Shown one piece after another: positions 1 to 64,000 of a stretch of 64,000 nucleotides of DNA; within the stretch, counting starts at the first letter, position 1, and the number at the start of each line of letters is the position of its first letter. The translations under genes were made by a program, and so were the position numbers. The DNA comes from Epithemia pelagica (lineage: Eukaryota > Protista > Bacillariophyta), in contig OX337231.1 of NCBI GenBank assembly GCA_946965045.2, positions 1,550,001-1,614,000 on the forward strand, read 5' to 3'. The notes beneath the pieces are model-generated. The model did no database searches. It saw nothing but the letters and a program-made list of their open reading frames with translations, and was not told where the DNA came from.

Positions 1-25
1 CGGGCAACAACAACAACAAAACAAC

Positions 26-832
26 ATGTTGAACAAGTCAAGTAACAAGGTCTCTTATTTGGAGACACTCCACCCTGAACAGGGTTTCAAGGCACTCTCC
101 AAGGAAGAAGGTTCCTATGCGGGGAAATGGGACGCTGTATGGGCCGAAGCAGTGCTGATTGACGATGACACAAACATCCAGTCAAATGAGAACTCGCTCG
201 AGCGTCCTACGGGGGAAGCGGAGCAAACGGTAAAGACGGACAACCAATGGAACCGTTATAACTTCTTGTTGCTTACTGTTGGTCGGGCAATGCTGATTGC
301 AGGTGTTGCATCCACTGTCATGACGGAACTGGGTGGTAACATTGTGTTTCTGGCGGCTGCTGGATTCTACTGGGTATCTGAGAAGCTTCGCCAGATGGGA
401 GGGATTGTTATTCTTTTTCATTACGTGTTTGGGCTTGTTTACGTGATTTTATCCTTCATGGATATACTTTTGCTCTTTCTTGGTACTCTGATCACCGAGT
501 TAATGGCGGGGATTGCCTTTCTCCTCTGTACATTGTTCGGAGGACCTGCTGCTGGTACAGAATGGCATCAATCGGTCCGACGTCTTTGTCATCTGACCCG
601 ATGGGCGTTTCGAAGCTTTCATGACGAATGGAACTGTCGCCGTGGTTTGTTGCTCACGGAAACATCCCACACGAAAGAAGAATCACATGGTACAAACGAC
701 ATTGGGGTCGAAGCACCCACGAGTGTCAACAACGACGATGGTACAATTGTCTTGGGTGTGGATGATGTAGTGGTCGAACAGGATCCAGAAGATTCCAGAG
801 TGGAAGCCCCTCAGTCGAAGCAATCTGTTTGA
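26..832 (+). CDS. Hypothetical membrane protein
   Basis: 268-aa ORF with a central hydrophobic block of 2-3 TM-like segments and an acidic tail; preceded by a (CAA)n run; no recognised motif. Confidence 0.6.
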   Translation: MLNKSSNKVSYLETLHPEQGFKALSKEEGSYAGKWDAVWAEAVLIDDDTNIQSNENSLERPTGEAEQTVKTDNQWNRYNFLLLTVGRAMLIAGVASTVMTELGGNIVFLAAAGFYWVSEKLRQMGGIVILFHYVFGLVYVILSFMDILLLFLGTLITELMAGIAFLLCTLFGGPAAGTEWHQSVRRLCHLTRWAFRSFHDEWNCRRGLLLTETSHTKEESHGTNDIGVEAPTSVNNDDGTIVLGVDDVVVEQDPEDSRVEAPQSKQSV

Positions 833-1117
833 CCGAGTCTTCTCGCTTACATAAATGAACCTTCATTTTAATGTATGTCACATTACATAGGTGCAATCTC
901 GGTTTGGGCCTGTGTCGTTTTTCCGCTAGACGGTCAAAAGAAATTCATCTTGAGCTGAAGTCGTGCAGACAGATGGGCAAGATTGCTGATCAAACGTCAT
1001 GATTTTACAATTGTTGCTATCAACCACTTCTTTTACACTAAGGCTACTCATCAAGTTAGATGTTTCGTCTATTTGCGCCTTTTTTGAGTATCAGGCATTG
1101 AGTATTGTGTGTACAGA

Positions 1118-3043
1118 CTAGTTGTGGTAATGACGAGAAGTGATTGAGGTAAATTGTTCATCATGGCGCCCTGCCGCATCTGCCGCACCGGTGGTCGCCA
1201 GGAAATCAGAAAGAACAGAGTAGCAAGAACGATCGGCACTGTTTTCTAGCATCAGGTTCATTCGCTCGATCCCTCCGACGATGGTCATGATGCATTTGCT
1301 TACTTGCTGTGTTTCACGGTTCAGCTTTTCAATCAGTCGGTGAGTCTCCCTATCAGATCGGTTAAAGCCAGAGCCGTTGGCACCGTTACTATCTGCATTG
1401 CCGTCGTCGTCATCCATGGATTCAATCCATCCGTCATCGTTGTTGGTGTCATCGTTGCTGTTACTGCCTTCAGTTTCGTCAGGTCCAGGCGGCAGTGGCT
1501 TCCGTAATCTCAGTGACAACTTCACAAGCTGGGTTTCAAAGTCTGCCAGACTCTCGTTGAGAAGTTGTTGTTGGCTCAATGCCTTGGGGGTGAAGGTAAA
1601 CTTTATACTATCACGCAACCGTGCAGACACTTCACGCTCCGTCTCCAATGTTCGCAGAACCTCCATCAGCTCATTTTTGGCCGCCATGCGCTTATTCTTA
1701 TGTTCCTCTGTCTCGGTCGCTGATTTAGAAAGTTTCATCTCCAATGTATCACCAAACTTGTGCAAATTCTCAGAATCTTTTTTGATGCGATGAAATTCTC
1801 GTTGCAACTCACGATTTCGTGTCTGAGATTGAACCCATTGGGCATGAAGCTGTTTCCAACGAATGTTGAGATCGCTCAAGGATTTTGATGTTTGGTTCAA
1901 TTCAACCTGTAGTGATTCGTTATCCGCTTTTGCTTGTCGGAGTTCCTCTGACTTCTTTTCGATGAAAATCTTCATTTTCTGCTTTCGTTCTTCGTTTAGT
2001 TTTCGTTCTTCAGCAAGCGCTGACTCAGTTTGTACCTGTCTGTGCCGTGATGATACAATTGTTCCTTCCAATTCTTTTTCCAGTGTTTGTTTTGTGTTGC
2101 TGAGTTCTTCAATTTGTTCTTTGGCCTCATCCAATTCTTTGGTGACGACCTTGAGCTCTTCCTCATATTTTTCAGCCTCATTTGTTTTGCCGGCCTCTTT
2201 CTTCTTTGCGGCATTTAATCGATTTGTTAAAGACATTTCTTTCCTTTCCTGCTCGTCCCGTTGCTCTCTAATTCTCTGCAATTCCTGTTCTTGATCATCC
2301 AATGTGGCTTTGTTTGATGACACAGTATTCTCCAGAACTTTGATTTGCTCTAATTGAGAAGAGTTTTCTTCCTCCAGTGTTGCTATCCGTTCCAAGGCAG
2401 AAGCAAGATTTGTTTCGACCTCTTCCTTTTCATTCATGACTTCTTGTAGAGTTTCCTGCAACCCCCTATACTTCTCGAATTCCGCAGTCTGTTCTTGGCC
2501 ATGTGACTGTAAATCAGCGACTTGCTTTTGTGCCAGACGAAGTTTATTTTCAGCTTCGGCCTTAAGCGCCATTTCGGATTGAAGCTTTTCTTGCAGCTCC
2601 ATAAGAATTGAGGCATCTATTTCATCTGTTACCTTCTCCTTCATGCTGTTACTCTGGTTTTCTGCTGTCGAAGATGCCTTTTTCGTTTCGTCTCGTGACT
2701 CTTCCCGCTGTATGGTTTGTGACTCGTCGCTGGAACCGTTGGGGTCCTTGGCGGGTGGAATTTTCACGACAGTTGCTACCAGTCCAAGGGATCCTTCCTT
2801 TCCCTCAGAAAATCCTGTATCAACAGTAGGTTCCACCCCGTTACCAGATGGATCGGAAAGCTCTGTTCCAAGTTCCCCACTTTCTGACATGTCCAGCAGG
2901 TTTTTCACATTCTCTCGACCGTTGGTAGGGGAGCCGTCCACTTTCTTGTCGCTCTGATCGACCGCTTGTTCTTCTGGATTGATCTCTGGTGATGGTGCCA
3001 TTTTGGCTGTCCCTGTCATTCCATGTACTCTTCCGTTATGCAC
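1118..3043 (-). CDS. Long coiled-coil protein (ATG at 3043 or 3001)
   Basis: 641-aa ORF rich in E/K/Q/L heptads over about 350 aa. Confidence 0.8.
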   Translation of the reverse strand: MHNGRVHGMTGTAKMAPSPEINPEEQAVDQSDKKVDGSPTNGRENVKNLLDMSESGELGTELSDPSGNGVEPTVDTGFSEGKEGSLGLVATVVKIPPAKDPNGSSDESQTIQREESRDETKKASSTAENQSNSMKEKVTDEIDASILMELQEKLQSEMALKAEAENKLRLAQKQVADLQSHGQEQTAEFEKYRGLQETLQEVMNEKEEVETNLASALERIATLEEENSSQLEQIKVLENTVSSNKATLDDQEQELQRIREQRDEQERKEMSLTNRLNAAKKKEAGKTNEAEKYEEELKVVTKELDEAKEQIEELSNTKQTLEKELEGTIVSSRHRQVQTESALAEERKLNEERKQKMKIFIEKKSEELRQAKADNESLQVELNQTSKSLSDLNIRWKQLHAQWVQSQTRNRELQREFHRIKKDSENLHKFGDTLEMKLSKSATETEEHKNKRMAAKNELMEVLRTLETEREVSARLRDSIKFTFTPKALSQQQLLNESLADFETQLVKLSLRLRKPLPPGPDETEGSNSNDDTNNDDGWIESMDDDDGNADSNGANGSGFNRSDRETHRLIEKLNRETQQVSKCIMTIVGGIERMNLMLENSADRSCYSVLSDFLATTGAADAAGRHDEQFTSITSRHYHN

Positions 3044-3534
3044 TGGTCTCGTTCTTGGAAAGATAAAACGGATCTAACATCTAACCGCACACGAAACTAC
3101 ACCAACCACCACTGACGATAATCTAGCTATCGTGTTCTCGTAGCATAGAGGAGTGTCGTGTCACGCATCTCTTGCTTTTAACGGACATAGCGGACAGAAA
3201 TTTCGCGTAAAAAAGTAACACGATACAACTGACACTGACAGATGCTGGCATTTGCTGCTGACAATCGAGCTCAAAACTACAACAAGAAATATTGTTTAAT
3301 ACTTTGAGACAAAAAAGAGGCACTGCTTGTCGAGTTCGAGGACTTGTCTGCTTTGTTGGAGTTTGGAACGAAGATCTCTGTCCATCGCTTGACGGTGGAG
3401 CTAAACTCAGGAAAGGGCGGACCGTGTTTTTACACAACAGTTCTTGTCAATTCACCCAAAATCCCCTTCTGTTGAAGAGAGGCCAACAGCCGCATTATTG
3501 TGGCGTATTTTGCGTGCGATTCACATACTCGACA

Positions 3535-4180
3535 ATGTTTCTACCAGGGCGATCGACTGAAGATGAAGCCCAGAAAAGGCGTCAAGTATTCAGAAATATT
3601 GAAGGGTGGTGCGAACAGTTACTCCCAGAAGATGCTCGATCAGACTGCACGGTGAGCGTTCAAGAGATCAAGTGTGGTGACCCATATTGTTCACCGATTG
3701 ATACTGCCATAACGCTCATGTTCCAGAGGTAGGTGTAGTAGAAACGAACTGTCTTTGGATCCTTCTGAAATCAAGATACTGATGATTCGATACTTGTGGG
3801 ATCTGCTCTCGTTTTCCAGTGGTGGTCAAGGTTTCTTCAGCCTCCCTATGGAGTCCAAGGAGGTGACCCAGGAGGAAGTTGTCGAAAACTTTCCAACTAC
3901 AGATGTCTTGGAGAAGTGGCATAGGGGCGAAGAAGCTGAATGGCCGCCTCCAGAACCAATGGACTTGCGGTTACGTGTTGGTCAGTTCGTATTATGTCGC
4001 GTAGGACCGACCGACTGGGAAGCTGGTGAGATAACAGAACTTTGGTACAGAGAGCCCAATTGGCCTCCAGACAGCTTTGCACCCTACAAAATTCGGCTAG
4101 AGGATGGTAGAAGTATTTACGCACCCGCTGACATGGAGCAAGTGATCCGACTGGACCCATCCAAGCAACCATCATCATAG
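3535..4180 (+). CDS. Two-exon hypothetical protein with a C-terminal SH3/Tudor-like barrel (exons 3535-3728, 3820-4180)
   Basis: GTAGGT donor at 3729 and TTCCAG acceptor ending 3819 join two ORF-track frames in phase; C-terminal RVGQFVLCRVG..W..G.I..LWYREP..PYKIRLEDG. Confidence 0.75.
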
Positions 4181-4513
4181 ACGCTGCAGTATGGGATTTA
4201 TTCAAGGAGAATCAAAGTGGTCGACATCAGGGAAACTCGAGAAATTTGACGATAAACCAAAGTACTGACTAAAGTCTAGAGTGAAAAATTCGAGTTTGTT
4301 GTGACCAGAGAAGATGCAATACGATAGATAGTCTGGCAAATACTTCTTTTTAAATTAGAGATCCCGAAGCAATGGGCACACATTGAGGCTTGGGGATAAT
4401 TACATCTGTGAATTTCAAGTTGTTTCTTCTCAGAGTAGTCTCCGGAGTCTCCCGTTCAGTAAACCAGGAGGGATTGCCTCAAATGAGTTCGAGATCGGTC
4501 GTTCAGCTACTAT

Positions 4514-4737
4514 TGTAATTACACTATGACGATACTTTCTTCTAAGTAGACTCGTGCTATTATTCTAGTAGTCGCCACTGGTCTCTAAGTAAAAATCGTC
4601 CAGTGTCATTATTCAAGTAATTTTTAGTCTTGATCACGTGTAATGGCACTGGAAGAATTTGATCAAGGTAGATACCGGTATAGGGACTAATAGCACTCGT
4701 CTACTTTGGAATAAAGTATCGACACTGTGGAATTACA
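4514..4737. repeat. Degenerate 224-bp fold-back palindrome (MITE-like)
   Basis: Outer arms of about 52 bp align as inverted repeats; inner segments also pair (AAAATCGTCCAGTGTCATTA against the reverse complement of 4641-4660, 17/20). Confidence 0.75.
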
Positions 4738-4746
4738 TTTTTAACT

Positions 4747-4874
4747 GAGGGCAGGCTACGCTTAGGGCACTCGTGCCGTTACAGCTGTTGTGCGCACTCG
4801 TGCGGCAGCTGAAGCTGCACGCACTCGTGCGCCAACAGCTGTAACGGCACTCGTGCCCTAAGCAGCCTACCCTC
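4747..4874. repeat. 128-bp near-perfect palindrome with four direct GCACTCGTGC copies (27/27/26-bp period)
   Basis: GCACTCGTGC at 4767, 4794, 4821 and 4847; each spacer contains CAGCTG; arms of about 62 bp are inverted. Confidence 0.9.
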
Positions 4875-4936
4875 GTTATATATTGTACTGACAAAGCGCT
4901 AGAGGTTGGTAGATAGCATCAGTTTGATTCTTTGAT

Positions 4937-5033
4937 CCCCTAGCGGAAGGATGAGTCCTGGTTGATCGTGATTCCTGGCTGCATTCCCCTTCCTCGACCC
5001 GTTCACGAGCGGGACTCGACATTCCGCTAGGGG
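4937..5033. repeat. 97-bp stem-loop upstream of the ribokinase fusion gene
   Basis: CCCCTAGCGGAA..GAGTCC pairs with GGACTC..TTCCGCTAGGGG; internal hairpin CCCGTT-CACG-AGCGGG at 4998-5013. Confidence 0.7.
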
Positions 5034-5126
5034 GTAGTGTACTGTACTGACTTCTGACACTCTCTTCTCCAATGAAAAAAGCCACAAAAAAACGGATTCT
5101 TGGATATCGACTGTGAACTATCTGAA

Positions 5127-7271
5127 ATGAACAACTTCAGACTTCTCCATCGTGGATTCTTATTTGCAGTATATGTGTTGCTTCGAAAGACCTGTTTGGC
5201 TGAAAAGATTGTCGTTGTCGGATCAGCCAATGTCGACACTTTCTTGACAGTGGAGCGCTTGCCAGTGGAAGGCGAGAATCTTGTCACCGTTGAAGAACCT
5301 ATTGTGGATGTCCCAGGCGGCAAAGGATGTACACAAGCTATTGCGGCTTGCAAGCTTCTTGATGATTCTAGAGGAGTTGTCTCATTTGTTGGTCAGTTTG
5401 GAAATGACTCAGCGACGAAACTTCTGCAAACGACTTTGCGAGAGGCTGGTGTCGACATTTCGGACTCGGGGATGGACCATGAACACCCCTGTGGACGAGG
5501 ATATGTCTTTCTGTCGAGGTCGACTGGACAAGTAAGCGCTATTGTTTCAGGAGGAAGCAACCAAAATGGATGGCGTGCATATGATTGTGCTTGGGCAAAG
5601 TATTCCAATCGACCCGAGAGTATTGTATTGAATGGAATGATTGATCGCCTGCTTCAAGATTGTTCATGTTTGATGCTTCAACGTGAGGTTCCAGAATGCG
5701 TGAACCAACTATTTGCCGCAAAAGCGAAGTCAAGACATATACTGGTACTCCAGGACGTTGGAGGAAGTGACCGCCCCATGGACAGGGCGCACATGGAAAA
5801 CTGTGATTTTCTCATTCCCAATGAGACTGAATTGCAGCGATTAGTCATATCCTGTGGCCTGGATGAATCTTCTTTACCTGAAAGCGTTGTTGAAAGAGCG
5901 AAAATTCTTCAAGCTCATGGTGCGCGGAATGTTCTTGTGACACAAGGGAGTAGAGGTTCCACGTTGGTGACAGAACACGGGGAAATGGTATATCATCAAC
6001 CGGCAACTCTGACTCAATCACCTGTTGTCGATGAGACTGGTGCCGGCGATTGTTATCGTGCTGCATTTGCTGTTGCGATGCTTGAGGGTAAGTCTCTTCA
6101 GGCATCGATGGAGTTCGCATCAGCTGCTGGTTCTTTGTCTGTAGAACGACACGGAGCTGTTCCCAGTTCCCCAGCACGCAGCGAGGTCGATCATCGCTGT
6201 CAAACAGATCATGTGCTCTCCATCCCGAGAGGCGATGGGTCTGGAAGCAGCCCTATCCTCAACAGCTGGTCTGTGAGAGGAGGAACGATATCCAAGGACG
6301 AATTTCCTTTCTTGATTGGTTCCCGCCTTAACTCGATGAAAGATAGACCTGAATTGTGGCCTAAGCCGTTGTCAACTCCTCGGGATTTTGTCCAGAGACA
6401 AGCCACCATTAATGGTCTAACATGTGTCGACTTCAACTACCCTCAGCACTTCCTTACATGGACCGGTAAGGAAGCGAAGGAAGCCCTTCAAGAAGCGGGT
6501 CTGCTGGCAGGAGCTGTCTGTCTCCGATACCCGGCAAAGTTTGCCCGTGGTGCAATGAATCACCCTGACAAAGCTCTCAGACGCGAGGCAATTGAATTGA
6601 CTAAAGAGGCTGCACGCGTAGCGATGGAGTTGGGTTGTAATGAAGTTGTAGTATGGAGTGCTTTTGATGGCTATGATTATCCATTCCAGGTTGACTATGA
6701 TTCAAAGTGGGATGAACTCATAGAAGCGTTCACGGAATGCTGCGATGAGTTTCCTGACATAAAGTTTTCTGTCGAATACAAGCCTACCGATGAGAATACC
6801 CGATTCTTCACAGTACCGAGCACAGGAGCCGCATTCTTACTGGTATCACAAGTCAATCGGAGCAACTTTGGCTTAACCCTAGATGTGGGGCATATGCTCA
6901 TGTCTGGAGAGAACCCCGGGCAGTCAATTGCCATGGCTGGTAGAGCAGGGAAACTTTTTGGTATCCAACTGAACGATGGATACACACGATTGGCAGCTGA
7001 AGATGGCTTGATGTTTGGATCAGTCCATCCTGGGATGGCTCTGGAGATAATGTACCAACTGCGAAAAATTCAATTTGACGGTCACATATACTTTGATACA
7101 TTTCCCCAGAGAAGCGACCCTGTCAAGGAAGCAGAATATAATATTGGGCGGGTGAAAGATTTATGGAGATTATCCGGGCGGATAACGCAAGATCGACTGA
7201 CCAGTATATGGCAGCAACACGACGCCATCGAGGCACTTAGATTGGTGGATGAATCTCTTCGCTCTTTGTAG
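5127..7271 (+). CDS. PfkB/ribokinase fused to a xylose-isomerase-fold sugar isomerase (D-apiose-isomerase-like), with an N-terminal signal-like peptide
   Basis: Kinase motifs VVVGSANVD, PGGKG.TQA, PNETE and DETGAGD; isomerase motifs RLNS, W...DGYDY.FQ.DY, EYKP, LDVGH, QLNDGY, DGLMFGSVH and YFDTFP. Confidence 0.9.
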   Translation: MNNFRLLHRGFLFAVYVLLRKTCLAEKIVVVGSANVDTFLTVERLPVEGENLVTVEEPIVDVPGGKGCTQAIAACKLLDDSRGVVSFVGQFGNDSATKLLQTTLREAGVDISDSGMDHEHPCGRGYVFLSRSTGQVSAIVSGGSNQNGWRAYDCAWAKYSNRPESIVLNGMIDRLLQDCSCLMLQREVPECVNQLFAAKAKSRHILVLQDVGGSDRPMDRAHMENCDFLIPNETELQRLVISCGLDESSLPESVVERAKILQAHGARNVLVTQGSRGSTLVTEHGEMVYHQPATLTQSPVVDETGAGDCYRAAFAVAMLEGKSLQASMEFASAAGSLSVERHGAVPSSPARSEVDHRCQTDHVLSIPRGDGSGSSPILNSWSVRGGTISKDEFPFLIGSRLNSMKDRPELWPKPLSTPRDFVQRQATINGLTCVDFNYPQHFLTWTGKEAKEALQEAGLLAGAVCLRYPAKFARGAMNHPDKALRREAIELTKEAARVAMELGCNEVVVWSAFDGYDYPFQVDYDSKWDELIEAFTECCDEFPDIKFSVEYKPTDENTRFFTVPSTGAAFLLVSQVNRSNFGLTLDVGHMLMSGENPGQSIAMAGRAGKLFGIQLNDGYTRLAAEDGLMFGSVHPGMALEIMYQLRKIQFDGHIYFDTFPQRSDPVKEAEYNIGRVKDLWRLSGRITQDRLTSIWQQHDAIEALRLVDESLRSL

Positions 7272-7435
7272 AAACGCTTTCTCGACTCTCTGTCGCACAA
7301 GGAAAAACGAACTTGTTACGATGTCCACCCGGATTTTTAGGGGAAAGGGGGTCGCCTTTGGATGAACTTCTTTCCGCGACCCGCAAAAGTACACACACCA
7401 GCGCCGTCAAACATTATCAATCAAACATCATCAAC

Positions 7436-7574
7436 AGAATGAAGATTAAGTCGCAGCAAAGACCAAAGATGACGATAGATGATGATTACAACAGAATGGC
7501 GAAATCCCTGAACAGCAACAAGGCTCTTGTAGAATGTTGATTCCAGAAAGGAGGGGGACAGATTTTGGATGTTC
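7436..7574 (+). repeat. Direct repeat copy 1 (about 140 bp)
   Basis: Core 7436-7519 matches 10149-10229 at 73/81 aligned positions plus a 3-bp indel; similarity continues to GATTTTGGATGT. Confidence 0.9.
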
Positions 7575-7734
7575 ACATTATTTCACATACCCCATAGCTT
7601 CCGCATACGCCATTCTTTTCGACGAGGGACGCGCCGTGGGGAGAATTCACATCGAAATTTCCACCCCCGCTGGGGGGTACCCGGCACCACATGATGTGTC
7701 GGCGAAAATTCTAGCACACAAAAAGCAACCCAAA

Positions 7735-9696
7735 ATGACCTCCGCCAATTTGAAAATTGCGCTTGACCTGCTCGGGGAGACACCACTGAGTGATCTTCCT
7801 GACACCGAGACAAATCCCCTTTGGAACGACATAAAGGAAGAGCTCGGTTTGTCGACATTGCAGCTCTCGGCGCTCAAAAACCACAAGCTGGAAACAGTAC
7901 GGCATGAGGACAAACGCCAGAAGACTCTCGCTGATGAACTCCGAGCACTCACTCTTTCTCGTCCACGCAAGCCCAGAGTGCGGGACCATTTGGTTGCTCG
8001 GGAAGAGGCCAAACAAAGGATCATGACATACCTTCAACAGGTACGCGACAGCCACCGGGAAGTGTTGGACAACTCCGGTAAATTCACACTTCTTGGGACT
8101 TCAGGTGTCAAAGGCATTGGCAAGACAGAAATCTTGGGCCAGATCTGTGATTCTTGGGCCGCTGAAGCGCTTGGAGACGGGACGAAGGCTCTTTATGTAA
8201 CTTACAACGGATCGGGCTATTCGGGCGACTACTGTGTGAATCCAGCTAGGATTGGTGGTAACTATGGGAATGCGTTTGGGCACCTTCTCCTAGTCTCTTG
8301 CGGGGTTCCTGAAAAAACGGCCGTGAGAGTGCCGCTTGAAGAAGCTATTGTCTATGTCATGGACAAATTTCGCGGCGAGTGTCAATCTGAATTAGTCCTG
8401 GTGATATGCGTAGATGAAATCGTGGAATTGAATCGAGGAATCACGTCCAAGCCCAATGAGTGGAACCCGGCTGCACATACGATGTCTCAATTGATGAAAC
8501 TACAAGACAGGATGGATGGGAAGCTGATCTTTGTTTTTACAGGAATCCTTGATTCCATGTTTACTGCTTTGAAGTCGCTTTCCGGAAGAGCAGTGGCCCC
8601 GCTGCCATTGACATTAATTCCATTGCGAGCCGTTTTCTCCGATCTCCTTCCACGAAGACTGCTCCCTTTCGTGGAACAACCAGCCGTGAATCAACTCATT
8701 CTTTCTTGCGCTGGCCACCCGCGAGCAACTGTGGACGGCCTGGATAGGGCAACGCAAACTTGGCAGCTGCAAGAAGGTATGAACAATTCAGAGATTTCGA
8801 CAGCGGAAATTCTGGATGCCCGGTCAACAATCGTGAATGTGACGTGCAAGTTTGACGTCGCATACATTTCCCATGACATCCTGAGCGAGTGGTTTGACTT
8901 TCGTCAGTCGATATCAGAAGAAAGGAGAGAAGACTTGTTGGCGAAAGGAATTCTGCACACGGTCATGAACGGCGACGAAAGGGTGGAGTTTCTCTTTCCT
9001 CTCCTCCTTCAAGATTGGGCAAGACAACATCAAAGCACACCGTTTGGCTTTCACTTGCACGGACTATATAACGCCGATCTTGTCCTTGCCGCAGACAATG
9101 AAAAGAATATGGAGGCGGTGATGTACCACTATGAGGCCTTGCTTCGGAGAGCAACTGAAGGAGGAACGTTTCCGCTTGGGAGCTTCTATGCTAGTCGCCA
9201 TGTGGCTCCATCACTTAAATTCAAGATGCTGAAGAGCATCATTGTACCCGGCAGTTTCAACAGCGTGGGCTATGTCGAGGATTTTGCCGATATCAAAGAA
9301 ACGATTCGGCATCTCAGAAATGGATGGATATTAGTCTCGAAGAAGCACAGCGAAATCGGCATCGAATATCTTGTTCCGTACGTGTGCGACGATGAATTGA
9401 TTGTCGCATGCGTCCAGTGCAAATTTGTCCAGAAATCTACAAACTGGGCAAAGATCAAAGACAAGATGTTGACAGCGATCAAAGGCTTGCGGGAGAATCA
9501 CGTGAAATTCTTTCCTGTCGTGTACACGACGGCCGACCAGAGAACGATGATGGAATCTACGTTTGGCGATGGGGTATACTTTGTGGAATGCGATCTTTAT
9601 GATTTTACGAAGCGACTGGGGATCCTTCGTATGCATACCTTGAAGTTGGGGGCAAATTTGCTTACTTCTCATCCATTTTTGCGCATTACCGAGTAG
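7735..9696 (+). CDS. Crinkler-like protein: short helical header, P-loop NTPase and PD-(D/E)xK-like nuclease domain
   Basis: Walker A GVKGIGKT, Walker B LVICVDE, C-terminal GIEYL...CVQCKF (E..QxK); ATG in CAAAATG context at 7735. Confidence 0.7.
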   Translation: MTSANLKIALDLLGETPLSDLPDTETNPLWNDIKEELGLSTLQLSALKNHKLETVRHEDKRQKTLADELRALTLSRPRKPRVRDHLVAREEAKQRIMTYLQQVRDSHREVLDNSGKFTLLGTSGVKGIGKTEILGQICDSWAAEALGDGTKALYVTYNGSGYSGDYCVNPARIGGNYGNAFGHLLLVSCGVPEKTAVRVPLEEAIVYVMDKFRGECQSELVLVICVDEIVELNRGITSKPNEWNPAAHTMSQLMKLQDRMDGKLIFVFTGILDSMFTALKSLSGRAVAPLPLTLIPLRAVFSDLLPRRLLPFVEQPAVNQLILSCAGHPRATVDGLDRATQTWQLQEGMNNSEISTAEILDARSTIVNVTCKFDVAYISHDILSEWFDFRQSISEERREDLLAKGILHTVMNGDERVEFLFPLLLQDWARQHQSTPFGFHLHGLYNADLVLAADNEKNMEAVMYHYEALLRRATEGGTFPLGSFYASRHVAPSLKFKMLKSIIVPGSFNSVGYVEDFADIKETIRHLRNGWILVSKKHSEIGIEYLVPYVCDDELIVACVQCKFVQKSTNWAKIKDKMLTAIKGLRENHVKFFPVVYTTADQRTMMESTFGDGVYFVECDLYDFTKRLGILRMHTLKLGANLLTSHPFLRITE

Positions 9697-10148
9697 ATCG
9701 TTTCTTTATAGCGAGAGCTAATAACTGCTGGGATCGGATTCTTGGGCAAGCTACCCGTAAGGGAGACCAAAGGATGCAATTATGTTCACCCAAATACGTA
9801 CTAGCGCTAAGGTACGGCAACAATCAAATAAGACCGGTAACGAAGAATGCACCCACCTTGACTCAAAATCGTGACTCGAATCCGAAATCGGATTTCGAGA
9901 AAATCGTTCCGAAAAATTTCCGCTCCAAAACGATACCAAACAAAACGCGACGACAACCATGCCGACAATCGATTGGCTAAAGGCTGTTTATGTTGTGCTT
10001 GATCATGGGCGCGTATAATCTCGTTTCTATTCGAAATACAGTTGATGTCGACTGACTTCTATAATATTCGGTTAGATCGCTTGACTAAGTTTTTATTCAG
10101 TTAATATCATTATTACTGAATAAAGATGGGAAGATGATTCGCACACAA

Positions 10149-10284
10149 AGAGTGAAGAATAATTCGCAGCAAAGATCTAAGATGATGATAGATGATGATT
10201 ACAGAATGGCGAAATCTCTGAGCAGCAACGCTGTAGAATTACTTTTTGCAGATTCCAAAAAAAGGAGGGGGATTTTGGATGTCC
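10149..10284 (+). repeat. Direct repeat copy 2
   Basis: Matches copy 1 at 7436-7574. Confidence 0.9.
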
Positions 10285-10485
10285 GTTCTTTTCGATACAT
10301 GTGTATCGTTTCGAACAGTCAGAATTTTTTATGGGGGATAGTCACGAATCGTCGTGGGAAGGTCCGCTGGTGTGACAGGTGACCAACAAAACACGAAAAT
10401 CGCTGGACGAAGTCACATTTTCATTTTTCAGACTCATCTTTCGCGTGTTTGCTTTTGACCATCGTAGAGGAGGAGACGAAATATT

Positions 10486-12240
10486 ATGAAAATGGATATA
10501 CTGGAAGCGTGTTACGGTGAGAGACCTTTGAAGGAATACTTTTGTATGGATATATCAACCAGGCGTTTCTCACGGACGCCAATGTGTGTTTGAATCTTTC
10601 TAGATGTGGACATTCTAAAGCAAGACGAGATGGTCAAACTGTTGTCTCCCTCAACGCAACATGTAGGAGACTTTCAACACGACGATTCATGCGCTGAAGC
10701 ATCAACAAAATGCAGATCATCAGACGATCATGATCCGCTTAATCGATTAAGTGACTTTCCCCGTCTCTTTCAAGGGCTGAGGAAAGCCTTGATTCAATAC
10801 GACAATCACATGTCATCCTGCAGTTTTTCTGACGACAGTACGTCACTCCGTCTACCTCTGTGCGTCCTCTCTGCTGGTTTGGAGATTGCGACAGGCTCGC
10901 CCGTTCACCTGCTCAGACTAGAAATACAAGACTGTTACGAGGATATCGTTTATTGCGTACCCAAGCTTGTTGAAACGGTGTTGTCGTGGAAAGGCGATGA
11001 CGCAATTCGCGAATCTGCGATCACCAGTGCTATATTGGTGCTGTCTCGCGTCGCGGTATTCGTCCCTAACTTTGTCGCAACTTTCGGTGTCTCGCTACTT
11101 CACGGATTTCGTGAGAACGTACCAGCGAGTATCCAGCTAGATGTCGCGTGTACACTTATTGGCCTTTTACGTTCCACCAATGACCCCGAACAGAGACTGA
11201 TAATGCTTCAGCAAATCGACGCACATCACGGTATCATCATTCCTGTTCTGAGCACCGCAGTGACGTCTGGAGAACAAAACCAGGTTTTTAATGCTTTGGA
11301 TGCATTTGTTTTGTTGAGCCAGTCGCCGGCGATACGTCGGAAACTCAGCCGGCGTCGTGGTGTCGTCCTGGCACTAGCGAAGCAACTTGAAAACACGGAC
11401 TCGCGGATCCAAAGGACCACAGTATCACTCTGCAAAATGTATTTTGACGCCAAGCATCGCGACCATTCCAATTTGCTTGAGAAAAACTCGGTGATTGTTA
11501 CTCGTGCTCTCTGTCAACTCATTGAAAACGCAGCCGACACGGCAGTCCTAATGGAGGCTTTGAATGTGGCGATGGTTGCGATCCGTGCAAGCACATTGGA
11601 TTCGTCCTCAAAAGACAGTGTCGCTAGCTCTATGCTGCATATTGCCCGTTGTAGCAAGTCTGACGTGGTTGCAACGGAGGCTACCCTTGCATACATTCAG
11701 TCAGCTTCGAAAGCTGAAAGCAGGCCATGTGTATTGAAAAATGCGCTCGAGTTTCTGGGTAGCTCAGACCAGAAGATTCGGCATGAAGTTCTTTTACTTC
11801 TCAAAGATATCTCGTACTGGAATCCCCGAACGCTCATGCTAGATTCGCTTGGATTCCTAGACAAATTAGCAGTTGTTCTTTTGACGAGTTCAGGTGAAGA
11901 TTGCGCCGAAGCGATGCAAATATGTCGCCAACTCTCTTCGGAGGACGGTATACCGCCACTTCTTTGCATGAACAAGTCGCTTGTATCAGTCATTGTCAAT
12001 CTTGTCACTACCGAGCCCATTGCGAACCGCTCCGCTTATATTAATGGCGTGCACATTGTCATTGCGCTCATGTCGGACGACAGTAACTTGGCTTCTTTTC
12101 TACAGTTTAACCGATTGTTACCTTGGCTGGTTGACCTTGCCAACCGCACATCTGACGAAGACATGAAACAGCAACTTGTCTCTGTGATAATTCGTTTTGC
12201 CGTGCTCAAGTTGGGCGAGATATCCCTTCCAGTGGTGTAA
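10486..12240 (+). CDS. ARM/HEAT-repeat-like helical protein (exons 10486-10516, 10604-12240)
   Basis: GTGAGA donor and TTCTAG acceptor supply an in-phase ATG exon; Leu/Val/Ala-rich helical repeats. Confidence 0.7.
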
Positions 12241-12312
12241 AGAGACAGGGATAAGGAAAAGTGTTCATAGAACGAATAACAAGCCACGAGGCATTATAGT
12301 ACGATCAGAGCG

Positions 12313-14556
12313 TTAATGCCCTAGACTTGCTCCTAGTGGTGTAAGTTTCATGTGTCCCGTACATCCAGTGCCTTTAACAATCTCGTTGAAATATGGTGTT
12401 TCACAGAAGTCCATGTCTTCAACGTGCTCGTGATACGAAGCAGGACGTAGGTCATAGGGAATAGGCAAATGAATCAGATTGGGCTGCTGTTCTGTTTGCG
12501 GAGAAGGACACGAGCAACGTGCAGGGTTCCAGCAGTACAACCGATCCGACTTTGACTTGCGCTGTAAGCGGCTGCAAAAGAGAACCCCGAGTTCAAAGTT
12601 CGTGAAGGCTACGGTGTTCTTTCGTCCGTGTGCGATACCAGTGGCATTCTCGATTCCTTGAGTACCTCGAGACAGACACGCGCTGGTTAGTAAGAACCAG
12701 GGAAAGTATTCCTCGCTCTTTCCCATTCCAAAGTCTTTTTGGATTCTATACCGCTTTCCGCCAAACAGACGGGCGACGCTCTTAATGTGTGGAATATGTG
12801 TACGAACCATTTGTAGAGGCGAACTTGGTTCAAACATGACCATTCGAGAGAGACAGTCAATGTGAACCGAGTTAAAGGTTTCAGATGACATGAAGAGGTA
12901 CCCCTCGTTGACCCCCTCCGATCGTCGTGGTCTACCTGTTTCTCCTCTTCTTGCTGTTTCACTTTGAAGAAACCCAGTCTGAACTACGACGCTGTTGGGG
13001 GAAGTGCTTCGAGTAGCGCCCTTCTCACTGTTGGCCATGGAAACTGCACGTACAAAGTCATCTGTTGGCCAAACAATATCCAATCGGTCTAGGCTGCTAG
13101 TATTAGCGTCATCGGCATCCTCTTCATCTGTACTCTGCTCTCCGAGAAACGAAGTGACAACCACTGACATGTCCTTGGGAGTCCATTCACCACCCACGCT
13201 AGTGGGTTGAATAATCAGTCGATCTTGGTCGGAAAGAATACTTGACGGCAGCCATGGGCGTAGGGAAGGTAATGTCTTGGATGTTTCGTCCTGGTCGTGG
13301 TGCTTCATCAAACACTCCAAGACGTGGGACACAAATTGACGCCCGTAACGAAAGGCCGATTTTTCTTGTAAGCTAGAAGTACTCATGTGGTCACCAGGGA
13401 CATGGGGAACTAAGAAAACCTGGCATTTGGAAAAATCAAACCCGGACGCGAGATCTTGACAAGATTTTTTCCATCCAAGATACTTTTTTCCAAATCCAAG
13501 GGGTGTAAGTCGGCCGGATGGGGCAGCCCAAGTTTGACAGTCCATTACATGGCCCAAGATTCGACCAGGGTTGCAATTTTCTCCCAAGCGGTCCCACAAA
13601 GGATTGTTTCCAGTGCTCGTTTGTAAGGGTGCAACCCGTTGCAGCCAAGTTGCGTCGGTAGTACAAGGCGATGTCAGGTTGGCAGTCGACACCAGCACCA
13701 CAATTGATCCAGACTTTTCGAAAAGAAGCATGAACTTTGGGTGGTGCACTCCTTTTTTGAATTTTCGCTTTTGGACGATTTCATCGCAGACGGATCCATC
13801 GGTATTGACCACAGTGGAAGGAAGCTCTGAGGGTGGGATCCAATAGCTCTTGATCTCCGTGAAATAAACGTGAGAGGGAAACGAGGTGATTCTATCGAAA
13901 CAGTGCTTTTCCCCGCAAGGTGACTGTTCGTTTCCCCATAAAGCTGCGTGTTCCTTCGTATCGGATGTTTGTGTGGACACTGAAAAATTGTCCGTGGACT
14001 CTCTGCGTGGCGACAATCCAGCTTTGCATCCGCTATCGATTACGTCATGCTGGTGAGGACTGTCTTCTTCATAGTCACTGTCATTTTCGACCTCTTTTTC
14101 CTCATCATTCCCGACTTTTCTACCATGAAGAACAATTGTTGGGACCGTTGACTTTTCGCTAAAGAGACTGGGAAACTCTTGCTGCAAGGAGTCCTTCTCA
14201 ACTGTGTAGGTTGCAAGGATAGCAGCCTTCAAGTCAAGACTGGCCACCAATGCCGCACGATCAAACAACGGAGGAGCTTCCCTTGCACCGCAGGTACATT
14301 TTCCTTTTGGTGGTTCTTCCTCAAATGCTTCATCGTTGTCGCCGTTGGAAATGGTTCGATTCAAGTAGAAACGATCCGAGTAGAATCGTTGCCCTTGAAC
14401 CTCAATAAAGTCTCCGAAAGTCTGTGCTTCCTTGTGCTTCTGAAAGCGCTTTCTCGCCTCAGTTGCATGGTTGCGTCGAGAATCCCAGGGACGCTCAAAA
14501 CGTGCCCTCTTCCTTGCCGTGTCGGTGTCCGCCATCGTCGTTCCCTCTACGCTCAA
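12313..14556 (-). CDS. TDP1: Tyrosyl-DNA phosphodiesterase 1-like (PLD superfamily)
   Basis: HHPKFMLL...VSTANL, PHIKS...WFLLTSACLS and NFELGVLF. Confidence 0.85.
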   Translation of the reverse strand: MSVEGTTMADTDTARKRARFERPWDSRRNHATEARKRFQKHKEAQTFGDFIEVQGQRFYSDRFYLNRTISNGDNDEAFEEEPPKGKCTCGAREAPPLFDRAALVASLDLKAAILATYTVEKDSLQQEFPSLFSEKSTVPTIVLHGRKVGNDEEKEVENDSDYEEDSPHQHDVIDSGCKAGLSPRRESTDNFSVSTQTSDTKEHAALWGNEQSPCGEKHCFDRITSFPSHVYFTEIKSYWIPPSELPSTVVNTDGSVCDEIVQKRKFKKGVHHPKFMLLFEKSGSIVVLVSTANLTSPCTTDATWLQRVAPLQTSTGNNPLWDRLGENCNPGRILGHVMDCQTWAAPSGRLTPLGFGKKYLGWKKSCQDLASGFDFSKCQVFLVPHVPGDHMSTSSLQEKSAFRYGRQFVSHVLECLMKHHDQDETSKTLPSLRPWLPSSILSDQDRLIIQPTSVGGEWTPKDMSVVVTSFLGEQSTDEEDADDANTSSLDRLDIVWPTDDFVRAVSMANSEKGATRSTSPNSVVVQTGFLQSETARRGETGRPRRSEGVNEGYLFMSSETFNSVHIDCLSRMVMFEPSSPLQMVRTHIPHIKSVARLFGGKRYRIQKDFGMGKSEEYFPWFLLTSACLSRGTQGIENATGIAHGRKNTVAFTNFELGVLFCSRLQRKSKSDRLYCWNPARCSCPSPQTEQQPNLIHLPIPYDLRPASYHEHVEDMDFCETPYFNEIVKGTGCTGHMKLTPLGASLGH

Positions 14557-14802
14557 AACTTGCTTCCAATCTCACACTTCCTTGCACGCATGCCGGAACA
14601 AGATGAGGCGGGAAACGCGTCCGCCAGCTACATGCCTGTGCGTGTCCGAGGATGTGTATCCATTTCAGTTCTGCAATAGAGTTGGGGCTTTGAGTTTCCG
14701 ATGTCGACAATGATGACGACACGATTCCGTCATTCTCATTTTTCTCGTGGGTTCGGCTCCTTCCTCCTTGAATACAATTTGCAACATCGCCCAAACACAA
14801 CC

Positions 14803-15357
14803 ATGAAATTGTTGATTCTTATCTCTATCTCTGCTATATTTCTTGTCCGCGGGTTCCACGTTGCCGCACATCAACCCACCAGACCAGGCACTGCGCTTCC
14901 TGCTTCGGGAAATGGGGACAATTTCTTGGATCAGCTCGCCAAAGGCATTGGTCTTGATTTTGGCAAGAATCCCTTTGTGGAAGGAAAGAAGGCACTGGTC
15001 AAGAGTCAAGCGGGTGACTACGATGCAGCGGCGGTTCGCGCCAAGCTAGACGAGAACATTCGTCAAAATTCCGTCGCTATGCTAAGTTTCACAACGTGTC
15101 CCTTTTGTTTAAAGGCCAAGGATGTCTTGAATCGAGCTGGGGCCAACTACAAGGTCATAGAATTGGATACTATCGGAAAAGAGGGATATGCATTCCGCGC
15201 CGAACTTGCCGAGATGACAGACCGGACAACAGTCCCAGCCATTTGGATCGGTGGAGAGTTTGTGGGAGGCTGCAATGACGGACCAAAGGGTGGGGTCGTT
15301 ACCCTCCAGCAAAGTGGGCAGCTTCAACAGCTTTTGCAACAAGCTGGTGCACTATAA
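14803..15357 (+). CDS. Dithiol glutaredoxin, probably plastid-targeted
   Basis: CPFC active site, TVPAIWIGGEFVGG; signal peptide ending VRG-F. Confidence 0.92.
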   Translation: MKLLILISISAIFLVRGFHVAAHQPTRPGTALPASGNGDNFLDQLAKGIGLDFGKNPFVEGKKALVKSQAGDYDAAAVRAKLDENIRQNSVAMLSFTTCPFCLKAKDVLNRAGANYKVIELDTIGKEGYAFRAELAEMTDRTTVPAIWIGGEFVGGCNDGPKGGVVTLQQSGQLQQLLQQAGAL

Positions 15358-15477
15358 ATGTTTTGGAGGTGAACAACGAACAACTGTTGCAAAGCATGAA
15401 TAATTTTTGGGTTAGCTCAAGGACATTGATGTGGTTGCGTCAGTACTGGTTTGTTTTTCTGTAGTCGATTCTGCAAT

Positions 15478-16215
15478 TCATCCAATCCATTTTGCAGCAG
15501 GATTGTTCATTGGTGATTTCATGTAGTTGGGTGACGACAAGTACTTGGCAATGCCCGGTGATGATTCCATCTGAGAAATAAAAGTTCGTACCCACTCCAC
15601 TACAAGATATCCTTTGGTCTCGTTCGATCCCAAGTGCGATTGGATAACTTGTAGTTTGTATAAAAACACATAGAGTTTGACGTCAGCAATCGTTGGTTTG
15701 GACAATGATCCCAGAAGGAAGCCATTTGATTTCACCAACTGAGCCTCAAATCGGGATAATGCGGTTGGTACCTTTGTCTTGTACCAGTTGTACAGCGATT
15801 CAGGCCCTTTGTAGTATGCATGATCGATTATCGCCCATTCCAAATCTGTTAGCTCATCGAGAATGAGATCGTGCAGGTGTTCGGGTGGTGCCCCCATGCA
15901 GTCCCACTTTCGACCAATATATCGCAGAATTGTGTTGCTATGGGACAAACAAACTTCACCATCCATAAAATAGGGAAGATTGGGAAATGCCAGTGGCATG
16001 TTTGATTTCACAGAGAACCAGTTGGCCTTGTACTCCTCACTGTTGTTAGGATCTCCTGCTTCAATTCGGACATCGCAAAATTCCACACCGGCGGCGGCGA
16101 GAGCCAGTCGAATGCTTTGTGCTACACCAAGAGTATTCCAGTATACCACTGTGGGTAACCCATCGACTGGTTTCACTGGGATATCGCTCGCTTCTTTCAC
16201 GACGATAACCTTCAT
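15478..16215 (-). CDS. Glutathione S-transferase (mu/sigma-like)
   Basis: YWNTLGVAQSIRLAL, FPNLPYFMDGEV.LSHSNTILRYIG, PTIADVKLY. Confidence 0.9.
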   Translation of the reverse strand: MKVIVVKEASDIPVKPVDGLPTVVYWNTLGVAQSIRLALAAAGVEFCDVRIEAGDPNNSEEYKANWFSVKSNMPLAFPNLPYFMDGEVCLSHSNTILRYIGRKWDCMGAPPEHLHDLILDELTDLEWAIIDHAYYKGPESLYNWYKTKVPTALSRFEAQLVKSNGFLLGSLSKPTIADVKLYVFLYKLQVIQSHLGSNETKGYLVVEWVRTFISQMESSPGIAKYLSSPNYMKSPMNNPAAKWIG

Positions 16216-16402
16216 TGTGTTGCATTTGCTGAACTTGTTTGACTTCCAATAAGTTCCAAGAACAGCACTCCTCTGAAAGAAGATCGCAAGTCGCATATGA
16301 TAAAACAATATCTTGAGGGTTGGTCTTATAGGAGCGTGATATTTTCTCATATCATGTTCTATCACGATTTTGCACACGTGTTCTGACGTAGCAGCATGAT
16401 AA

Positions 16403-16461
16403 GATGATAAGAATGAATATCATGCGCAAATTTTTGACGCATGATATTCATCCTTATCATC
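16403..16461. repeat. Subterminal hairpin in the left end of the Harbinger element
   Basis: 24-bp arms with one mismatch around an 11-nt loop. Confidence 0.9.
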
Positions 16462-16517
16462 CTCTCTACCTCTTGTCTTTTTCTTTGCTACCCACCTATC
16501 GTAGAACAAACAGCACC

Positions 16518-17900
16518 ATGGAGAAACCACCTCCACCGGATGGTACAGCACCTCCACCTGTAGCCAAGAAGGCAAAGAAGCAGGTAGAGAAACCCCTTCC
16601 ACCTTTTCTTCAAACACTGAATATTCTCAGCATGCCTGACTACGAAGTTACCTCCACCAGGAAGAAAATAAAGAATGATGACGGAGTGGAGGAAGAGTTG
16701 GAGGTTGCGGAATCAATAATCAAGGGCGACGACAAGTGTCGACTGGAAAAAGAGCTCACTGCTCTACAACTCCGCAAGATTGCAAAGAACCTCGGTGTTA
16801 CCAAAGGGAGTCTTTCCAAGGGACAGTGCTGCTATTGGATCCTACGTTCCAAGGGTGATCAAGGCATCATCCAGCGAGACGCACGAAAGCTCCCCGCCAC
16901 TCATTGTCGTATAATCAATGTATGGTTTCATAGAAACTATGTGGAGGACTTTTTGGCTTTCAATGATGCCAGATCAAGAACTACACAAGAAACTGGGCCT
17001 GGTTCTTCCTACGAACGCTTTTGGAAGTCAGTTGTCAATGCAGTCAATGGTGCGGAGACCACTCCCCAAAAACAACAACAACAATCAAGTTCTAGTCGGG
17101 AAACAATCCTTGTCCGTGAAGAGGATACCCTTGCGGAGCTTCCTGACTCGCAACCTATCGAAGCAGCCGATTCCGAGAGGAGAATTCTTGACTTCGGGTT
17201 GGATGACTCACCTGAGGATCCGTACAAGGACTTGCTCCTCAAAGAAGACATAGAGGAGAACAACACTTACAATGGCCACATCACGGATGCAAAGCAAGAA
17301 GGAATGGTACCTACCATTGAAAACTGTGTAAAGATCACAAGCAGCGATGTTACGATGCTTTTCAAGGCCTTGTTGAACATCAGGAAATTGATCTCTACTG
17401 CGATGAAAGCCAGTGGATCACACGACAGTGATCCAATGGCTTTTGTTGATCAGGCTTTGTATAAGGCGACTACCAAAGTGCACCGCTTTGTGGCCTTCTA
17501 CTTTTTCTCTAGGGCTGAGATGGTCCAAGGTTTTGCCCATACATTCACCACTTCGCTGCCAGAGAGTCTTCGAGCCGAGAGTACACGGTCACTTGGAACA
17601 ATCTCTTCGACAGGCAAGTCAGGCAAGAAGAGTCGTTCCTCCACACCCAATTCCCAGACAACTAAGTCTTTGGAAGGAACAACTGCTGTTGCCATGCAGC
17701 AATCAGTAAAAGTAGCCATGGACCAGATGACGACTGAATCGCTTCAACGACAGTATGAACAGGTCCAGCGTCTCATGGTTGCGGCAGAGGGACGTATGAA
17801 ACGCAAATTTGCCAAAAAGTTGGAGAAGCTAGCGGAGAAGCTAGATTTACCAGCAGATTCGGAATCCTCTTCTTCCACCTCTTCCAAGGAATCAAATTAG
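16518..17900 (+). CDS. Harbinger accessory protein (ORF1) with a SAP/HeH-like motif
   Basis: Inside the TIRs, convergent with the transposase; LTALQLRKIAKNLGV...LSKGQC followed by RIINVWF...RFWKSV. Confidence 0.8.
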   Translation: MEKPPPPDGTAPPPVAKKAKKQVEKPLPPFLQTLNILSMPDYEVTSTRKKIKNDDGVEEELEVAESIIKGDDKCRLEKELTALQLRKIAKNLGVTKGSLSKGQCCYWILRSKGDQGIIQRDARKLPATHCRIINVWFHRNYVEDFLAFNDARSRTTQETGPGSSYERFWKSVVNAVNGAETTPQKQQQQSSSSRETILVREEDTLAELPDSQPIEAADSERRILDFGLDDSPEDPYKDLLLKEDIEENNTYNGHITDAKQEGMVPTIENCVKITSSDVTMLFKALLNIRKLISTAMKASGSHDSDPMAFVDQALYKATTKVHRFVAFYFFSRAEMVQGFAHTFTTSLPESLRAESTRSLGTISSTGKSGKKSRSSTPNSQTTKSLEGTTAVAMQQSVKVAMDQMTTESLQRQYEQVQRLMVAAEGRMKRKFAKKLEKLAEKLDLPADSESSSSTSSKESN

Positions 17901-17970
17901 TAACATCTGTAATGTCCAAAATGTCTCTCTATATTAATATCCTTCTTTATTACTTCAATTCCTGGTAGTC

Positions 17971-19266
17971 TCAATTCTGGTGGCTTTGTGTGGGACGAAC
18001 AAGGCCTCGTTGTTCAATTCGTGAAGCCATTTGATGTCGTACAGTGGAATGTGACCTGTTTAGACGACGATTACGACGGAGAAACCCTTGGTCATCATAC
18101 AGCAACACATTTCCACTCACATCTACAGGTTGTGATGGCAAAAAAGTGCTGTTGTCTTGATTATGAAGAGCTTCGGTTCGATGCATATTTTGCAAAGACT
18201 CACCTTGATCGAGTTGGCATTGGACAACAAAATTGTGTAGCCGTGCAATGGCCATAACATATACTGGGAGCCAACGTGTTACTTGACTGGGACGTTGTAG
18301 ATAGCGCCACTTCATTTGCATAAGCCCAAAGGCCATCTCTACTCGAATGCGCAACTGGGAAGCAAAGTAATTAAAATTATCAAAAAAGGGCTCCGTATGA
18401 TTTACCCCGTAGTAGATTGGAGTTACATGCTCCGAAGGGTCGTAGGCAGCGTCCCCAATGACGCAATAGCCCGGAGGTAGGTTGTCCACCATCGAAGCAA
18501 GGTCACATTCGTAGAATGCTACCCTGTCATTCATGTTGCCAGGGCCAACAATAGCAAAATATAGAAATTTTCCATTGTGGTCACATGCTGCCTGGATGTT
18601 GAATCCAAATTTGCAGTAGTGACCGGAGTAAAACTGGCGTTGGTTACCCACGAGTCTCTTACTGGGCATATTTGTGTGAAGGAGATACCCATCTATCACT
18701 GCCACACAATTGATGATTGCTTGACCAAACGAGATGGATTCGAACCCAATAGCTGCTTCTTCGCATTCTCTTTCGGTACTTGGGAATTTAATAGCAAGAG
18801 CAGGACAATTAACGATTGTTTCAGCAACCTCATGCAATATTTGATAGCAGTAAGATTTTGAAATCCCCATGCTTTGCCTTATGTCGTGAACTGCACCACC
18901 ACCCAAGTATTGTAATGTAGAATAGAGCTTAACTTCAGACTCAATATGTCCCCCACGGAGATCACCCATCTCCTGGTTTTTGCGTAGATCTTCCTTAAGT
19001 AGATCATGAAGCAGGAAGAAAGCATCCATGGGCATTCTGATGCACTTGATGAAGTCGGCCTGGTTGTTGCCAATGTTGTCCGCCTTGAACGTTTCCCAAT
19101 TGACTCTTTTCAATGGGGTGCTCTTCTCGCGAGACTCGGGTTGATTTCGGGTGGCTTCTTCTTGTTTGTTCTGCATTGATAACAGAACTGGCATTAGAGA
19201 AGCAACTGCTAACACCATTTGCCTTTGGCGATTGAAGTTTTCTTCACCAAGGTTGTTTCTCTCCAT
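17971..19266 (-). CDS. Harbinger (HARBI1-like, DDE_Tnp_4) transposase
   Basis: Intact catalytic motifs IDG, GDAAY and RVEMAFG; NIQAACD; N-terminal HTH region. Confidence 0.93.
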   Translation of the reverse strand: MERNNLGEENFNRQRQMVLAVASLMPVLLSMQNKQEEATRNQPESREKSTPLKRVNWETFKADNIGNNQADFIKCIRMPMDAFFLLHDLLKEDLRKNQEMGDLRGGHIESEVKLYSTLQYLGGGAVHDIRQSMGISKSYCYQILHEVAETIVNCPALAIKFPSTERECEEAAIGFESISFGQAIINCVAVIDGYLLHTNMPSKRLVGNQRQFYSGHYCKFGFNIQAACDHNGKFLYFAIVGPGNMNDRVAFYECDLASMVDNLPPGYCVIGDAAYDPSEHVTPIYYGVNHTEPFFDNFNYFASQLRIRVEMAFGLMQMKWRYLQRPSQVTRWLPVYVMAIARLHNFVVQCQLDQGESLQNMHRTEALHNQDNSTFLPSQPVDVSGNVLLYDDQGFLRRNRRLNRSHSTVRHQMASRIEQRGLVRPTQSHQN

Positions 19267-19640
19267 CTTTTTGTTTCGTTGCTGTTTTGATTTGGACGAG
19301 ATGAATGAGAGTTGGGGGCTAGAACTAGAGGAGGGGATGATAAGATGATATCATATCATCTTGATAAGAACCAAATTTTATCATACTAGAAGGTGCGACA
19401 TGGAGAATGTCCGTCAGCGTGATATGAGATGATATCACGCTCCAATAAGACCGAACCTGATCTTGTTGTCCCTTTCACGGACACGGAAGCAAGGAAGGAG
19501 AAGGGGCATAAGTTCATGGGTCGGCCGGCGAATGATGCGGTCGCACATAAACACACCCCAAGCCCCCTCAACAACGATGACATCTTTCGCCGGTGTTTTG
19601 TGCCGCTGAATGTCGTTTGTTATCCATCTCATCATGGAAA

Positions 19641-22336
19641 ATGATAGAGTTATCCATTCTACTGGTATGTTTCTCCTCTCTTTCTGCTGTTCATGCTCGT
19701 GGATCTAGCAAAAAGAGGGTGATTCGGGCCAATCGTCAGTTTGACCCCGACGACTCAACGCAAAATTCTGTGACCTGCCACCCTATGGGAATGCAAGCAC
19801 TTCGTTTCAGCCCTCAGAGGGAGTGTGTTCTGGCGAAAACGCCCTGACGCAGTCGATGAGTCCAGAAACTCTCCAAGATATGGCTGAGGCATATGCTCCC
19901 TACCTTTTCTTTCATCCACTTGAAACCTTCACAATGAGCTCGGTCGAACGCACCTTTGAGAATACAACAAAGGGAGAAATTTACAGAACTTCCGACAAAA
20001 TCTTGTTTGATAATGAACTGCGACCAGAATCTTTGCTTGCGACCACAAGGGAGCCTGACTTGTCTCTGTACTCGCAGGATTTTCATTTTGAGCACTCACT
20101 AGAGTTGGAGTACAAACTTGGTGATGGCTTTGACGAACAAGGGCTTTCGAGAGCATCCATCTACTATAGAGCCTTTGATTCCGGGAACGGTACCATTACG
20201 TTCAACTTTTTCTTTTATTTTGCGTGGAACGGTCCAACGAATCTCGGGATGATCAGCAGCTACAATGGTTCGAACCAGTTCGTTCAGTTCATGCAACCGC
20301 CATATGCGGTTCACGAGGGTGATTGGGGTAAGTAATACCCCGTCGAGGGCTGTTTTGCACCGTCCAACGTTAGCTCAGACATTTCATTCACGATGAAAAC
20401 AGAGTCTTTCAGTGTCACAGCGTGTATAAGTGATACAATCGAGGTTCCGTTGGCTGTAACATATCGACAACGCAGCTTTGGACAGACAATGGATTGTACC
20501 GAGGGCGAATGTACGTTTTATGTTGGAAGTGCCACAAACGTGGTTGGATTTGTCGCTTTAAACAGTCATGCTGTGTACCCAATCTCGGCTACAGAACTTG
20601 TTTATGAAGAAATAAGCACATTGGAGTTCTTCGTCAACTTGCAATCCATACTGATTGTGGACCGTTTGGCCTATGCCGACAAAAACGGCAACTATCGATA
20701 CTTTGCCCCAAATTCGACAAATGTCCTTTGTCTCGCAGAGCAAAATGAAATACCGGACGATGTGAACGAGTCCGAATTCTGGGGAGCATTTGGTGGCCGA
20801 TGGGGCCGAACACAGGATAGGCTTGATGCAAACTTCACAGCTGAAAGGCCCATTTGTTTGGATCAATCAACCACAGAATTTCGACTTTGTCCCTCAGAAG
20901 AAGAAAATCCCGTATTCTATCTTGTATTGCAAATGCTCAAAGTTGAAGAGACAGATTCCGCTCTTGTCAATGGAGCTTCTGCCTTGATTAGTTTCCTTGT
21001 GGATTTCTTTTCGAACACAAAGGTAGCCCCACATGGACCTGCCGTTTCAACATTTTATTCAAGATATGAAGTGCGAGACAACGCCCCTATATGGTCAAAA
21101 GTCGTTGGTAACGAAGAGGAGTTCTGCGAGAATCTGCGCGATATACCAGATACCTTTGGGCTTCCTGTGGATACGGATACCGTTCCACTCCTGGCCAACA
21201 CAATGGGCGTCGCCTGCATGTTTGTCTTCTTCACGATTTTCAATATTGTGTTTTTTGTCATTAAAACAAGAATGGGGCCCGTGCGACCCGTGATTGAACA
21301 AGTTGAAAGCGGGATCTGTCGGAAACCTGGGATTAGTCAAAGAATCCTGGTGTTTGAGTTATTTTGGTGTTTCGTAGGGGCATTCGTGTTCAGCGTATTT
21401 GGAGGTGTACTTTTCTTTGCCGGCTATGGCTCTCTTTCGCACTTGATGCGAGAAACTTTCAGCTATGTAAATTGGGAGCTTGTTGATGGCTTGATGATCG
21501 GAATGGCGGTCTTTAACTTCCTGACGAATACCTTATTGTTGGCAGCGGGTTGGCTGATGTGCGAGGATGTAAGTATCATGTTTGATATGTGTTTATGGAG
21601 TGGTGATATGTCGTTCTCAAACCTTGCTTCGACTTCAATCCTCAGCTGTGGCTACGAATCAACACTGAATATTATCAACTTATCGGAGATCAGGACAATG
21701 CTCGTAACTATGCGTGGAACGCCCGATACCAAGGCCCCGTTATTTGGATAAAAAGAGTCCTCCACGAACGATCGTATAGCGTGTTGTATGCTCTTCTAAA
21801 CCTGGGTCTTGTCCTTTCCGTGTTCATGGTCACTTGTGGAGTATACAACGTTGGATTCTCATACGCTTTTGGGACGATGGTAAGCCTGAGAGTTGCGTCG
21901 AAAGAACAAAAATGTGTCTTTGATCTCACTATCCTATATATATATATATATATTTGCTCTCATCTGATCCTTCCAGTGCAGAGCGTTGGTCGGGTCCTTG
22001 GACGGCGTATGCTTCAAGTTCCCGACTTGTGAAGGAGAAATCAAGTGTGGCGCGGATTTTCAGGAATACTGCCGGGACTGGGCAAGAGTGGAGATCATGA
22101 TTACTCTTTGGGGTGGATTCGTTGTGGTTGTTGCAAATTTTTATTTGATTTGCTTTGCGTCATTGATCGACTTGAACATAATGAGATTGAATCAGGCTCT
22201 CCTAGCCTACCATATTCCAGGAGAAGATGCAGAAGTAAGTTTGGTCGGCATCGATAAAGACAAAGACGAGAATGAACCAAGGGAGCAACCAATAGCAGAT
22301 GACAGTTCCGGACCCCTGGATGAAGGAAAGCAGTAG
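19641..22336 (+). CDS. Multi-exon signal-peptide protein with a Vps62-like domain and a C-terminal multi-TM region
   Basis: Signal peptide MIELSILLVCFSSLSAVHA; YAPYLFFHPLE, FFFYFAWNG, HEGDW, FGGRWG; GTAAG donors near 20328, 21569 and 21880; exact exon boundaries only partly resolved. Confidence 0.7.
21935..21952. repeat. (TA)9 microsatellite in an intron
   Basis: Seen directly. Confidence 0.95.
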
Positions 22337-22854
22337 TTTTAGTATCCTTCAAGAAATGGAAAAAAGTTCGGACTGGTCCTTAGACGACGACAGTATGACA
22401 TCAACATATATCAACTGATCGATTGTTGCCCAAGTCAGTCTATGTTTTGGCCAGTGTTGCCACATTGTGGTAATTGGCAATCACAAGGCCAAGAGGTAGA
22501 GAGTTGCTTTAATCTCGCGGGACGTGTATCTTGTAATAAAGTGTTGTTTCTGTTCGTCGCGTGCTCCCAATCATAATTTTTGAAATCTACCCTGTTCGTC
22601 ATCTGCAAAGTACAGGAATCGTGTTGAGAAATGGACGAGTCAACTCATTCGTTTATTCTGCGTAGGTATAAAAGTTTGTTTCTTGATTTTGTGTTCACGC
22701 ACTGAATGGCAAACAATGATGATGCCTCACTCACGAATCACGAGCCCTACCGTAAGTAGTCGAAGATCCTTTACGGAAGAAAACACAATTCACCACGAAC
22801 ATATGGTCGTTGTTGTTTTTTACCAACGCGAACAGAAGCCAGGACTTTCGACTA

Positions 22855-24039
22855 TCATGATCGTGGTGGCACGACCCGAAGCTTGTTACCGCTCTTCACA
22901 TTGGGCATTTGCTCCCCCTCTGTCTGAGTCCAAGCACCCATTCGACCAGGATTCTGGAACCTCGATTGAGCCGCGTCTTCATCAGGGTCGACAAGAACGG
23001 TCAACGTGTTCTCTTCAATTCTACCGTTGCTATCAAGGCGAAAGGCTAAAAGAAAAGCTTTTTTCTCCTCGTTTTCTGTTGTCTTGGTGCCGGTCAGGAA
23101 CAAGTATTTCGTTCCATTGTGCTTGACACTCGTTACACCATGCAAAAACAATGCAAGGCTGTCGTTGGTATCACTCAAATCATAGATGGAAAGTTTTGGG
23201 TCTGCGGTCTGTGGGTTGGTGTACATATAAAGTTTGCCGCTTGTTCCTGTTGTCGCGTACAGCTTGCAGTCGTTCCCTTGTTGTTCTCCTTCGTTGCATA
23301 CAATCTCCAAGGCTTCCACGGTTTCTTCATCATTCGTGTTAGCACATGAAACAATAGATTCATACTGGTGAAGTGATTTGACAGTAGGATGCTGAACAAA
23401 ATGAAATACATCATGTCCGTTGGAAATGTACAAATGAGAGGTTGACATTGCCATGGCATCAATAGGAATGACATTTTCGTCGGCGTCTTTCAATTGCTCG
23501 CCTTTGTTGCCGGAATATTTACCAGCCAACGCTATAAGCCCGCTTTCCTGGGATCCACCAAAACACTTCATCTCTGTGCAGAAAGTCGATGACAACGCCC
23601 CGGTCTGAGTAAAACTGCCTTTATTCTTCTTGTCATTTATTCCCACAGTATCATAGCCATTACGGTGCGACACGAACACCCATTTCGCGGAACGCTCTGT
23701 ATAGATCGCCACATCCGTTGGATGATTGAGATTGACCAACCAGTTTTCACTTGTGTCTTCCGCCACATTGTATCGAGCAATGTAACCGGCATTTTCGCTG
23801 TTGGCGTTGTCATTGAGAATGAACAATGTAATCCCCGTCAGATCGGTCCGAGGAATGGGGCCGTTCGCGTTTAACTCTCGGTCCTTCTCCCCCATAACCG
23901 TCAGGCTTGTCGTCGTCGCAGTGGGAACCAGCAATCCCAACACGACAAGGAGGAATAGTTGCGCGGAAAAAGCATGGACTGTCTTGCTCATGGTCATGAT
24001 GGTTCTTGTCGTCGAGATAGATGAAGAACAGTGAAACAA
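22855..24039 (-). CDS. Secreted beta-propeller-like protein; 3' end uncertain (possible intron)
   Basis: Hydrophobic signal AQLFLLVVLGLLVPTATT; NHL-like segments such as LNHPTDVAIY. Confidence 0.6.
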   Translation of the reverse strand: MFHCSSSISTTRTIMTMSKTVHAFSAQLFLLVVLGLLVPTATTTSLTVMGEKDRELNANGPIPRTDLTGITLFILNDNANSENAGYIARYNVAEDTSENWLVNLNHPTDVAIYTERSAKWVFVSHRNGYDTVGINDKKNKGSFTQTGALSSTFCTEMKCFGGSQESGLIALAGKYSGNKGEQLKDADENVIPIDAMAMSTSHLYISNGHDVFHFVQHPTVKSLHQYESIVSCANTNDEETVEALEIVCNEGEQQGNDCKLYATTGTSGKLYMYTNPQTADPKLSIYDLSDTNDSLALFLHGVTSVKHNGTKYLFLTGTKTTENEEKKAFLLAFRLDSNGRIEENTLTVLVDPDEDAAQSRFQNPGRMGAWTQTEGEQMPNVKSGNKLRVVPPRS

Positions 24040-24310
24040 GAAAAAGATCTGATGACCATACGACGCGGTCAGTGGTCAGTGCATCCAAAAATCTTATGAG
24101 AAATTGATACTATTGCCCCTTATGTCTTTAGGGTCATTGCGCGGGCCCATTTAAATTTGAGAGTTTGTCTTCTCTCATGTCTTTCTTCAAGTCGACATTG
24201 TCGTCTGCCACTGCTGACTGCTGCTATCATTCATATACTCTCGTACGAGAAACGATTTGCTTTATCATCCTGTTAACCAGAGCCGCTGCGTCGGTTCTTG
24301 TTTGAAGAAA

Positions 24311-24745
24311 ATGATTCCTAATCCAGCAAGCTTGATCAAGGGGGGTGATCCCCTACCCGAAGTGGAGCAGATGGGCACCATCACTCTGGAGACGTTGAAT
24401 GAATATCACTGCCAGAATCCAGATCGCAGACTGATTTCCATGTTTGGAGTTGTTTACGATGTCACGTCATCGCTGAAATCTTATGGCCCTGATGGAGCCT
24501 ACAAGGAATATGCAGGCCATGATATTACGCTGGCGCTGGCAAAACACAAGACGGACGACAAGTGGCTCGATAGATTTGTGCAAATGAAAGAGAAATGGGT
24601 CAGTGATGCCAAGGGATGGTCGGAGTACTTTGCGGCAAAGTATCCAGTTTGTGGAAAGTTAGACAAATGGGAAGAAGATCAAAGTGAATGGCCAGAGCTA
24701 ACAGCAGAAGAACTGGAAGCCTTTGAAAAGTGTGTCATCATGTAG
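24311..24745 (+). CDS. Cytochrome b5-like heme/steroid-binding (MAPR) protein ending in a CaaX box
   Basis: ITLETLNEY, VYDVT, YGPDGAY..YAGHD.T.ALA; ends KCVIM-stop. Confidence 0.88.
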   Translation: MIPNPASLIKGGDPLPEVEQMGTITLETLNEYHCQNPDRRLISMFGVVYDVTSSLKSYGPDGAYKEYAGHDITLALAKHKTDDKWLDRFVQMKEKWVSDAKGWSEYFAAKYPVCGKLDKWEEDQSEWPELTAEELEAFEKCVIM

Positions 24746-25252
24746 GATTTTGCCATCCCTCTTTGGCCAAGAAAACCAGCAAGACGGAGAATATGAATCA
24801 AAGTGCAGCACATACATGATGGAACCTGGGGCTTGTGATCCCCAAGGGAGAGGGATATCCAGGAGCAACGGTTCCTCTTTGCATTGGATTGCTAGTTGTG
24901 TCAACCTCTTGGTCATAACAGGACACAGATATCTTTACGTAAATCTTTCTCCTACATCGCTATCGACTACACCTAACCTTTGAAAATAACACGGTTGATA
25001 TGGTTCGCAGGGTCCCATAGCCCAGAGAGGGACACCTTCGATAAGGACGAATACTCGTAACTCGTAAGGTAGGAGATCGACGATTGACTCGTTCGGCGTA
25101 GTTCGTTTTGGGGGTCATGGAAGCTGGTTGGGTGCACCTATGACCGTCACGGGTGGCCCCCAAATTAGCCCCTTGGATTTTGGATGGCCTCACAAAACAT
25201 CGAACGCATAATAGCTACGATAATAGCGTCTTTCCCACGCGTCTTGACAATC

Positions 25253-26113
25253 ATGGTGGTATATGCTTTCCTTTTCCAACTGTTGCTTGCCTTGCCCAAT
25301 GTCGACAACCACTTCCTTTCTCGACGTAGTCTCCTGGCTTTCTCGGGATCTTTCGCAGGGTCCGCCATACTGTTTCCTTTGTCCGCCAGTCCCTCTGACG
25401 TACGTGCGCCTATCGAATGCTTATATCCAGCAACAAGAGTCAGGTTATACATAAATGACGTTCTCCGAGTGGCGTCGGAAGGGAACTTGGAGGAACTTCA
25501 AAAGCTCCTATTGAGCAATTCGCCGTCGTCCTTCATTCTAGGCGAGAAGGAATTGCAGAGTGCCGACATTAACAAGCGTATCAAGACACAAGATGCATGG
25601 AACAAGGCACGACGGATGGAACGAGAAGAACGAGGGGCACAGCTTGGTATTGACTACAGAACGCCTTATGACAAGGCAAACACAGCAATTCAAGAAATGG
25701 GACAAAAGCGACAGTTCAAGATTCTTCGTCAGCGACAAACCAATCTCGAAAAAAGGGATCCCATACGTGCTGCCCTGAATGCTTACACCAACAATTTAGT
25801 CTTTGGTGACTATTATCAATTAAATGCGCAAGGAACAGAGAGGAAACAAATGATTCGCAATGATGCAATGCCGAACGTAGAGGCTGTAGTTGTCTCGGAT
25901 TTAGACCTCCGCGATTTGTACCGCAATCAGATATTACAAAACATGGAAGATGCCAGATTTGAACTGACCTATCAGCTCAACCAAAACGAGGTAGATCTTC
26001 AAGAAGTTCTATTGTATCTCAAGGAGGCGCAGAAATCGTGCGATAGTTGGTTTGGCTTTATTCCTGTTCAAGATGTCGAGGAAGCCCTAGCCAAGGTTAG
26101 GTCCAATGAGTAA
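25253..26113 (+). CDS. Probable plastid/thylakoid-lumen protein of unknown function
   Basis: Signal-like start, SRRSLLAF twin-arginine motif plus hydrophobic stretch, helical body. Confidence 0.6.
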   Translation: MVVYAFLFQLLLALPNVDNHFLSRRSLLAFSGSFAGSAILFPLSASPSDVRAPIECLYPATRVRLYINDVLRVASEGNLEELQKLLLSNSPSSFILGEKELQSADINKRIKTQDAWNKARRMEREERGAQLGIDYRTPYDKANTAIQEMGQKRQFKILRQRQTNLEKRDPIRAALNAYTNNLVFGDYYQLNAQGTERKQMIRNDAMPNVEAVVVSDLDLRDLYRNQILQNMEDARFELTYQLNQNEVDLQEVLLYLKEAQKSCDSWFGFIPVQDVEEALAKVRSNE

Positions 26114-26428
26114 ATTATTGCACGTCGGGTATTGACATTCATTGAAAGAGCCATGCCTTTTGACAACCCACCTTTCTAGAGACGATGATACCTCTTGTTA
26201 CTCCTTTACGGAGGCTCCTTTCGTTAAAAATAATCAGAGCGCAACCGCGATGCACCTCTGCACTCTGCACTACAATACTCCTAGGAGTAGCTAGCCGTGC
26301 AGCGCTCAAGTGTCGGATAGGTTGGCTAGATATACTCCTATTCGTTTTCGTTCCACGGCGCCAATGAATCACAAATCATCGCAACAGGAGGGAGAAAGGA
26401 GTATGAGACGAATGGGTTCAACTGCGGG

Positions 26429-27850
26429 ATGCTTCTATGCATCGCTTCCTGGCTTGTAGAATCATCGATTGTTGAGATGACTCGGAGCTCGCCATGGTGC
26501 CGTTTATTGTGGAGACAACTCATCAGCTTGAACAAACAGAAATGGGATCGTCCTCGTCCGTCGTTCACAACACGTCATTTCAGCCTCGATGAAGAACGCG
26601 GATTCGACATTCCGTTGTCCCATCAGAAAACATGGTTCGTCAACAAAAAGTTATTCCCGAACGTGCTGAATTTAACATCATCAGAGGACGGAGAGATACC
26701 GTGCCACACGGGTCTATCTGTCTGCTTTTTGGGAACGGGGGCCGGCCAACCATCTCAGTTTCGCGGCGCCTCTGGAACTGCTCTTCGCTTCCACGAAGGA
26801 ATCTACCTCTTCGATGTAGGGGAGGGTGTACAACTGAAGGCGCAAGCTTCCCGGTTATCTTTGAGCAAGATCGAAAAGATCTTCATAACACATATGCATG
26901 GTGACCATGTTTTCGGTATACCTTCGTTGCTGTTATCCATTCAGAATGCCGTACAGTTCCACAAGACGAACAGGACAATTAAAGTCTATGGACCCGTGGG
27001 TCTGTATAACTATATTGCGACAGCACTATCACTTTCGTTCGCAGAAATCAAGAACTTAAACGTTGAAGTATACGAACTTCACGGAGGGACGAGGCGCTGG
27101 ATTCATCCTGGAACCTCCAAAAACTTCTCTGATTTCCGACATAGATCATTGCATCGAAAGTTCATATCACCGAACCAAGATGGTACCTGGACTTTAGAAA
27201 AAGCTAATGAAATACAAACACCAGATGACGCTGAGGTGCGATCCAAACCGACTGGATTCAATGTGTACGCTGCTCAAGTCAATCATGTCCCTAATCTTCA
27301 GTGCTTTGGTTATATGGTCGAAGAGCCTATTCAACCACGATTCATTGATGCGAAGAAAACGGCCGAGTTAGGGGTTGCACCCGGTGACAAATACAAAGTA
27401 CTCAAAGCTGGATTCCCTGTGATGACAGATGATGGCAAAGCAGAAGTGCATCCGGACGAAGTCACCCGTCCTGGTAATCCTCCGAGGAAGGTTGTCTTCT
27501 TGGGAGACTGCGATGGAATTCCTGTTCCCATGGCTAGCCTTTGTCGCGACGCCGACGTAATGGTTCACGAAGCAACGCTGTTGGAGAGTCAAATCGAACG
27601 AACAGACACCCGTGGGCATTCGACGGCGGCCATGGCTGGATTGTTTGCAGAGTATGTCGGGGCAAGGGTTTTGGCTCTAAATCACATTAGCCCTTCTATT
27701 TCGGTTGCATTGAAAATGGAAAAAGAACTGGTCAAAGAGGCGAGAAGTATGATCAAAGGATCAACAGAAGTACAGCTTGCATACGATCAGATGGAAATCA
27801 TGATCCCTCGTGCGGGGTTTACAGAAGAGGAGCTCCCCAAAACTCCATGA
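26429..27850 (+). CDS. rnz: Ribonuclease Z (short-form tRNase Z), probably organellar
   Basis: FLGTG..P, HMHGDH, exosite GVAPG, HEAT, GHST, LNHIS. Confidence 0.92.
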   Translation: MLLCIASWLVESSIVEMTRSSPWCRLLWRQLISLNKQKWDRPRPSFTTRHFSLDEERGFDIPLSHQKTWFVNKKLFPNVLNLTSSEDGEIPCHTGLSVCFLGTGAGQPSQFRGASGTALRFHEGIYLFDVGEGVQLKAQASRLSLSKIEKIFITHMHGDHVFGIPSLLLSIQNAVQFHKTNRTIKVYGPVGLYNYIATALSLSFAEIKNLNVEVYELHGGTRRWIHPGTSKNFSDFRHRSLHRKFISPNQDGTWTLEKANEIQTPDDAEVRSKPTGFNVYAAQVNHVPNLQCFGYMVEEPIQPRFIDAKKTAELGVAPGDKYKVLKAGFPVMTDDGKAEVHPDEVTRPGNPPRKVVFLGDCDGIPVPMASLCRDADVMVHEATLLESQIERTDTRGHSTAAMAGLFAEYVGARVLALNHISPSISVALKMEKELVKEARSMIKGSTEVQLAYDQMEIMIPRAGFTEEELPKTP

Positions 27851-28249
27851 ATGCTTCCAGATTTGCGACGTCATTTCCGATCACAGACCATGCAGTTCAT
27901 TCGTCTCCCTGTTTTCAGTTGTTTTTGACGCCATGTTCGAGTGAAGTGTAGCATATCTCAGTTCACGGGCTACCGTGACGGTAGCTGTGAGCCCTCCAAC
28001 TGTGTGGTAAGGACATTTCTGGCGCTGTTTGAACCTCAAGCATCGTTGAAGCCGGATAAGATTTCAAAAGTCTATGAACACTCTCTCTAATCTAACAAAC
28101 GAAAATGCAGGGCTAGTGTTAGAGAATTTATCAGCGTCTAGCTCCACTGTGAGTCCGCGTAGACTGTCCAGTCTGCTCCGAGATTCAATAGGCCACCAGC
28201 CTCACTCAACACTTTCAAAATGAAAATTCAGTTTTGAAGAGTTTGATCA

Positions 28250-29161
28250 TCATTGTATTCCACAGTTGCCATCATCGGGAGTTGCCCGCTTGATGTTGTC
28301 TGGCGCAAACCGGGATGTCGGTGGACCACTATATCGATTTTCCTTCTCCCCGAATCCATTCCAAGGGATTGTGTTGCGTCCTAACGTAGACAGATGATCT
28401 GTGAAGCCGTTCTTGGATTTGTCCGCATCGTGTGGGTCTAGATGCCAAGCAGGTTCATTATTCCAACGAGACATGTGAAAGATGCTACAGGGCGCAGCAG
28501 GCGTTATCTCGTTGTAGGCGTTTCCTGACGCAGAAGCAACCAGCCCTATGCATACAGCAGCATGAGTGACCACTACCAGGGTTGACTTGGGTCTGAAACT
28601 GTGGCGCTTGTGCATCTCTGTCATGACCGTATCACACCTGTCCTGAAAACCGCTTCGTGGTTCGGGGAGAGTCGGTACAAGCAAGGGATCATACGACGAA
28701 GCAGAGTCCAAAAGACGTGGGAAATAGTGAATACGCTCTGTAATTTCTGGCATACTCGCGTGCCAGTCGCCACCATGACCGTCCCACTCAAAGATTCCTG
28801 GTTCGGGTAATATTTCAATCTGGTTCGAACCGTCGAGAGTCAGCGCGTTCAAAGCTTCAGTCGATGTCTGCAACGTCCGAAGAAACGGCGATGACATCCA
28901 CGTGATATCTTCGGATGAAATACCGAGATCCTTGAAAACAGAATCCAGATATTGACCTGTTTCACGAGCTTGGGCGAGTCCAAGGGAGCTCAAGGATGGG
29001 TCGCCTTTCCGGTTGTTTGGATGATTCTTCCAAGCAGTTGGATTCTCGTAGTCCCATCGGTCACCGTGCCGTATGACAATTAAGTGTTGGGCGTCTCCAG
29101 CTCTTCCTGGAGGACCAGCTCCCTTCTTCGGTTCGTCGTCGTCCTTACCAGAACTCATCAT
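28250..29161 (-). CDS. Histidine phosphatase (phosphoglycerate-mutase-like) family protein
   Basis: RHGDR, SSPFLRTLQT, VTHA. Confidence 0.88.
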   Translation of the reverse strand: MMSSGKDDDEPKKGAGPPGRAGDAQHLIVIRHGDRWDYENPTAWKNHPNNRKGDPSLSSLGLAQARETGQYLDSVFKDLGISSEDITWMSSPFLRTLQTSTEALNALTLDGSNQIEILPEPGIFEWDGHGGDWHASMPEITERIHYFPRLLDSASSYDPLLVPTLPEPRSGFQDRCDTVMTEMHKRHSFRPKSTLVVVTHAAVCIGLVASASGNAYNEITPAAPCSIFHMSRWNNEPAWHLDPHDADKSKNGFTDHLSTLGRNTIPWNGFGEKENRYSGPPTSRFAPDNIKRATPDDGNCGIQ

Positions 29162-29640
29162 GGAGAGATCAAGTTTGGAGAATGTGAATCTTGAACGAGT
29201 GCCGATTGCCGATTGCCAATGGACATGATGATGGACGGACACGCGTCATTGGGGCATGACCCGCTGATTGGTCGCGTGGTAAAGAGAAAAAGAGCATTGC
29301 TATGCGTACTACTCCTAGTTTTAATGTTCCTACTCCTAGCTAGAGGAGAAAGCTTTGACGGGACTACGGAAGGATCTAGCGATCGCGTGATGTCTTATTC
29401 GTCTTAGAGTTTGCTGTGTCGTAGCCCATGATGAACTGAGGCTGATGGCAAAGTATGCGTTTTACCGCCGTAGACTTAACTTCAAAGGAAACGTAGATGT
29501 CACTTTCACCATGCCATGTGTATTTCAACATACGGATGTTTGGCCTAATGGACTGACTCTTTCGCATTAAAAGATTCACAGACGACAAGATAAATTTCAT
29601 GCAGACAGCCGCGATTAGTTGACTCCCTTTTGTATTCAGC

Positions 29641-31248
29641 CTAAGTAATTTCAGAGGTGGAACCATTCTGAGACGATCTATCGGCTCGGCCTTCATCAAC
29701 CAACGGAAGGTACTCTGACCAAGACGCAGAGTTTGATTCTGCCCCCTCTCGTATCCGAATAGAAGACGAGATTTCATTCCAGTCGCTTGTCAGAAACGTT
29801 GCAACCGCTGCGATGTTGACTAGGAGATAGGGAGGCCAAATACATCTCCAAGCTGCTTTCAGGCCGCCGTCTTGAACGACAGCGAAAAGATACGAAGCGG
29901 GCAGACCCAATAACCACAATGACACCACTGTCAAGGTGCCAAATGTCCATTGCATGCCAAGTCCTGTCGAAATACCCATATTGACAGCGAAGCAACTCAG
30001 TATTACGAAGTAAAGACACACGTCAAACCAGATTTTGTCGCATAGATCGATGACCTCATCCTCTTTCGTGAAAATAGAAAAGAGGACATAGCGATATCTG
30101 TACATCAGCAACGACAGCATTGAGAAGAACATGAAGCTGCACAACAATGTACCTGCAGCCAAAAGTTTCGCAAGGCGAACATTGTGCGTCATGGCGGCAC
30201 CCAACCTTACTGCCAACGCAATACCGATCCCCATGGGAAACATGAACATGATGAACATAACTTGACTGGGAACTGTATGGGCCGATAAAGGTAGCACTCC
30301 CATTGTCCCGATTATCAGGGCCAATGATTCCCAATAAACCCACTCCAGTGAGGAAAGCATCCCTCCAACTCCGAGATGCCAGAACGCCATGAATGGTTTC
30401 CAGGATATAACTTCACGCCAAGCCCCCAGACCAGGCCACGTTTCAGGATGGTGAGGTTTCCATATGGAGATCCAGCTAACAACAGAGATGGATTCAAAAA
30501 TGTAGAAGAGCGTGATAGCAAGGGCAGCACCCTCAAAACCAATGTACCGAACAAACACTTCCAGGCAGATTGGAAGCACCAGTAAAGTGGATATCAAAGT
30601 GCAAATCACCAATGGCATCATAATGTTCTGTGCAGAAAGGAACTTCCAAGTAACTGTGTACAATGAAGAAAAGGGAAAGCTCAGGGCGTAGATCACGTAA
30701 AACTCATGAGCGTGTTGTGCCACTGCTGGATCTTGGCCAAAAAACACCAGTAGGTCATCCATGAAGAAAACCAAAATGGCGTTTAGCGGAAGTATCACAA
30801 CAATAGTTGACACGTATCCTCGAAGCACAACAAGGCCAACTTCTTGGTAGTTCTTCGCCGCGAAAGCTTGGGGAGCCAACGTGTCGCATGCATTGAAGAA
30901 ACCCTGAAGGACTGCCAGAATTACAAGATTGCCGGTAAGATTGGCTAAGGAATAACCGTCAAGATAAATGTGTCCGAATCGGCGTCCAATGTAGGATGCA
31001 GTTAGAAATGGCGGGACAACAAAACTGAGATTCACAATAACAGTTGGCAACGCCAAACTCGATAGGGAACGAAGTTCTTTCTTTAGCGACAACGTCTCCA
31101 GAATCTCGGCCTCCGCGATATCGTTCCATTGATTTTGCCGTGGTTGATTACTTTTCGTATTTGCTATGTGTTGGCATTGTCGATCGTATAGATACAATGT
31201 TGTCTTGGAATCCTTTAATGGTGTTCTTGTTTCGGCTTCATTCATCAT
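29641..31248 (-). CDS. MATE-family efflux transporter
   Basis: About 12 TM segments; DTLAPQAFAA, WHLGVGG, EWVYWE, VRLGAA. Confidence 0.9.
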   Translation of the reverse strand: MMNEAETRTPLKDSKTTLYLYDRQCQHIANTKSNQPRQNQWNDIAEAEILETLSLKKELRSLSSLALPTVIVNLSFVVPPFLTASYIGRRFGHIYLDGYSLANLTGNLVILAVLQGFFNACDTLAPQAFAAKNYQEVGLVVLRGYVSTIVVILPLNAILVFFMDDLLVFFGQDPAVAQHAHEFYVIYALSFPFSSLYTVTWKFLSAQNIMMPLVICTLISTLLVLPICLEVFVRYIGFEGAALAITLFYIFESISVVSWISIWKPHHPETWPGLGAWREVISWKPFMAFWHLGVGGMLSSLEWVYWESLALIIGTMGVLPLSAHTVPSQVMFIMFMFPMGIGIALAVRLGAAMTHNVRLAKLLAAGTLLCSFMFFSMLSLLMYRYRYVLFSIFTKEDEVIDLCDKIWFDVCLYFVILSCFAVNMGISTGLGMQWTFGTLTVVSLWLLGLPASYLFAVVQDGGLKAAWRCIWPPYLLVNIAAVATFLTSDWNEISSSIRIREGAESNSASWSEYLPLVDEGRADRSSQNGSTSEIT

Positions 31249-31578
31249 CGTCTGATGCCTGAGGCACCATCACACATGTCGACAAGTGCGACTCCCCTGC
31301 CTGAAACCTTTCGCGGCAGGCCACCAGCTATTACGACTAGGTAGGAGTATGCCTTCTGTTGTTGTTGTCGCCCGTTCAAGTTCGCCTATCTATGGGCCAC
31401 ACCTTTGTAGGAGAAGGAATGTCCTGCTTCGTGAATGCTCCTCAATGCATCTGTTCAAGTCAATGAGCAAAGAAGCTAACAATGGATTTCTGAATGACTA
31501 TATAGTACGTAGCATGCTAAACACCATTAATTCAGGCGCTGATTTCGATGTTGTCCGCAAAAGAGCCACTGCGTTGAG

Positions 31579-32619
31579 TTATATGTTGGCGGGTAATTGT
31601 CGCAGTAGCCAGAAGCCTTCTGGATCGCTGTCATCGTCTTCTTGCACACAAACAAAATGGAGGCCCTTCAATGATGCCTTACCCTCCTCAAGGGCAGCAG
31701 CTTCAGTTCGCTGCTGATCGTTAAGGCGGGCCAAAAGATATTCTGTATCAATGTCTGTTTCCATGACAAGAATGCGTTTCCGCAAATCAGCTGTAAGTGC
31801 CACCACTTCCGTTCCAGCCAGCCATGAAGCAAGGGCCTTGGCTCTGGCCGACAAAATAACCACACCCTGAACAAAGGAATCTCCAGGTATATCCTTTGGA
31901 ATTGCACACAAACGACCCTGGCCGACTGTTTCGCTGTTGACTCCACCGCCGGGCAGAAACTCGGCCACTGGCAAGGCCACAAAGGCATATTTTTCGCCGC
32001 GAAGAGCATCAGGGAGTTTCACGGGAGTTCGTACATCCAAGAACGATGTTGCGGAGCTTCCAATCATGTTTCGATTATATCCTTCCATGGCAGGATACAC
32101 ATCCCTATGCCTCTCCTCCAACCACGTAGCCAAAGCAAGCGTACACCGACTGGGGCGAGAAGTCACGGACAAATCTTGCAACGCAATGTTCAGCATGTTG
32201 AACATGGCTCCTCGAAAGAATCTAATGATATTGGGTTTTGTATCCGAATTCTCAATAAGATCATCGACCACTTGCCGAACCATTTTGGAGTTGACTTGGT
32301 TCGACGGCAGCTCATGTCGATAACGGAAGCTACCGGCAGAATCTGTCACAAGCACCTCCCACAACTTTTTCCCATTCTTCACCACAGGACGACTATAGCA
32401 ATCCAATTCCCATTCATCGGTGGCGGCATCTGCATCAATCACAGTAAACTCTACAGTGTCTGAGACAGGGGGATTCGATGCCAAATCTGTGCTTGCAGAA
32501 GATCTGGATCCAGCTTTCACACAACTCCTTGCTTGACGAGAGACAAACCCGACAGACCGACCGCAAAGCACATTAGCAATCAAGAACCATGCCCATACTA
32601 TCATCGTGATTCCCCTCAA
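31579..32619 (-). CDS. TAB2: Plastid RNA-binding protein, Tab2/ATAB2 family
   Basis: WELDCYSRP...KKLWEVLVTD, VNS, FFR, GFWLL; bipartite targeting N-terminus. Confidence 0.9.
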   Translation of the reverse strand: MRGITMIVWAWFLIANVLCGRSVGFVSRQARSCVKAGSRSSASTDLASNPPVSDTVEFTVIDADAATDEWELDCYSRPVVKNGKKLWEVLVTDSAGSFRYRHELPSNQVNSKMVRQVVDDLIENSDTKPNIIRFFRGAMFNMLNIALQDLSVTSRPSRCTLALATWLEERHRDVYPAMEGYNRNMIGSSATSFLDVRTPVKLPDALRGEKYAFVALPVAEFLPGGGVNSETVGQGRLCAIPKDIPGDSFVQGVVILSARAKALASWLAGTEVVALTADLRKRILVMETDIDTEYLLARLNDQQRTEAAALEEGKASLKGLHFVCVQEDDDSDPEGFWLLRQLPANI

Positions 32620-33460
32620 TTTGAGAACCGTATTGTTGTGTTGTTGTATTAACGGTAGCTCTCGCTAGTTCAACTCGGACGCCGATGATGGAATGAGAGA
32701 AAGATGGTGGAGCGATGAGTTTAGAGTTTACGTCAAGTGATGTGTGTGCGGATTGACGCCGAGAAGAAACGACGCACACCACGCACGACACGTGTATTGG
32801 CCACAGGTGCAATTGGGAATTTCTACTGTGACACAATGTGTAGCGGGAATGGCGAAAGCGACAGGTGTCTTGCTGCGTCGCAGGTCTGTGCGTGTTTCAC
32901 CTCTTGCGGGTTCGTTCCAATTCATTTGGTCATCACAAACAACGGGGTGTGGGTAACCTCGTTGTTAGACCAACTATTGTATCGATTCCTTTCCTTTTCT
33001 TCTTTTTCTTCGGGCAACCATCGCCCGCTATTTTTTATTGATAGGATAGAGAGGAAATTGTAAGTTAGGTCGAGTGGAATGGCCGTTCCGATGAGTGGTC
33101 ATTGGACCCAAAGCGCCGCTGCTCATGTCCAGTCCATGGCGCTGGACAGACGCTTCGCGCATTGCGTTTTTACGGTTTTGAGCTTATGATTGTATCTCAA
33201 TGAACCCATTTTCACTTTGCTTTTGAAGAATAATTTTGTACGATAATCAGAAACAAGTGTTGGGGTCTTAAACTCCTGAAAGGGGGTTCTCCGCCGATCA
33301 CCCGGCCAATCTGCAACCGAGATTTCGTGTGAATTCCGCTGCATTTTGCCCTCTTGTTGTACGGTCCCCTCCTTTTATTTCAAGGGTCCCTGTACATTCC
33401 CAATTTGCAATAATTTCGTCCTCTTCGTCTCCGTTAGACGAACGCAAGAGTGGAGCAGCC

Positions 33461-35018
33461 ATGGCCACTGCTTCCACAATGGTACGACCTCCGGCTGGAC
33501 GGCCGCCCCCACCGCCGGGTCGCCCACGTCCTCCTTCGGTTGCGCGAAAGGGGCCCGTTCCTCCCCCACCGCCTCCGAAAAAAGGCCAACTTTCGAAACC
33601 GAAACCTCCACCCAAACCAGCAGCCAAGACTGTGAATAAACGCCCGGCTCTGACTTCCTCTGGAAATGATGCCTCTTCTTCTCCCAAACGTGCCAAAATT
33701 GGCCGTGTATATATTATGGCCCCAATTGTTCTTCGTGATGTGAATGTGTTCCAGAGGAAATATCAGGTTGGTCAGGGTACCTACGGCAGTGTCTTCGTGG
33801 GACAGGATAAGGTTTCGAATGAAATTGTCGCTCTCAAACGCATCAACACGAAGCAAGAAGAGAACGGTTTCCCTATCACTGCTTTGCGTGAAGTGAAAAT
33901 ATTGAAGGCGTTGACCCACCCAAACATTGTGACGCTCAAAGAGATTGTGACCTCAAAGGGTATGTTTCTCTATCCATGTCGTTCGTTATCATACCGGCGT
34001 GCATGTTTCGCGCGTTGCTCGTTTGCCCACGAAACAGCGTGCAGTTCTAAACGCCCACAGTCAATGCGTGTTTACTATCACGGATCGCGCTTTCTTGTTC
34101 GTGTGCGCTCTGTATAAAGCTTTGCGATATTTTTCGTATTTTTGCCTGAATTGTTTCTGACAATTGTGCTCTTATTCGGGACCCATAGAACAAGGAACTA
34201 TCCCCAAAAATGTTTTCATGGTCTTTGAATATCTGGAGTACGACTTGACGGGCGTTCTAGAGACACCGGAGATCCACTTCACGCAGGATCACGTTAAATC
34301 GTGGTCGCAACAGCTTTTGAGTGGAGTTCATTACATGCACACCAACAAGGTTATTCATCGTGACCTGAAAGCGTCAAATCTTCTCATCAACAAGAAAGGA
34401 GAGCTCAAGATTGCTGACTGGGGCCTTGCCCGGAGTTGGAACAGTGACATGAAGCGCTTGACCAACAAGGTTATCACTTTGTGGTACCGCCCCCCTGAAC
34501 TCTTGCTCGGGTGCTTGGAGTACACGGACAAGATTGACATGTGGAGTGTAGGTTGCATTATCGCCGAGATGTTTCGTCGTTCTGGTTTCTTGAAGGGTGC
34601 GAACGAGGCTACCCAATTGGATTTGATTTTCCGCACATTTGGTCACCCGACGGAAGAAGATTGGCCTGATATTAAGAAAAAGTGCAAACTTTGGTCCAAA
34701 TTTGAACCTGCTCCTAGGGAGCGATTGCCGTGCCGTATTCGCGAAGCTCTCACTACGCAACTCCCTAACCCCAAGTGGATGACTGATCACGCAATCAATC
34801 TTATTGTCAAACTGTGCGAAATGAACCCCAATAAGCGATGGACCGCCGAACAGGCTCTCGACGCTGACTACTTCTTCGAGAACCCAATTGTGAAAACCCC
34901 TGATAAACTCTCCATGAAGTTTCCTGTTGCAAGCGTCCATGAGTGGGATTGTCGTCGTAAATATGAACAAAAGATGCAACAGCAACAACGCAAACTTCAA
35001 GCCACCACGCAAAAGTGA
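33461..35018 (+). CDS. CDK9: CDK9/CDKC-type cyclin-dependent kinase with a Pro-rich N-terminus (exons 33461-33959, 34189-35018)
   Basis: GQGTYG, PITALRE, HRDLK, DWG, VITLWYRPPELLLG; in-phase GT-AG intron. Confidence 0.9.
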
Positions 35019-35196
35019 AATCGTTCCAGAAATCAAAATGATGAAAGCTGCGTGTGATTCTTGTTCTTCCTACCTTCCCAAAATCCCTACAAAAAATTCT
35101 TAATTTCCCGAAACCCCAACAAAAATTCAATGGACTCTCTACGTGATTAAATAGCGTTGATCCCTCTTCGTGATGCGTTTAATAAAAAACTTATCA

Positions 35197-36018
35197 TCAG
35201 CGATCGCACCCTTGGCCTCCGTTAGCAACTGCTCTGTAGTATCTATTGTCGCAGTAAATAGGTTTTCCTCCGCTGTTGATCGACGCCTTTTCAGCCAACT
35301 TTTCATCGTAGCTCAATCGCTGCAACATGGTAGGATCGTATTGATCATAAAGTGGCTTGTAGCTTGAAGCCGCATTAAAACTGATAATGGAGGCGATCCA
35401 AACGCCGCCAAGGCCAAATGAAAATGCTTTGAGACGATCCACAACTGGTTTGACTTTATCATTGTACAAGAACTTGTCACGCTTTTGTTCGGCATCCGTC
35501 TTCAATTCAAAGTCTCCATCGTACCAACCAGTTTCCTCAAACTCAACCACTTTGGATGTTAGCCGGGATCCAACATATCCCCATCCAGAGTAAATTCGAA
35601 GCAGCAGAAATCCAACAAATGACAAGGCTCCAACGTTGCTCGCGGCCACTTTTTGCAAGAGGTATCCCTCTTGTGTGTAGGTTGCTCCAGCAATGGGGAA
35701 GCAAACCGCGAAGAACACAACCAGGTAGACAATTCCAAACCGTGACAGCAAACCTTTCAAGTCAGCAGATGCCCACCCGAATAAAGGCTGCTTGGTCATG
35801 TCCAAGTACTCGTTGATTGGGCGCTGTGCCTCGGGGACTCCTTCGGAACCGAAACTCCGATCTGGCACTAGTTCTTCAAAGTCATTGAAACCATCCGATG
35901 CTGACACTTTGGTCAATCCAGCAGAAGACAGCTTTGTTTTCACATTCCAAGAATTGAAGGCGAAGGTTTGGCCCACCCAAAGCAATAAGAGTACTGGTGA
36001 TCCTACGAGAAACCTCAT
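35197..36018 (-). CDS. ycf36: Ycf36/CGLD27 (DUF1230) plastid membrane protein
   Basis: VPEAQRPINEY, GWGYVGSRL, EETGWYDG; signal peptide ending TFA-F. Confidence 0.85.
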   Translation of the reverse strand: MRFLVGSPVLLLLWVGQTFAFNSWNVKTKLSSAGLTKVSASDGFNDFEELVPDRSFGSEGVPEAQRPINEYLDMTKQPLFGWASADLKGLLSRFGIVYLVVFFAVCFPIAGATYTQEGYLLQKVAASNVGALSFVGFLLLRIYSGWGYVGSRLTSKVVEFEETGWYDGDFELKTDAEQKRDKFLYNDKVKPVVDRLKAFSFGLGGVWIASIISFNAASSYKPLYDQYDPTMLQRLSYDEKLAEKASINSGGKPIYCDNRYYRAVANGGQGCDR

Positions 36019-36273
36019 GGTCGTTCATGAATTGAGATTTTTGTTAGACGAGAAATGAGAACGAATAAAAGAATTCCATCGGATGTCGCATGTCACACTA
36101 AGTACACGTCATCGCTCCAACCGTGACAGCTGGGAAGTGTGCTGGTGCGGAGCCCGCGCGTGCAGCAAGACGGACGGAGGACAGACCAGGAAGCAGCGCA
36201 GATGTTTCTGTCTTGACGAGCTCGCGTTTCTGGGTTGTTCGACAGATTTCCGCGAATGCGAACAGTGGAAGAT

Positions 36274-36296
36274 CTGGATACTGGATACTGGATACT
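36274..36296 (+). repeat. (CTGGATA)3 tandem repeat upstream of the dioxygenase ATG
   Basis: Seen directly. Confidence 0.85.
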
Positions 36297-36321
36297 CATT
36301 AGCTCCACAAGCGAATCGAAG

Positions 36322-37575
36322 ATGTTGCGCTTGACAATGAGAGGCATCTTTCTGGTAATCTTGATCTGTCTTGAATTCGCCGCGTATTCGGTGCAAGGTT
36401 CTGTTCAGCCTGAACCGGTCTCTTCGCATTGGAAGGGTGAAATCAGCTCGACGAGGAAGGATACGATCGAGGACGCCGTGACTGCTGGAGGTGCCGTTCC
36501 TGTGATTGATCTTGGTCGAGACGACAACGACGACGAGCTGGTTCTGGAAATTGCGAGAGCCTGCGAAAGTCCAGGTTTCTTTCAAGTCATCAACCATGGG
36601 ATTCCCCAGTTGCTCATGGACTCGTTTCGCGACCAATGCAGACTCTATTTTGCCTTGGACGATGAGACGAAGCAATCGTGGAAACGACAAGCTGACAATG
36701 CACGAGGATTTTTTGATGATGAACTTACCAAGCAAGTTCGCGATTGGAAAGAGTGCTTAGATATGGGTGTTCCAGGCTCTCGTGACTGGACATTGCCCGA
36801 CGATGATCCGCGAAATGCGTGTTTGGACGGATTCAATCGCTTTCCTCCTGTGGAAATTCTTCCTGATTATCGCAGAGTTTCTGTCGAGTACTTCCAAGCA
36901 TGCGAGGAACTCTCAAAACGTCTTGCCAAGTTAATGACAAGGGGTCTCGGTCGTTCGGACAGTGACCCATTCTTGTTGGATTTGGCAGCCAATCACTCTT
37001 CCTACTTGAGAACAAACTACTATCCTCGATATCATGTCCAAAGGGAAACGCATCCTCCACAATTGGGAATATCACCCCACAAAGACGCTGGGTTCCTGAC
37101 GGTCTTACTGCAAGATGATGACTGTCATTTACTTCAGGTCCCAAGTCATGGAACTCATGGTCCATGGAACACTGTAAAACCTATCCCAGGCGCACTAACG
37201 ATCAACACGGGTGATATGGCCCAAGTATGGTCCAATGGCCGATACCGAGCTCCCCTTCACCGCGTCTTGACAAACTCGGAGAAACCACGATACTCGGCGC
37301 CATTTTTCTACAATCCACCTTACCATGCAAAAGTGGAACCCGTACGACAGGGAAATGACCACAATCGGTACCATCCCGTTCTTTGGGCCTATTTTCGCGC
37401 CTTGCGCTTTGCGGGAGACTTGACGGATTTGGGTGTCGAAATTCAAATTGAAGACTTTGAAACTGGAGAATCCAAGCCATCAGAACACCTCCGAAGACAG
37501 AAAGTCTTCTTGCAACGAGGATTGGCGTATCAACCATTTGACGTGGAACGTTATCGAGAAATCCTCCAAGCGTAG
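36322..37575 (+). CDS. Fe(II)/2OG dioxygenase, DIOX_N (IPNS/plant-type), with a signal peptide
   Basis: VPVIDL, GFFQVINHG, HKD, distal H in APLHRV, RYS. Confidence 0.9.
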   Translation: MLRLTMRGIFLVILICLEFAAYSVQGSVQPEPVSSHWKGEISSTRKDTIEDAVTAGGAVPVIDLGRDDNDDELVLEIARACESPGFFQVINHGIPQLLMDSFRDQCRLYFALDDETKQSWKRQADNARGFFDDELTKQVRDWKECLDMGVPGSRDWTLPDDDPRNACLDGFNRFPPVEILPDYRRVSVEYFQACEELSKRLAKLMTRGLGRSDSDPFLLDLAANHSSYLRTNYYPRYHVQRETHPPQLGISPHKDAGFLTVLLQDDDCHLLQVPSHGTHGPWNTVKPIPGALTINTGDMAQVWSNGRYRAPLHRVLTNSEKPRYSAPFFYNPPYHAKVEPVRQGNDHNRYHPVLWAYFRALRFAGDLTDLGVEIQIEDFETGESKPSEHLRRQKVFLQRGLAYQPFDVERYREILQA

Positions 37576-37756
37576 AAAAATGACTAAACATACTTAGATT
37601 TCGACTTGTACATAAATCTGTACTTTATCAAAGAGGAAACAACTCTTTCTTCGTGGACTCCATGCTCACTATCAATCAGGCTTGATTTTTCCTCTATGGT
37701 GCTTAAACATTTTATTTTCATTACCAGGCCAAACCGCTAAAGATCAGATACTCCTA

Positions 37757-38863
37757 CTACAATTCATCGTTTTCGTCTGGGTTTTTGGGATGATATGGGT
37801 ATCTTTCTCCATTCGGAGCAATCCAGAATCCTTCAACTCCCGGTCCACTCCATTTCACGGAATCCGTAGAGCGGCACCAATGATTCGGACAGTCAGGTTC
37901 CGTGATACCCGTACCTCTCATTTCCAATTTGGTTTGGCGTTTCTTGTCGGGCGGTGGATTGACCCACTCAGGTGGAACGGCATAATGAGCTTCTTTTCCG
38001 TGATCAATTTCCCTCCAACCGCGAGAAGGGTAATAATGAACAAAGAGCGATGTATACCATGTCCCACGGAATGGCTTTGGACGACCATGCCAGCATTTGG
38101 AGGATTCGTAAAAGAGCATGTCACCAGGAGTCAAATAGACTTCGTGAGTGCGTCCTTGAAAGTCCTCGATGTATATTGGCCATGGCTCTATGGAGAATGA
38201 GAATGAGAGAACATTCATTACATTGCAAGATATGGAATGCACCTTTCACTCACCTGCATCTTCGGAAGAATCAATATGGAGAATGAAGGAAATTATATGT
38301 GTTTGCATTCGATCAACATGCATGTAGAGGGCCGATTCGTTTCGGTACAACCGAAATCCATACGCTGTGAAAGGAGTCAATTCCATACCGGCCCATGTTT
38401 CGGCGTAATGCTTTAGTTCATGAAGAGCCCGTCTAGTCAAGTCTGGTCGGGAAATAAACCAGGCGGGTGGGCCACCCATGACAAGCGGTTGACCTTCCAC
38501 TCGCTTTGCATCATATCCGTCGCGAATGCCTTGTTGCAATGCTTCGAGGAGATCCTGTGGACACCGGGCCAAACCAAAGCCATGTTCCGTAAAGTTGGGT
38601 GCCAGAATGGCCGAGCGCATCGTTTGGATGAACCCTTCGTAGCGATCTTGAGGATCTTCAATTTCTTCCACTTGCTGGATTCTGGACTGCATCAAGTTTC
38701 GGTATCCTTCTGTATTCGGAATAAAGGTTTCGACAGGCCAAGTGTAATTGCGATCATGATATCCTGCCACCCTTACGTTCTCGTCCATGGCTGCCGTCAC
38801 TGATACTAGCAATGAAGCAATCAGCAGAACTATTGCCACTATAGATACTTTTGACGAAGCCAT
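37757..38863 (-). CDS. Secreted Fe(II)/2OG oxygenase-like protein (exons 38863-38254, 38187-37757)
   Basis: Signal peptide; R.Y...L.MHVD, EPWPIYI, PGDMLFYES..WHGRP; 66-bp GTGAGT..CATAG intron. Confidence 0.8.
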
Positions 38864-39099
38864 TTCCGTCCTTCCAAATCGGTCAAACGACGAATGGGTT
38901 ACCATGGTGAATGATTCGAAATGGACGGAAATGACCGTTCCCAAACGATGTGACAGAATGAGAACCACTTCTTATCTAAGCGTGGCCGGCGATCGCGCAG
39001 GACAGCTTTCAGGATCAACCACTGACTATGGGTAGTGGATGTTTACGATAAAATATGCTGCATCCTCTCTACCAGAGAATGTGTCAGTCACCATTCACC

Positions 39100-40824
39100 A
39101 TGGCGTTCAACGAGGATTCCACCAAGTCACCCTGTCCGATATGCATGCATGAGAATTGTGAGATGGTACATGGGCCTTGTGGCCATGAATTTTGCCGACC
39201 GTGCGTTGAACGTTTGTTGCTCTCACCCACCCCCAGCAGTGACCGAGCCATGGGAGATCTTTCTTCATGTTCGACCCCGACGTTGGGATCTTGTCCCATC
39301 TGTCGACAAGAACTGTACCTCTTTGATCTCAGATATTCTCAGAGTGGAATAAAGGTACACGCCCAAGAAACCAATGGTGGATTCAATGTGCCAGTAGAAT
39401 TGAGGGGTGCCATTTTTGTGGAAAGCACAGAGAACTATCCTGGAATGATTGGCCGAGGATCCTACCATTTTCCAGTCAACGACAACGAACCACCCTACTA
39501 TGATATTTCCAAGGTTCCACGAAAAAACGACGAAATCACGACGTTACCGCTCGTGGACTGTCACTGGCATGAACCGAGCCGAACGTTTGCCGGAATGTTA
39601 CGGCCACGAAAAGCTGACCAGACTATTAGTCACCAACATGTCATTTTTTCGTTTTCAGCGGATTGGAGATTTGTGCGACAAGGAGTGGTATTGATGCGTC
39701 GAAAGAGAGATTACAAAACGACAAAAGAAATCCAATTAGCCTATCCTTATGACGGAAAGTGGAAAGTTTTGGAATCCGTTGGTTCATTTCTTCCGCAGGC
39801 ATTTCCGGATGTTAAATCGTTTACTGTCGATGGCTTTGGGATCGTAGAGTCCTTGACGCATTATCCATGCATGATTCGGCGTGATGACAAAAAGGATTCG
39901 GCGTCCAGACCAAAGATTGTGTTTTTGGCATCGCTTAAAGAGTTTATTTCATGCTCGTCCTGTGATTTGGATCTTGGCAGTGAAGTAATTCCGATCGGGT
40001 ATGAATGGACATGGGTGGATCCGAACGATCCAGAGACCAAAATGGTCTGGAAACGTGAGTCCATCAGCTCCTCAATACCTGCGGACCAGGCCAATCCGAT
40101 CGGTGGCCACTCAGGGCGGTTCCTTCTTCGATCGACCGAAAACGAAAACGACCTCTATCTTCAACAACAACAAGATTCTGTGGATCCTGTGTACAATAAA
40201 GCTAGCGTGTGGGGCAATGTCTTCTGCCAAGCGTATCAGGTTGGTTTGGCTTCCTATCACTTTGAAGGCACTGGTGAAAATGGTAATTCCTCGGTCTATA
40301 TTTCGTACGAAAGTCCTTCGACCGGTATGTGGCCGCCTTTGGACAATGGGCAAGTTCTTCCAGCTCGTGTTCCATTTCGCAATATTTCCTTTGATACGGA
40401 GTCACGCACTTTCCGTGGTCACATTTGTTGGCAGGAGGATTTTGGGACATCGTGGCAAGGTATGATTCGGTGGGAGTATGAGATGGTCTTTGATCATGAC
40501 TTTACATGCATCGTTGCTGGTCACGTGAATTCTGTGAATTCTCACAATATGGAAGAGTGCATGTCGCGCTATGGAGAATCCTTGATATACTGCAACGTCA
40601 AGCTATGGGATGTGTTTCGCAATGAACTTACCTCCCCCGGACAAGAGGACGACGATAATTCACAAGTCGATGTGGGTGAACGATATCGTACACGATCCTT
40701 GGAACTTCGTGTTGAGTTGCAACGTCAAGGTGCCTCCGTTCGCACAGTGGCGTTGGTCCATCGTGTGTTCACGGCGGCACAAGATCCACAAGGACAAAAT
40801 CCCTTTGAAGGATTCCACGGGTAG
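39100..40824 (+). CDS. RING (C3HC4) protein with two copies of an uncharacterised beta-rich domain
   Basis: CPIC..CGHEFC..C..CPIC; SYHF...RTF.G motif appears twice. Confidence 0.8.
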   Translation: MAFNEDSTKSPCPICMHENCEMVHGPCGHEFCRPCVERLLLSPTPSSDRAMGDLSSCSTPTLGSCPICRQELYLFDLRYSQSGIKVHAQETNGGFNVPVELRGAIFVESTENYPGMIGRGSYHFPVNDNEPPYYDISKVPRKNDEITTLPLVDCHWHEPSRTFAGMLRPRKADQTISHQHVIFSFSADWRFVRQGVVLMRRKRDYKTTKEIQLAYPYDGKWKVLESVGSFLPQAFPDVKSFTVDGFGIVESLTHYPCMIRRDDKKDSASRPKIVFLASLKEFISCSSCDLDLGSEVIPIGYEWTWVDPNDPETKMVWKRESISSSIPADQANPIGGHSGRFLLRSTENENDLYLQQQQDSVDPVYNKASVWGNVFCQAYQVGLASYHFEGTGENGNSSVYISYESPSTGMWPPLDNGQVLPARVPFRNISFDTESRTFRGHICWQEDFGTSWQGMIRWEYEMVFDHDFTCIVAGHVNSVNSHNMEECMSRYGESLIYCNVKLWDVFRNELTSPGQEDDDNSQVDVGERYRTRSLELRVELQRQGASVRTVALVHRVFTAAQDPQGQNPFEGFHG

Positions 40825-40928
40825 CCATGCTAGCTTCTCGTTGCCCCACTACCAATTTCAAATTTTCAAATCCTCATCAGTTTTTCCTTTGTCAGGATCT
40901 TTCAAGTTTTTCAATACACAGGAGAAAG

Positions 40929-41534
40929 ATGAAGCTGTTGGCCGCCTTTTTGACACAGACTTCATGGATTACACCCAGGAATACATTTTGTCTTCAGAGA
41001 CGTGTGCCTTCGGTTCCTTGTTTACCTTGTGGTTTGCCAGCGTCTACCCTGGCGTCACAGCCAGTCAGTACTCAATCTACGGAAGACCCAGCCGACGAAC
41101 ACAGCAATGACGAAGATTTTGACCTCTCCTTGGAAGCCTTTAACAAAGTGAAGGCAGAACGCGACAATTCAGACGATGATGAAGAAAAGACGTATGATGG
41201 TTATGATTTACGAGATGCATTGGTTTCAAAGTGGGGAGAATGCTACGATGTGGATTTCAATCGGGTGGATTCGTTCGGCTTTCGGAAACTATACCTAAAT
41301 ATTTTGCCTTACCGGTTAGGTAGAAGGCCATGGCGTCATGCTTCGGAGCTAGACTATCTCTGTCATCTTCAGGCTGTGGTTGAAATTTTGCAAAAGTACA
41401 ATCAGCTTGACTATGTCCTTTACCAAATTCAAGAAACAAACAAGAAACCCATCGCTGGGAGAAGCCCGATTGTTGCAGTTCCTATTCGACTTGACCTCAC
41501 GACAGAGCAGGTTAAAGATATCATTGGCTATTGA
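40929..41534 (+). CDS. DUF3067-family protein (cyanobacterial/plastid type)
   Basis: YDGYDLRDALVSKWGECYDV..LYL...W...E.DYL..L..V pattern; transit-like N-terminus. Confidence 0.7.
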   Translation: MKLLAAFLTQTSWITPRNTFCLQRRVPSVPCLPCGLPASTLASQPVSTQSTEDPADEHSNDEDFDLSLEAFNKVKAERDNSDDDEEKTYDGYDLRDALVSKWGECYDVDFNRVDSFGFRKLYLNILPYRLGRRPWRHASELDYLCHLQAVVEILQKYNQLDYVLYQIQETNKKPIAGRSPIVAVPIRLDLTTEQVKDIIGY

Positions 41535-41573
41535 ATAGTAGGACGCGATGAAACAAACCACTATGATTCTTCT

Positions 41574-42004
41574 TTAGTCCGATTTTGACGGTGCCCATTC
41601 CATTGCTTTTGTCGCATTGTATGCAAGCCCAGCAGCTCCAATCACGGCAACCAAACCGGAGGGCATGAACTTGCCAGATTGCATGTATCTTAGACCCATT
41701 GCCATCGATAAAACTCCCGCGGTGCCAGCACCCAGCAAATGACCTTCGTAGACACTATCTGTTTTAGCAATCAGGTATCCAGAGCCTATCAACAACGAGC
41801 CGACAGCCAATCCAGCTCCTAAACTCATCTTACTTCCTTTCTTAAAGTATCCGATGGCGCCCCCTACAATCACCAAACCACCCAAACTGAGTCATCAAAA
41901 GCGGTGCGAGTGAGAATGACAATGGAACGGCGCTGCAATGATTAAAAATGCCACTTTACTGCCTACCTTAGGTTCATGTGCGCAGATCCTGGTATTTTTG
42001 ACAT
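41574..42004 (-). CDS. TMEM14/FAX-family small membrane protein (exons 42004-41967, 41886-41574)
   Basis: GGAIGYFKKGSKMSL.AG, R...SGKFMPSG; in-phase intron. Confidence 0.88.
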
Positions 42005-42590
42005 CGTTTATACTTTCTTCCTCAACTGCGATAAAGATGATACGTTCTGTAAGGGATGTTTGGAGAAGTAACCTTTCAACGCAGAAACATGAAAAAGATT
42101 CAAAATCTTTGATCTCAGCGGTTTGGTCTTTTGTATTTCAAATGGGGCATACACATGAAAAACAATGGCACATCTGGGTTGTGAGAAAAAGATCTTCAAA
42201 CCTTCAAAAACCCGCTTATCTCAACATCCACATTCAAAGGACCGAAACATGGTAACCTAAAAGTTGATGCAAATTTCCATAAAGGATGGAAAGGAGACAT
42301 TCGAAGCTGCTGCGGAAAGGGAAAAGGACCTGAAGCACGGCGCCAGATTCAGAAAGGGGCAGTTGAAACGTCGAAGTGCCCGTCGTAGCTTCGGATGTAT
42401 AGAACGCAATTCCGATTGTACGGGTTTCCTAAGGTTTGGGTGTGGGTACTCTACTACAAACCCATGTATGAACTGTATTCCCACTATGTAACATACAAAC
42501 TATGCTGAGACATATTCATGGCTTTTCCAATCTCCGAAGCACTTGTCCCAACAGAACAAAGCTTTTGAAGGGCCATGAGCACAGCGGCAA

Positions 42591-45500
42591 TCAAGGGCGC
42601 AAGAAGCGACAATAAACCCCGTTGCAGTTGACATCAGTGAACGTGACAACTTGAAAATACGGATTGCACTCGGCAATCTTCTTGAGCCATTCGTTGCAGG
42701 CTCCGCAAGGGTCTAGAGGGTTGAGATCTCGGTTGGACTGAACTACGACCAATGTTCGCCGCTTCGAAGGAGACTTTCCCTGGCCTTTTGTTTTCGTGGA
42801 TTCTGTTGTGTCAATCATTGCTGGTAATTTGGAAAGAGCATTAGAAGACGCATGATGCGAGGAAGAATAGAGCGCAATCTTGCGAACTGGCACAGCGGCA
42901 TCATCCGTGTTGCGAACAGAGGCTGCTCGCAACGAGGAGCTCGAACCCAACGGAACCGATCCCTGTATAGGTCCTGTGTCGGAGTTGAATCCAATCTCAA
43001 AATTGGATTGTTGATGCGAAGATGTACCAGCCATTCCGATCGAATCATCCGCCTCTGATCCAATCGATATTTTACGATCAACAAGCGTAAGATCCGAGAA
43101 CGAACCAGCCATCGTGCTACCACCAAAACTTGCAGTCGAAGCGACACGTTTCATTCCTGGGAGGGAAAACCCAACAGGATCCTCCGTGGATCCTATTACT
43201 GCAGCAGTAGACGCAGAGGCGGAAGCCCCCGTAACGGTGGGAGTCTCAACTTCTTCCAAATTTGGTGGGGGAACTGAGAGAACTGCAATCATTTTTAGGT
43301 GCTCCCTCCTCATATCGGGGTTGGCCGCAAGAGCCGTTCCAATGACGTTGCGCTCAGCGCAGAGTGAACCCGTTGGCATTGAAACCTCCATATTTGTTCC
43401 TCGGTAGAGAATCGCTGGCTCGTTTGGTCTTTGAACCAATAGAACAGCCAGCACTGGCTTTTGTGACTTTCGGATCCAGAACTTTTTGATTTCATTGTGA
43501 GCAGTTTTGAGGGAACGAACCATTTCGTCCTTGAATCTCTTCATTTCGTCGACAACCATCCTCAACTGTGCATCGGAAATGTGGTGAACATCAACGGCTG
43601 GCGATATGTCCATGGCCTCAAACGAGTACACTTCGATGTCGTCGTCCACAATTTTGGATTCATGCCAGAAGGTTTTCAGTTGCCTGTCCCAAGTGTCCCA
43701 ATGTGAGAGGGAAAACGTGAATGTTGTAGCTAACATGAAAGGGAACGTACCATATGTGAAAGAACGCCGGTCGGTAGTGTCGTAACCCTGCTTGGATTGC
43801 ATACGTCCGTGCAGGAGACCCATCGGCAAACGAAAGAGTCACCTGGAAGGATTGTCGCCAGTCAACGTCAAAGGAATGATCTCCTTTCTCAGGTGTATGT
43901 GTCGCTTAATCTGGATACGGCAAGCCGCGGGCATGGGCATCTCGGTAGGCATTGATAACGGGAATAAGCTCTTGTTGCACAAACACCATATTCTCATCGT
44001 ACCGAAAAATATTTGTGTCCGAATGAATCTTGACCACTACAATATCTGGATCGAGACGGTGGACGCACTTCTCCATTAGATCTGCGCAAGCCTGTGTCGA
44101 ATTCCCCTTGACCGAGTGCGTCCAATTTCGAGGTGTTCCAACCCCAGTCACAAGAATCAATACTCGTTTTACACTCTGGAGACGGTATTTCTCTGTGATT
44201 TGTTGCTCCCAATGGGGTAGCAATGTGGCAAGAAGAGGAAAGAATACATGAGAAACTGGAAATTTGACTGTTTCCCCGTTGTCGCTCTCGGGGACAGGTT
44301 CTCCGTCTGGGAAAACTTTGATGTGGTCTCTGCCGCGCACGCGAACCTCGTGGAGATCCGCCACCACTGGTCGGGAAGTGCTGTAAAGATGTAGACCAGT
44401 CGGGATGGGTACACCTTGACTGGGTTCACTGAGGATTGAATATCGAGGGTGGTCAACGGCTCGTTGATACCTTGGAAAGCTCACAATCTCATCTTCCTTG
44501 GTGAGATTCTCCAGAACGGCTCGACAGTAATGATCAAAGAAAGAAAAGCGAGGGCGACACAAACAATAAGGATCACGACTTTCGGGAGCATTTTTGGTGG
44601 AGAGCTCAACTTGTTCGGCAGAAACCATGTTTTCACGTTCCTCGGTGTGGATTGTCGACGCACGGGCATCCAGATCGGCTTCCAAGCTCAAGACAAGATC
44701 TGTGTGAGAAACGTTGTGTACCAGAATTTCAAGATATCGTTTGTTGGATTTGTCCAACTGAGAACCAGAAAATGGTTCTGAGGAGGCCACAGTCTTCGGG
44801 TGTGAGTTTTCTACCACAGATTCTGAAGGAGGACGTTTCTCGCGCACAAACGTTCCCAGACTCCGATCGAAAATTTTCTCCTCGTCATTGTCAGGGACGT
44901 ATCCATAGGTTTGCCTGTCTCTTCGTTCGTCTTGTGGTGGTGGTGGTGTGCTGCTGTCGATGTTGTTCTGTTCTGACACTGAGAAGTTGCGCCACAAAGC
45001 TGCAATGCCCATCATACAAGCCATAAGCCATGGTCCCACTTCATCACTCTCACGACGGGAGGGTGAGAGGCTAGGGAACAGCATGAAGTAGAAGAGTATC
45101 CAACAAGGCGATTCTGGGGAAAACTGTGGCAACCTGTCCAGTCCGAGCTCTCTTCCAGTCATCATTCCTTTGTTCGGCTGCAATGTCGATGCGTCAACGC
45201 TCTGTTGGTATTGCTGGATGGCATGCAAGCCTAACAAGCCCGAACACCACAGAATCCATTGAGCCGACTTTTGGAAGGCGTTGTTGCCCGTCCTCCACAA
45301 GAGAGAACATCCACCGATTCCCAACAGCAATGCTATGGAGCCAGTGGAGTTTCCAAACGGTCGAAATGACTGTGAGAGTACGTTTGCGGTTGTCAAGGCG
45401 GTCTTGTGGTTGTCCTGTCGTTGGTTGTCCCCTCCTTTGGTTGACCACAAATGAAAGGCAATCATAGTTGATGTTGCACCCCATAACAACGACAATCCCG

Positions 45501-45669
45501 TCGCAGCGGCCCACCACCACGACCCGGTTGGTGAAAGTCGGAAGCTGGATGGAGATTCAAGGCTTGATGTCATTGTGTCTAGTACGAACCGTTCACCAAC
45601 CAAAAACCAGTCGATGGGTGAAACTCTCAGCAGGAAAAAGTAGTATGTCGTATGCTTGCATTTCAACAA
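42591..45669 (-). pseudogene. Membrane-anchored cytidine-deaminase-like gene interrupted by an in-frame TAA at 43906-43908 (intron 43750-43684)
   Basis: The frame reads PYPD*ATHTPEK..SFQVTLSFADG continuously to a GTACGT donor; zinc motifs CAERN and PCGAC downstream. Pseudogene status is uncertain (could be an error or an allele). Confidence 0.65.
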
Positions 45670-46136
45670 TCAGGATCTTCTTCGGCGCTGGAGTCACCCA
45701 TTTGTCATTTTATAACAAGCCTTGATTGGACGGGAGACAGAAACGACCTTGGCGTCGAGAAGTCATGTCCAAATTCCAACATACAGCGCACATCGTCATC
45801 GAAACATCAATGAACGAATCTCCGCCGCGAGATCACTTTCGAGCGTACCCGGCACCGGTGGCAATGGCACCCCGTGCGCGTGCGAGTGTCGTCTTTGTCT
45901 ATGTCTATTACCTTACGTTCTTCGGCTCCACTATTCCAACTACTCCTATCTAGGAGTAGGAGTAGAGGACTGCGAATATAATCGTCTAATCGATCACCAT
46001 CCTACAATCACTAGAAGTCATTGACCCAACCAACGAAATAAGTCAAAGAGTAGAGTAAGTGGGCCGTTAGTGTAATGTACAAAATCAACAAAGGAAGGGA
46101 ATGCAACGAAATAGATTCAATCAGATTCAAAAGGAT

Positions 46137-47942
46137 CTACAAAGTGGCGATTGTTCCTGTGATTGCAATGAAGAAGCCAATAAGGACAAAACTCCAATCC
46201 AAAAGTTTCTCCCACCATGAAAGCCTTTCTCCAAACATTTGGAGATGCGCCCCGGCCGGTAAAATGATACTGACGCACATGGTACATATCATTCCCACCA
46301 AGGCACACAGATAGGAAAATGAGGGGACAAAGATGGAGACTGCCAACGCCATGCCGGTAAGAATAATCTTAACAGCTGCGGCAGCCACTGCCGTTGCGTT
46401 GTCCGAAGTCAAGTACGGCGCAATAATCTCTTCCACGCCAAGAGCCAAGGGAAACATGGTCAAGGTTGTCTTCGAGAAGGCCGTCAAAATCATGAGCCAC
46501 ACGAGCCCCTTCATCACAACGTTGGCCTGAATTACTTCTTCCATGGACAAGGTTACCTGGTCTGCCACCATGTTGCCGAACATGTAATATCCGGCCATTC
46601 CAACAGCCCAGCAGCATATCGTCACGGCAACGAATGTGAGGGTGGCCATTTGGTCAAACTTTTGAGGCTCCTTCATCGAGCGGTAGATGGAAGGGACAAT
46701 TGCATGGCCACTGAAGCAATAAGCCACCAGACCAAGTGCTAGTGTCATGCCCGAAGTCTCCCAGAGACTGTGGTGTGGCTTCTCATCTTCAATGCCTTTT
46801 GCTTCAGCCAATTCGGCTGTTAAATCTCCCTCCACCAAGGCAGCAACTATGACGGAGCAAACAACAGAAACTGTCGCCACAGTTCCAACCATGCTGAGGT
46901 AGGAGAGAAGTGTAGGAGTTCGGAGAAGAATTGCAGGGATCACCGATACAGAGGCAACAATGATCATGTGTATTGTCATCGAGACCATTGGGAAAATCTG
47001 ATGAAGGTGATCACCCATTGTCACAAAGAAAATGCATATGCAGGAGAAAAGCTCAAAATACAAGACAACGCTGAGAATGATGCTTCCGGCTCCGCCAAAC
47101 GAAACACGGGCAATTTCGGGAAACGAAGATGCGGGTGGGAGCATCCGCGCGGCTGGAATGGACCCTGGCTGGTGTGGAGATTTGTACGGCGAATCGTCAA
47201 AGAAGGAACTAGGTCGTGGATCCCCGTTCAATTCTTGCCCAATCAAAATTGTCGTCCTCCATGCCATAAAGGCAAACAAGAATACACAAACAGAGCCTCC
47301 AACCAGACCGGCGACTCGGAAGGCATATGGCAACCCCAGCAGTCCAACTCCCATCAGAATGTTGGCCAAGTTGAAGGCAGATTGTGTCACTGAAGATTTC
47401 TCTTCTTTAACGGGTCTGGCTTCCTTCGCTTTTCGCTGTTGCTCCACTGACGCAACTTCTCTTTGATAACCAGGACTCTTTGTGGCGTCGTACTTTTGCT
47501 CTGCAAGAATCTTGGCGCGATACTGTTTCGCCTTTCCGGCACGAGCCGCCTGTTGTGTCATGGTAGCAGGAAAATCGAGACTTTGTACCTTGGCAAGCCC
47601 CATGCCTTGAAACCGATCAAAATCGCTGTGCCGGTGAGACGGCAACACCTGTCGGATATCCGGAGAGTAGTAACCTCGGCGAAAATTCTGTCTTCTATTC
47701 AAGGCCAGCGGTGTTGAGCCTGGCCTCGGACTCTTGGTGTACATGTCGGCTTCTCGTTGAGATACAATGGGCGAGGCAAGGAGTCCAATCGAGCGCTCGA
47801 ACGTGGATGGCCATGGTTGAGACAACTCATCCCAGAGCCTTTGCGTCATATCACTTTCCGTTGAGGCCTGGCTAGTTGTCTCACTGCTGCTCTGGTTGAT
47901 GCCGTCGGAAAGGAGCGGCGCTTCTTCATTGTCGCCGCTCAT
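46137..47942 (-). CDS. Amino acid/auxin permease (Aa_trans, AVT1-like vacuolar type)
   Basis: AFNLANILMGVGLLGLPYAF, YCFSGHA, about 11 TM segments; N-terminal EEAPLL dileucine signal. Confidence 0.92.
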   Translation of the reverse strand: MSGDNEEAPLLSDGINQSSSETTSQASTESDMTQRLWDELSQPWPSTFERSIGLLASPIVSQREADMYTKSPRPGSTPLALNRRQNFRRGYYSPDIRQVLPSHRHSDFDRFQGMGLAKVQSLDFPATMTQQAARAGKAKQYRAKILAEQKYDATKSPGYQREVASVEQQRKAKEARPVKEEKSSVTQSAFNLANILMGVGLLGLPYAFRVAGLVGGSVCVFLFAFMAWRTTILIGQELNGDPRPSSFFDDSPYKSPHQPGSIPAARMLPPASSFPEIARVSFGGAGSIILSVVLYFELFSCICIFFVTMGDHLHQIFPMVSMTIHMIIVASVSVIPAILLRTPTLLSYLSMVGTVATVSVVCSVIVAALVEGDLTAELAEAKGIEDEKPHHSLWETSGMTLALGLVAYCFSGHAIVPSIYRSMKEPQKFDQMATLTFVAVTICCWAVGMAGYYMFGNMVADQVTLSMEEVIQANVVMKGLVWLMILTAFSKTTLTMFPLALGVEEIIAPYLTSDNATAVAAAAVKIILTGMALAVSIFVPSFSYLCALVGMICTMCVSIILPAGAHLQMFGERLSWWEKLLDWSFVLIGFFIAITGTIATL

Positions 47943-48534
47943 GGTTCACGTTGTTTCTGACTAAGCAAGCAAGTTCGCTTTCTCGTTCTCAGGGAACGGA
48001 TCGTCAATGTTTGTTCTCCGACGACGAATCTATGGCACGTTCGAGATCCTCTTTGGTGCGACAACTAGTGGGGATTGTGGGGTATTAGTGGAATTAGTGG
48101 AAGCAGATTGAACCAACGGGCTCAAACATTCCTCCAAACCTTATCTGTCATTGACAGCGCACAGGTCCACAGTTCTTGTTTATTTTATGCAGGTGGTGTG
48201 GTGTAAAAAAAAGATGGCTCAACGGGTGGAGGGAGAAGATGCCCCCAAAATAAGCCATATGGTATTTGCGGCAAAGACATCATTCATTCGTACTTTCTGA
48301 TATACAGCTCGACGTAGGCTTAAGTACAAGACGCCAGGCGATTCGCTTTTAGAAGTTTGGGGGACACAGTTCGGACACAATAATTGGTGTAATTGGTACG
48401 TATGTGAGGTGAGATCTAAAAAAGAGAGGCACAAAAACTGCGAGTTTTGTCACTCGTCGTAACTTGAAAAATATACAAAATATGCATTAATCGATTTAAC
48501 ACTATGCGATGCGCATACTCGATCAATTGGAAGA

Positions 48535-51500
48535 TTAGTTTGTATCCAGGCTTCTAACAATCAAATTGGCAGGAACCACAGCCACATCGCCATCATCGTA
48601 CAAAATTTGGTACTTTCCTTCTCCAAGAACACGAGATATCACCCCTGGAAATGTGCCGTCATTCATGGCCCTGGGGAAGTAGGCAATCACACGGTCGCCT
48701 TCGTTCCAGCCATTTCCCGGTGCACTGGACGACCTGCGGATCATTTCGTCTGGCAATCTATAAAAGACTTGTCCATCCTCCAGGGATTCGACATCGTAAG
48801 TCATGTCGTCCTCATGAAACTCAATGACTTGGCAATTCACAAAGGGTGCTTCTTCCATTTCTTTTGCGGCTACCTTCTCGCCCACGGTATACGGGAAAAA
48901 CCGTCGGACGCACTCTCGACACAGGTTCCTGTCTATATCATCGTCGGCATAAACAACATCCCAACCATTCATGTCGAGTGAAGTAGAAACTATAGTCCCT
49001 TTGTACCATTCTGTGCATGACAGACCAGCGGTTAGGAAGGAACGGAGATATCACATTAAGCAATTCAGTCCAGTCCACTTACCATCAAATTGCCCTTTGT
49101 ATTTCCCTTCGACAGAGTCGCCAACTTGAAGCCACGCGCCCGGAAAAGGCTCCCCGAGTCCCACTCGAGGAGGAATACCATTCCGTTCGGGCCGTTCAAG
49201 TTGCAATGTGACAATACGATTGACAGGAGAGAGAATCTTTGGACCCACCATTTTAGAGGTGTTGTTTGAATCGTTCTTCTTGCCATACGAAGTTCGCTTC
49301 AAAAGTTTGGATTTCATATCCTCCAAGTGGTCCATTGTATAAGAACTCAAACCTCTGGCGTTCCTCCAATATCCAAACTGCACTTCGGAAAAGAGAAAGT
49401 CGACCCACTTTACCACATGGCCCGCGACAGGGTTAACCTTGCTTCGTAGCGCCACGTCGCACTTGTTCATGGCCATGTCCGTCGTCATGACTCCCCATTC
49501 ATTTTCCTGGTTCTTGGTCAAGAAGCGTCCCCCGGTTTGCTCAACGCGTGATACCAATTCACTACATAGAGCGTTCTGGAGAGAAGAGCCCATGTTGTTG
49601 TAATTGACGTAAGAAGCATCCACTTCCTGTCTCCACAAGCTGTTTCCACCATGAGTGTAGTCCAGCACTTCTGTATAGCTGCCGAGATAGGAAGATTGGT
49701 ACTCGCTCGTGTCCACAACATCTTCATCATTGACAAGTGTCGAAGGAACATCGAGACGGTTCGAGTAATCGAAACGTTCCGAATTGAAGGACAACTCCTG
49801 TTTCAGATTGCGCGCCCAGGTTTGACGTTCCATACTCTGCAAATACAACCATGCACCAAATGCAATCACCGCATGTCCCAATACCATACGTCGAACCGGT
49901 CGATACAAAGATGTGCGAAAGCCACAGGCGCAATAAAAAACGTTGGCCACCAGCAAGAGTCCTGCAAACGCAGCGGCCATCACTCGATAGGATGTTTCTG
50001 CAAGTTGAAAGGTCTTGTCAATCATGGTGGTTCCAAAGACTTCCCAGGGGCTTGGGGTATCATCTTCATAATACTTGGTTGGTGATCCATACGTCGACTT
50101 GGTGCCTCGAATCACTTGAGGGATCCAGTCGAAGTCACCATTGAACAATCCGTCAAAAAAGTCATCACTGCTATATCCGAGTTCCTCCTGTGCAACTCGT
50201 TGGTGGGTCACAGTCCAAAAGTCCCATCCCCAGTTTCTATTAGGAGGCTTGAACAAACCCATGGATCTCAATTGACGAAAGGGTGCCTTCATGCGTCGTT
50301 CCGGATCGGCAAAATCCGACAATGTGTGTCCCCACTGCGACCAATGAAGAGAATAGGATCCGCCCGATCCCAGAATGCGTGTTTCGACGGCGTGTCGGTT
50401 CCATCGCGGACGAGGAGCAAAGGTCAAAATAAACAAGACGCGCTCCGGTCCATTGGGATCCATGTGTTCGGCTCCCATGTGCAGCGTTTGTTGGTTGACC
50501 AAGGCACCCCATCCAGCCGGCCAATTGTTTTGCGGCCCCGAGGCTTGGACGCCGTTTTCGGCACAAAATTCAAAGGCGCCCGTGGCGCACATGTGCGTCC
50601 CGGGACAAATCCTCGTGGCGCCCATTTCGGCCGTGGTGTTTTGGATTGGAATAAACAACGAGTAGGACGGAACGAAGTTGCGAGCAAATCTCTGAGCACT
50701 TCCTTGGGGGATGACATCGGCATGCATGTCTTGAGCAGTTGCTCCATACGCCGAGGTGATACACGTAAATTCAATGACTATCGATACAAGAACGGACAAG
50801 TAGCACGTACGGAACGTGAGACAAACTGCCTCACCAATTCATTGTCGAAAAGCTCCTCCCACTTACCAGCAGGATCGGGTCCGATAATTTCCTCCAAGGC
50901 AGCCACCAGCCGCTTGTTGCCAAGGACTTCTTTCAGTGCCTTGGGAATGGACGGGTCTTGGTCGACTTGCACTCCAAAACTGTATCGATTTTCATTGGCA
51001 ATAACCTTGATCATATCCTTGCCCATTCGGTTTTGTTTCACGACAAAATCTCGGACTTGTCGCGCCGTGTCGGGGCTCAGAACATTAGGGTAGAGTGTTG
51101 CGCCATGTGTCAACATTTTCCGTTTGGCATCCAAGGACGAATCTGTGGGCTGAAACACAAGCTCCGGATCATCCATGGAAAAGGCGGTTTGATGTTCCGG
51201 GTCACAGTGTCGTCCATAGTAGGTGTTTTCTTGCGCCCATCGCTCTTGAGACCATGTTTCTGCGTCATATTGTGGAATCCAGTATTGGTCTCGCATGCGC
51301 ACCAAAATAGCACCGATGCAAAGACCAGTGAAGCAAAGCAACACTGGCACGTCCAAGAGGACGGTTCGAAACAAGTGCCCGAGAACTTTCAAGACCATGT
51401 TGGTGTCTTTCTTGGTGCTCTTTTTGGAACGGTCGGAGAACAATGTCCTTGGTTTATTGCCTGTCGACGACGTCTTCTTGGTCTTTTCTCCATTGCCTTG

Positions 51501-51653
51501 AGCTTGTTGCGGTGTCCTCGACGGAGACGACAACATGACAAAGGGCGGATCACGACGACCTCGGGGCGACGAATGACGGTTGGGTGACTGTGTCACCGAT
51601 ATCGGTGCACTTTGAGCCGGCGAGGAGAGTGGAGGTGGTGTGACGAGGACCAT
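48535..51653 (-). CDS. PhyH-type dioxygenase + DUF6824-like + three Tudor-like domains, paralog 1 (exons 51653-50867, 50777-49083, 49010-48535)
   Basis: Two in-phase GTAAG introns; HAD...LH triad; GN..WR...GGRFL; YDDGD barrel. Confidence 0.85.
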
Positions 51654-52304
51654 GATATGATGGCGCCAGTCCAGTGTTAAGACAGTTTCTACTGGGATTT
51701 GGGTGTTGTCGTTGTTGTTCCAATGGTGGGTTGATCAAAAAAAAAATATGACTGCTTGTGGAGGAGGCAACGGTTGCTTCCGATCGTTTTTTCCTTTGAC
51801 CCAAATGCGAATGCCTCGAATCCTCTTGCTTTCTTGTCGGCGGGTTCGGCGTCCTTTGGCGCGCCAGATTCGTCGACGCATGCCGACGTTTACTATAGCC
51901 CTTCTGGGATTGAGTATGCTGAAATTTCTATTCATTCACGAAAAAGATACGATTGGCACCGGGCGAGCCAATTTTCTCCCTTCCCCTTCCCATCAATGCA
52001 GCACAGCCTATTGCTGCACACAACGGATCACCCTGGATGCACTTTTTTTGTCCAATCAATCCGAACCCAGTCCTTTTGGAAGGCCAAGGCTCCATGGCAA
52101 ATCCGAACTCGCGCCAGTTTTCAAACCGTATCCGTAATGAGGATGTGTATCTTGTGTGGCATGACATGACTTCTTCTCAAGAAGAAGCTGCTTCAGCAGG
52201 ACCAGATTCGGATTTCATACACTATCCGTGTTCGAACATACATTTGACTGCCGATCCAGCAAAGGGAGAATCTACCATTGTTTGTGTGGAGGTATCATTC
52301 AAAA

Positions 52305-55025
52305 ATGATTGTTCCAGTTCTTTGCGACCATGATCCCAAACGGACGGGTGGTTACGAGCGCCACTCTGCAAGCCACAACACCACCGTTTCCAAGTTTGTC
52401 CTACGGTGGATGCGCTTTGTTCTACTGGAATTTCCCGTGGTTCTTTCCTTTACGGGTGTGTTGATTCTTTACGGCATTGGAATCCTCCACGACAAGTATT
52501 ATGTGCCCCTCATGGATCGATCGACACGGACGGATGCCGATCTCCAACAAGAAATTACCTATTATCATCGTACCTGTACGGCCGCTGATATTACGACTCA
52601 AGATGCCGCAGACGTCTTGGCCAATCCTCGTGCCCCCGTGTCCCAAAGTGTCGATCAAATCATGACGCATGGAGCCCTGGTCATTCCCCAAATTTTGAAA
52701 CCCGAAACAGTACGAAACTTGCGGGACTATGCCGTCTATCGCAACCGTGTCATTCCCGAACACGAACAGTATCCCGTTTCGCAGGGTCACAACCGTATTT
52801 CCTTTGGATACGATGCCACCCAACATCCAGCCTTGGTGCAAGCCGTTCGAGAAGTAACACAGCACAAGTTCCTCAAGAAGCTTTTGACGGCTCTACTGGG
52901 TGATGTGGATCCTGCATCCACGGAAATCACCACCATTACTCAGTCCTATGGAGCACCAGAAATGTATTGGCATCCCGACACCAAACCAGATGGCAATGCC
53001 GTCAAATTTTCAAGAACCTACAGTCATTCCTTTTCCCTCTTTGTGTCCCTCCAGAATACCACCAAGGAAATGGGTGCCACCAATTTTTGTTTTGGTTCCC
53101 ACTTTTGTGCTGATGACGATTTGGAAGAATTGTGTGAAGGACATGCCGTGGGTTTGCATGCGGCCACACCCGAACAGGTCTTTCGTGCTGGAGATGGTGC
53201 CATGTTCAATCAACATACCTGGCACGCCGCACCGCCACACGTCGACCCTCATGCCCCTGACCGTATCATGTTTATCATGTCCTTTCTCGCAAGACCCAAG
53301 CCAAACCTCGATCAACGGCAATTGTCACGAGGCACCTACTTTCATCAAAAATGGAACATGTGGGGACACACCTGGAGCGACTTGGTGGATCCCCTCCGCT
53401 ACATGTCCAAACCCTTCTCCTATCTCAAGTGTCTGAGTCTCTGGTCTGCTAGTTCCAACTGGGGATACGACCTCGTGACCGCAACGTACATGAGATTTTC
53501 GAATGGCCAACTAGGTGCTGACTTGAGCAGACTGATTCACATATGGGACAATATTCTTGAGTGGCCGACCTGGTTGCATGGACGCAACCTGGAATATGAA
53601 GTGGAAGAGAAGGAAGCGTGGCAGACGTTTATTCAAGAAACCATTGAGATCTTGACGCACTACGCAGAGGTGTTGGCCCTTGCTTTACATGCATTTTATA
53701 TCCTCTTTTTATTCGGAATGTGGTTGTCAACAAGATCTACGCAAGATGAGAATCATTCCAGTCGGGCGTCAATTTTCGTCAGGTCTACTGCATTTCGCAT
53801 CTGTTGTACGCATGGGATTGTTGCGACTTTGTTCTTCCTTTCAATCGAATGGGTAGACAGGTCAGACTGGGCACAAGGCGTTACAAGTGGCCAAGTATTG
53901 AAGCGTCCCTTTCCACCATTTTCGGAACCCACGGAGGAAGAGGAGCAGATTGAAAAACGAAGGGGGTCTCTCACGACACTCCCAATGGGCAACGATGTCT
54001 TGTTTGTTGAACGGTACGATGCTCCTTGGTTGGGAGCCTATGAGCACTGGTTAGATTGGCATCGAGGAAACCGAATCTTTCTGGAAGCAGTACAGGAACA
54101 GGGTCCCTGGTTTGTGCGCCACAAAGACTTTCCAGCGCTGCAAACACACATTGTTGAAGAGTTGCAACGAGATGTCGCAAGGAATGGAGCTCGTTTCTTG
54201 AAGCAAGATGTCCGAACCGGAGATTGGAGGATACTGACAGGTATGGATCGGGTGGAGAGGTTACAAAACGAGCTGGTGTACAGTGGAAGGCCGCTTCTTC
54301 ACAGGATACAAGAGGTATCCAAGCGCATGATTGCTTTCTATCGATTCACAAGTTCACTCAGAGGTTCCGCCATGGCGAAAAAGTCTGTTATATTTCTTTC
54401 TCTTTTGCAAAAAAGACTCGTCCCCCTGTTTATTTCGCGCCGTGTACAAGACAACCGGCCAACCAACTCGGATCTTTCATCAATATCATCCGTCAAAGCA
54501 CCCAAGCCCATGTCTGCCTTTGCGTCACTGACAAGAAGAATCCTCCCTTCTCAAGTAAAAGCAGTCGCAGTCGGTACGCTGAAGTCTCGAAGCTTCGTTC
54601 GCCCATGTTTGCAAGAGGAGGAACCATTTCCTGTTGGAAGCAGCGTCTTGTTTAAGCAATTTCACGGGAAGCGTGGATGGGAATGGGTCGAGGCAGACGT
54701 TTTGGGTCATCATGAAATCGCAACAGAGGAGGAACATTACTCAGTATCACTGGAGACGGGCGAAACGGTTCCTGTTGCACTTCCAGAACGACTAAGAAAC
54801 TTTCAACCCATCACACAGGGAGATCTGGTCGAGGCGTGTTTTGAAGAGGGGTTGAAAGACTGCTACGAGGCGGAAGTGTTACGGGTAATTGCGGATGGCT
54901 CCGTCTGGGCGTTGCTCCTAGAATCTGACGAGGATGAAGAAGACTCTACGTATATGTTTTTCCAAGATGAGTATTACAAACCACTCAGCCAAGTTGCGTC
55001 TGACGAGCAAAAATGTCCTGAATAA
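52305..55025 (+). CDS. PhyH-type dioxygenase + DUF6824-like + two Tudor-like domains, paralog 2
   Basis: WHPD...WH triad, DRIMF; DVLF...WHRGN..F...GARFL; a further upstream exon is possible. Confidence 0.88.
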   Translation: MIVPVLCDHDPKRTGGYERHSASHNTTVSKFVLRWMRFVLLEFPVVLSFTGVLILYGIGILHDKYYVPLMDRSTRTDADLQQEITYYHRTCTAADITTQDAADVLANPRAPVSQSVDQIMTHGALVIPQILKPETVRNLRDYAVYRNRVIPEHEQYPVSQGHNRISFGYDATQHPALVQAVREVTQHKFLKKLLTALLGDVDPASTEITTITQSYGAPEMYWHPDTKPDGNAVKFSRTYSHSFSLFVSLQNTTKEMGATNFCFGSHFCADDDLEELCEGHAVGLHAATPEQVFRAGDGAMFNQHTWHAAPPHVDPHAPDRIMFIMSFLARPKPNLDQRQLSRGTYFHQKWNMWGHTWSDLVDPLRYMSKPFSYLKCLSLWSASSNWGYDLVTATYMRFSNGQLGADLSRLIHIWDNILEWPTWLHGRNLEYEVEEKEAWQTFIQETIEILTHYAEVLALALHAFYILFLFGMWLSTRSTQDENHSSRASIFVRSTAFRICCTHGIVATLFFLSIEWVDRSDWAQGVTSGQVLKRPFPPFSEPTEEEEQIEKRRGSLTTLPMGNDVLFVERYDAPWLGAYEHWLDWHRGNRIFLEAVQEQGPWFVRHKDFPALQTHIVEELQRDVARNGARFLKQDVRTGDWRILTGMDRVERLQNELVYSGRPLLHRIQEVSKRMIAFYRFTSSLRGSAMAKKSVIFLSLLQKRLVPLFISRRVQDNRPTNSDLSSISSVKAPKPMSAFASLTRRILPSQVKAVAVGTLKSRSFVRPCLQEEEPFPVGSSVLFKQFHGKRGWEWVEADVLGHHEIATEEEHYSVSLETGETVPVALPERLRNFQPITQGDLVEACFEEGLKDCYEAEVLRVIADGSVWALLLESDEDEEDSTYMFFQDEYYKPLSQVASDEQKCPE

Positions 55026-55203
55026 ACTTGAAGGGATGACTATAGCAGGCGAATGCCCATGCTCTTGTAGAGAACAACATATAGTAGTTTGTAGTTTATG
55101 ACAAACCCACTTTCGAAGTCACTGTGTCCTTATATGTCTGGTCTTCCGTCCGATGACGATGCGACGCACCTGCGTCCACTGATAGGTGATCCAAGCTCTA
55201 TGG

Positions 55204-57540
55204 TCAGTCTGGTAATAGAACGCTTCGGCAGTGTGGACAACGAAGTGCTACCGTTCCGTCACGACATGTCATTCGGTGTCTGCAGGAATGACAGGTGTAT
55301 AAGCAGATTCCACTAGGAAGCTTCCTCATTGCCGTCCCTCCCAACAGAATATCGGGATATGGACGCATTTGAGGTTCTTGATCCTGTGGATGAGTTTTCG
55401 AATGTCGCGAGCGTCGACTGCCGTCTACCCTGTCCCCGTCCGACCGTGATGTACTGACATTTGCTACCACTGGATGGTGGAAGAAGCGGTGACTTACTCT
55501 TTGCTTCGCAAAATACGGGTGTTTTGGTTCTATCGGGTGGAAAGTATGTTTACTGGGATCTTTGGACGGATTCTTCCATTCACATGCTCGAGGGACACGT
55601 TGAGGTTCAACACTGCTATTGCATGCGCCTTCATCAGTTTCTTGATGTTGTTGATCTGAGTCATTCCATGCTCCAACACCAGGGTTGACCAATGGCGTAG
55701 TTTCGGCTCGCTGCAGAAAAGTCATGTCGTGCTTTGTGGGGCTATCCGATCTCAAGCTTTCTGAAGAGACACGTCCCAAAGCAACCGGAGGCAAATGCAC
55801 TCCATCTAGGTCCCCACCCACGTGCCGACTAACCTTCGATTCCGATTCAAGGGCTTCGGTCCTTTCGACTCGTACTTGTTCTTGGAGCTGAAAGGGTGGG
55901 GAAACAACTTCCGAGTCTTCTTTAGGTCTCTGCGGAGTACTGTTACTTGAACGTCTCATTCTGCTGTTTTCGAACAAAATGGCCATGTGCCCACGTTTCA
56001 CGGTAGGCTCCCTTTCGCTATCGTAATCGCGATCACCATCCCTTCCAGAAGCTGCCAATTGATGGAATGGCGCCGCCGGTACTCTCGCGATTCCTTCACC
56101 TTCATCTAACGGGCGGCTTGCTCGACGTGGAGAAGATGACATTACATTGACCTTTCCCTTGAGACTTTTTGATGGGCTACGACTGCTGTGACTGCCCCTG
56201 GTGTCATAAGTTCGTGCCGTGCCTTTTGAACTACTTCCTTGAGAAGCATCTTGTAGCAAGGAGCGGCTATGCGCATTGGCAGCACTTTTACCTTTTGAAG
56301 GATTGGTACTATGATCAGACAATAGGGGCTTCGTTCGCCGACTGCCCATACTGCCTCTTCTTTCAGTGTTTGCCATTTTGGACGATTTCGCCACAGATCG
56401 GTTTCTCCTGTTCTGATCATCCAAAGACTGTTGAACAACTGGAGCTGACACGTGCGACTCAAGGCTGGTCGGAACAAGACTGTTTTTGGATTTTTTCTCC
56501 TTTGGTCTAGATTTGCGACTCGCTCTCAGTGGAGTGTCAATCCCATCGTCATTATCCTCTGATCGGCGACTGGTTCTAGAAGCAATAGATCTTCGCCGGG
56601 TTTGTCCATCAGGTGACGAAATCGTTCCATTGTCCACCGTACTTGATCGACTTTCAAGCTTGTTGGGTTTCATACTACCGCTCTCTTTCGTGTGATCCTC
56701 CTGGTCTGCGTTTATATTGCCATTCTTCAAACGGCCACCAGCCTGAACGTGTCCTGGTTGACCATGTATTCTATTCACTTTTGTTTCGTTTGGTTCAGTC
56801 TCTGGCTCTGACAATCGGTTTAACGTTGTGTCTTGCTCCTGATTGATTGGAGGCCGACCTGCATGTTCTGGCCAAGAAAGTTTACTTCGTGCGATCTGCG
56901 TTGGGGATTGAGTTTCGCCGTTTTCCTCAGCGTCGGAGATTGAGGCGGAAGCCGACTCCAAGAGTAAGTTTTGTTGAACAACTGTTGTTCCAATCAACGG
57001 AACATTACTGTGGCGCTCTTTTGGTGAACGAGAAAGCGACGAATCACTTTCCTCTCCCGAAGTTGTTCCATAGGCACTGCTGTCATCCCCGCCTGACATG
57101 GCACTAGCGTCTTCCTCCTTGCTTTTCTTTTTCGATTTTCGTTTGGAAGATGAATTCTTGCTCTTTTTCTTTTTACTCTTGGCCCTGGTCGAAGTCCTAT
57201 TGGAACGTTCCGACACATCGGACGCCCACATATCTTCCATCCTGCCATTTTCACCGAGTCGACGAATTCGAGTTTTTTGACCGACCATGAAACTAGGCAA
57301 ATCTCGATTGTAACCAAAGGCTCGATTGTCATCGTCGTCCCGGAGAGAAGCAGACGGCGCAGATTTCGCAAGTAGGCCACTTTGCTTGAGGCTGCTGCTT
57401 CTACTTTTCTTCTTTTTTGAACGATTGTTTTGCACATCGTCGTCTTCTTCGTCCCGAAGCTCCATCACCGCAGTTGGTTGCGAGGAGAGAGAGACGCCAC
57501 TTTGCTTCAGCGATGTAGGCGATACGACCAACGTTGCCAT
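55204..57540 (-). CDS. Low-complexity Ser/Arg/Lys-rich protein with a C-terminal LSD1-type zinc finger
   Basis: 778-aa ORF; CHSCRHRMTCRDGTVALRCPHC; poly-K NLS-like tracts. Confidence 0.75.
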   Translation of the reverse strand: MATLVVSPTSLKQSGVSLSSQPTAVMELRDEEDDDVQNNRSKKKKSRSSSLKQSGLLAKSAPSASLRDDDDNRAFGYNRDLPSFMVGQKTRIRRLGENGRMEDMWASDVSERSNRTSTRAKSKKKKSKNSSSKRKSKKKSKEEDASAMSGGDDSSAYGTTSGEESDSSLSRSPKERHSNVPLIGTTVVQQNLLLESASASISDAEENGETQSPTQIARSKLSWPEHAGRPPINQEQDTTLNRLSEPETEPNETKVNRIHGQPGHVQAGGRLKNGNINADQEDHTKESGSMKPNKLESRSSTVDNGTISSPDGQTRRRSIASRTSRRSEDNDDGIDTPLRASRKSRPKEKKSKNSLVPTSLESHVSAPVVQQSLDDQNRRNRSVAKSSKMANTERRGSMGSRRTKPLLSDHSTNPSKGKSAANAHSRSLLQDASQGSSSKGTARTYDTRGSHSSRSPSKSLKGKVNVMSSSPRRASRPLDEGEGIARVPAAPFHQLAASGRDGDRDYDSEREPTVKRGHMAILFENSRMRRSSNSTPQRPKEDSEVVSPPFQLQEQVRVERTEALESESKVSRHVGGDLDGVHLPPVALGRVSSESLRSDSPTKHDMTFLQRAETTPLVNPGVGAWNDSDQQHQETDEGACNSSVEPQRVPRACEWKNPSKDPSKHTFHPIEPKHPYFAKQRVSHRFFHHPVVANVSTSRSDGDRVDGSRRSRHSKTHPQDQEPQMRPYPDILLGGTAMRKLPSGICLYTCHSCRHRMTCRDGTVALRCPHCRSVLLPD

Positions 57541-58437
57541 TGAGAGAGAGCAGAGTTATCGAACAAGTAGCTCAAGCTCGCTTCTCTCAACCCCCCTCCA
57601 CTGCCAAAAACAATATTATCAACCAAAAAACTGCAGAGTCACAGTGGCCCCACGTAACCGTAACGTCTTGGAACAACGATGGGTCTGCCGATTGTGCTGA
57701 TGGGTAGATCGTCCACTCATGTATGATAAGTGGTCCAATAAACAAGCCTGCAGCGTTCTGTCAGTAATTGACGCTGCAGTTTCTTCGCGGTCTAAGCTCT
57801 TGAGAGATGATTAATATGCTGGAAGATGTTGTTGTTGTGTGGTGCGTAAACTGGTTTGAACGAGTGTGGAATGGCGCTCCCTTTCTCTCTTGCCCTTGTT
57901 TGTTGATGCGAAGTAAGCGCCCGATGGGGGGATTAGGGGCAATCATCATGGGCCCAGAGTGCATCTGTGAATGTGTTAGAACGAAGGCGGGTGACGGACG
58001 AGCGTGGAACAATGGGCTATTTTCAATATTAGGATGGCTTGCGCGTGACCAGTCTGTTGCTGTAGTTGCTATTCATCCGGGCTTAATTGGTGGACAATTG
58101 CTGTCATGTATCCTGATGGGGTAGGTACGTGTAGGGCGTTCACACAAAATGAACAATCGCCCCGATTCGGAAAATGGAACATAGGGAATGGCCGGGATTA
58201 AAATGTGTGCAATTGGCAACTGGTATTCTCGAGTAGAGCTTTTCGCAAAGATGGATTTCCTCTAGCTAGATGTAAGAATTTAGAACGTACGACTAGGACC
58301 AATATCATTGATCATGTTATGCAAACAACCAACCAACTCAGAAATGATAGAGCCTTTGCTTTCGATGTCGACGAGGCCTTGTCATATCTATGAATTTTCA
58401 TAATGGTCCACACTGTAAAAGACTTGGTCATGTTTCA

Positions 58438-61008
58438 TCAATCTTCATCTGGCAATACATACGCATAGGGTGGGACATAGTACTCCGCTGGATGTTTTCG
58501 CGCATCAAAGTCCCCATCCTTGTATGCAATAGCGGCAGATCCATCAGGCATGACATGCACAGCGATTCCCTCGTAGCAGTCTTCCAGTTCGCCATCGGTT
58601 GAGAAACAACCCTGCACAACATCTCCCTCTTCAACTGGTCTATAATGTTCCAACTCGTGAAAGGGAACATGGACCTGGATCTCACCCGTTTCCAGCGCTA
58701 CTGTTGATTCTTGTTTGTTTTTGTTTAGTGCCACGATGTCACCTCGGTACCATGCCTTGTTCGTGTTTCCGTGTCTATCCTCCTCTGTCAAATAGGCCCA
58801 AACAGGAGCTCCCAACCGGAAGTCATCCTGTCCACCTGGCTGAATAGGCCAACCTGCCCTCCATGTCAACAATTGAAGAGACGAACGTGACTCCATCCGG
58901 ATTACTGGTAATTTCCAACGACGGAAACTCACTGGCGTACTTGTTTCCGAAACAGAGGTACGCACCATGCTGCCATCTTGGACTTGCAGTCGTAGGGGGA
59001 TTCCAGCTAGCTTCATTCGTAATCTCCAGGCAAAGAGCGCTGCCTTCCGCGCCAGTGCCGTCGATCTCAATACGGTCCCAAATCGAAGCAGATCCATGGA
59101 GCGATCCAATCGTGTCCGAAGGGCCTCAAGTACGGGCAAGGCCGCACAAGCCAATTCCAACTGTACCGTCTGTTGATTGTCTTGGACCGTTTGAACTCTC
59201 CAATCGCCCGTGCGGTAATTTTGTTGTAAGAAACGCCCTTGATTTTCCTCCACCACTTTGTAAACGGCCGCGTCTACCAGGGCGGACGACAACGTCCGAC
59301 GTTGAGACGGGGGAGTGGATGCTGCCTTTAACGAGTATGATGGTGCCAATTCACTAATGACTTGCTGAAAACGGCGATTCCCGGGATGTCCATCCAACCA
59401 ACGTTCATAAGCTCCCAACCAGGGTGCATCAAACCGTGTGCCAAGCAACACATCCAAAGTGCTCGGAAATGTGGTAGGTCCCGAGGACACAACACCAACC
59501 AACTCTTCCTCCATGCTTCTGCGGGCAGCTGGAGGAAAAGGGCGCATAAGAGACTTTCCCTTGAGTGCATTTTGTGCCCAGGCACTGCATTGGATTTTGT
59601 ACAGGGCACACCCAATCAACAGAAGGACCATTCCATTCGCCACAAGATACCGTGTGAGAGCTTTGCGAAACAAGGATTCACCTGGTGTCGCTTGCTCGTT
59701 GGACTTTGCATTACGCAAGGTGGCCGAAAAAAGAAACAGAAGGACGAAATACATGGCATGGACTCCGNNNNNNNNNNNNNNNNNNNNNNNNNNNNNNNNN
59801 NNNNNNNNNNNNNNNNNNNNNNNNNNNNNNNNNNNNNNNNNNNNNNNNNNNNNNNNNNNNNNNNNNNNNNNNNNNNNNNNNNNNNNNNNNNNNNNNNNNN
59901 NNNNNNNNNNNNNNNNNNNNNNNNNNNNNNNNNNNNNNNNNNNNNNNNNNNNNNNNNNNNNNNNNNNGGTGCGGAGCCCCACGATGCCACACGTGTTGAT
60001 TGAGCAGGGCGGCATCCCCGGCCGGAAGGTCTCCTCGGGCTGATAGGCAGCATGCAAACCACGTCCACCCATGGCATTGTCACAAACATCGTACAAATCG
60101 TTGGCGCAGTAATGCGTTCCAGGACAGATCTCTGTGGCTCCCATCTTCCTTGTCGTGTTTTGTAACGGCAGAAACAAGGAGTAAGAATGACTGTAGGTTC
60201 GAGCAAATTTCAAGGCATTTCCATCTTCCTTGGTATCACTGTGCCATGCTTGTTCCGGTGCACCATAATATTGCGTAATTGTGGTGATTTCCGTCGATGC
60301 CGGATCGTGATCTCCCAAGATTTGTTGAAGCAATTGTCGAAGAAAGCGATTGTGTGTCACTTCTCGAACGGCTTGAATCAAGGCTGGGTGTTCGGTGGCA
60401 TCGTATCCAAAGGAAATGCGTTTGTGACCCTGGGAAACGGGATACTGTTCGTGTTCGGGAATGACACGGTTGCGGTACACGGCATACTCCCGCAATTTTT
60501 GCACCGTTTCGGGTTTCAAAATTTGCGGCAGCAAGACGACACCATGTGTCATGAGCACGTCTTGGGCCATGTCCACTCCGGCCGAAAACAAGGAAGAAGA
60601 GGATCCTTCTTCCACTGTTGGCGTGGTGGGGACAATTAATTCAGTCAAGTTGCGAGTCGTAATATCCTGGGCCGTACAACGTCGATGATAATAAGTGAAT
60701 TCCCGGTGCAAATCCTTGTTGGTTCGAGTCGATCGATCCATGAGAGGAACATAGTAGACTTGATAAATGGATTGCAAACCATACGTTGCTGCACAGGTAC
60801 CCACTAATGCGACCAAGGGGATATCCACCAGACCAACGCGACAGAGAAACCAGAACCATGACAGGACCACAGGACCCCCCTTGGACGAGAAGGATGACGA
60901 ACCAGTCTTTCTACTCGAAAGTGGTGGAGATGCAGGTGTACCTTTAGGGTTTTTCTGGACCACTTTTTCCCGAGGAGACCGTTGCGTTTGATTGTCAGCA
61001 AACATCAT
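58438..61008 (-). CDS. PhyH-type dioxygenase + DUF6824-like + two Tudor-like domains, paralog 3 (apparent 1-bp frameshift near 60017, spans an assembly gap)
   Basis: WHSD; DVLLG..HPGN..F..GRFL; close similarity to paralog 2. Confidence 0.8.
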   Translation of the reverse strand: MMFADNQTQRSPREKVVQKNPKGTPASPPLSSRKTGSSSFSSKGGPVVLSWFWFLCRVGLVDIPLVALVGTCAATYGLQSIYQVYYVPLMDRSTRTNKDLHREFTYYHRRCTAQDITTRNLTELIVPTTPTVEEGSSSSLFSAGVDMAQDVLMTHGVVLLPQILKPETVQKLREYAVYRNRVIPEHEQYPVSQGHKRISFGYDATEHPALIQAVREVTHNRFLRQLLQQILGDHDPASTEITTITQYYGAPEQAWHSDTKEDGNALKFARTYSHSYSLFLPLQNTTRKMGATEICPGTHYCANDLYDVCDNAMGGRGLHAAYQPEETFRPGMPPCSINTCGIVGLRTXXXXXXXXXXXXXXXXXXXXXXXXXXXXXXXXXXXXXXXXXXXXXXXXXXXXXXXXXXXXXXXXXXXGVHAMYFVLLFLFSATLRNAKSNEQATPGESLFRKALTRYLVANGMVLLLIGCALYKIQCSAWAQNALKGKSLMRPFPPAARRSMEEELVGVVSSGPTTFPSTLDVLLGTRFDAPWLGAYERWLDGHPGNRRFQQVISELAPSYSLKAASTPPSQRRTLSSALVDAAVYKVVEENQGRFLQQNYRTGDWRVQTVQDNQQTVQLELACAALPVLEALRTRLDRSMDLLRFGTVLRSTALARKAALFAWRLRMKLAGIPLRLQVQDGSMVRTSVSETSTPVSFRRWKLPVIRMESRSSLQLLTWRAGWPIQPGGQDDFRLGAPVWAYLTEEDRHGNTNKAWYRGDIVALNKNKQESTVALETGEIQVHVPFHELEHYRPVEEGDVVQGCFSTDGELEDCYEGIAVHVMPDGSAAIAYKDGDFDARKHPAEYYVPPYAYVLPDED
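59768..59967. other. Assembly gap (200 N)
   Basis: Run of N. Confidence 0.99.
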
Positions 61009-61616
61009 GATGCCTGTTTATTGACGATCACTCTCTCTTTCTCTTTGGCATTGACCCACAAATTCGTTCTTTCTTGTTGTTCTCTCGCAACAATGACAAA
61101 AGATCGGTATCATCATCAGAAACGCGAATCATGTTTTCCCACCAAAAACGATTCCCGTGAAGCGTCTATACGCCTACACTACGTAGGATTAGGATTCAGA
61201 TTGAGGGGTGGGGAAATGAAGTAGAATTTATTGGGGGTCGAAATTTGGGGCACTGAAACAGATGTTTCTGAGCGACTGCAAATTTGATGCCGAGGAGGAG
61301 ACGCGCCAAACGCCGAGCGAGGGCCGACTTTGAACTGGGCGCAAGGTGATGCGACACCTGCCTGAACAACCACCACCACGAAGACCACAAAGGAAAGGAA
61401 AGGAGCGGACGACTTGTGTCTCCTGCCTTTTGTTTTGTCGGTTTTTGAGGAAGAAAGAAGAACACATTTTCTTTCGACAAGCCCTTTCCGTCGCCGTCGT
61501 GTTGTTGTGGAGACGTGACTGCTCGTCCTGTCCAACAAGCCGCACATTTTACAAAGACTCCCAAATCCCAACTGGTGGTATCTCTCCGTCATTATCGAGC
61601 GTGAAACTCCCACACC

Positions 61617-63620
61617 ATGGCCAGTGGTCGGTATCCTCCTTGTCCGCGCTCCAGATTCCTCTTCCACAATCCCGCAAAGCCTGCCCTCCAAAGCAGCAGT
61701 GGACCACCCATTCTTTGTTCGGGACCAAGATGGTTTCATGACCGAGCCGTATCCGTGGTGGTGTTGATACTTTGTTTGGCAAGTCTGTTCTCGTCCTATT
61801 GGGCCATGCAAATTTTGGAACAAAGCGAACATGCATCTTCCTCCTTCACCCGTCTCATCTTCCCCACTAATGATGAGGGTGGGAGTTTCGAAGTACCAAC
61901 GTTCAGATTGGAACAAAGGGACTTGGAACGAATGAACTCAAAACGTTCTTTTACCAGCAAACCTGAACCCGAGGAGCTACTGGAGACGGGGCCGACAAGA
62001 GACGAGAGTGGAACAACCCAAGATGAGCCACACTTTCTTTCCGACGACCAGAAAGAGCCCGTTGCGGCCATTGTTCGTAACCATGGAGCCCTGTCCCATA
62101 CTATCAATCAAACTCTATTATTTCCCATAATTAATGTGGGTCTTCCCAAAAGTGGTGAAGACACCTTGTGGAATTTCTTTCACAAATTGGGCTTGGTCAC
62201 ACAACATGGGTGTGGCCATGTGCGACGACCCCGAAACACATGCATTGCCATGGGACCGTGTATCTATGCCAATGTCCAAAACGAACGACCAGCCTTTACC
62301 AATTGCTCCAAACAAATCAAGATTGTGGATCCCAATGAACGAGAACTGCAAGTCTACACACAATTGGATGGACAACGTTATTTAAGTCATCAGAAACCAG
62401 TCAAAACGGGTCAATATGTACCTCAAATCCAATACTTGAACGAATTGTATAGTTTTCAACCCAATGCAACATGGATCCTTCCCTTGCATTTGCCTCAACA
62501 CTGGGCCTTTACGGTTTCCAGACATCACATGCTTCGCAAACGATTGTGGAACGAAGGGTTGGTGGCAAAACATCACTCGTCGGTACCAGTCCGCAATCGG
62601 TCCATTTTTCAAGAGGAACCAAACGAACTCGATGCACTCGACCATTGGGAACGCTATTACCATCAACACACGACACGAATACGGGATTTTGTCCAAGATC
62701 ATCCAAGTCTTCGATTGATTGAAGTGCAATATCGCTTCCAACGTGCACCCTTTGATTTGATGGATCGTCTGGGTCTGCCACTTTCAGAGACTATGCGAGC
62801 ATTCCAAGAACGAGGGGATTCCGACCAATCTGTTCAATTGTCTGACTTTTGGGAATGCCTTAGCAACGAATGCGACACGTGGACAGAAAACCTGCAATCG
62901 ATTGACGCGATTCGGAATGGAAAAACGTCGGCCACGGGACAACCTCCGCTCAAACTAGAGACGCCAATTTTTGTGGTGGGCATGCCCAAGAGTGGGACAA
63001 CCAGCGTATTCAACTTTTTCTCGTGCGCAGGTGTTGTATCTCAACACTACTGTTGTTGTGGCGATGTTTCCGATCATCGGCCTTGTTATTCACCCATCAT
63101 GGCGGATTGTATCATGGATAACAAGAAAAATGGACGCCCGATGCTAGAAAACTGTGGTGATTATGACGTGTACGGAGAATTGGATGGGGAACAGATATAC
63201 AGCGTAAAGAATGCTACGAATGGAATGGAAGAGAAACTCGGGGGACATTTCTTGCCCCAAGTATTTGAACTAGATTGGATTCACAAAGAATATCCCAATG
63301 CAACCTTGATCCTGCCGCTACGAAACTCTAAGACATGGGCTGCCTCCGTCAGCCGGTGGTTCAATATGAGGCATCGAATCCAAAATGAATACATATACAT
63401 GAACCGGTCGGAGGAAGTTGTCAATGTTGGCAATCCCCTTGTTAACTTATACGAGAAACACACGACCAATATTGTCAAGTTTGTTCAAGAACACCCGTCG
63501 CATAAACTCATTTTGTTCGAAATCACCGATCCCAACGCGGGAAAGGTTCTGGCGGATGCATCCGGCCTTCCCGAACATTGTTGGGGCCATCACAACCAAA
63601 ACACAGAGCGAAAGTACTAG
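61617..63620 (+). CDS. Type II membrane protein with two tandem sulfotransferase-like P-loop domains
   Basis: Single TM segment; INVGLPKSGED and FVVGMPKSGTT; both domains show YTQLDG/YGELDG, PQ and W..SV. Confidence 0.82.
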   Translation: MASGRYPPCPRSRFLFHNPAKPALQSSSGPPILCSGPRWFHDRAVSVVVLILCLASLFSSYWAMQILEQSEHASSSFTRLIFPTNDEGGSFEVPTFRLEQRDLERMNSKRSFTSKPEPEELLETGPTRDESGTTQDEPHFLSDDQKEPVAAIVRNHGALSHTINQTLLFPIINVGLPKSGEDTLWNFFHKLGLVTQHGCGHVRRPRNTCIAMGPCIYANVQNERPAFTNCSKQIKIVDPNERELQVYTQLDGQRYLSHQKPVKTGQYVPQIQYLNELYSFQPNATWILPLHLPQHWAFTVSRHHMLRKRLWNEGLVAKHHSSVPVRNRSIFQEEPNELDALDHWERYYHQHTTRIRDFVQDHPSLRLIEVQYRFQRAPFDLMDRLGLPLSETMRAFQERGDSDQSVQLSDFWECLSNECDTWTENLQSIDAIRNGKTSATGQPPLKLETPIFVVGMPKSGTTSVFNFFSCAGVVSQHYCCCGDVSDHRPCYSPIMADCIMDNKKNGRPMLENCGDYDVYGELDGEQIYSVKNATNGMEEKLGGHFLPQVFELDWIHKEYPNATLILPLRNSKTWAASVSRWFNMRHRIQNEYIYMNRSEEVVNVGNPLVNLYEKHTTNIVKFVQEHPSHKLILFEITDPNAGKVLADASGLPEHCWGHHNQNTERKY

Positions 63621-63966
63621 AGTTATAGAAAGAGAGTTGAGAATGGGAGAATTGGATCACAGAGAATGAAAGAGTGTCCAAATTAACACTGTCGCATTCT
63701 TCACGGCAGCTAATAGAGAAAAGAGTCGGCTTGAGCTCCTCACCCCTACCAAGTTAAAATAAGTTATGTCGACGGCAACTCTCGAGAAACGGCTAATGAA
63801 TCTTCATCGACCTTCCTGTATCTTTAGGATTTCAGCATTCGCGTTTCTTCATGACTTTGTTGCAAAAACGTTCCATCCTTGACAGCCTTGGAAGGGATCT
63901 GCGTATTGCCTGTTTAGAATCAAGAGAGTGGGTGATTCACATCAAGACCTCAGCGAGAAATTTGTG

Positions 63967-64000
63967 TTAACCCTTTCAGCCCGGCACTTTTTTTGGCCCG
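63967..64000. mobile_element. Possible piggyBac-type terminus
   Basis: TTAA followed by CCCTTT; the partner end is outside the window. Confidence 0.3.

Follow-up and report, generated by a model that had tools for sequence, protein, structure and literature searches.

The window, a 64,000-nucleotide stretch of the Epithemia pelagica genome, harbors on its forward strand a single unbroken open reading frame (5127-7271, first ATG at 5127) that encodes a protein of 714 residues, with a gene model that requires no intron. Comparison with the databases revealed 100% identity to a public protein of the same length (714 residues) and 78% identity to a protein of Epithemia clementina. The order of parts previously claimed for this gene in a sequence-only reading, namely a signal-like peptide, a PfkB kinase, an RGG-type linker and an isomerase, was confirmed by the open reading frame, Pfam matches, homology and an AlphaFold model ( Table 1 ). 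The motifs listed in that reading were all located in the 714-residue translation. Those of the isomerase are RLNS (residues 400-403), DFNYPQH (435-441), DGYDYPFQVDY (514-524), EYKP (550-553), LNDGY (615-619), EDGLMFGSVH (625-634) and YFDTFP (655-660), and those of the linker are IPRGDG (366-371) and VRGG (383-386).

Table 1. Parts of the kinase-isomerase fusion gene, with positions numbered from the start of the window.
Feature	Residues	Nucleotides	Strand	Basis
Signal-peptide-like presequence	1-25	5127..5201	+	translation; predicted helix 2-22
PfkB ribokinase domain, plant/algal type by similarity	26-364	5202..6218	+	PF00294; 6ILR; Foldseek
Disordered interdomain linker (IPRGDG 6222-6239, VRGG 6273-6284)	365-395	6219..6311	+	pLDDT
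Predicted aldose-ketose isomerase-like TIM barrel, metal-dependent, 3KTC family	396-714	6312..7268	+	PF01261; 3KTC; Foldseek
Stop codon		7269..7271	+	ORF list

The AlphaFold model (pLDDT 91.2) consists of two well-folded domains, the isomerase domain comprising residues 396-712, and the fold matches recovered by Foldseek are consistent with the sequence matches for both of them. Residues 369-389 of the linker have pLDDT values below 50. In this segment, a candidate processing site according to the sequence-only reading, PRG(D)G and RGG are kept in most diatom orthologues, weaker in the haptophyte fusion and in two other fusions, and absent from the green-algal fusions.

More than 100 diatom proteins carry the kinase-isomerase fusion, as assessed by database comparison, and it is also found beyond diatoms, in the bolidophyte Triparma, the haptophyte Pavlovales sp. 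and the green algae Chloropicon primus and Nannochloris. In the isomerase tree the algal fusions form one clade (SH-aLRT 98-99%), and the fusion is old. Evidence for a single transcript comes from the transcriptomes of orthologues: MMETSP transcripts labelled 'type:complete' encode the entire fusion, both in further diatoms and in an organism related to the Pavlovales haptophyte. The fusion orthologues bear automatic database names, some of them 'xylose isomerase', the ESM Atlas holds only generic 'TIM barrel protein' clusters, and a contig search with one protein as query returned close relatives only. No study of the fusion was found in literature searches for ribokinase with diatom, Phaeodactylum or Thalassiosira, for 3KTC, and for apiose with diatom.

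Taken at face value, the 'xylose isomerase' labels would point to a kinase fused with a canonical D-xylose isomerase, and the fusion could also be an artefact of a gene model that merges two neighboring genes. Either explanation is extremely improbable. No stop codon or frame change separates the two domains, orthologues have full-length transcripts and the fusion has been kept across phyla. Also, the isomerase domain scores far under the XylA equivalog cutoffs, with 73.4 bits against 447 for class I (TIGR02631) and 25.6 bits against 533 for class II (TIGR02630), in agreement with the earlier statement that it is not a eukaryotic class II XylA.

The N-terminus of the protein (MNNFRLLHRGFLFAVYVLLRKTCLAEK) has a positively charged start (R5, H8, R9) and a hydrophobic core of nine residues (FLFAVYVLL; Kyte-Doolittle mean 2.88). 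These are followed by C-L-A, which supplies the small residues at -3 and -1, precedes E25 and lies just before the first kinase strand. By a heuristic that combines hydrophobicity and inspection by eye, these features correspond to the charged n-region, the h-region of 7-15 residues and the small -3/-1 residues of a cleavable ER signal peptide. A signal-like N-terminus (hydrophobic core with a Kyte-Doolittle mean of at least 2.0; median presequence of 30 residues) occurs in 50 of the 53 full-length fusions, and the small -3/-1 site of the fusion orthologues falls 0-3 residues ahead of the first kinase strand. Most standalone algal ribokinases are missing such a presequence. Inspection for an ASAFAP-type plastid presequence, which would have F/W/Y/L at +1, revealed no aromatic +1 residue and no transit-peptide-like stretch after the predicted signal peptide, the +1 residue being E in the Epithemia pelagica protein and mostly N, K, T or I among the orthologues. 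Given the absence of this plastid-type motif, the fusion protein is predicted to reside in the secretory lumen; of the destinations proposed earlier (ER, periplastid space or plastid), the last two are disfavoured. Longer presequences, possibly of the plastid type, were noted in the Nitzschia (P0079) and Fragilariopsis (P0099) proteins.

The kinase domain matches PF00294 (PfkB) over residues 26-350 (nucleotides 5202-6176), with an E value of 1.5e-44 and a score of 153 bits (cutoff 25.8). Its top PDB match is the Arabidopsis ribokinase 6ILR (2.5e-47), and Foldseek TM scores are 0.85-0.89 to 6ILR and 0.89-0.90 to 1RKD/1RK2. The GSxNxD, GGKG, QxE, PNExE and GAGD motifs are all kept. Among 63 fusions, GSxNxD, GGKGxNQA, QxE, PNxxE and GAGD are nearly invariant, except that the Asn of GGKGxNQA is replaced by Thr in 42 of them (diatoms) and retained in the other algae. 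The domain is 40-49% identical to standalone ribokinases of dinoflagellates and Haematococcus, and it falls below the equivalog cutoff of TIGR02152, the NCBIfam model of bacterial ribokinase (172 bits against 299.65). Judged by these similarities, the kinase is of the eukaryotic plant/algal ribokinase type. It has the same substrate-binding and catalytic motifs as the Arabidopsis enzyme and the standalone algal ribokinases, yet differs from them in being joined to an isomerase, in being preceded by a signal peptide instead of a plastid transit peptide and, in the diatoms, in the Thr mentioned above. Arg311 was considered as a residue specific to the fused kinases and rejected, as it is also present in standalone dinoflagellate ribokinases.

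The second domain matches PF01261 (AP_endonuc_2, xylose isomerase-like TIM barrel) over residues 448-670 (E 3e-21; 76.7 bits against 31.1). Its nearest solved relative is 3KTC, a putative sugar isomerase (YP_050048.1) of Pectobacterium atrosepticum SCRI1043, which matches residues ∼420-713 with an E value of 1.1e-45 and a Foldseek TM score of 0.87; class I xylose isomerases match at ∼1e-16. Residues D514, E550, K552, D586, H589, E595, D617, E640 and D657 are invariant family-wide, as are the counterparts of the metal-binding and catalytic residues, which are also shared with 3KTC. With the class I D-xylose isomerases (XylA of Streptomyces, Actinoplanes and Arthrobacter) the diatom domain has in common the TIM-barrel fold, counterparts of Glu181, Lys183, His220 and Asp287, and acidic counterparts of Glu217 and Asp255/257. 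In contrast to these enzymes it is shorter and does not keep the Asp245 position, which is occupied by Asp in 3KTC and by Gln in diatoms. A further difference from 3KTC is that the latter is a standalone protein. To our knowledge, the small family to which both belong has a single characterised member, an apiose isomerase. Members of a separate, supported clade of 30 rows match 3KTC with 203-217 bits, compared with 152-162 bits for the diatom domain and the bacterial sequences next to it, the position of 3KTC relative to the clades being estimated from such bit scores and not by tree placement. The diatom domain is a member of the same small family as 3KTC and, on this estimate, of a different clade from the 3KTC-like sequences. 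If 3KTC is ApsI, the ApsI-type branch named in the sequence-only reading agrees with the nearest solved relative but probably not with the clade.

In each of the four bacterial lineages that lie closest to the algal clade and have readable flanks, a PfkB gene follows directly after the isomerase gene, overlapping or abutting it. These lineages are the P0215 group (L001, L005, L007, L008, L012), P0385 (L016), P0393 (L100) and P0405 (L102), and their partner kinases find their best match in ribokinase TIGR02152, each below its cutoff. In the Deltaproteobacteria MAG JAYPUA010000043 (L001/L006), the isomerase shares 50-52% identity with the diatom domain, and a ribokinase-like PfkB gene lies immediately downstream of it; in L001 the pair occupies 8001-8966 and 8963-9859. 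Pairs of this type differ from the fusion in that the two genes are separate and the isomerase comes first, and they are set within ribose-type uptake clusters (RbsD, RbsK, ABC transporter). On the 3KTC-like side, a PfkB gene is nearby in only 1 of 80 loci, with a TPP-dependent E1/transketolase-type gene in 27 and an FGGY kinase in 17. A clean split between a PfkB context and an FGGY/TPP context was nevertheless rejected. In L007 and L008 the isomerase-PfkB pair is also adjoined by an FGGY kinase and by a set of TPP enzymes resembling acetoin dehydrogenase, so that the contrast with the ApsI-type context is blurred.

Identity between the kinase domain of the algae and the partner kinases of the bacteria is only 26-30%, with no specific kinship between the two; the coupling therefore rests on convergent association and not on shared descent of the pair. 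The bacterial origin suggested earlier for the module may hold for the isomerase at a deep level of the tree, but not for the kinase, given its plant/algal type. In addition, one marine bacterial clade may have acquired its isomerase gene from fusion-bearing algae. An AU test on a 36-row tree, addressing whether the bacterial clade nests within the algal clade, gave p = 0.055, and this nesting is thus not established.

The adjacency of PfkB genes in the nearest bacterial lineages supports the coupling of isomerase and kinase on one ribose-like sugar. We propose, with a probability of roughly 0.6, that the fusion is a bifunctional signal-peptide ribokinase-isomerase that would catalyze consecutive steps on one such sugar in the secretory lumen. 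The observed ground for this proposal is the layout, the families, the conserved catalytic residues, the wide algal spread and the repeated bacterial PfkB adjacency. The predicted signal peptide would be cleaved and the mature protein would be found in the lumen of the secretory system, not in the plastid. The isomerase would be a two-metal aldose-ketose enzyme from the small, ApsI-like branch of the xylose-isomerase fold that includes 3KTC, joined through the flexible RGG-rich linker to a kinase that, by its motifs, is presumably catalytically intact and of the plant/algal ribokinase type. Both domains would take consecutive steps on the same small ribose-like sugar. Most likely, an aldose would be converted to a ketose by the isomerase and the ketose then trapped by the kinase with ATP, the reverse order being possible. 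Candidate substrates are D-ribose or another ribo-configured sugar, and D-apiose.

One form of the reverse order would have the kinase convert ribose to ribose 5-phosphate and the TIM barrel isomerise the sugar phosphate, in the manner of a ribose-5-phosphate isomerase. Such a scheme matches the order of the domains and the intact ribokinase motifs, and some PF01261 members act on phosphosugars. However, free sugars are the substrates of its nearest relatives of known function (class I xylose isomerase, rhamnose isomerase and probably ApsI), the gene order of the bacterial pairs is the opposite one, and residue comparison for phosphate-binding arginines or another phosphate-binding signature specific to the isomerase clade retrieved nothing reliable. 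We consider this scheme very improbable.

It could also be that the two activities are unrelated, with the kinase salvaging ribose from nucleosides, the isomerase acting on some other sugar, and the fusion serving only co-expression or co-location. The kinase resembles the usual plant/algal ribokinases, has the full set of motifs and lacks kinship to the bacterial partners, which speaks in favour of such a division, as does the phosphorylation in plant plastids of ribose from nucleotide breakdown (PMC12589546). Independent adjacency of isomerase and ribokinase-like genes in four bacterial lineages, and a fusion that is stable in several algal phyla, argue against it and make it quite unlikely.

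The choice of D-apiose among the candidate substrates leads to a more specific alternative, in which the isomerase would be an orthologue of ApsI and D-apiose would be converted to apulose and then phosphorylated, with a PfkB kinase instead of the bacterial FGGY apulose kinase. The closest solved structure, 3KTC, is probably that of ApsI, which serves as D-apiose isomerase in the transketolase route, and accession Q6D5T8 presumably falls in the series of the strain from which 3KTC derives. Q6D5T8 is named in a preprint as a characterised apulose kinase. The apiose cluster contains an FGGY kinase and a split transketolase (PMC13001218), and the E. coli apiose cluster is annotated with an FGGY kinase, a transketolase and a ribose-binding-type binding protein, both of which bear out the earlier claim that apiose clusters pair ApsI with an FGGY kinase. 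Also in line with apiose are the catalytic residues, identical across the whole isomerase family, and the FGGY kinase and TPP-dependent enzyme near L007 and L008, which echo the isomerase/kinase/transketolase route (PMC13001218). The ribose/allose-like binding protein in L100 is compatible with apiose as well, because of the annotation of its counterpart in E. coli.

Against an apiose function, the diatom domain lies outside the clade most similar to 3KTC, and the identification of 3KTC as ApsI is circumstantial. A partnership with AplK, the FGGY apulose kinase, and with AptA/AptB, the split transketolase, was not found in the algae, where the partner is a PfkB ribokinase and no transketolase could be linked to the fusion. 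Also, the literature search for apiose in diatoms retrieved no report. On balance, an ApsI orthologue acting on D-apiose is a possible but unlikely reading of this protein.

Since both folds are well known and orthologues are already present in the databases, the gene itself is not a discovery. Its significance lies in a subfamily that has become tied to ribokinase-like kinases independently, as neighboring genes in bacteria and as a fusion in algae, and this strong guilt-by-association points to a putative, undescribed two-step sugar pathway. The secretion-type signal peptide on nearly every algal copy is unexpected for an ATP-dependent sugar kinase. Such a kinase would be unusual in the secretory lumen, which counts against the lumenal reading, and we know of no precedent for a PfkB sugar kinase in this compartment. 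That the marine-algal enzyme may phosphorylate a free ribose- or apiose-like sugar in the ER/Golgi lumen or beyond, at the expense of lumenal ATP, is offered tentatively, as a doubtful possibility; if true, it would point to a lumenal route, hitherto unknown, for sugar salvage or for glycan precursors. Knowledge of the substrate would allow hundreds of genes in algae and bacteria to be annotated, and it might explain how an unusual sugar is recycled or built by abundant phytoplankton.

The ribokinase-isomerase gene of Epithemia pelagica occupies a single open reading frame of 714 codons on the forward strand (5127-7271), free of stops and frame changes and requiring no splicing. The architecture proposed in the sequence-only reading (signal peptide, PfkB kinase, linker and isomerase) is confirmed by this reading frame, by the Pfam assignments and by an AlphaFold model for which 63 fusion proteins were used (mean pLDDT 91.2), and each motif which that reading had quoted is present in the translation at the position assigned to it. 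The linker, for which disorder is predicted, carries a PRG(D)G motif and, just N-terminal of the isomerase domain, a further RGG; most diatom orthologues have both, the haptophyte and two unnamed fusions have weaker versions, and the green-algal fusions have neither. Immediately downstream (7534-9696, forward strand) lies a 720-residue ORF with a Walker-A-like GVKGIGKTE stretch, for which a Pfam search returned no match.

Domains and structural segments of the fusion protein (residue numbering of the 714-residue product)
Feature	Residues	Strand	Source
PfkB carbohydrate kinase	26-350	+	Pfam, E 1.5e-44
Xylose-isomerase-like TIM barrel	448-670	+	Pfam, E 3e-21
N-terminal helix	2-22		AlphaFold model
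Kinase domain	26-364		AlphaFold model
Disordered stretch	369-389		AlphaFold model, pLDDT <50
TIM barrel	396-712		AlphaFold model

An identical 714-residue protein already exists in a public collection; among named relatives the best is a hypothetical protein from Epithemia clementina (78% identity), which fits a source among Epithemia/Rhopalodia-type diatoms. The matches included over 100 full-length fusion proteins, 685-830 residues long, from genera including Seminavis, Nitzschia, Fragilariopsis, Pseudo-nitzschia, Cylindrotheca, Mayamaea and Amphora; the fusion also occurs in partial copies from centric diatoms (Thalassiosira oceanica, Conticribra) and in the bolidophyte Triparma. Cluster look-ups added the haptophyte Pavlovales sp. 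CCMP2436, where it is labelled "ribokinase/xylose isomerase", and the green algae Chloropicon primus ("ribokinase xylose isomerase") and Nannochloris/Chlorella desiccata. Several orthologues are MMETSP transcriptome entries marked as complete ORFs, so in these relatives the fusion is one transcript. Two related fusions, P0356 (1139 aa) and P0431 (953 aa), have about 400 extra residues ahead of the kinase domain, which starts near residues 420-427.

The best solved relative of the kinase domain is the Arabidopsis ribokinase 6ILR (E 2.5e-47), with bacterial ribokinases next at about 1e-25, and Foldseek comparisons with ribokinases gave TM-scores of 0.85-0.90. Among standalone proteins, dinoflagellate and green-algal ribokinases come nearest (about 40% identity), and fused kinase domains of different phyla resemble one another no more closely than they resemble these. 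The motifs GSxNxD, GGKG, QxE, PNxxE and GAGD are fully or almost fully conserved across 63 fusions. The best structural match, the algal neighbours and the ribokinase motifs together mark the kinase as a eukaryotic ribokinase of plant/algal type and not a bacterial import, so the bacterial origin considered possible for the module does not extend to this part. Plants phosphorylate the ribose from nucleotide degradation in their plastids (PMC12589546). In the single notable departure from these motifs, the Asn of GGKGxNQA, a sugar-contacting residue, is replaced by Thr in diatoms only (42 of the 63 fusions), which may reflect a diatom-specific shift of kinase specificity. At residues 68-69 (nt 5328-5333) the diatom motif reads GGKGCTQA, compared to GGKGANQA in the other algal fusions and in standalone ribokinases.

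The Epithemia presequence has a positively charged start and FLFAVYVLL as its core, and the first kinase strand follows directly on C-L-A. Strongly hydrophobic cores occur in 50 of 53 full-length fusions, within presequences of median 30 residues and at a median of 11 residues from the first kinase strand (53 fusions). Such a core is missing from most standalone algal ribokinases, that of Haematococcus having an Arg/Ser/Ala-rich, transit-peptide-like start. Typical sites with small -3/-1 residues (VLS/N, AHS/N, VQS/N, VYA/T, LLA/K) sit 0-3 residues before the domain. The plastid-import motif of diatoms needs F, W, Y or L at +1; the +1 residue of the fusions is none of these, and there is no space for a transit peptide. 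Because the core and the small-residue sites are conserved and the plastid features are missing, the fusion is predicted to reside in the secretory lumen, an unexpected location for a sugar kinase. Of the destinations initially considered, the plastid and periplastid space are not favored. Two orthologues, from Nitzschia and Fragilariopsis, have longer presequences that may be plastid-type. The fusion protein does not visibly end in a K/HDEL-like motif.

Xylose isomerase (XylA) models score far under their cutoffs against the isomerase domain (class I, 73 bits versus 447; class II, 26 versus 533), which excludes a canonical XylA identity and agrees with the initial view that it is not a eukaryotic class II XylA. 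Among solved structures the domain comes closest to 3KTC (E 1.1e-45), which is described as a "putative sugar isomerase" and derives from Pectobacterium atrosepticum SCRI1043; class I xylose isomerases (about 1e-16) and rhamnose isomerases rank next. Q6D5T8, the accession of the characterised apulose kinase, presumably belongs to the series of this same strain. Since apsI, the D-apiose isomerase gene, has also been reported in Pectobacterium clusters (PMC13001218), 3KTC is likely ApsI. The family as a whole is small, with 195 clusters at the 50% identity level (E up to 1e-30), and the catalytic Lys and metal ligands of xylose isomerase have retained counterparts in it (D514, E550, K552, D586, H589, E595, D617, E640 and D657 in the Epithemia protein).

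In a 90-row tree of isomerase domains the algal fusions form one clade (SH-aLRT 98; 99 in a 36-row tree) and the 3KTC-like sequences a separate 30-row clade (SH-aLRT 97), the deep split of the tree into two halves being weakly supported (57). The position of 3KTC, not itself a row, was judged from its bit scores against tree members: 217, 208 and 203 to P0453, P0421 and P0440 of the separate clade, and only 152-162 to the diatom domain, P0385 and P0400. The label "ApsI-like" holds at the level of the small family, and orthology is not supported. The four bacterial standalone isomerases closest to diatoms (P0213, P0215, P0229 and P0233) fall inside the algal clade, beside the haptophyte (SH-aLRT 91-96). 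A tree with all eukaryotes together is not clearly rejected by the AU test (p = 0.055), and transfer of the isomerase from an alga to marine bacteria is possible.

Gene neighbourhoods are the most informative evidence. The bacterial proteins closest to the diatom isomerase (50-52% identity) are standalone, of about 320 residues, and come from Deltaproteobacteria MAGs and marine metagenomes. In their loci (L001, L005 and L012; also L007 and L008) a PfkB gene lies directly 3' of the isomerase, often with overlapping stop and start, and is followed by genes for RbsD, a genuine ribokinase and an ABC transporter. The pair recurs in the next bacterial outgroups of the algal clade, P0385 (L016), P0393 (L100) and P0405 (L102), L100 also having a ribose/allose-type binding protein. 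The partner kinases match the ribokinase model best, below its cutoff (133-243 bits versus 299.65), and are only 26-30% identical to the algal domain, so the isomerase subfamily has come to be associated with ribokinase-like kinases more than once. On the 3KTC-like side, 80 metagenomic loci include a nearby PfkB gene once, an E1-/transketolase-type thiamine-diphosphate (TPP) enzyme in 27 and an FGGY kinase in 17. The E. coli apiose route likewise comprises an FGGY kinase and a split transketolase, both in the literature (PMC13001218) and in the cluster annotation, as the sequence-only reading had held for the kinase.

This contrast between clades is not perfectly clean. L007 and L008, from Deltaproteobacteria or uncultured-bacterium MAGs, carry FGGY, PfkB and E1 genes, and therefore the PfkB-linked clade can share a cluster type with the 3KTC-like clade. 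Their order (L007:5138-12840) is FGGY kinase, isomerase, PfkB, E1 alpha, E1 beta, AcoC-like (lipoyl/E3-binding/alpha-beta-hydrolase) and cyclase, then RbsD and RbsK; the E1 alpha/beta set, with or without the cyclase, is the one accompanying 3KTC-like isomerases in 27/80 loci. The set suggests an undescribed sugar route ending in a TPP-dependent, acetoin-dehydrogenase-like cleavage. In L001 (7339-9859; Deltaproteobacteria MAG JAYPUA010000043) a fuculose-phosphate-aldolase-like class II aldolase, the isomerase and the PfkB kinase form an operon, divergent from a cluster of MtnK-like (APH), MtnA-like (IF-2B), FGGY, BtpA and Dak1/Dak2 genes; this may represent an isomerase/kinase/aldolase route beside a deoxyribose or methylthioribose-type salvage cluster.

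The conserved residues indicate that the fusion combines a ribokinase and a two-metal aldose-ketose isomerase, both predicted to be catalytically competent. From the repeated isomerase-kinase association, we infer that the two domains would work consecutively on a single small ribose-like sugar, the simplest scheme being conversion of aldose to ketose and then trapping of the product with ATP. A kinase-first order is possible but less likely, because free sugars are the substrates of the closest characterised relatives and because in bacteria the isomerase gene precedes the kinase gene. The isomerise-then-phosphorylate module proposed earlier has a bacterial parallel in the isomerase-PfkB pair. 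As its substrate, D-apiose is unlikely and a minority hypothesis: membership in one family with the probable ApsI and the TPP enzymes that occasionally neighbour its relatives speak for it, whereas the diatom isomerase belongs to a different clade from the 3KTC-like sequences, the kinase class is not that of the FGGY apulose kinase, and a literature search found no report of apiose in diatoms. A sugar of ribo configuration (ribose, allose/psicose or similar) is somewhat more probable. A full-text literature search found no study of the fusion; the protein is a variation on known enzyme kinds, and it represents an unstudied, pan-algal, signal-peptide-bearing ribokinase-isomerase family already present in the databases.

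Follow-up and report, generated by a model that had tools for sequence, protein, structure and literature searches.

A diatom family of predicted membrane-anchored PhyH-type oxygenases fused to DUF6824-like and tandem Tudor modules

Three related genes at one locus

The window analysed here, a stretch of 64,000 nucleotides from the diatom Epithemia pelagica, contains three genes for which a preliminary description had proposed paralogy and a single common layout. Gene A (48535..51653, minus strand) is complete, has two introns and encodes 985 amino acids (aa). Gene B (52305..55025, plus strand) is complete in a single exon and encodes 906 aa, while gene C (58438-61008, minus strand) carries an assembly gap of 200 N. 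The order of parts is the same in A and B: a basic N-terminal tail, a first transmembrane segment (TM1), a PhyH-type oxygenase, a TM2/TM3 hairpin, a DUF6824-like domain and Tudor barrels. As described, there are two to three such barrels per gene (three in A, two in B and two in C). The genes lie where they had been placed and all three are members of one family, but A does not stem from a recent duplication of B or C (27% identity between A and B, different deep clades), and the continuity of C over its gap is doubtful, as the frame is broken there in a second assembly, L001 (98% identical, and the sole ungapped copy of C). The initial observation is thus partly confirmed, holding with corrections.

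Gene A consists of three exons on the minus strand (51653-50867, 50777-49083 and 49010-48538, with the stop codon at 48535-48537), separated by introns of 89 nt (50866..50778) and 72 nt (49082..49011), both of GT..AG type with junctions that can be read directly. Spliced A keeps its reading frame and gives an 862-aa alignment with B (27% identity, E=1e-85). All its features are on the minus strand. A Lys/Arg-rich tail of 94 residues precedes the TM1 signal-anchor (51300..51371, residues 95-118), and the PhyH-like catalytic core (50440..50724) includes the HAD motif (50716-50724), the CPGTHMC..C cluster (50563-50607) and the stretch from the distal His to the Arg (50440-50481). TM2, the basic loop and TM3 follow (49831..49983; TM2 49927-49983, TM3 49831-49887), then the DUF6824 domain (49489..49722; 39.2 bits with Pfam PF20710, cut-off 27) and three Tudor-like barrels (48559..49131), located at 48931-49131 (across intron 2), 48751-48891 and 48559-48708. 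These barrels score 27.5 bits with Pfam Tudor_5 (cut-off 31), and SGF29_Tudor is likewise under its cut-off; their sequence pattern matches that of the family. The pN/pS ratio of A against L001 is 0.16, indicating purifying selection, and the gene looks to be under constraint. Sequence comparison places A and B in separate deep clades, so that A is no recent duplicate of either B or C.

The ATG of gene B is at 52305, and its features are all on the plus strand: TM1 (52431..52487); the PhyH-type Fe(II)/2-oxoglutarate (2OG) oxygenase domain (52488..53606), with H223-x-D225 at 52971-52979, the Cys cluster at 53088-53135 and H307..R320 at 53223-53264; TM2, an Arg-rich loop and TM3 (53670..53846; TM2 53670-53726, TM3 53790-53846); the DUF6824-like domain, with its DVL..H.GN..GARFL motifs (53994..54233; 20 bits, Pfam cut-off 27); and two Tudor barrels (54627..54977, comprising 54627-54794 and 54813-54977) with degenerate cage positions. 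The AlphaFold model of B has a mean pLDDT of 83.6 and a pTM of 0.82. The pN/pS ratio against L001 is 0.52, residue 871 in the barrel cage is Leu (the sole case among 44), and the YDDG motif is absent. B looks relaxed, with apparent loss of cage residues.

Gene C falls into two parts on the minus strand. The N-terminal part (59968..61008) runs from the tail through TM1 (60775-60846) into the PhyH-like domain, of which it includes everything as far as the distal His; HSD occupies 60235-60243 and the cluster of Cys 60082-60126. It scores 26.1 bits with PhyH (Pfam cut-off 22), is 61% identical to B and has a pN/pS ratio of 0.13, indicating purifying selection. A one-base assembly slip is present at 60023..60024, where a G is missing behind 60023: it is inserted by all four public runs (X1-X4), and L001 reads the stretch in a single frame. 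Once corrected, C reads ..TFRAGDAALLNQHVWHRGAPH. The gap of 200 N (59768..59967) hides the lead into TM2 and, before it, the last part of the PhyH domain with its 2OG Arg. The C-terminal part (58438..59767) carries the end of TM2, TM3 (59602-59658), the DUF6824-like domain (59194-59454; 25.8 bits, Pfam cut-off 27), Tudor 1 (58651-58821) and Tudor 2 (58477-58632). It is a single open frame (442 codons in the window) on which the runs concur, and the family motifs are kept.

The gap corresponds to about 374 nt of sequence in L001 and possibly to some 65 nt more in the runs, whose contigs enter it by 388 nt from the right and by 81-300 nt from the left, with two allelic 136-nt contigs at the left edge. 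Within this region L001 interrupts the frame of C and lacks about 22-25 conserved residues, suggesting that C may be split or decaying. An open reading frame that seemingly runs through the gap was rejected as an artefact, since it hinges on the arbitrary length of 200 N and on a frame that the slip at 60023 has made wrong. An intron rescuing the frame was likewise discarded: homologous sequence directly adjoins the break, leaving no space for a plausible GT..AG intron, and the same 885-nt contig is found in X2, which looks like an RNA run, as in the DNA-like runs.

A probably active oxygenase

The residues expected of an Fe(II)/2OG oxygenase are present as initially claimed. Genes A, B and C carry the iron triad as HAD, HPD and HSD, respectively, and all three have the distal His; the 2OG-binding Arg is visible in A and B, whereas that of C falls in the gap and is visible only in L001. 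The active site (H223/D225/H307/R320 in B) is kept in 192-194 of 195 relatives, with H223 and D225 each conserved in 192/192, H307 in 194/194 and R320 in 194/194. The HxD..H hydroxylase signature and the other catalytic residues are therefore universally kept in the sequences. Among the same 195 relatives, the conserved Cys residues reported near CPGTH.C are near-invariant as a C-x5-C-x8-C pattern plus one N-terminal Cys.

Pfam alone gives a mixed picture. C with PhyH and A with DUF6824 are above cut-off, but most other domain scores are below: B reaches 19 bits with PhyH against a cut-off of 22, and the domain of A is divided by an intron and hence scored piecewise. As the scores are mostly under curated cut-offs, the domains were assigned from profile and fold searches instead. 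A profile search of PDB gave weak matches for the oxygenase (E=0.002-0.03), and Foldseek with the oxygenase of B retrieved AsqJ (E=5.3e-10), then KanJ, FtmOx1, PrhA and EasH (target TM-score ~0.6 over ~240 columns). We consider the domain to be a PhyH-type Fe(II)/2OG oxygenase that is probably catalytically competent, judging from its residues.

DUF6824-like and Tudor modules

Eight residues of the DUF6824-like domain of B are invariant in the family (D564, R570, H586, N589, R630, L632, Q634 and W641), and in shape the domain weakly resembles a diatom cluster of DUF6824 proteins (326 members). For the barrels, the best sequence match of the family profile is the KDM4A double Tudor (E=7e-7). 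For a single Tudor, VIA gave Z 8.6 and an rmsd of 1.5 A over 56 residues, the Foldseek matches (E=1e-4 to 1e-3) were to tandem Agenet domains, to SGF29 and to UHRF1, and further matches were AGDP, SETDB1, 53BP1 and the LBR Tudor. According to these profile and fold searches, the C-terminal barrels, at first called Tudor-like, are true tandem Tudor/Agenet domains.

A putative aromatic cage in these barrels is suggested by the sequence at family level and not in B. In family-wide sequence columns, the cage positions of barrel 2 are aromatic in 80, 91 and 98% of cases and accompanied by Asp in 91-95%, and those of barrel 1 are 59-95% aromatic. Barrel 3 of A fits the cage pattern, as does barrel 2 of C save for a Lys in place of the first Asp; the cages of B itself are degenerate.

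Extent of the family

An exhaustive search yielded 730 representatives at E<=1e-30, and the best 150 of these 730 are nearly full length. Word-index searches with B and with the family alignment had returned only about 55 members, thus understating a family of hundreds. Most matches are without a name, but those with one are all diatoms, spread over 11 genera, both centric and pennate, and ranging from Dactyliosolen, Chaetoceros and Attheya to raphid pennates; none of the names seen belongs to the Thalassiosirales. The preliminary description had held that a wide occurrence in non-silicifying lineages would speak against its reading, and the named members, centric diatoms included, give no sign of it. 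The family appears old, expanded, large and so far restricted to diatoms, and its hundreds of paralogues, from one end of the diatom range to the other, have retained the oxygenase-reader fusion. Members are found in model diatoms, for example Phaeodactylum (XP_002179312.1 / B7FXC1), Seminavis (Sro1975_g308800) and Chaetoceros (CTEN210_04669 and CTEN210_04672).

The architecture had been presented as undescribed, and our literature search agrees, as it returned no paper on the family, on DUF6824 or on the Phaeodactylum and Fistulifera member accessions. The search also found nothing tying phytanoyl-CoA dioxygenase, or a hydroxylysine hydroxylase, to diatom silaffins, and turned up neither localisation nor substrate data for the family. 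The main text of a silica-proteome preprint names no Tudor protein and no dioxygenase.

Membrane topology

The Lys/Arg-rich character of the N-terminal tail and of the TM2-TM3 loop is seen family-wide. In 44 relatives, the flank N-terminal to TM1 holds 123 K/R and 13 D/E (net +2.5 per sequence) and the TM2-TM3 loop 191 K/R and 16 D/E (net +4.0), whereas the flanks on the PhyH side are neutral (70 K/R and 71 D/E C-terminal to TM1; 68 and 82 N-terminal to TM2). The flank past TM3 is also positive (net +1.2 per sequence), but the loop is far more basic. The AlphaFold model of B predicts with confidence an antiparallel TM2/TM3 hairpin (helices 435-478 and 482-519, pLDDT 82-97), which would leave both soluble parts on one side of the membrane. 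Charge counts and model thus agree with the earlier positive-inside argument, itself a prediction, and the PhyH domain and the DUF6824/Tudor module are probably both on the non-cytosolic side.

TM3 is only marginally hydrophobic. Its Kyte-Doolittle mean is 1.64, only about half of the sequences pass 1.6, and on an approximate biological scale it trails TM1 and TM2 by about 2 kcal/mol. Its hydrophobic moment is low (0.18, with a mean hydrophobicity of 0.56), and it is over the Eisenberg TM-like line in 41/44 sequences. N-terminal tails reach about 260 residues in the family.

Cys845 and Cys853 were considered as a disulfide signature, since both are present in 54 sequences, both absent in 43, and neither ever occurs singly. 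This pattern nevertheless corresponds to one change on the tree, and was dropped as evidence.

Proposed explanation and alternatives

We tentatively favour, at somewhat less than even confidence, a reading in which A, B and C are three-pass membrane proteins with a lumenal PhyH oxygenase and a lumenal DUF6824/Tudor module, the reader docking the enzyme on a cationic-ammonium ligand. The topology, the compartment, the coupling of reader and oxygenase and the kind of substrate that we infer are as follows. The basic cytosolic tail and TM1 would form a type II signal-anchor, which would place the PhyH-type Fe(II)/2OG oxygenase on the non-cytosolic side (lumen of the ER, Golgi or a vesicle). The TM2-loop-TM3 hairpin, with its Arg-rich loop in the cytosol, would bring the chain back to the lumenal side, where the DUF6824-like domain and the tandem Tudor module would come next. 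The Tudor module would then dock the enzyme on a ligand with a methylated or otherwise cationic ammonium group, which could be a protein Lys/Arg or a polyamine, and the oxygenase would hydroxylate the docked substrate or a neighbouring site.

Under an inverted topology, the oxygenase and the DUF6824/Tudor module would instead be cytosolic or nucleoplasmic and the N-terminal tail and loop lumenal, yielding an oxygenase tethered to the ER or nuclear envelope whose targets would be methylated histones or further proteins of the nucleus or cytosol, in effect a PhyH-based analogue of KDM4A. The barrels speak for such an arrangement, as their best match is the KDM4A double Tudor and the others include the chromatin readers AGDP, SGF29, UHRF1, SETDB1 and 53BP1. 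We know of no lumenal Tudor domain, all Tudor proteins known to us being cytosolic or nuclear, and membrane-tethered ones exist (LBR is among the matches). Giant multi-Tudor proteins with the same barrel type, which we had considered as a sign of extracellular use, have no signal peptides; they hence lend no support to that use and fit the inverted arrangement. Yet the two most basic segments would then have to be lumenal, against a charge bias that is consistent in 44 relatives, and tails of up to about 260 residues would need translocation, so that we regard this topology as unlikely. A compromise in which TM3 does not span the membrane, leaving the oxygenase lumenal and the DUF6824/Tudor module cytosolic or nucleoplasmic (for example anchoring or regulating the lumenal enzyme from the cytosol), would keep the Tudor domains in their usual compartment. 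It draws on TM3 being the weakest segment and on the positive flank that follows, but is distinctly unlikely given the confident antiparallel hairpin, the low hydrophobic moment and TM-like Eisenberg position of TM3, and a loop far more basic than the post-TM3 flank.

Another alternative concerns function, and holds that these are small-molecule or lipid oxygenases whose C-terminal module serves only oligomerisation, scaffolding or localisation, without methyl reading. The closest solved structures (AsqJ, KanJ, FtmOx1, PrhA, EasH and SptF) are all small-molecule enzymes, the cages are poor in barrel 1 and in the barrels of B, and to our knowledge no PhyH-type protein hydroxylase has been established. 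We nonetheless judge it improbable, because the three aromatics and the Asp-Asp-Gly motif of barrel 2, kept in 80-98% of the family, are hard to explain without a ligand, and because the reader-enzyme fusion persists diatom-wide in hundreds of paralogues.

The lumenal reader-oxygenase reading bears on diatom biosilica. Diatom silica proteins carry unusual lysine derivatives, among them dimethyl-lysine and trimethyl-delta-hydroxylysine (PMC3820600), and no enzyme is known to make these. BacSETs, chromatin-type SET methyltransferases, are co-expressed with cell-wall genes, and proteins of cell-wall formation as well as long-chain polyamines have been named as their proposed targets in diatoms (work of 2020 cited in PMC11151724 and bioRxiv 10.1101/2020.11.23.393678). 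A silaffin or a polyamine as substrate of the present family is speculation on our part. In its fullest form, this idea would make the family the lumenal hydroxylase that diatom cell-wall chemistry still lacks: the Tudor cage would read di-/trimethyl-lysine or methylated polyamines on silaffin-like precursors premethylated by lumenal SET enzymes, and PhyH would add a hydroxyl, either the delta one of trimethyl-hydroxylysine or one related to it. We consider this a long shot, and the initial interpretation as a whole only partly supported. Still, a diatom-wide, expanded and probably active oxygenase joined to a methyl-ammonium-reader-like module, predicted to be lumenal, makes a concrete and testable candidate for silica-protein lysine modification. 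Were the lumenal hydroxylase reading true, a Tudor reader would for the first time be seen at work within the secretory pathway, and biosilica proteins would be modified in a cascade guided by a reader. Even without a link to silica, a Tudor domain in the lumen would have no precedent, and a reader-guided PhyH enzyme would represent a new targeting mode for this oxygenase class.

Comparison with known systems

With the PhyH/PF05721 dioxygenases (PHYH, AsqJ, KanJ, FtmOx1, PrhA and EctD-like enzymes), the diatom domain shares the double-stranded beta-helix, the HxD..H triad, an Arg 13 residues past the distal His and the GAT..PG(S/T)H motif. Known members, however, are soluble, about 280-310 residues long and act on small molecules, whereas the diatom domain is about 390 residues long, flanked by TM segments, marked by four family-specific, near-invariant Cys and fused to DUF6824/Tudor. 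Plant type II prolyl 4-hydroxylases, AspH and PLOD are membrane-anchored lumenal 2OG oxygenases that modify secretory proteins, and their layout of a cytosolic tail and signal-anchor followed by a lumenal oxygenase resembles that predicted here. They differ in belonging to another oxygenase family (P4Hc or Asp/Arg hydroxylase) and in having neither hairpin nor reader. Canonical diatom DUF6824 (PF20710) has the same DVL..H.GN..GRFL motifs, and A is above the Pfam cut-off, but the spacing from DVL to H.GN is longer in the present family, and B and C are below the cut-off.

BacSETs offer a parallel in their chromatin-type module, their diatom specificity and their proposed role in cell wall and polyamine chemistry, and a lysine methyltransferase of this sort would set marks that a Tudor domain could read. 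They are writers, though, rather than a reader with an oxygenase, and have no domain in common with the family; a link between the two is conjecture. A precedent for the combination itself is KDM4A/JMJD2A, in which a 2OG oxygenase and a tandem Tudor also occur in one chain, and whose W967 and Y973 positions are aromatic in the diatom family, while that of F932 is Leu in B and C. The oxygenase is of JmjC type in KDM4A and of PhyH type here, the diatom barrels are modelled side by side instead of interdigitated, and the diatom protein is predicted to be membrane-bound and to face the lumen.

Gene Models of the Three Paralogues

The preliminary description had placed three related genes at 48535-61008 of the window, each combining a PhyH-type oxygenase, transmembrane (TM) segments, a DUF6824-like domain and Tudor barrels. 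ORFs, splice junctions and the in-frame products of two of them (A and B) confirm all three. Gene A, on the minus strand, requires two introns (50866..50778, GTAAGT...AG, 89 nt; 49082..49011, GTAAGT...CAG, 72 nt), the splicing of which keeps the frame and gives 985 codons. Gene B, on the plus strand, is a single exon; its ORF as listed begins at TTG 52278, ahead of the first ATG (52305), from which a 906-aa protein is read. In comparison with L001, a second assembly with 98% identity (ENA ERZ21939226), pN/pS is 0.52 for gene B, 0.16 for gene A and 0.13 for the N-terminal part of gene C, and gene B thus looks relaxed, these ratios being drawn from small counts. L001 also lacks one base in gene B (GCAATTTCAC at window position 54660 versus GCAA-CTCAC at L001 position 12355), so that its product stops at 829 aa; this is either an error of the L001 assembly or a truncated allele.

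Gene C (61008..58438, minus strand) is broken by a gap of Ns at 59768-59967. A single ORF spanning this gap in the window was rejected, since it arises from the gap having been set arbitrarily to 200 Ns. Directly 5' of the gap, taken along the gene, the homologous reading AGDAALLNQHVWHRGAPH is in a different frame from the upstream part of the gene. All four public runs covering the locus add a G behind 60023, and L001 reads the surrounding stretch in one frame; the window frameshift is thus an assembly slip, and gene C retains the distal His. At the position of the gap, L001 has 374 nt, which hold the 2OG arginine (..SLERVVFVMSF..) and the remainder of the PhyH domain. The L001 frame is itself broken after ..YMRFSNAQLGGDLTR(stop), the continuation ..KKTAWTTFIEETIAILLQYLKQLTIRVHAMYF.., running into TM2, sits in another frame, and about 22-25 family-conserved residues (consensus RFxPxLDxLxxPxWLxG) are missing. 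Run contigs extend into the gap by 388 nt on the right and by 81-300 nt on the left, where two allelic 136-nt contigs mark its edge. Arithmetic on these contigs with 31-mer overlaps, not sequence, suggests that the gap holds about 65 nt more than L001 does, an excess of roughly the size of the segment absent from L001. In the second half of the gene, L001 carries two lesions not found in the runs: an extra C at about 59605 and a 114-nt deletion taking out the GRFL core of DUF6824. The locus is heterozygous and difficult to assemble, and gene C, its two halves both open and family-like, may be one intact gene or a split or decaying one. One run (X2), with coverage confined to genic stretches, appears to be RNA; gene C would in that case be transcribed from ~58295 to 61038.

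Several small indels in the intergenic stretch at 57886-57976 differ among the window, L001 and the runs, evidence of a polymorphic locus. This stretch separates gene C from a gene for a 778-aa Ser/Lys/Arg-rich protein (55204-57540, minus strand), which lies between B and C, is unrelated to both and is conserved in L001. The protein contains stretches such as KKKKSRSSS and SKKKKSKNSSSKRKSKKKSKEE, and its C-terminal tail is zinc-ribbon-like (CxxC..CxxC); Pfam matches nothing in the protein, and a signal peptide is not obvious. On the other side, gene C adjoins a 667-aa protein (61617-63620, plus strand) with a hydrophobic anchor at its N-terminus and a sulfotransferase domain (PF17784, 40.7 bits, cut-off 22.8; PF13469, 39.9 bits). 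Its N-terminal half may hold a second, degenerate copy, and the protein resembles a type II enzyme of the Golgi kind. Gene A adjoins an amino-acid transporter (46137-47942, minus strand; PF01490, 193.8 bits; pN/pS 0.06 versus L001), which is directly upstream.

A Diatom Family of Oxygenases Fused to Tudor Barrels

Taken alone, Pfam is weak, and the family-based evidence is stronger. PhyH is recovered for gene C (26.1 bits, cut-off 22) and DUF6824 for gene A (39.2 bits, cut-off 27), while PhyH in B (19 bits), DUF6824 in C (25.8 bits) and B (20 bits), and Tudor_5 in A (27.5 bits, cut-off 31) fall below threshold. In an alignment of 44 full-length relatives, the iron triad and 2OG arginine (H223, D225, H307 and R320 in gene B) are invariant; they are retained in 192-194 of 195 relatives, and C91, C262, C268 and C277 in 185-194, which bears out the conservation noticed at first reading. 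By sequence, the oxygenase carries all catalytic residues. Profile matches to AsqJ/KanJ-type enzymes are weak (E=0.002-0.03). The AlphaFold model of B has a mean pLDDT of 83.6 (pTM 0.82), and Foldseek matches its N-terminal domain to PhyH-type oxygenases (AsqJ, 5e-10, then KanJ, FtmOx1, PrhA and EasH). The DUF6824-like part has eight invariant residues in the 44 sequences (D564, R570, H586, N589, R630, L632, Q634, W641) and only a weak shape match to a diatom DUF6824 cluster.

The C-terminal barrels had been described as Tudor/Agenet-like, and this assignment holds. The family profile of this part matches both barrels of the KDM4A double Tudor (E=7e-7), as well as tandem Agenet proteins. Folded on its own (pLDDT 82.5), it matches tandem Agenet, SGF29, UHRF1 and SETDB1, and single Tudor domains with a Z of 8.6 (1.5 A over 56 residues). 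We assessed the aromatic cage by sequence columns in the 44 sequences. In barrel 2, counted from the N-terminal side, aromatic residues occupy the equivalents of KDM4A W967 and Y973 in 80% and 91% of cases and the position preceding the Asp-Asp-Gly motif in 98%; the two Asp are retained in 95% and 91%. Barrel 1 is more irregular (59-95% aromatic). A putative cage is thus conserved in barrel 2 family-wide. Barrel 3 of gene A fully fits the pattern, and barrel 2 of gene C keeps the three aromatic positions, with Lys replacing the first Asp. Gene B is off-pattern (Leu at 871, the sole case in 44; YDDG motif absent), in agreement with its relaxed pN/pS.

Paired cysteines in barrel 2 (C845/C853) occur together in 54 sequences and are jointly missing from 43, with no case of just one; the pair traces to one change on the tree, and we discounted it as supporting evidence. 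Barrels of the same YDDG type also occur, 18-21 at a time, in giant proteins (P0110, 7637 aa; P0177, 3101 aa; P0196, 2087 aa), which have no signal peptide; the source annotation of one of them is EF-hand protein.

Word-index searches with B and its family alignment gave about 55 clusters, and an exhaustive profile search recovered 4106 proteins at E<=0.001, of which 730 reach E<=1e-30; the top 150 are all below 1e-136, nearly all with full-length coverage. Named members are diatoms without exception, both pennate and centric: raphid pennates (Phaeodactylum, Fistulifera, Mayamaea, Nitzschia, Epithemia, Seminavis, Pseudo-nitzschia, Entomoneis), polar centrics (Attheya, Chaetoceros) and a radial centric (Dactyliosolen). 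The closest ESM Atlas cluster is labelled Bacillariophyta. No Thalassiosirales name was found among the named members, which says little as these are a minority of matches. Genes A and B fall in separate deep clades. Deep paralogues are also clustered in Epithemia clementina (ACA910_008578, 008579 and 008581 on a 1,275,099-bp contig, the first being the orthologue of A at 66% identity and the last B-like) and in Chaetoceros tenuissimus (CTEN210_04669 and CTEN210_04672, close-set on an 883,853-bp contig), which indicates that the tandem arrangement is old. Across hundreds of diatom paralogues, the fusion of oxygenase and Tudor module has been maintained. Source labels vary ('hypothetical', 'PWWP domain-containing', 'Tudor domain-containing', 'phytanoyl-CoA dioxygenase family'), and our literature search found no paper on these proteins. 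The architecture is real, conserved and without prior characterisation.

Membrane Topology

All relatives have a clearly hydrophobic TM1 and TM2. Charges in 15-residue flanks, totalled over 44 sequences, are 123 K/R and 13 D/E before TM1, 70 and 71 after it, 68 and 82 before TM2, 191 and 16 in the TM2-TM3 loop, and 95 and 41 after TM3. Such a distribution would be expected of a protein with its N-terminus in the cytosol, PhyH outside, the loop cytosolic and the C-terminus outside. The inverted topology, with PhyH and DUF6824/Tudor cytosolic or nucleoplasmic, would leave Tudor and DUF6824 in their usual compartments, but both the N-terminal flank and the loop carry the charges of cytosolic segments, and we consider it unlikely. 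The same compartments would be kept if TM3 did not span the membrane, PhyH being lumenal and DUF6824/Tudor cytosolic or nucleoplasmic. TM3 is indeed marginal (Kyte-Doolittle mean 1.64, about half of the sequences reaching 1.6). However, AlphaFold predicts residues 435-478 and 482-519 of B as a confident antiparallel hairpin, and the low hydrophobic moment of TM3 is unlike that of a surface helix, which makes this two-pass arrangement quite improbable. Together, charges, hairpin and moment best support the topology first proposed, tempered by the marginal hydrophobicity of TM3, and we favour a predicted orientation in which PhyH and Tudor both face the lumen.

Possible Function and Comparison with Known Systems

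If the PhyH and Tudor parts both face away from the cytosol at an ER, Golgi or vesicle membrane, the Tudor module could dock on an ammonium group, methylated or cationic, and the docked molecule or an adjacent site might then be hydroxylated by the oxygenase. Silaffins carry dimethyl-lysine and trimethyl-delta-hydroxylysine (PMC3820600), and cell-wall-formation proteins and polyamines are among the targets proposed for diatom-specific SET methyltransferases (PMC11151724; bioRxiv 10.1101/2020.11.23.393678). A silaffin substrate would fit both, and a biosilica role, as initially put forward, is a hypothesis that we regard as a long shot.

The family is a novel variant of 2OG oxygenase coupled to a reader domain. 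Its nearest analogue in logic is KDM4A, which likewise joins a 2OG oxygenase to a double Tudor, and in predicted topology it comes nearest to lumenal hydroxylases of type II that act on prolyl, lysyl and aspartyl residues. Its catalytic domain, however, is PhyH-type, and by descent it stands apart from both.
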